Part shown: piece after piece, positions 1 to 6,493 of the stretch
Position numbering within the stretch: position 1 is the stretch's first letter
Layout of the letters: every line of letters begins with the position of its first letter
Virus record (IMG/VR): IMGVR_UViG_3300022758_000040
Reading direction: 5' to 3' (one strand)
Length of the DNA stretch: 6,493 bases
From: a virus
Notes under the pieces: generated by a model
The model's database searches: none
Told to the model about the DNA's origin: nothing
The model's input: only the letters and a program-made list of their open reading frames with translations
Made by a program: the position numbers and the translations under genes

Positions 1-127
1 GCAGTAAAAGCGTTTTTTCGTCCAATGTCAAAGCCAGAACGGTGAGGATGATTCTGGAGATTGGACATTCCAGTGTAAGAAGCCATAAAAAAAAAGTTAA
101 AATTAAACATTATCAGTCCTGATAACA
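1..127. repeat. Terminal redundancy, copy 1 (identical to 6367-6493); signature of a circular 6366-nt genome
   Basis: Read directly. 1-127 (gcagtaaaagcg...cagtcctgataaca) recurs base for base at 6367-6493, an offset of 6366. On the - strand it carries the 5' end of the capsid gene (1-110) and the last Rep codons plus stop (113-127). Confidence 0.95.
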
Positions 128-1795
128 GAAAATACCAAACGAATCATTAGCCTTCTTGTGTTTGACCTTATCCCTACATTTCATCAATGAAGCGGCAGCC
201 AAACGACGAACAAGAGGCAATTCATGATAAGGCATTTCCTTATCGAGAACAGTTCTATCATAACGGAAAGAATAATTACGAATCTCAAAATCAACCAAAT
301 CTTTATCATTAGAATCTTCCAAAGTTTGATAAAAATCAACAAGACGATTATATTCGTAACGATTCCAAAAATTAACTATTTTATCGGAGAGGACTCGTAA
401 ACACCTCTCTCGGCAGCTGGCATATCCTCCAAGTTCGGAGAGGGGTGTGCCATCTGATACGTATATTCGTAAACATTTCGCAACTCCGAGAAAAAAGCGG
501 TATAATCGGGATGTGCGACAAGCAGTGTCCAAATCAACACCATCGTACAAACGAGATTCAGACAAAATGAGAATATCACTATGTGGTAGATTTTCTTTAG
601 GAGAAAGAATATTTCTTTCGTCATTTCGTTTTCCATAATTGTCTACATAATTTAAATACTGTTTACAAAAAGACAAAATACTTTGCTTGGAGAATTCATT
701 AAACGGATCACATCCTATATCAGCGCATCCGCTACGAACGACTCGTTCGGGTGCTGTGAACGCAGCAGAAAGTAACTGGTAAATACTCGATGGAGATTTA
801 CGAATAGCGTCCGAAAATCGGGGGAATAGTCGAAGGAGATACGGCCATGTAGGTTTAATTGTTCGAAAATAGCCATTGCGCTCAACGCGGACTCCATTAA
901 GGCACTTATCGGTAACTTCATCAATTTCGGTAATTTGTACCTTTCGAGGAAAGAGATTTGACTCTGTAAATCCAATGGAATGAAAGGATTTAGGTCGCAC
1001 CACTTTTGGCATCTGAATATAAAAGTCGGGTAAAGCGACAAAACTATTAACATACGACGCAACATAAGGAGCTGCGAATCCTCTCGAGAGTGACGCATCA
1101 CAACGTCCGTAAGACCATGCCTTAGATACATTTTTAAGAACAGTTTCCGAGAATCGTTCGGAATTGGAAAACAGTAACAAATGCCAATGCGGGCGGAAAG
1201 TTGTTGGTCCGTATTCTGATACAGCGTAGTAACGTAATTTTTCATCTGGATAATAACTGCGTAAACGTTTTAAGAATAAATCGAGATCGCGATTACAAAC
1301 ATAAGGTATTCTATTTGGAATAGGATACTTAACCTTGTTGAGAATAGTAAACAAATCCTTTGGATACATAGGGTAGGAGAAACAAACCTCTGGATCTCTA
1401 AAAGTTCGTTCAACCGTAGAATTTTTCAAACGAAGAGAAGCGGTACGAGGAACGCTGCGAAAACCAAACAAATAACGATTAGAGTCACGAGCGTCCAAAT
1501 CATTAATATCGGGAATGCAGGATACATCCGCAATATCGTCTGTGCAATTTTCGACAATCTCAACCTGCAATGTAGGCAAAAAACAGTTAGCATAAGTAAG
1601 AGTAACAAAATAAACAAAACGGAATTGCGAAGAATAAGAAGTAAGCAAGTTGGTCTGAATGCCCGAACGACGAAGAATACAAGAGGGACATTGACCACAA
1701 GAAACCAAAACGGATTCATGAGTATACTTATTGACAACAGTACGGGGATTCTGACAACGAGTCACTAACTTATTCTGCAATTCCTGAGTAATCAT
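113..1795 (-). CDS. VP4: Rolling-circle replication initiator protein (microvirus VP4 / phiX174 A-like HUH endonuclease), 560 aa
   Basis: The three RCR motifs are readable in the translation: motif I FVTLTY (aa 63-68, nt 1592-1609), motif II HUH as HWHLLLF (aa 203-209, nt 1169-1189; cattggcat checked on the sequence), and motif III YVASYV (aa 244-249, nt 1049-1066). There is an N-terminal Cys cluster, CGQCPSC. The ATG at 1795-1793 overlaps the upstream stop as ATGA (1792-1795). The TGA stop at 113-115 lies 2 nt before the first capsid ATG on the circle. The C-terminal half (about aa 330-560) has no motif I recognise. Confidence 0.93.
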   Translation of the reverse strand: MITQELQNKLVTRCQNPRTVVNKYTHESVLVSCGQCPSCILRRSGIQTNLLTSYSSQFRFVYFVTLTYANCFLPTLQVEIVENCTDDIADVSCIPDINDLDARDSNRYLFGFRSVPRTASLRLKNSTVERTFRDPEVCFSYPMYPKDLFTILNKVKYPIPNRIPYVCNRDLDLFLKRLRSYYPDEKLRYYAVSEYGPTTFRPHWHLLLFSNSERFSETVLKNVSKAWSYGRCDASLSRGFAAPYVASYVNSFVALPDFYIQMPKVVRPKSFHSIGFTESNLFPRKVQITEIDEVTDKCLNGVRVERNGYFRTIKPTWPYLLRLFPRFSDAIRKSPSSIYQLLSAAFTAPERVVRSGCADIGCDPFNEFSKQSILSFCKQYLNYVDNYGKRNDERNILSPKENLPHSDILILSESRLYDGVDLDTACRTSRLYRFFLGVAKCLRIYVSDGTPLSELGGYASCRERCLRVLSDKIVNFWNRYEYNRLVDFYQTLEDSNDKDLVDFEIRNYSFRYDRTVLDKEMPYHELPLVRRLAAASLMKCRDKVKHKKANDSFGIFCYQD

Positions 1796-2103
1796 TTTTT
1801 TCTATCGGTAAAATTTAACTCCATAAGACGAGGCTTACGGGAACGAACAAAAGAAATATGAACAAAAGTTCGATACTTTATAAGTTGATCGAACGCAAAA
1901 TTCGAATTTTTAATCTTCTGGATGAATTCATCCACAGAACAATGGAGAGGAGCCAAATCAACAGCGTCTCCAGTCAAATGCTGAGAGGTTTTAGAACCTC
2001 CACATGCTTCATTCTCAGACTCAGTGCGAAAAGCAGAAGTAACAGAGAACTTAATATTCTGTCGAAGAAGCCATTCGATAAACTTCATTAAATTAGGATT
2101 CAT
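1792..2103 (-). CDS. Zinc D,D- or L,D-peptidase of the Peptidase_M15 (M15A / VanY-like, phage endolysin-type) fold, 103 aa; probable muralytic or lysis enzyme
   Basis: The translation contains VTSAFRTESENEACGGSKTSQHLTGDAVDL ... TFVHISF. This matches the M15 pattern S-x-x-R ... GG ... S-x-H-x6-D ... H (zinc ligands His, Asp, His). ATG at 2103-2101. The stop is coupled to the Rep start by ATGA. No signal peptide or TM segment in the N-terminus. Confidence 0.85.
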   Translation of the reverse strand: MNPNLMKFIEWLLRQNIKFSVTSAFRTESENEACGGSKTSQHLTGDAVDLAPLHCSVDEFIQKIKNSNFAFDQLIKYRTFVHISFVRSRKPRLMELNFTDRKK

Positions 2104-2106
2104 GAT

Positions 2107-2307
2107 CTACGAAAATATCTGAGCAATAGACGTAAGAAGACTAACAGCAGCTGCAATAATGGCAGACCAAATCTTAGATTTAGTTTCACTTTTCATCAGA
2201 AATAGGTTTAAAGGTTGAACACTCAGAGATGATAATAACACAATCGGGACTAAGAATAGAAGAAACGAATTCAGAAACTCCATCAACTGGCACAAGAATA
2301 GTTTCAT
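2107..2307 (-). CDS. Small membrane protein, holin-like candidate. The 66-aa model is from the ORF track; my preferred model is only the last 29 codons (2107-2196, MKSETKSKIWSAIIAAAVSLLTSIAQIFS)
   Basis: It ends 3 nt upstream of the M15 peptidase start. The C-terminal 29 aa form a Lys-rich head plus one 20-aa hydrophobic helix. Third-position T, a hallmark of this genome (20/40 in the first 40 VP2 codons), is 17/29 in the last 29 codons but only 10/37 in the first 37. The first 37 codons overlap a better-looking ORF in another frame (2186-2359). Internal ATG at 2196-2194. Confidence 0.4.
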   Translation of the reverse strand: MKLFLCQLMEFLNSFLLFLVPIVLLSSLSVQPLNLFLMKSETKSKIWSAIIAAAVSLLTSIAQIFS

Positions 2308-2359
2308 TCTGATTAGGATTAACCTTTGATTGAACGGAACACAAATAATACTTTTCCAT
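2186..2359 (-). CDS. Hypothetical protein, 57 aa (MEKYYLCSVQSKVNPNQNETILVPVDGVSEFVSSILSPDCVIIISECSTFKPISDEK); not in the supplied ORF track
   Basis: Translated by hand from the reverse complement: ATG at 2359-2357, TGA at 2188-2186. Third-position T is 33/57, matching the phage's genes. It is the first ORF downstream of the promoter-like motif. It overlaps the 29-codon membrane-peptide ORF by 11 nt. No recognisable family. Confidence 0.5.
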   Translation of the reverse strand: MEKYYLCSVQSKVNPNQNETILVPVDGVSEFVSSILSPDCVIIISECSTFKPISDEK

Positions 2360-2405
2360 AACTTTAATGATTAGTGATTAATTATACATTGATTTTAAAA
2401 CAGTA

Positions 2406-2438
2406 CAAAGATATATGATTATTATTTAAAAGACCAAA
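2406..2438 (-). promoter_or_regulatory. Candidate Bacteroidota-type promoter (-33 TTTG / -7 TAnnTTTG) driving the - strand gene train
   Basis: On the - strand, TTTG (2438-2435) is followed by a 21-nt spacer and then TATCTTTG (2413-2406). This fits the Bacteroides consensus TTTG...TAnnTTTG at its usual 19-21 nt spacing. It sits 46 nt upstream of the ATG at 2359 in a 20% G+C region (12/60 in 2401-2460). None of the - strand genes has a Shine-Dalgarno sequence, consistent with a Bacteroidota host. Confidence 0.35.
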
Positions 2439-2496
2439 TACACACATATATTATTAACATAAATAAACAAATAAATATATGAGTGAAATTTGGTCT
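2431..2496. repeat. 9-bp inverted repeat (agaccaaat 2431-2439 / atttggtct 2488-2496) flanking a 48-nt AT-rich spacer
   Basis: Perfect complementarity checked base by base. The spacer (2440-2487) contains the tandem aaataaac/aaataaat (2461-2476). The left arm overlaps the candidate -33 element. Confidence 0.6.
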
Positions 2497-2497
2497 G

Positions 2498-2890
2498 TGA
2501 GTTTGCGTATATAAGACAAGAAAGGTATGAAAGCGATGAGGTAAATCGCTTTCCCTTCGGGCAAACTCATGTAGGCTTCGCCAATGTCCAGAGACTTTAA
2601 AGTATTCTGATTATTTTGCTCGCGGTGCTCGCGCGTTCTTCACTGCGTTCATCACTTAGGCGATCCTTCTTCCTTCGGACTTGGATCGCTTAAGTAAACT
2701 GGCCAACTGGGGTCGCAAGCGACAAGGTGTTTAGGGGAGCAGTTACCTTTAAAAGGAGAGGGAAGAAAGCTGCTATTCCGTTCGTTAAGGAAGGGAAGAT
2801 GAACCCTATGCTTCGCATCACATTTCAGTCATACTTCCCGAAATGTGGAAGGTGTATAACCACGCTACGCGCGGTTGCCAGAAGTTACTC
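2498..2890. other. G+C-rich, hairpin-dense non-coding island: candidate ssDNA replication signal or structured RNA, function unknown
   Basis: There is no - strand ORF. G+C is 28/60 (2641-2700) and 34/60 (2861-2920), against 19/60 in coding 3001-3060. Verified helices: 2498-2506/2561-2569 (9 bp); 2529-2537/2545-2553 (9 bp); 2655-2666/2683-2694 (12 bp, one G-T); 2738-2744/2768-2774 (7 bp, one T-G); 2793-2802/2829-2839 (10 bp, one bulge); 2858-2861/2873-2876 plus 2863-2865/2869-2871. Five 3-nt-loop mini-hairpins are also present. Confidence 0.6.
2617..2656. repeat. Two adjacent tandem direct repeats: tgctcgcg x2 (period 9) and gcgttcNtcact x2 (period 12)
   Basis: tgctcgcg occurs at 2617-2624 and 2626-2633. 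gcgttcttcact (2633-2644) is followed by gcgttcatcact (2645-2656), 11/12 identical. Indexed base by base. Confidence 0.8.
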
Positions 2891-2891
2891 C

Positions 2892-2929
2892 AAACAGCAA
2901 AACCCGGCGCGTATCGAGTACGGCCGGGC
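2892..2929 (-). terminator. Rho-independent terminator downstream of VP2
   Basis: The - strand reads GCCCGGCCGTA-CTCGA-TACGCGCCGGG-TTTTGCTGTTTGG. The stem is 10 bp, G+C-rich, with one bulged C (plus-strand pairs 2903-2908/2923-2928 and 2910-2913/2919-2922), followed by a T tract (2902-2899). It begins 19 nt after the VP2 stop. On the + strand the same hairpin is followed by caaatgttaaag, with no T tract, so the signal is specific to the - strand. Confidence 0.6.
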
Positions 2930-2947
2930 AAATGTTAAAGAAAAATA

Positions 2948-4096
2948 CTAACGGCGAGAACTATAATTGTAATTATAGTTAGTGTTAGAATTTTGATTAA
3001 TAGAATGAGAAAAGGTTTTAGACATAATTCTACGAGGCAAGAAATTGCCTATAGTATTACCAATACTAGTACCATATTGAACCCATTTATCAGCATCAAA
3101 ATACCGATATGTTTTCTTTTCATTTCTAGAACGATACCATTGCTCAATATTCTGACTGCGAGCATTGTCTTGAGGAAGATTAAGCCGAAGTTCTTCATTA
3201 TGAAAGGCAGCAGAAGACTCATTAGCAGCAATATTAGCAGCAATTTGAGACTCAGCAATACGATCAGCAATCTCGTTAGAAATATTCTGACCACGCGTAC
3301 GAGCAGCTGCCAAAGCTTCCTCAGCTAGAGCTTTTTTAGCCTCAGCATAAGAAAGATAGCCAGAAGCCATACGTTGGTAGTAATCCGCAGCCTTAACATT
3401 CAAATCAAGCTGTTGTTGTTGGTCAAGATACTTATTCATAATACCTTTAGCCTCATTGTCAAGAAGCATACCAGCATGCTGTGCACGCATAATAACACCT
3501 GTCATCGTCATATTATCGACTTCCTGCTGTTCCTTAGCATAACCAAGCTGAGCACGAGCCAATCCAGTAGACTTCAAATAATCACGAGTCTCATCAGTAA
3601 GTTTGCCCCAATCAATATTAGAAAGGGTTTCCATAGCTTTAGCATCAGAAAGCTGTCTAGCGCCTTGCAATTGAGATTTTTCAGATTGCATAAGCTCATA
3701 TTGGAAAATATTACCAATAGAAGAACCAATACCAGAGTAATCAGCCTGAAAAGGTTGCATCTGGGCATTACCAGAAGAAGTAGCGGTAGCACCAGCACCA
3801 ACAGAACCAGCGGTACCAGAAGAACCACCATTCATCATCAGATAGGGGTTTAAACCAGCCTCTTCGAGACGTTGGCGTTGGGCAGAAGCAGTGTTATAAG
3901 TGTTTTCCTTATTCCACATATCTTCCTGCCAGTTACGCTGCTGTATCGCCATACGCTCGTTGAACTGGTTATTCATCTGATTTATCTTATAATTCATCTT
4001 GTTAGTCTCTTGGACATTCTGCCTATTCTGTCCATTCTGCAAAGAAGAAGCACCAGCGCCAAAGAGACCACCGACAATAGAACCAAAGAGACCCAT
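2948..4096 (-). CDS. VP2: Minor capsid / DNA pilot protein (microvirus VP2, phiX174 H-like), 382 aa
   Basis: Gly-rich hydrophobic N-terminus (MGLFGSIVGGLFGAGAS), long Q/N/A-rich helical segments, and the RLEEAGLNPYLMM motif that I associate with microvirus VP2. The position after VP1 fits. The ATG at 4096-4094 overlaps the upstream stop as TAATG (4098-4094). The C-terminus is low complexity (NSNTNYNYNYSSRR). Confidence 0.85.
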   Translation of the reverse strand: MGLFGSIVGGLFGAGASSLQNGQNRQNVQETNKMNYKINQMNNQFNERMAIQQRNWQEDMWNKENTYNTASAQRQRLEEAGLNPYLMMNGGSSGTAGSVGAGATATSSGNAQMQPFQADYSGIGSSIGNIFQYELMQSEKSQLQGARQLSDAKAMETLSNIDWGKLTDETRDYLKSTGLARAQLGYAKEQQEVDNMTMTGVIMRAQHAGMLLDNEAKGIMNKYLDQQQQLDLNVKAADYYQRMASGYLSYAEAKKALAEEALAAARTRGQNISNEIADRIAESQIAANIAANESSAAFHNEELRLNLPQDNARSQNIEQWYRSRNEKKTYRYFDADKWVQYGTSIGNTIGNFLPRRIMSKTFSHSINQNSNTNYNYNYSSRR

Positions 4097-4572
4097 TACT
4101 CAGAAGAAGCAGAAGAATCAGAAGCAACAGCACCTTCTGATTGTTGTTTAGCATTCTCGGAATCAATTAAAGATTGAGCCTCACGTTCAAGAACCTCAGC
4201 ATGAGCAGCAAGATCTTTCGACCAGGCAATAATCTCAGACGGGGACTGAATATGACGAGAACGAACCGTCGACAAAAGATCATCATCAGACATCTTATCC
4301 ATAATCTGCTGAATCTGAGAAGCAGAATTACGACTCTGGCCAAACTTGGAAGCAATAGCCAAACCAGCACGAGAAGCCAAGTCCTTAGTATGGAGAATCA
4401 AACGGACATCAGAGGTATAACGAACAGGACGAGTTTTATCCGTATCGTCAATTTCAACACGAAGCTCTTCTGTAGAATCGAACTCAGGAGCAACGGCAAA
4501 AGCGTCAGGGGAAACATCAGGAACTAATAGTCCTTGATTTTCAATAGTTTTTAAATTAGAAAATCCAACCAT
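4096..4572 (-). CDS. Hypothetical protein, 158 aa from the ATG (161 aa if the TTG at 4581 is used); positional analogue of an internal scaffolding protein (VP3-like). The function is inferred.
   Basis: Open frame between VP1 and VP2 with T-rich third positions. The track start at 4581 is a TTG (caa on the + strand); the first ATG is at 4572-4570. The acidic, Ser-rich C-terminus (EGAVASDSSASSE) and the tight coupling to VP2 fit a scaffold-like role, but I recognise no motif. Confidence 0.7.
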   Translation of the reverse strand: MVGFSNLKTIENQGLLVPDVSPDAFAVAPEFDSTEELRVEIDDTDKTRPVRYTSDVRLILHTKDLASRAGLAIASKFGQSRNSASQIQQIMDKMSDDDLLSTVRSRHIQSPSEIIAWSKDLAAHAEVLEREAQSLIDSENAKQQSEGAVASDSSASSE

Positions 4573-4583
4573 AACAAACAATA

Positions 4584-6476
4584 TTAATAAGGTAAACCAT
4601 CACGAGACAAGTTACGAGCAACGTAACAACCGATATAAGAGTTAACTAACAACTGGTCTGTATCCCAAGTAGAATCAGCCTTAACGCCAAATATAGGATC
4701 AAGAACAGAGGGATTAACTTTAAAGAACTTGTAGTTCAAGACAACACGAGTATTGGGATTCTCACCACCTTCTTCATATCCATGTCCAAACCAACCAGAG
4801 AGAAGAGACTCGGTAACAGGAGATACCCAAGACTTTTGAGTAGTAGTAAAGGCACCGTTGATAAAATCAAGCTTAGTTTTCCAGTTGAAATAACGAGGGT
4901 TATAACCAGCATTGAACAGGTTAACAATAGAAGCCTTAGGAGAATTGAATATCTGAGTCATAGGAAGAACTTCCATACCAATGTTATCAAACTCAGGAAT
5001 AGGAAGTGATTCAGCATCAGTCACAAGTAATTGGCCATCTTGTCCAGTAATCGTATAATCAAGCAAAGGAACAGCATGATAAATACACATAACAACACAA
5101 TGCTCATTAGTTGTATAGGTAAACGAACCATTACCAGCACCAACACCTTTACCAGCAATCACAGCGGTATCACCAGAACCAGCAAGATTATTGTTAACAA
5201 CCTCACTAATGTCAAGATTACGAGAAATACCACCAATATAGGTACACATATTGGAAAGAGATTGGGGAAGATTAACTCCAAAATGTTTCCGAATTTGTTC
5301 ACGGTAATCCGAATCACCGGACTGGCTAATTTCTTTCCAACGTTGAAGAGCTTCGGCTTGGCGAAGAGCAAGAACAGTGAATTGACTCTGTAACTTAGAA
5401 AGATTAACCTGAAGAGTAGAACCCGAAGGAATAACATTAGATGCAGAAGCACCTTTAGCTGATAAAGATATAGGAGTAAGAGGAGCATTGTAAGAACCAG
5501 TAGTAGCGACTTCAGAAGTAGCACCAGTAGACGGGCTCTTTAAGAATACAGAAGAAGGAATAGTACCATCAGGATTCTCAACACTGATAACAGCAACATC
5601 GCCAAACTGAGAATTCGGAAGAACACCCATCAACATATCCTTATTCCAGTTACAATATCTAAGATCAAACATTGTAGGAGATTTCCAATAATCAGAACCA
5701 GAACCAGGAAGACCATTTGAACCCATTAAATTAGAAGTACAACCAGTATAATAGTCAACATTATAAGAAGAAGGGTTAGCATTTTCCCACTGAGACCAAC
5801 GGAAAAAGTCTTGATAAATCTTCTGATAAGCAAGAATAGGAAAAATATTAACAACATTATTCTGAATATACTGCTGAGAATAAGTCGAACTTTCAGAGTA
5901 CTGCAAGGAAGTAGACCACCAACGAGAACCAGAAGAAGGGTGCCCTTGGCAAAGATTTCCATAACCAAGATAACTCAATAATTTAAACGACAAATCAGGC
6001 CGAGAAAAACCAAATTGATTGGTATAAAAACCAACAGAACCAGGAGTCTCAGAATCCTTATTTAACCGATAGAGAACAGTACTAAGATCGGATAAGGACA
6101 AAGAAGGTAAATAAGTACCCAAAGACAAATTCTGCGTTAAAGAAAGCGCTTGAATCTGATTGATATCCTGCATCTGTGTCAACACAGAAGGAGCAGACTT
6201 CCAAAGAAGACGCAAAGGAACCGAGTAAAAATCAAAGTATTCACGCAAACGAGTATAAGCAGAAGTTTCAACTGGCTGAGTACGGGTAAAATACTCAATA
6301 TTGAATTTGTACTTATCTCCAGGCATAGAGATATCCCAATAGACGGGAAGGAGCTCACCTACTTTCGCAGTAAAAGCGTTTTTTCGTCCAATGTCAAAGC
6401 CAGAACGGTGAGGATGATTCTGGAGATTGGACATTCCAGTGTAAGAAGCCATAAAAAAAAAGTTAAAATTAAACAT
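4584..6476 (-). CDS. VP1: Major capsid protein (microvirus VP1, phiX174 F-like), 630 aa
   Basis: Family-typical blocks: HPHRSGFDIGRKNAFTAKVGELLPVYWDISMPGDKY near the N-terminus; LALRQAEALQRWKEISQSGDSDYREQIRKHFGV...YIGG in the middle; DQLLVNSYIGCYVARNLS at the C-terminus. Alternative starts are ATG 6452 (MASYTG...) and ATG 6434 (MSNLQNHP...). The first 8 codons (MFNFNFFF) come from a T9-containing tract and may be leader rather than coding. Confidence 0.95.
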   Translation of the reverse strand: MFNFNFFFMASYTGMSNLQNHPHRSGFDIGRKNAFTAKVGELLPVYWDISMPGDKYKFNIEYFTRTQPVETSAYTRLREYFDFYSVPLRLLWKSAPSVLTQMQDINQIQALSLTQNLSLGTYLPSLSLSDLSTVLYRLNKDSETPGSVGFYTNQFGFSRPDLSFKLLSYLGYGNLCQGHPSSGSRWWSTSLQYSESSTYSQQYIQNNVVNIFPILAYQKIYQDFFRWSQWENANPSSYNVDYYTGCTSNLMGSNGLPGSGSDYWKSPTMFDLRYCNWNKDMLMGVLPNSQFGDVAVISVENPDGTIPSSVFLKSPSTGATSEVATTGSYNAPLTPISLSAKGASASNVIPSGSTLQVNLSKLQSQFTVLALRQAEALQRWKEISQSGDSDYREQIRKHFGVNLPQSLSNMCTYIGGISRNLDISEVVNNNLAGSGDTAVIAGKGVGAGNGSFTYTTNEHCVVMCIYHAVPLLDYTITGQDGQLLVTDAESLPIPEFDNIGMEVLPMTQIFNSPKASIVNLFNAGYNPRYFNWKTKLDFINGAFTTTQKSWVSPVTESLLSGWFGHGYEEGGENPNTRVVLNYKFFKVNPSVLDPIFGVKADSTWDTDQLLVNSYIGCYVARNLSRDGLPY

Positions 6477-6493
6477 TATCAGTCCTGATAACA
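6367..6493. repeat. Terminal redundancy, copy 2 (identical to 1-127)
   Basis: Same 127 nt as 1-127. It includes the true junction between the Rep stop (6479-6481) and the capsid start (6476). Confidence 0.95.

Follow-up and report, generated by a model that had tools for sequence, protein, structure and literature searches.

Microviruses of Bacteroides are among the most abundant single-stranded DNA (ssDNA) phages of the mammalian gut, and we know of no account of how replication starts in gut microviruses outside the phiX group. The window studied here, i.e. the whole stretch of 6,493 nucleotides of IMG/VR virus record IMGVR_UViG_3300022758_000040, contains a circular microvirus in which all genes, three small ORFs included, are encoded on the minus strand, and whose sole sizeable non-coding stretch (2360-2947) harbours a G+C-rich, hairpin-dense block (2490-2930) between the terminator of the pilot gene and the sole Bacteroides-type promoter. 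What is this island for, and on which strand and as which nucleic acid does it act? Three hypotheses had been advanced in the initial annotation: that the packaged ssDNA carries a signal here, for instance a complementary-strand origin; that the plus strand gives rise to a structured RNA antisense to every gene; and that the island was acquired horizontally as a module. The first is best supported by loop motifs, wobble asymmetry and orientation relative to the T-rich strand, and the island is probably a mobile, host-read, cis-acting DNA origin of complementary-strand synthesis (single-strand origin or 'ssi') located on the packaged strand.

The microvirus assignment stood, with the unit length of 6.4 kb revised to 6366 nt because bases 1-127 recur at 6367-6493 of the window. 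The description of a G+C-rich, hairpin-dense island devoid of genes was likewise confirmed. The G+C content across 2500-2950 is 0.43-0.51, against 0.20-0.24 in the AT-rich flank and ~0.33-0.37 in coding DNA, and folding energies are lower than those of dinucleotide shuffles on both strands, with z-scores of -3.15 (plus) and -3.01 (other strand) under RNA parameters and of -4.23 and -4.24 under DNA parameters. The single gene-strand ORF within the island, of 43 aa and with a GTG start, has its reading frame broken by indels in relatives; differences of 1 nt (e.g. 3- vs 4-nt loops) separate these sequences, and the region is therefore not coding.

The island also lies outside the transcription units. 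Its placement between a minus-strand terminator (hairpin and T-run) and a minus-strand promoter (TTTG-N21-TATCTTTG), proposed at the outset, was recovered in scans using what we take to be the Bacteroides-type promoter consensus (TTTG, 21 nt, TAnnTTTG). The promoter adjoins the next ORF on its upstream side and, judged from this position, is the one serving the downstream small-ORF/Rep operon and the 3' limit of the untranscribed gap. The terminator hairpin and its T-run are an RNA signal outside the mobile module: 6/10 hairpin pairs covary among relatives, two of them admit G.U in 28/66 and 25/66 sequences, and the hairpin is missing from a second lineage (lineage 2, see below), where the island comes after Rep. 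With a terminator on one side and a promoter on the other, the island therefore occupies an untranscribed gap, which bears out the earlier idea that it may not be part of the phage mRNA. The arrangement recurs in both lineages, the island following the end of one operon and preceding the sole Bacteroides-type promoter; in contig L148 of lineage 2, it lies between the end of the Rep operon and that promoter.

Homologues of the island are present in ~100 gut microvirus contigs. BLAST located it in 13 GenBank microviruses, sampled from the faeces of lemurs, rodents and marmots, and pattern scans in IMG/VR (60 contigs) and in metagenomes (at least 40 contigs, many of them from the human gut). Most relatives carry a compact form of ~310 nt, while the window and a few others contain an extra insertion of ~125-200 nt with further hairpins. 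The best-conserved piece is a 40-nt block around hairpin P7 (window 2851-2891), followed by the P1 domain (2498-2569). A covariance-model scan of both strands of the window and four relatives against Rfam gave no match at E <= 1, so the earlier failure to place the island in a non-coding RNA family holds, and ARAGORN found no tRNA or tmRNA. BLAST against the plasmids in PLSDB detected no similarity to the island. The 29-nt P7 motif had 0 exact matches in 185,579 species genomes, which leaves both a host RNA gene and a mimic of a CRISPR repeat unsupported. One contig (L081) has two island copies within a 2.84-kb tandem duplication, probably an assembly artefact.

Covariation was assessed on an alignment of 66 distinct compact islands (A2), for which a structure of 61 pairs was derived by hand (Table 1). 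Pairing is kept in 97.2% of cells, and 16 pairs have changed on both sides compared with 7.3 in shuffles, none of 500 shuffles reaching as high a value; when partners were slid by 1-3 columns, pairing fell to only 26-42%. The fold drawn earlier from one sequence is thus conserved in relatives, and the structure is real and under selection. All helices listed in the initial annotation are present at their coordinates, among them those of the P1 stem, P1a, the 12-bp insertion helix, P5, P7 and the terminator hairpin, but P6, which covaries in relatives and conflicts with a previously listed pairing (2793-2802/2829-2839), had been missed.

Table 1. Features of the microvirus genome and of its intergenic island, in window coordinates; bracketed letters within sequences are loops, and A1 and A2 are alignments of relatives.
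Feature	Position	Strand	Sequence, architecture and evidence
Rep/VP4	113-1795	minus	
Bacteroides-type promoter	2406..2438 (2438->2406)	minus	TTTG, 21 nt, TATCTTTG; sole match in window
Conserved structured module	2490..2891	minus (gene-sense, T-rich, presumed virion strand)	homologues in ~100 contigs; A2 covariation
P1 domain	2498..2569	minus	9-bp stem TGAGTTTGC/GCAAACTCA (2498-2506/2561-2569) enclosing P1b and P1a
P1a	2529-2537/2545-2553	minus	9 bp; GC/UA switch 39/26 (of 66)
P1b	2554-2560	minus	CC[GAA]GG; loop GNA 60/66
P2 mini-hairpin	2574..2582	minus	GGC[GAA]GCC (GCGAAGC)
Window-type insertion, ~125-200 nt	2583..2790	minus	three added hairpins; not in compact family
Insertion hairpin, 12 bp	2655-2694 (2655-2666/2683-2694)	minus	around TCCGAAGGA mini-hairpin (2672-2678); covaries
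Insertion hairpin	2712-2723	minus	GTCG[CTTG]CGAC
Insertion hairpin	2738-2774	minus	
P5 mini-hairpin	2808..2818 (2808-2811/2815-2818)	minus	ATGC[GAA]GCAT, contains GCGAAGC; loop and covariation
P6	2819..2847	minus	8-bp helix 2819-2826/2840-2847, 13-nt loop; covariation
3' flank of P7	2851..2857	minus	ATACACC; conserved in A1, A2
P7, universal core hairpin	2858..2876	minus	AACC-G-CGC [GTA] GCG-T-GGTT; contains GCGTAGC mini-hairpin and invariant G.T pair
5' flank of P7	2877..2891	minus	GGAGTAACTTCTGGC; single-stranded, nearly invariant in A1, A2
T-run	2890..2902	minus	TTTTGCTGTTTGG; 3' of terminator hairpin; conserved in A2
Terminator hairpin of VP2 operon	2903..2928	minus	outer stem CCCGGC/GCCGGG, inner CGTA/TACG; consensus scan
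Pilot VP2	2948-4096	minus	
Scaffold	4096-4581	minus	
VP1	4584-6476	minus	

Read 5' to 3' on the minus strand, the order is P7 module, P6, P5, lineage-specific insertion, P2 and the P1 three-way domain. P7 shows one compensatory change (CGC/GCG to TGC/GCA), recurring in lineage 2, and the TAACT of its 5' flank is kept in every lineage, including lineage 2 and the Dulem-262 lineage. P6 alternates between UA and CG in 42/23 of the 66 sequences and reads CACA/TGTG in the window where the family has CTGA/TCAG; at the position of P5, where the compact family has AGCC[GTTA]GGCT, three of three stem pairs covary, as do two of the three pairs of P2 (GC/AU 41/22 and CG/UA 55/10). The 12-bp helix of the insertion has switched between GCGATCC/GGATCGC and ACGGTTC/GAACCGT. 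The P1 stem is without any variation in A2, so that covariation gives no signal for its pairing. Invariance of the 9 bp of P1 and of most of P7 points to sequence-specific recognition, and is silent on which partner would recognise them. Several candidate elements were dropped: a helix P3 (GGAGAG/CTCTCC), in whose place one third of the sequences have an unpaired CT-rich tract; a long-range TATAG/CTATA pairing, with CTAAA variants lacking compensation; a GGAG/CUCC helix closing around P7, with zero covariation; and the speculation that P1 mimics a promoter, TGAGTTTG resembling TAnnTTTG at a spacing to any TTTG that is unsuitable.

The small loops identify the strand on which this structure is read. 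On the minus strand they are GNA or GNNA closed by C-G in P7 (66/66), P2 (66/66), P5 (65/66, as G(N)NA, including GTTA in 30, GTCA in 10 and GCCA in 4) and P1b. The window island itself contains five mini-hairpins of the C-GNA-G type (GCGTAGC, two GCGAAGC and two CCGAAGG), all five on the minus strand, against an expectation of 0.23 in shuffles, none of 5000 shuffles reaching five. The G.T pair of P7 is present in 66/66 sequences, and over A2 the minus strand has G.T in 203 cells and A.C in 31, a count that is not independent of the T-rich orientation discussed below, because C->T pressure alone would yield an excess of T.G. As judged from loops and wobbles, the functional strand is the minus strand of the window.

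Transcription of the plus strand into a structured RNA antisense to all genes is, by contrast, highly improbable. Its folding energy (z = -3.15) would suit such a molecule, and the initial annotation had cited two plus-strand G-T pairs (g2659-t2690 and t2743-g2769) as a clue to the strand; both, however, are in the lineage-specific insertion, where relatives have an internal loop (A.C or AA/C) in place of the first and a helix-end pair at the second, so that neither is informative about the strand. Plus-strand loops have the form UNC or UNNC, which corresponds to no known class of stable RNA loop, the invariant P7 pair becomes A.C, and the 203 and 31 cells would be A.C and G.U, respectively. 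Scans of the plus strand of the window found neither a Bacteroides-type promoter nor a T-run terminator, and the Rfam search gave no match for this strand either.

Whether the minus strand acts as DNA or as RNA is suggested by details of the same loops and stems. Among four-base P5 loops in the top classes, 44/49 are GTTA, GTCA or GCCA, which break the RNA GNRA rule and fit the GCGNNAGC/GCGNAGC mini-hairpin DNA. Moreover, G.T is almost absent from the island stems except P4 and the fixed P7 pair, and is frequent in the terminator stem; this rarity suits DNA, since G.T is costly in DNA stems. GCGNAGC and GCGNNAGC 'mini-hairpin DNA' is extraordinarily stable, poorly bound by single-strand-binding protein (SSB) and nuclease-resistant, and the motif occurs where complementary-strand synthesis is primed in G4 (GCGAAAGC) and St-1/alpha3 (GCGTTAGC), in RSF1010 ssiA (CCGAAGG) and in N4 promoters (PMC13037366). 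Two points qualify the assignment: GNA and GNRA-like loops are also known in RNA, and two T.G pairs are tolerated in P4, which would be unusual in a 4-bp DNA stem and counts against the DNA reading.

The island is probably not an RNA gene. A structured non-coding RNA from the minus strand, produced by terminator read-through or from an unrecognised promoter and acting as a regulator, decoy or scaffold, would account for the covariation, for the G.U tolerance at P4 and at the fixed P7 pair and for the GNRA-like loops, and a free-standing gene of this kind could face either way relative to the protein genes. We nevertheless regard it as unlikely: a terminator stands immediately upstream in lineage 1 (the window type), both lineages are without an upstream Bacteroides-type promoter and without a terminator after the island, and the five genomes searched against Rfam gave no match at E <= 1. 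Furthermore, most P5 tetraloops are GNYA rather than GNRA, triloops dominate, and G.U is nearly absent from most stems, unlike in the adjacent RNA terminator.

Evidence on the strand that the island accompanies came from lineage 2, composed of six to seven contigs (L034, L064, L148, L160, L168 and L175), whose Rep (355 aa) and VP1 (~656 aa) share ~22-27% identity with those of the window over <100 residues. The sole nucleotide similarity between the two lineages is the island, 88-92% identical over 189-319 nt and occurring in lineage 2 as three variant types, an observation that upholds the earlier suggestion of a horizontally acquired module. The GNA strand is gene-sense in 91 contigs and antisense to the genes in lineage 2. 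Composition at fourfold-degenerate sites of the gene strand is mirrored in the same way, with 60-67% T in lineage 1 and 62-65% A in lineage 2; island and strand bias being both inverted, 101/101 contigs have the GNA loops on their T-rich strand. The virion strand of ssDNA phages, which spends time single-stranded, has been shown to be marked by an excess of NNT codons (PMC3278643, PMC4032129), and from this skew the T-rich strand is presumably the packaged one. The orientation argument involves few independent events, namely one lineage flip plus exchanges of variants that could be kept in register by homologous recombination; under a free-standing RNA gene, the match would be expected by chance about half the time.

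Candidate Rep nick sites outside the island were found in two lineages. In 6/6 lineage 2 genomes, the T-rich strand carries, at a distance of 2.3-3.5 kb from the island, a conserved phiX-like TATATACTTGATATAATAG, which closely resembles the phiX174 viral-strand origin caacttg|atattaataac, and in the Dulem-262 lineage CCTACTTGATATTATATG occurs on the gene-sense, T-rich strand ~100 nt away from P7. In both, the island is separate from the likely Rep nick site. Lineage 1 yielded only poorly conserved matches in coding regions, none convincing, and within the island the phiX-type motif CAACTTG|ATATTAATAAC was not found, the P7 flank sharing only AACTT with it.

In lineage 1, where the search recovered no phiX-like nick motif, the viral-strand origin could therefore still be the TAACTT flank of P7. 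This bears on the possibility that the island is a complete origin region, with or without a complementary-strand origin, in which rolling-circle synthesis would begin and finish with nicking by Rep at the TAACTT flank. This flank (GGAGTAACTTCYGG) hardly varies and is single-stranded beside a hairpin, it shares AACTT with phiX CAACTTG|ATA in a lineage that offers no convincing alternative, and an origin cassette would likewise track the packaged strand. Such a region is nonetheless doubtful, given that lineage 2 and the Dulem-262 lineage keep P7 yet carry, at another position on the T-rich strand, a phiX-like motif that is far better (ACTTGATAT...), and that a module ~90% identical where the Reps are ~22% identical is a poor fit to a Rep-specific site.

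If the island is an origin cassette that is portable and host-specific and marks which strand is packaged, lineage 2 might represent negative-sense Microviridae packaging a strand antisense to all genes. This proposal, which we hold tentatively and at somewhat less than even probability, is based on the inverted island, the mirrored codon bias and the phiX-like nick motif on the non-coding strand. To our knowledge, Microviridae are regarded as uniformly positive-sense, and our literature search returned no report of negative-sense microviruses.

The host of the phages that carry the island is Bacteroides, as follows from contig L140, a Bacteroides chromosome fragment with an integrated member of this phage family and a flanking gene 99% identical to that of Bacteroides rodentium. 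Part of the family is hence temperate, and the prophage junction in L140 is a dif-like sequence ~90 nt beyond the island. Since the dif-like site at which relatives integrate in Bacteroides belongs to the intergenic region that also contains the island, the latter might be thought an integration module, i.e. a dif-like attP for the host XerCD. There is little to recommend this explanation: the dif-like site, which is missing from the window, falls in the AT-rich spacer at a distance of ~90 nt from the island, hairpins are superfluous for a 28-bp recombination site, and neither covariation nor strand-specific loops would be explained.

A single-strand role other than priming, e.g. as a signal for packaging or condensation, as a protective fold that withstands nucleases or SSB, or as a decoy for ssDNA-sensing host defence, would agree with an orientation that tracks the T-rich strand, but seems to us quite improbable; microviruses couple their packaging to Rep and the procapsid, and we know of no packaging signal that they need. 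The resistance of mini-hairpins to nucleases and SSB (PMC13037366) is compatible with such a role, against which it counts that the priming site is obligatory and has no other candidate location in the genome. Every microvirus needs a complementary-strand origin (PMC9865509), and the lack of other non-coding room in the genome adds an argument by elimination for assigning the island as the putative complementary-strand origin.

Under the complementary-strand origin that we favour, the circular ssDNA would enter the Bacteroides cell and the segment would fold into very stable hairpins with C-GNA-G or C-GNNA-G loops, which would resist coating by single-strand-binding protein and display fixed single-stranded and duplex sequence, i.e. 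the P7 module with its TAACTT flank and the P1 stem. A host priming enzyme may then recognise the fold, our leading guess being primase, as at phage G4, with RNA polymerase (as in M13 and plasmid ssoA) or the PriA primosome as alternatives. The primer laid by this enzyme would allow conversion of the genome to the double-stranded replicative form, for which the module would always have to be on the packaged strand. Being read by a host enzyme and not by the phage Rep, the module could move between unrelated microviruses of one host.

If the assignment is correct, the island would be a target for replication assays and a route to the Bacteroides priming enzyme and its recognition rules, and because the element should be host-specific, it could be used as a sequence marker of host range. 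As a marker it also orients genomes, and flags a lineage whose packaged strand is apparently antisense to its genes, which, if true, would change contig annotation and the reading of strand-specific viromes; such candidate negative-sense microviruses may surprise more than the origin itself. Independently of function, non-coding modules, here of a putative replication role, move between microvirus lineages with almost no protein similarity.

Among known systems, the primase-dependent origins of G4, St-1, alpha3 and phiK (Microviridae, Bullavirinae) resemble the island in being an intergenic multi-hairpin block on the virion strand that is read by a host enzyme, as proposed here. The annotated G4 origin has GGCGAAAGCC (C-GAAA-G) within the primer-template region, adjoining the primer start, and St-1/alpha3 have GCGTTAGC (PMC13037366); the corresponding island elements are P5 (GCCGTTAGGC) and P2 (GGCGAAGCC). 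There is no sequence homology, the shared elements being only the mini-hairpin motif and, at P2, a resemblance over GGCGAA(A)GCC...CTAC. The architecture of G4 hairpins I-III, with CTG 3' of hairpin I, was not recovered in the island, and the E. coli DnaG start triplet CTG is not conserved 3' of P7, where it is in the consensus and not in the window. The island also differs in its host, Bacteroides, in its exchange as a cassette between distant lineages, and in size (300-430 nt against ~140 nt for G4); that it exceeds the known minus origins of phages two- to threefold is a point against the origin reading.

The minus origin of phiX174, of ~55 nt, is read by PriA. Its n'/PriA site is, like the island in our proposal, an intergenic virion-strand hairpin that starts complementary-strand synthesis (PMC9865509), but consists of a single hairpin, whereas the island is multi-hairpin with invariant sequence blocks. 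Phage non-coding RNAs in Rfam are comparable in size, G+C enrichment and covarying helices, and differ in that the island matches no family at E <= 1, has DNA-like loop statistics and lacks transcription signals. The intergenic region of Ff phages (M13, f1, fd), flanked by a terminator and a promoter, comprises hairpins over ~500 nt, with replication signals on the packaged strand. The island shares this placement without homology; the Ff region unites a packaging signal with both a minus and a plus origin, and the probable nick site of the island phages is elsewhere in 2/3 lineages.

The single-strand origins of rolling-circle plasmids (ssoA, ssoT, ssoU, ssoW) are folded, non-coding elements of 150-300 nt that function in one orientation on the displaced strand, are host-specific and read by the host RNA polymerase, and are swapped as cassettes among unrelated Rep genes. 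No promoter-like geometry was found in the island, which has no similarity in PLSDB, and the CS-6 of ssoA (TAGCGT) is not conserved, occurring in P7 only with a GTA loop (48/66). In the properties that characterise sso and ssi elements, the island nevertheless agrees with them: its orientation on the ssDNA strand is fixed in 101/101 contigs (if T skew marks the virion strand), its intrastrand pairing is selected (97.2% paired; DNA z = -4.2), it is non-coding, as the indels indicate, and lies outside transcription units, with a terminator upstream and a promoter downstream in two lineages, and it has been exchanged as an orientation-bound cassette across unrelated Reps. The island is thus most likely a novel variant within the functional class of single-strand origins.

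Six of the compared contigs (L148, L034, L064, L160, L168 and L175) form a lineage in which the island, the hairpin-rich non-coding block read as a probable complementary-strand origin, is inverted relative to the genes. All their genes are carried by the A-rich strand, with 62-65% A at fourfold sites. The other strand is T-rich and bears TATATACTTGATATAATAGTCTACATGCG, a motif like the phiX origin. These features suggest that the packaged strand is antisense to the genes in this lineage; a literature search found no paper describing antisense-strand packaging in such microviruses. A likely viral-strand origin was also recognised in the Dulem virus 262 lineage, in the same intergenic region as the island, where a hairpin (GGAAGGTC TTCG GACCTTCC) followed by CCTACTTGATATTATATG is found about 100 nt 5' of the core hairpin P7.

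An integrated member of the island family was observed within a Bacteroides chromosome (host comparison, Bacteroides rodentium, L189), and at its junction phage TATATTAAACATTCTGCTGATATTG meets the host at the near-identical site TATATTAAACATAATGCTGATATTG. The likeness of ATTAAACATAA to the XerD arm of dif suggests lysogeny mediated by XerCD. That exact motif is absent from the window.

In a 9.5-kb human-gut contig (L110) a microvirus is fused, directly past the P7 module, to a truncated RND-transporter ORF, a junction that could reflect either real recombination or an assembly chimera. The two island copies of L081 result from a near-perfect 2.84-kb tandem duplication with small indels, probably an artefact of mixed-strain assembly. 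In L061, internal tandem duplications of the P3/P4 segment (repeated CTGGAGAGCTGCTCTTTTCCGCCT units) lengthen the island to about 440 nt, which shows the middle of the element to be plastic. A 'hypothetical protein' CDS is annotated in GenBank within the island of L003 and in four further records of Dulem virus 257; it is probably a false gene call, since indels among relatives break its frame.

Coordinates of features in the window and in compared records
Feature	Record	Position	Sequence
Origin motif	L148	near 562-590	
Hairpin + CCTACTTGATATTATATG	L006	1384-1440	
Hairpin + CCTACTTGATATTATATG	L119	2884-2940	
Chromosomal integration	L140	3600-4377	
dif-like site	L001, L004	about 90 nt 3' of island	
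RND-transporter junction	L110	3640-3710	...TAGATTTTGGC/TGTGGG
Tandem duplication	L081	2050-7740	
Annotated CDS	L003 (PP511330)	1463-1666	
Mini-hairpin	L187 (phiX174)	4326-4340	CCCCGAAGGGG
Hairpin P2 + flank	window	2574-2590	GGCGAAGCC-TACATG
Hairpin I + primer start	L188 (G4)	274-299	GGCGAAAGCC...CCCTACTG

In phiX174, a mini-hairpin directly after the viral-strand origin bears the C-GAA-G motif common to the island. Hairpin P2 of the window and its flank resemble hairpin I and the primer start of G4, a likeness that may be due to chance.

Follow-up and report, generated by a model that had tools for sequence, protein, structure and literature searches.

The complementary-strand origins (oric) of phages G4, St-1, alpha3 and phiK are intergenic, contain several hairpins and are read on the viral single-stranded (ss) DNA strand. 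At the primase-dependent origins a mini-hairpin is present, GCGAAAGC in G4 and GCGTTAGC in St-1 and alpha3, and the plasmid origin ssiA has CCGAAGG (PMC13037366). Rules apply to such structures: among 64 triloops GNA alone makes a mini-hairpin, with the loop GTTA also accepted, the loop is closed by 5'-C...G-3', and two-pair stems must be GC-GC or CC-GG; CG-CG and GG-CC fail (PMC13037366). SSB binds mini-hairpins poorly, and nearest-neighbour models fail for the motif (PMC13037366). We verified CGGC-GAAA-GCCG inside the annotated G4 primer site and GGC-GTTA-GCC in the alpha3 G-H spacer. The d(C-GNNA-G) mini-hairpin of G4, St-1 and alpha3 lies at the priming hairpin, SSB exclusion is the role proposed for it, and origin sequence is kept among otherwise diverged phages of one host. 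DnaG makes its primer there at a defined position beside the hairpin while the ssDNA is coated with SSB. The virion RNA polymerase of phage N4 also uses ssDNA hairpins as promoters, in which 5-7 bp of stem carry a triloop of GGA or GAA, as in GCGGAGC (PMC13037366). The complementary-strand origin of the microvirus phiX174 is a primosome assembly site (n'/PriA) in the F-G intergenic spacer; the viral-strand heptamer GCGAAGC, which the earlier note placed in the phiX174 origin region, indeed occurs once in that genome, at 2358-2364 in this spacer, within a hairpin region of ~55 nt. Recognition of the site by PriA is established for E. coli only. Plasmid single-strand origins (ssoA/ssoU, ssiA of RSF1010) are likewise folded ssDNA and occur as cassettes across different Reps; they are host-specific, and with respect to the displaced strand only one orientation is functional.

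Gut and Bacteroides microviruses rank with the most abundant ssDNA phages of animals, and we know of no description of an origin for complementary-strand synthesis in them. The window analyzed here, a stretch of 6,493 nt, is the complete genome of a temperate, Bacteroides-infecting ssDNA microvirus. Its intergenic region of 590 nt houses a non-coding island (2491-2891) that offers a concrete, testable candidate for such an origin, with a 41-nt core and a set of defined hairpins whose loops follow rules. On the gene (-) strand a terminator (2890-2928) is followed by the island and then by a promoter (2438-2406). The terminator-like hairpin, of the type CCCGGCC...GGCCGGG (2903-2928), was the one - strand site that a terminator scan returned here; it lies directly 3' of the pilot-protein gene (stop at 2948), with a T-run next to it at 2890-2902, and its stem covaries in 49 homologues with alternating G-C and G-U. 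The Bacteroides-type promoter of the downstream genes (2406-2438, - strand) consists of TTTG (2438-2435) and TATCTTTG (2413-2406), 21 nt apart, the consensus for this type being reportedly that of Bayley et al. 2000. In ~90/106 genomes the gene strand has a TAnnTTTG box immediately 3' of the element. We found no conserved Bacteroides promoter directed into the island on either strand, and none of Bacteroides type on the + strand of the window. A search of both strands of the whole window with Rfam 15 covariance models gave no match at E <= 1, and an ARAGORN scan returned no tRNA or tmRNA. An AT-rich stretch (2360-2490, no strand assigned) contains the prophage attachment site, as mapped from the ends of L136, a prophage within a Bacteroides chromosome. 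The phage ends of L136 correspond to ~2361 and ~2491 of the window and are bordered by the direct repeat CAATATCAGGxxATGTTTAATATAA, which we take to resemble the XerD arm of dif.

The earlier note had placed five mini-hairpins with GNA triloops on the - strand of the island. An exhaustive scan of both strands of the window for C-GNA-G triloops on stems of three or more Watson-Crick pairs recovered all of them at the same coordinates: CCC-GAA-GGG (hairpin 1, 2553-2561), GGC-GAA-GCC (hairpin 2, 2574-2582), TCC-GAA-GGA (hairpin 3, 2671-2679), ATGC-GAA-GCAT (hairpin 4, 2808-2818) and CGC-GTA-GCG (hairpin 5, 2863-2871). The heptamer GCGAAGC lies within hairpins 2 (2575-2581) and 4 (2810-2816) and GCGTAGC within hairpin 5 (2864-2870), both as that note had it, and the single further instance it had reported from coding DNA, CTC-GAA-GAG (3860-3868), was also found, bringing the - strand total to six; the same scan found none on the + strand. 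Dinucleotide-preserving shuffles (n=5000) of the island or of the whole intergenic region led to an expectation of 0.09-0.12 GNA hairpins, and 0/5000 had five or more, bearing out the suggestion that a cluster of 5 against ~0.1 is not due to chance. For the whole genome, 6 GNA hairpins were observed versus 0.75 expected. Triloop hairpins with any loop showed no enrichment (8 observed, 7.4 expected), and the excess is therefore specific to GNA loops. Counted on both strands genome-wide, GNA hairpins were rarer outside the element as well as in shuffled controls: across 46 complete genomes, whose counts are not independent because the genomes are related, density in the element was 5.8/kb on the GNA strand and 0.17/kb on the opposite strand, versus 0.15 and 0.08/kb outside it.

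Comparison of ~100 related elements revealed the pattern proposed earlier for relatives, in which GNA loops are kept while stems vary: the loop ends G and A are constant, the middle base varies, and stems of 3-4 bp covary. Loops in the window are GAA or GTA and N in homologues is A, T, G or C, as the mini-hairpin loop rule has it; the two-pair stems of the window are CC/GG in hairpins 1 and 3 and GC/GC in hairpins 2, 4 and 5. Hairpin 1 (n=94) has mainly GAA (62), GTA (14) and GGA (10) loops, with ACA, AAA and AAC once each, and a C-G closing pair in 93/94; its stem variants TCC/GGA and CCT/AGG are compatible with the triloop register only. Loops of hairpin 2 are GAA in 87/91 and GTA in 2/91, closed by C-G (78/91) or T-A (11/91), on stems of GGC/GCC (47), GAC/GTC (20), GGT/ACC (9) and GAT/ATC (2). 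Hairpin 4 reads AGCC-loop-GGCT in most relatives and changes in a compensatory manner at 3/4 stem pairs. Its loops begin with G and end with A in 51/52 cases, the sole exception being TTTA, and comprise GTTA (23), GTCA (8), GCCA (4), GAA (10), GTA (3) and, once each, GCA, GTAA and GCAA; 35/37 of the tetraloops are GTTA, GTCA or GCCA, which are of GYYA and not GNRA type and agree with the rules for DNA mini-hairpins rather than with the GNRA rule of RNA. The loops of hairpin 5 in 101 unique elements are GTA (61), GAA (33), GCA (6) and GGA (1), of which N alone is informative as G and A were set by the search pattern; the closing pair is C-G in 101/101, an ATA loop was seen once, and a compensatory C-G to T-A change is present in mar62 and three L034-clade contigs. 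Closing pairs other than C-G are mostly T-A, and a purine occupies the 5' position in 2 aberrant matches only. Hairpins 1, 2 and 4 each covary, and in total 14/48 tested pairs were compensatory, versus 5.0 in shuffles (0/500) and 1-4 in slid controls. Judged from these sequences, structure is under selection in the element.

The conserved module measures ~340-460 nt across elements, is non-coding, and in the window consists of several parts, all assigned to the - strand. Domain A (2498-2569) is a three-way junction of P1, P2 and mini-hairpin 1. P1, in which 2498-2506 pairs with 2561-2569, is invariant and hence without covariation support, and P2 (2529-2553, 7-nt loop) shows G-C to U-A covariation in 19/49. 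An insertion (2591-2700), absent from 45/52 aligned elements and thus a property of few genomes, carries a 13-bp hairpin (2654-2695) capped by mini-hairpin 3; genomes that have the insertion show covariation in its long stem (GATCC/GGATC, GATTC/GAATC, GGTTC/GAACC) beneath a loop of GAA or GTA. The rest of domain B (2701-2807) includes a GTCGC-TT-GCGAC hairpin (2712-2723), and this variant is common to the window, L042 and three L034-clade contigs (L034, L109, L133). A second variant of domain B is found in most genomes and also in the L034 clade (L125, L138, L142). A hairpin at 2819-2847, CACATTTC/GAAATGTG with a 13-nt loop, is supported by covariation: relatives have CTGAATT(T/C)C/G(A/G)AATCAG, a U-A to C-G change is compensatory in 16/49, and a further compensated variant of the stem is peculiar to the window. 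The hyper-conserved 41-nt core (2851-2891), GGAGTAACTTCTGGCAACCGCGC-GTA-GCGTGGTTATACACC, includes hairpin 5, whose stem extends to AACCGCGC/GCGTGGTT (2858-2876), with one G.T pair and the GNA triloop.

Near-identical copies of the core occur in the window clade, Dulem virus 262 and the L034 clade; these three microvirus lineages, whose Rep and capsid proteins are unrelated, have the core and flanking hairpins in common. Relative to the window, Dulem virus 262 has a capsid protein that is 21% identical and a Rep that is ~37% identical over 79 aa, and no protein similarity to the window was detected in the L034 clade; Reps of the core-sharing lineages are 560, 491 and 355 aa long and match either at 37% identity across 79 aa or not at all. 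Most homologues were retrieved by a 26-nt pattern inside the core, and conservation there is partly by construction. Because the genomes had been retrieved in this way, the rank of the core as the most conserved stretch of the genome was discounted as evidence, and we argue its conservation instead from the unrelated lineages and from contigs found via Rep, which still have the core with 1-5 substitutions. No host copy of the core turned up when species-representative genomes, 185,579 in all, were scanned for the exact pattern. The core travels with or without domain B, both variants of which are present in two lineages, and the L034 clade and Dulem virus 262 share core and domain B with the window clade but not domain A or the att repeat. 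The module is a cassette exchanged between unrelated microviruses with different initiator proteins. Since the core is shared despite unrelated Reps, recognition by a host factor fits better than recognition by Rep.

Orientation of the module relative to the genes is inverted in one lineage, represented by five contigs of L034 type. Chimeric assembly of L034 was considered and rejected because five more independent contigs from other samples have the same inversion. Four-fold degenerate sites on the coding strand of the inverted lineage are 57-63% A, whereas T occupies 58-66% of such sites in the other lineages studied here and 47-57% in phiX174, G4 and alpha3. The T-skew inverts together with the module, and the GNA strand is therefore always the T-rich strand, in 102/102 distinct genomes including the five contigs of the inverted lineage. 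Bias toward NNT codons is a documented signature of the strand carried by single-stranded genomes (PMC3278643). From gene sense and the 102/102 agreement in T-skew, the GNA strand is presumably the packaged viral strand. The joint inversion of module and strand asymmetry in five L034-clade contigs represents a natural experiment, not a functional assay, and only a small number of independent events underlie the orientation argument, namely three lineages, two module variants and one non-homologous island. The last of these belongs to Sigmofec virus UA08Rod_4510, where a GC-rich island, for which no homology to the island of the window was found, again has five GNA/GNNA hairpins on the T-rich strand, which is non-coding.

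Several observations bear on which strand folds, and as which nucleic acid. Whole-region folding energies are similar for RNA versus DNA and for + versus - strands, favoring neither a strand nor a chemistry. The mini-hairpin motif d(GCGNAGC) / d(C-GNA-G) of Hirao is distinguished as ssDNA by an abnormally high Tm and by nuclease resistance. Nearest-neighbour DNA parameters give the hairpins only -0.2 to -1.2 kcal/mol, with no special stability predicted, and the exceptional stability that may be ascribed to the caps derives from published measurements on related oligonucleotides, not these sequences. The earlier note had set a function on single-stranded viral DNA against wobble-pair evidence for the + strand, evidence that proved indecisive. 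When G.T and A.C were compared in consensus helices, the RNAalifold structure of either strand proved to favor G.U pairs of that strand; for helices that the two folds share, with the terminator excluded, the count was 6 versus 4 cells, and wobble pairs were dropped as a strand discriminator once the apparent - strand advantage was lost in this shared-helix control. The suggestion that two loops could be read on the + strand as C(UUCG)G tetraloops fared no better, as only hairpin 1 offers 2 bp in that register, and four of the five hairpins are incapable of any C-G-closed tetraloop on the + strand by direct reading. A UNCG tetraloop was likewise rejected for hairpins 2, 4 and 5, in which a C.C mismatch would close the + strand loop. 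The triloop register is settled by covariation, which excludes C(UUCG)G on the + strand. A function on viral ssDNA, in turn, gained support from the DNA loop rules, the triloop-register covariation, the placement between terminator and promoter, and the identity of GNA strand and T-rich strand. Collectively, we infer that the folded molecule is DNA.

We propose, with a probability of roughly 0.55, that the module is an orientation-dependent, portable complementary-strand origin on packaged ssDNA, the priming of the complementary strand being argued by analogy. In this model short hairpins would form one after another along the module on the T-rich packaged strand, and d(C-GNA-G) or d(C-GNNA-G) mini-hairpins would cap three to five of them. 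As the incoming genome becomes coated with SSB, these stable caps, to which SSB binds poorly, may hold the module in its folded, exposed state. A priming enzyme of the host, whether primase, RNA polymerase or a PriA-type primosome, could then recognize the 41-nt core with hairpin 5, and priming there would launch complementary-strand synthesis and the conversion of ssDNA to the replicative form. Such an origin would be analogous to, not homologous with, those of G4, St-1, alpha3, phiX174 and plasmid ssiA: blastn with word size 7 detected only chance-level matches (E >= 2.5) between the island and the G4, alpha3 and phiX174 genomes. Similarities to the G4-type origins include the intergenic position, several hairpins read on what we take to be the viral strand, GTTA as the commonest loop of hairpin 4, conservation among otherwise diverged phages and the proposed exclusion of SSB. 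The island differs from them in having three to five mini-hairpins, mostly with GNA triloops, instead of one, in its larger size (340-460 nt), in its Bacteroides host, and in being exchanged between unrelated lineages in both orientations relative to the genes. With the phiX174 site it has in common an intergenic spacer and viral-strand GCGAAGC, although that site contains a single heptamer and is not homologous. CCGAAGG of ssiA is the same heptamer as in hairpins 1 and 3, and in both cases folded ssDNA is shared as a cassette across different Reps; the plasmid elements, however, do not reside on phages, have motifs of their own (RSB, CS-6) and are recognized by RNA polymerase or RepB'. Hairpin 5 with a GTA loop contains TAGCGT, presumably the CS-6 hexamer of ssoA; this hexamer is lost in the 40/101 elements with non-GTA loops (GAA 33, GCA 6, GGA 1), and the likeness is therefore probably due to chance. 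The N4 promoters require a virion RNA polymerase encoded by N4, and nothing comparable is encoded in the 6.5-kb genome.

Other functions of the module can be envisaged. It, or at least the 41-nt core with hairpin 5, might be the viral-strand origin, where Rep nicks and rejoins, or a packaging site, with hairpins that aid cruciform extrusion, Rep recognition or termination and with inversion of the module itself reversing the strand made and packaged. By fixing the displaced strand, an origin of this kind directly explains why module and T-skew invert jointly, and the core is the most conserved non-coding sequence of genomes that were mostly core-retrieved. Additionally, phiX174 has CCCC-GAA-GGGG (4331-4341) 25 nt 3' of its nick site at 4306, and AGTAACTT of the core is faintly like CAACTTG, which we assume to be the sequence at the phiX174 origin. 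We nonetheless consider this function unlikely. The core is shared by Reps that are unrelated outside the HUH region, which is not expected of a Rep-specific site, and the remaining hairpins covary, indicating a structural rather than a sequence constraint. Moreover, a 40-nt stretch in the Rep gene (1209-1248) that is conserved even at synonymous sites provides an alternative candidate for the nick site, comparable to the phiX174 origin inside gene A. A viral-strand origin and a complementary-strand origin would be compatible within the same module. Integration is a further process that folded ssDNA could serve, as a recombination site for host XerCD-type recombinases beside att, in the manner of CTX-phi. 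The phage is temperate, as L136 is a Bacteroides prophage, the attachment site in the AT-rich stretch at 2360-2490 directly adjoins domain A, and the att repeat has the likeness to the dif XerD arm. This possibility appears quite improbable given that the att repeat lies outside the island and in no predicted hairpin, that no second dif-like half-site was seen in inverted orientation, and that the L034 clade and Dulem virus 262 have core and domain B without domain A or the att repeat.

Two further possibilities invoke RNA. Transcribed from the gene-sense (GNA) strand, the element could act in read-through or antitermination, as a structured leader or as a small ncRNA, its GNA loops then being triloops of RNA. 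The strand with conserved G...A loop ends is mRNA sense in the window clade, read-through of the upstream terminator would transcribe it, sheared G.A loop closure occurs in RNA too, and the region as RNA folds better than shuffles (z = -3.15). However, the element is situated after a terminator and before the next promoter, and five of its ~8 hairpin loops are triloops on 3-4 bp stems that are predicted as RNA to contribute only 0 to -1.3 kcal/mol. Variants with four loop bases follow GYYA where GNRA would suit RNA, r(GCGAAAGC) melts at only 39 °C versus 76 °C for d(GCGAAGC) (PMC13037366), and no Rfam family matches. Nor would a gene-sense RNA give a reason for the orientation to track the T-rich strand when genes are opposite, and we regard it as distinctly unlikely. 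Barely credible is an ncRNA read from the + strand, in antisense to the genes, that relies on C(UUCG)G tetraloops and G.U wobbles. The + strand RNA fold is somewhat more stable (-154.9 versus -137 kcal/mol for the - strand), its consensus has many G.U pairs, and hairpin 1 can be written as CC(UUCG)GG. Yet the compensatory TCC/GGA and CCT/AGG variants suit the triloop register only, 4/5 hairpins have no possible C-G-closed tetraloop, and U and C, the loop ends that would then be conserved, form no known motif. Several of the long-range pairs specific to the + strand also disrupt hairpin 2, which covaries strongly, and neither a Bacteroides-type promoter on the + strand of the window nor an Rfam match accompanies it.

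If the module is a complementary-strand origin, the single mini-hairpin of the G4, St-1 and alpha3 origins would be extended to a multi-hairpin architecture in an unrelated host, and natural variation (N in GNA, GNA versus GNNA, covarying stems) can guide mutagenesis. Cassette behavior, together with an orientation that tracks the T-rich strand, should make the packaged strand of an uncultured ssDNA phage predictable from sequence alone. We consider it evenly balanced whether the module marks, and possibly determines, the packaged strand, in which case the strand packaged by a whole lineage would be antisense to its genes for capsid, pilot protein and Rep. Microvirus genomes are positive-sense in the textbook view, a statement that a lineage packaging its non-coding strand would overturn. 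Such phages would be negative-sense or ambisense microviruses, their polarity switched by inversion of a portable origin cassette of Bacteroides microviruses; nothing relevant on negative-sense or ambisense microviruses was found in the literature searched, which is no proof of novelty. The putative antisense-packaging lineage has as its members the L034-type gut contigs and, from GenBank, Sigmofec virus UA08Rod_4510, Dulem virus 214 and Dulem virus 201.

A full scan of the window for C-GNA-G hairpins recovered, within the structured island of the intergenic region (2491-2891), exactly the five recognized earlier on the gene-sense (-) strand: hairpins 1 to 5 at 2553-2561, 2574-2582, 2671-2679, 2808-2818 and 2863-2871. 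The coding-region instance mentioned in the earlier note was likewise recovered, also on the - strand, and its placement of heptamers GCGAAGC (2575-2581, 2810-2816) and GCGTAGC (2864-2870) is correct. The + strand of the window has no such hairpin. The clustering, previously judged non-random from a rough estimate, is indeed beyond chance: none of 5000 dinucleotide-preserving shuffles of the island, the GC-rich stretch or the whole intergenic region reached five (0.09-0.12 expected). Triloop hairpins irrespective of loop type were not enriched (8 observed versus 7.4 expected); thus, the signal is specific to the GNA loop type.

The window is a complete microvirus genome of 6493 nt, to which IMG/VR contig IMGVR_UViG_3300022758_000018 is identical. 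Every gene is on the - strand, in the order major capsid protein (4584-6476), scaffold-like protein (4096-4581), pilot protein (2948-4096), the 590-nt intergenic region (2360-2947), two small ORFs, M15 peptidase (1792-2103) and Rep (113-1795). A window-clade relative at 89-93% nucleotide identity resides as a prophage in a Bacteroides chromosome (L136, 1-12116; prophage ~1700-8200) between a universal-stress-protein gene (usp) and a TPR-gyrA pair, and GyrA of this chromosome shares 98% identity with the Bacteroides muris protein. Therefore, the host of the window phage is Bacteroides and the phage is temperate. The direct repeat CAATATCAGGxxATGTTTAATATAA, which resembles a dif XerD arm, borders the prophage on both sides; comparable sites are present in B. 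muris (L152, 12509) and B. fluxus (L157, 9881).

Homologous elements came from six related GenBank records with syntenic intergenic regions, from an exact-pattern scan with part of the conserved 41-nt core (2851-2891, containing hairpin 5; 46 IMG/VR genomes and 60 metagenome contigs) and from a Rep-based search that retrieved further contigs independently of the core. Among 101 unique elements, the loop of hairpin 1 is GAA (62/94), GTA (14/94) or GGA (10/94) with a closing C-G pair in 93 of 94, and that of hairpin 2 is GAA in 87 of 91, on stems GGC/GCC, GAC/GTC, GGT/ACC and GAT/ATC. Hairpin 4 is mostly AGCC-loop-GGCT, its loops beginning with G and ending with A in 51 of 52 cases with one or two bases in between (GTTA 23, GTCA 8, GCCA 4, GAA 10, GTA 3, others). 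All four GNA variants are present in hairpin 5, where only N is informative, G and A being fixed by the search pattern; hairpin 3 lies within an insertion carried by few genomes. When the mini-hairpins, three neighboring helices and the terminator were tested together in a 49-sequence alignment, compensatory changes were found at 14 pairs, versus 5.0 in shuffles (0/500 reaching 14) and 1-4 in slid controls. A 'hypothetical protein' is annotated over the island in Dulem virus 257 (L003, 1463-1666), and window ORFs of 74 aa (2727-2951, +; no Pfam match) and 43 aa (2690-2821, -) overlap it. These ORFs are probably not genes, because the region displays structural covariation and insertions/deletions.

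The earlier note favored a function on single-stranded DNA while pointing to wobble pairs as conflicting evidence for the + strand. The + strand fold does collect G.U pairs, although as strand evidence this is not decisive. The - strand consensus fold at first also seemed rich in G.U, and each strand's fold collects its own wobble pairs (6 versus 4 cells in a symmetric test of shared helices, terminator excluded); folding energies are similar between strands. Strand assignment follows instead from loop identity and orientation. G...A loop ends are a known sheared-pair closure, unlike their complement, U...C. Of the full set of 64 GCNNNGC heptamers, only those with GNA loops form the mini-hairpin (Tm 76 C with A as N, 73 C with G, 71 C with C and 70 C with T), both stem pairs being required as GC-GC or CC-GG and GTTA and other GNNA loops being tolerated (PMC13037366, a 2026 review of mini-hairpin DNA). 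Mini-hairpins bind SSB poorly, and r(GCGAAAGC) melts at 39 C versus 76.5 C for its DNA counterpart (PMC13037366). All five window hairpins satisfy these published stem and loop rules, and hairpin 4 has G-pyrimidine-pyrimidine-A tetraloops, which DNA permits but which are not the GNRA preferred by RNA. Predicted folding energies for RNA versions of the five range from 0 to -1.3 kcal/mol, and it is hard to see how RNA hairpins so marginal would be kept up by covariation. The island has no match in Rfam.

On the gene strand (-), a terminator-like hairpin with a T-run (2890-2928) precedes the island and a Bacteroides-type promoter follows it (TTTG at 2438-2435, 21 nt, TATCTTTG at 2413-2406). The segment 2406-2438 (-), located ahead of the small ORFs, peptidase and Rep, fits the Bacteroides promoter consensus well. 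A TAnnTTTG box is found at the equivalent position in about 90 of 106 genomes, and we found no conserved promoter directed into the island.

The core is near-identical in Dulem virus 262 (L088, region 3895-4235; core at ~4046-4086, gene orientation), whose capsid protein is 21% identical to that of the window and whose Rep is similar only around the HUH motif. This virus has its own GCGAAGC at 4024-4030, 15 nt upstream of the core, and hairpins GCTCC-GCAA-GGAGC and GGAAGGTC-TTCG-GACCTTCC between pilot gene and core. Core and domain B, the adjoining part that includes 2701-2807, recur in a third microvirus lineage, the L034 clade (L034, L109, L125, L138, L142, L133), in which capsid, pilot, Rep and peptidase genes are recognizable and protein similarity to the window is not detectable. 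Here, six independent contigs show the module in reverse orientation to the genes, which excludes an assembly chimera. Because both domain B variants of the window clade are also found in the L034 clade, sequence comparison indicates that the module has been exchanged repeatedly between lineages.

Base composition is likewise inverted in the L034 clade (L034, L109, L125, L138, L142), where A occupies 57-63% of four-fold degenerate sites on the coding strand; T accounts for 58-66% of such sites in genomes of the window clade or of Dulem 262-like type, and the T share is 47-57% for phiX174, G4 and alpha3. In 102 of 102 distinct genomes, the GNA strand and the T-rich strand coincide. An excess of NNT codons is a documented mark of the genome strand of ssDNA phages, ascribed to C-to-T deamination (PMC3278643). 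On the simplest reading, the GNA strand would be the packaged strand in every lineage, and in the L034 lineage this would be the non-coding strand of the main genes. GenBank relatives of this lineage (Sigmofec virus UA08Rod_4510 [OM869569.1] and Dulem viruses 214 and 201 [PP511341.1 and PP511547.1]) have the same reversed bias (58-72% A). Strand composition in the lineage is thus a mirror image of that in other microviruses (57-72% A versus 47-66% T), which suggests that the packaged strand is the complement of the one encoding capsid, pilot and Rep. Sigmofec virus UA08Rod_4510 carries five GNA or GNNA hairpins on the T-rich strand of a GC-rich, non-homologous island, including CGC-GTA-GCG, GGC-GCA-GCC and CGCC-GAA-GGCG. 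In the region covering ~5239-4870 (-) and 4740-4860 of this genome, the gap annotated from Rep to the following ORF contains two apparent small ORFs on the T-rich strand with T-ending codons, the second preceded by the ribosome-binding site AAGGAGG, and after them comes the GC-rich island; if the ORFs are true, the genome would be ambisense.

Single-strand origins are classically oriented relative to the single-stranded product, transferable between replicons with different initiators and conserved at the level of the host, not of Rep. Since the module matches these properties and mini-hairpins occur at known sites, we propose that it is a complementary-strand origin. The mini-hairpins would maintain the module in a folded, SSB-free state, and the core with hairpin 5 would be recognized by a priming enzyme of Bacteroides. 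Inspection of known systems located CGGC-GAAA-GCCG within the annotated primer site of G4, GGC-GTTA-GCC in the G-H spacer of alpha3 and, in line with the earlier note, GCGAAGC in the F-G spacer of phiX174. Plasmid ssiA has CCGAAGG, the identical heptamer to hairpins 1 and 3 (PMC13037366). The known origins of G4, alpha3 and phiX174 show no sequence homology to the module. TAGCGT at 2866-2871 (-), part of hairpin 5 with its GTA loop, matches the CS-6 hexamer of plasmid ssoA origins; this likeness is probably coincidence, because TAGCGT is absent in 40 of 101 elements, where the loop is not GTA (GAA 33, GCA 6, GGA 1).

The core could instead, or also, be a Rep nick site, which would directly account for strand polarity inverting together with the module. 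However, the Rep proteins of core-bearing lineages are unrelated, and the Rep gene offers an alternative candidate at 1209-1248, where 40 nt are kept at nearly every position, synonymous sites included, across 36 genomes with Rep otherwise ~84% identical. This stretch is a possible cis-acting site, such as a viral-strand nick site, as the phiX174 origin lies within gene A. The phiX174 viral strand has just two GNA hairpins of at least 3 bp, one being CCCC-GAA-GGGG (4331-4341), which follows the annotated viral-strand origin (4306) by 25 nt on its 3' side.

On the gene-sense strand, a role as RNA is disfavored by transcription context, loop types and orientation, and the single-stranded DNA function gains support from the loop rules, that same context and the pairing of module orientation with the T-rich strand. 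A + strand RNA is contradicted: its loop ends would be U and C, and the double changes of hairpin 1 (TCC/GGA, CCT/AGG) are compatible with the triloop register only, so that the alternative of + strand C(UUCG)G tetraloops, previously entertained, fails. The sole hint of an integration role for the island is that the attachment site lies nearby, mapping to the adjoining AT-rich segment 2360-2490.

The mini-hairpin motif and its link to priming sites of ssDNA phages and plasmids are already known. New are a multi-mini-hairpin module in Bacteroides microviruses that is non-homologous to known origins, comparative proof of selection on the loop rules, the cassette behavior of the module and a coupling between its orientation and strand asymmetry. 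This coupling predicts microviruses that package the non-coding strand, of which we found no report in the searchable literature. Among the homologous contigs, one of 2731 nt (L127) is a perfect 1268-nt inverted duplication with two cores on opposite strands, and two others (L090, L105) carry tandem or concatemeric copies; these arrangements are likely assembly or replication-intermediate artifacts.
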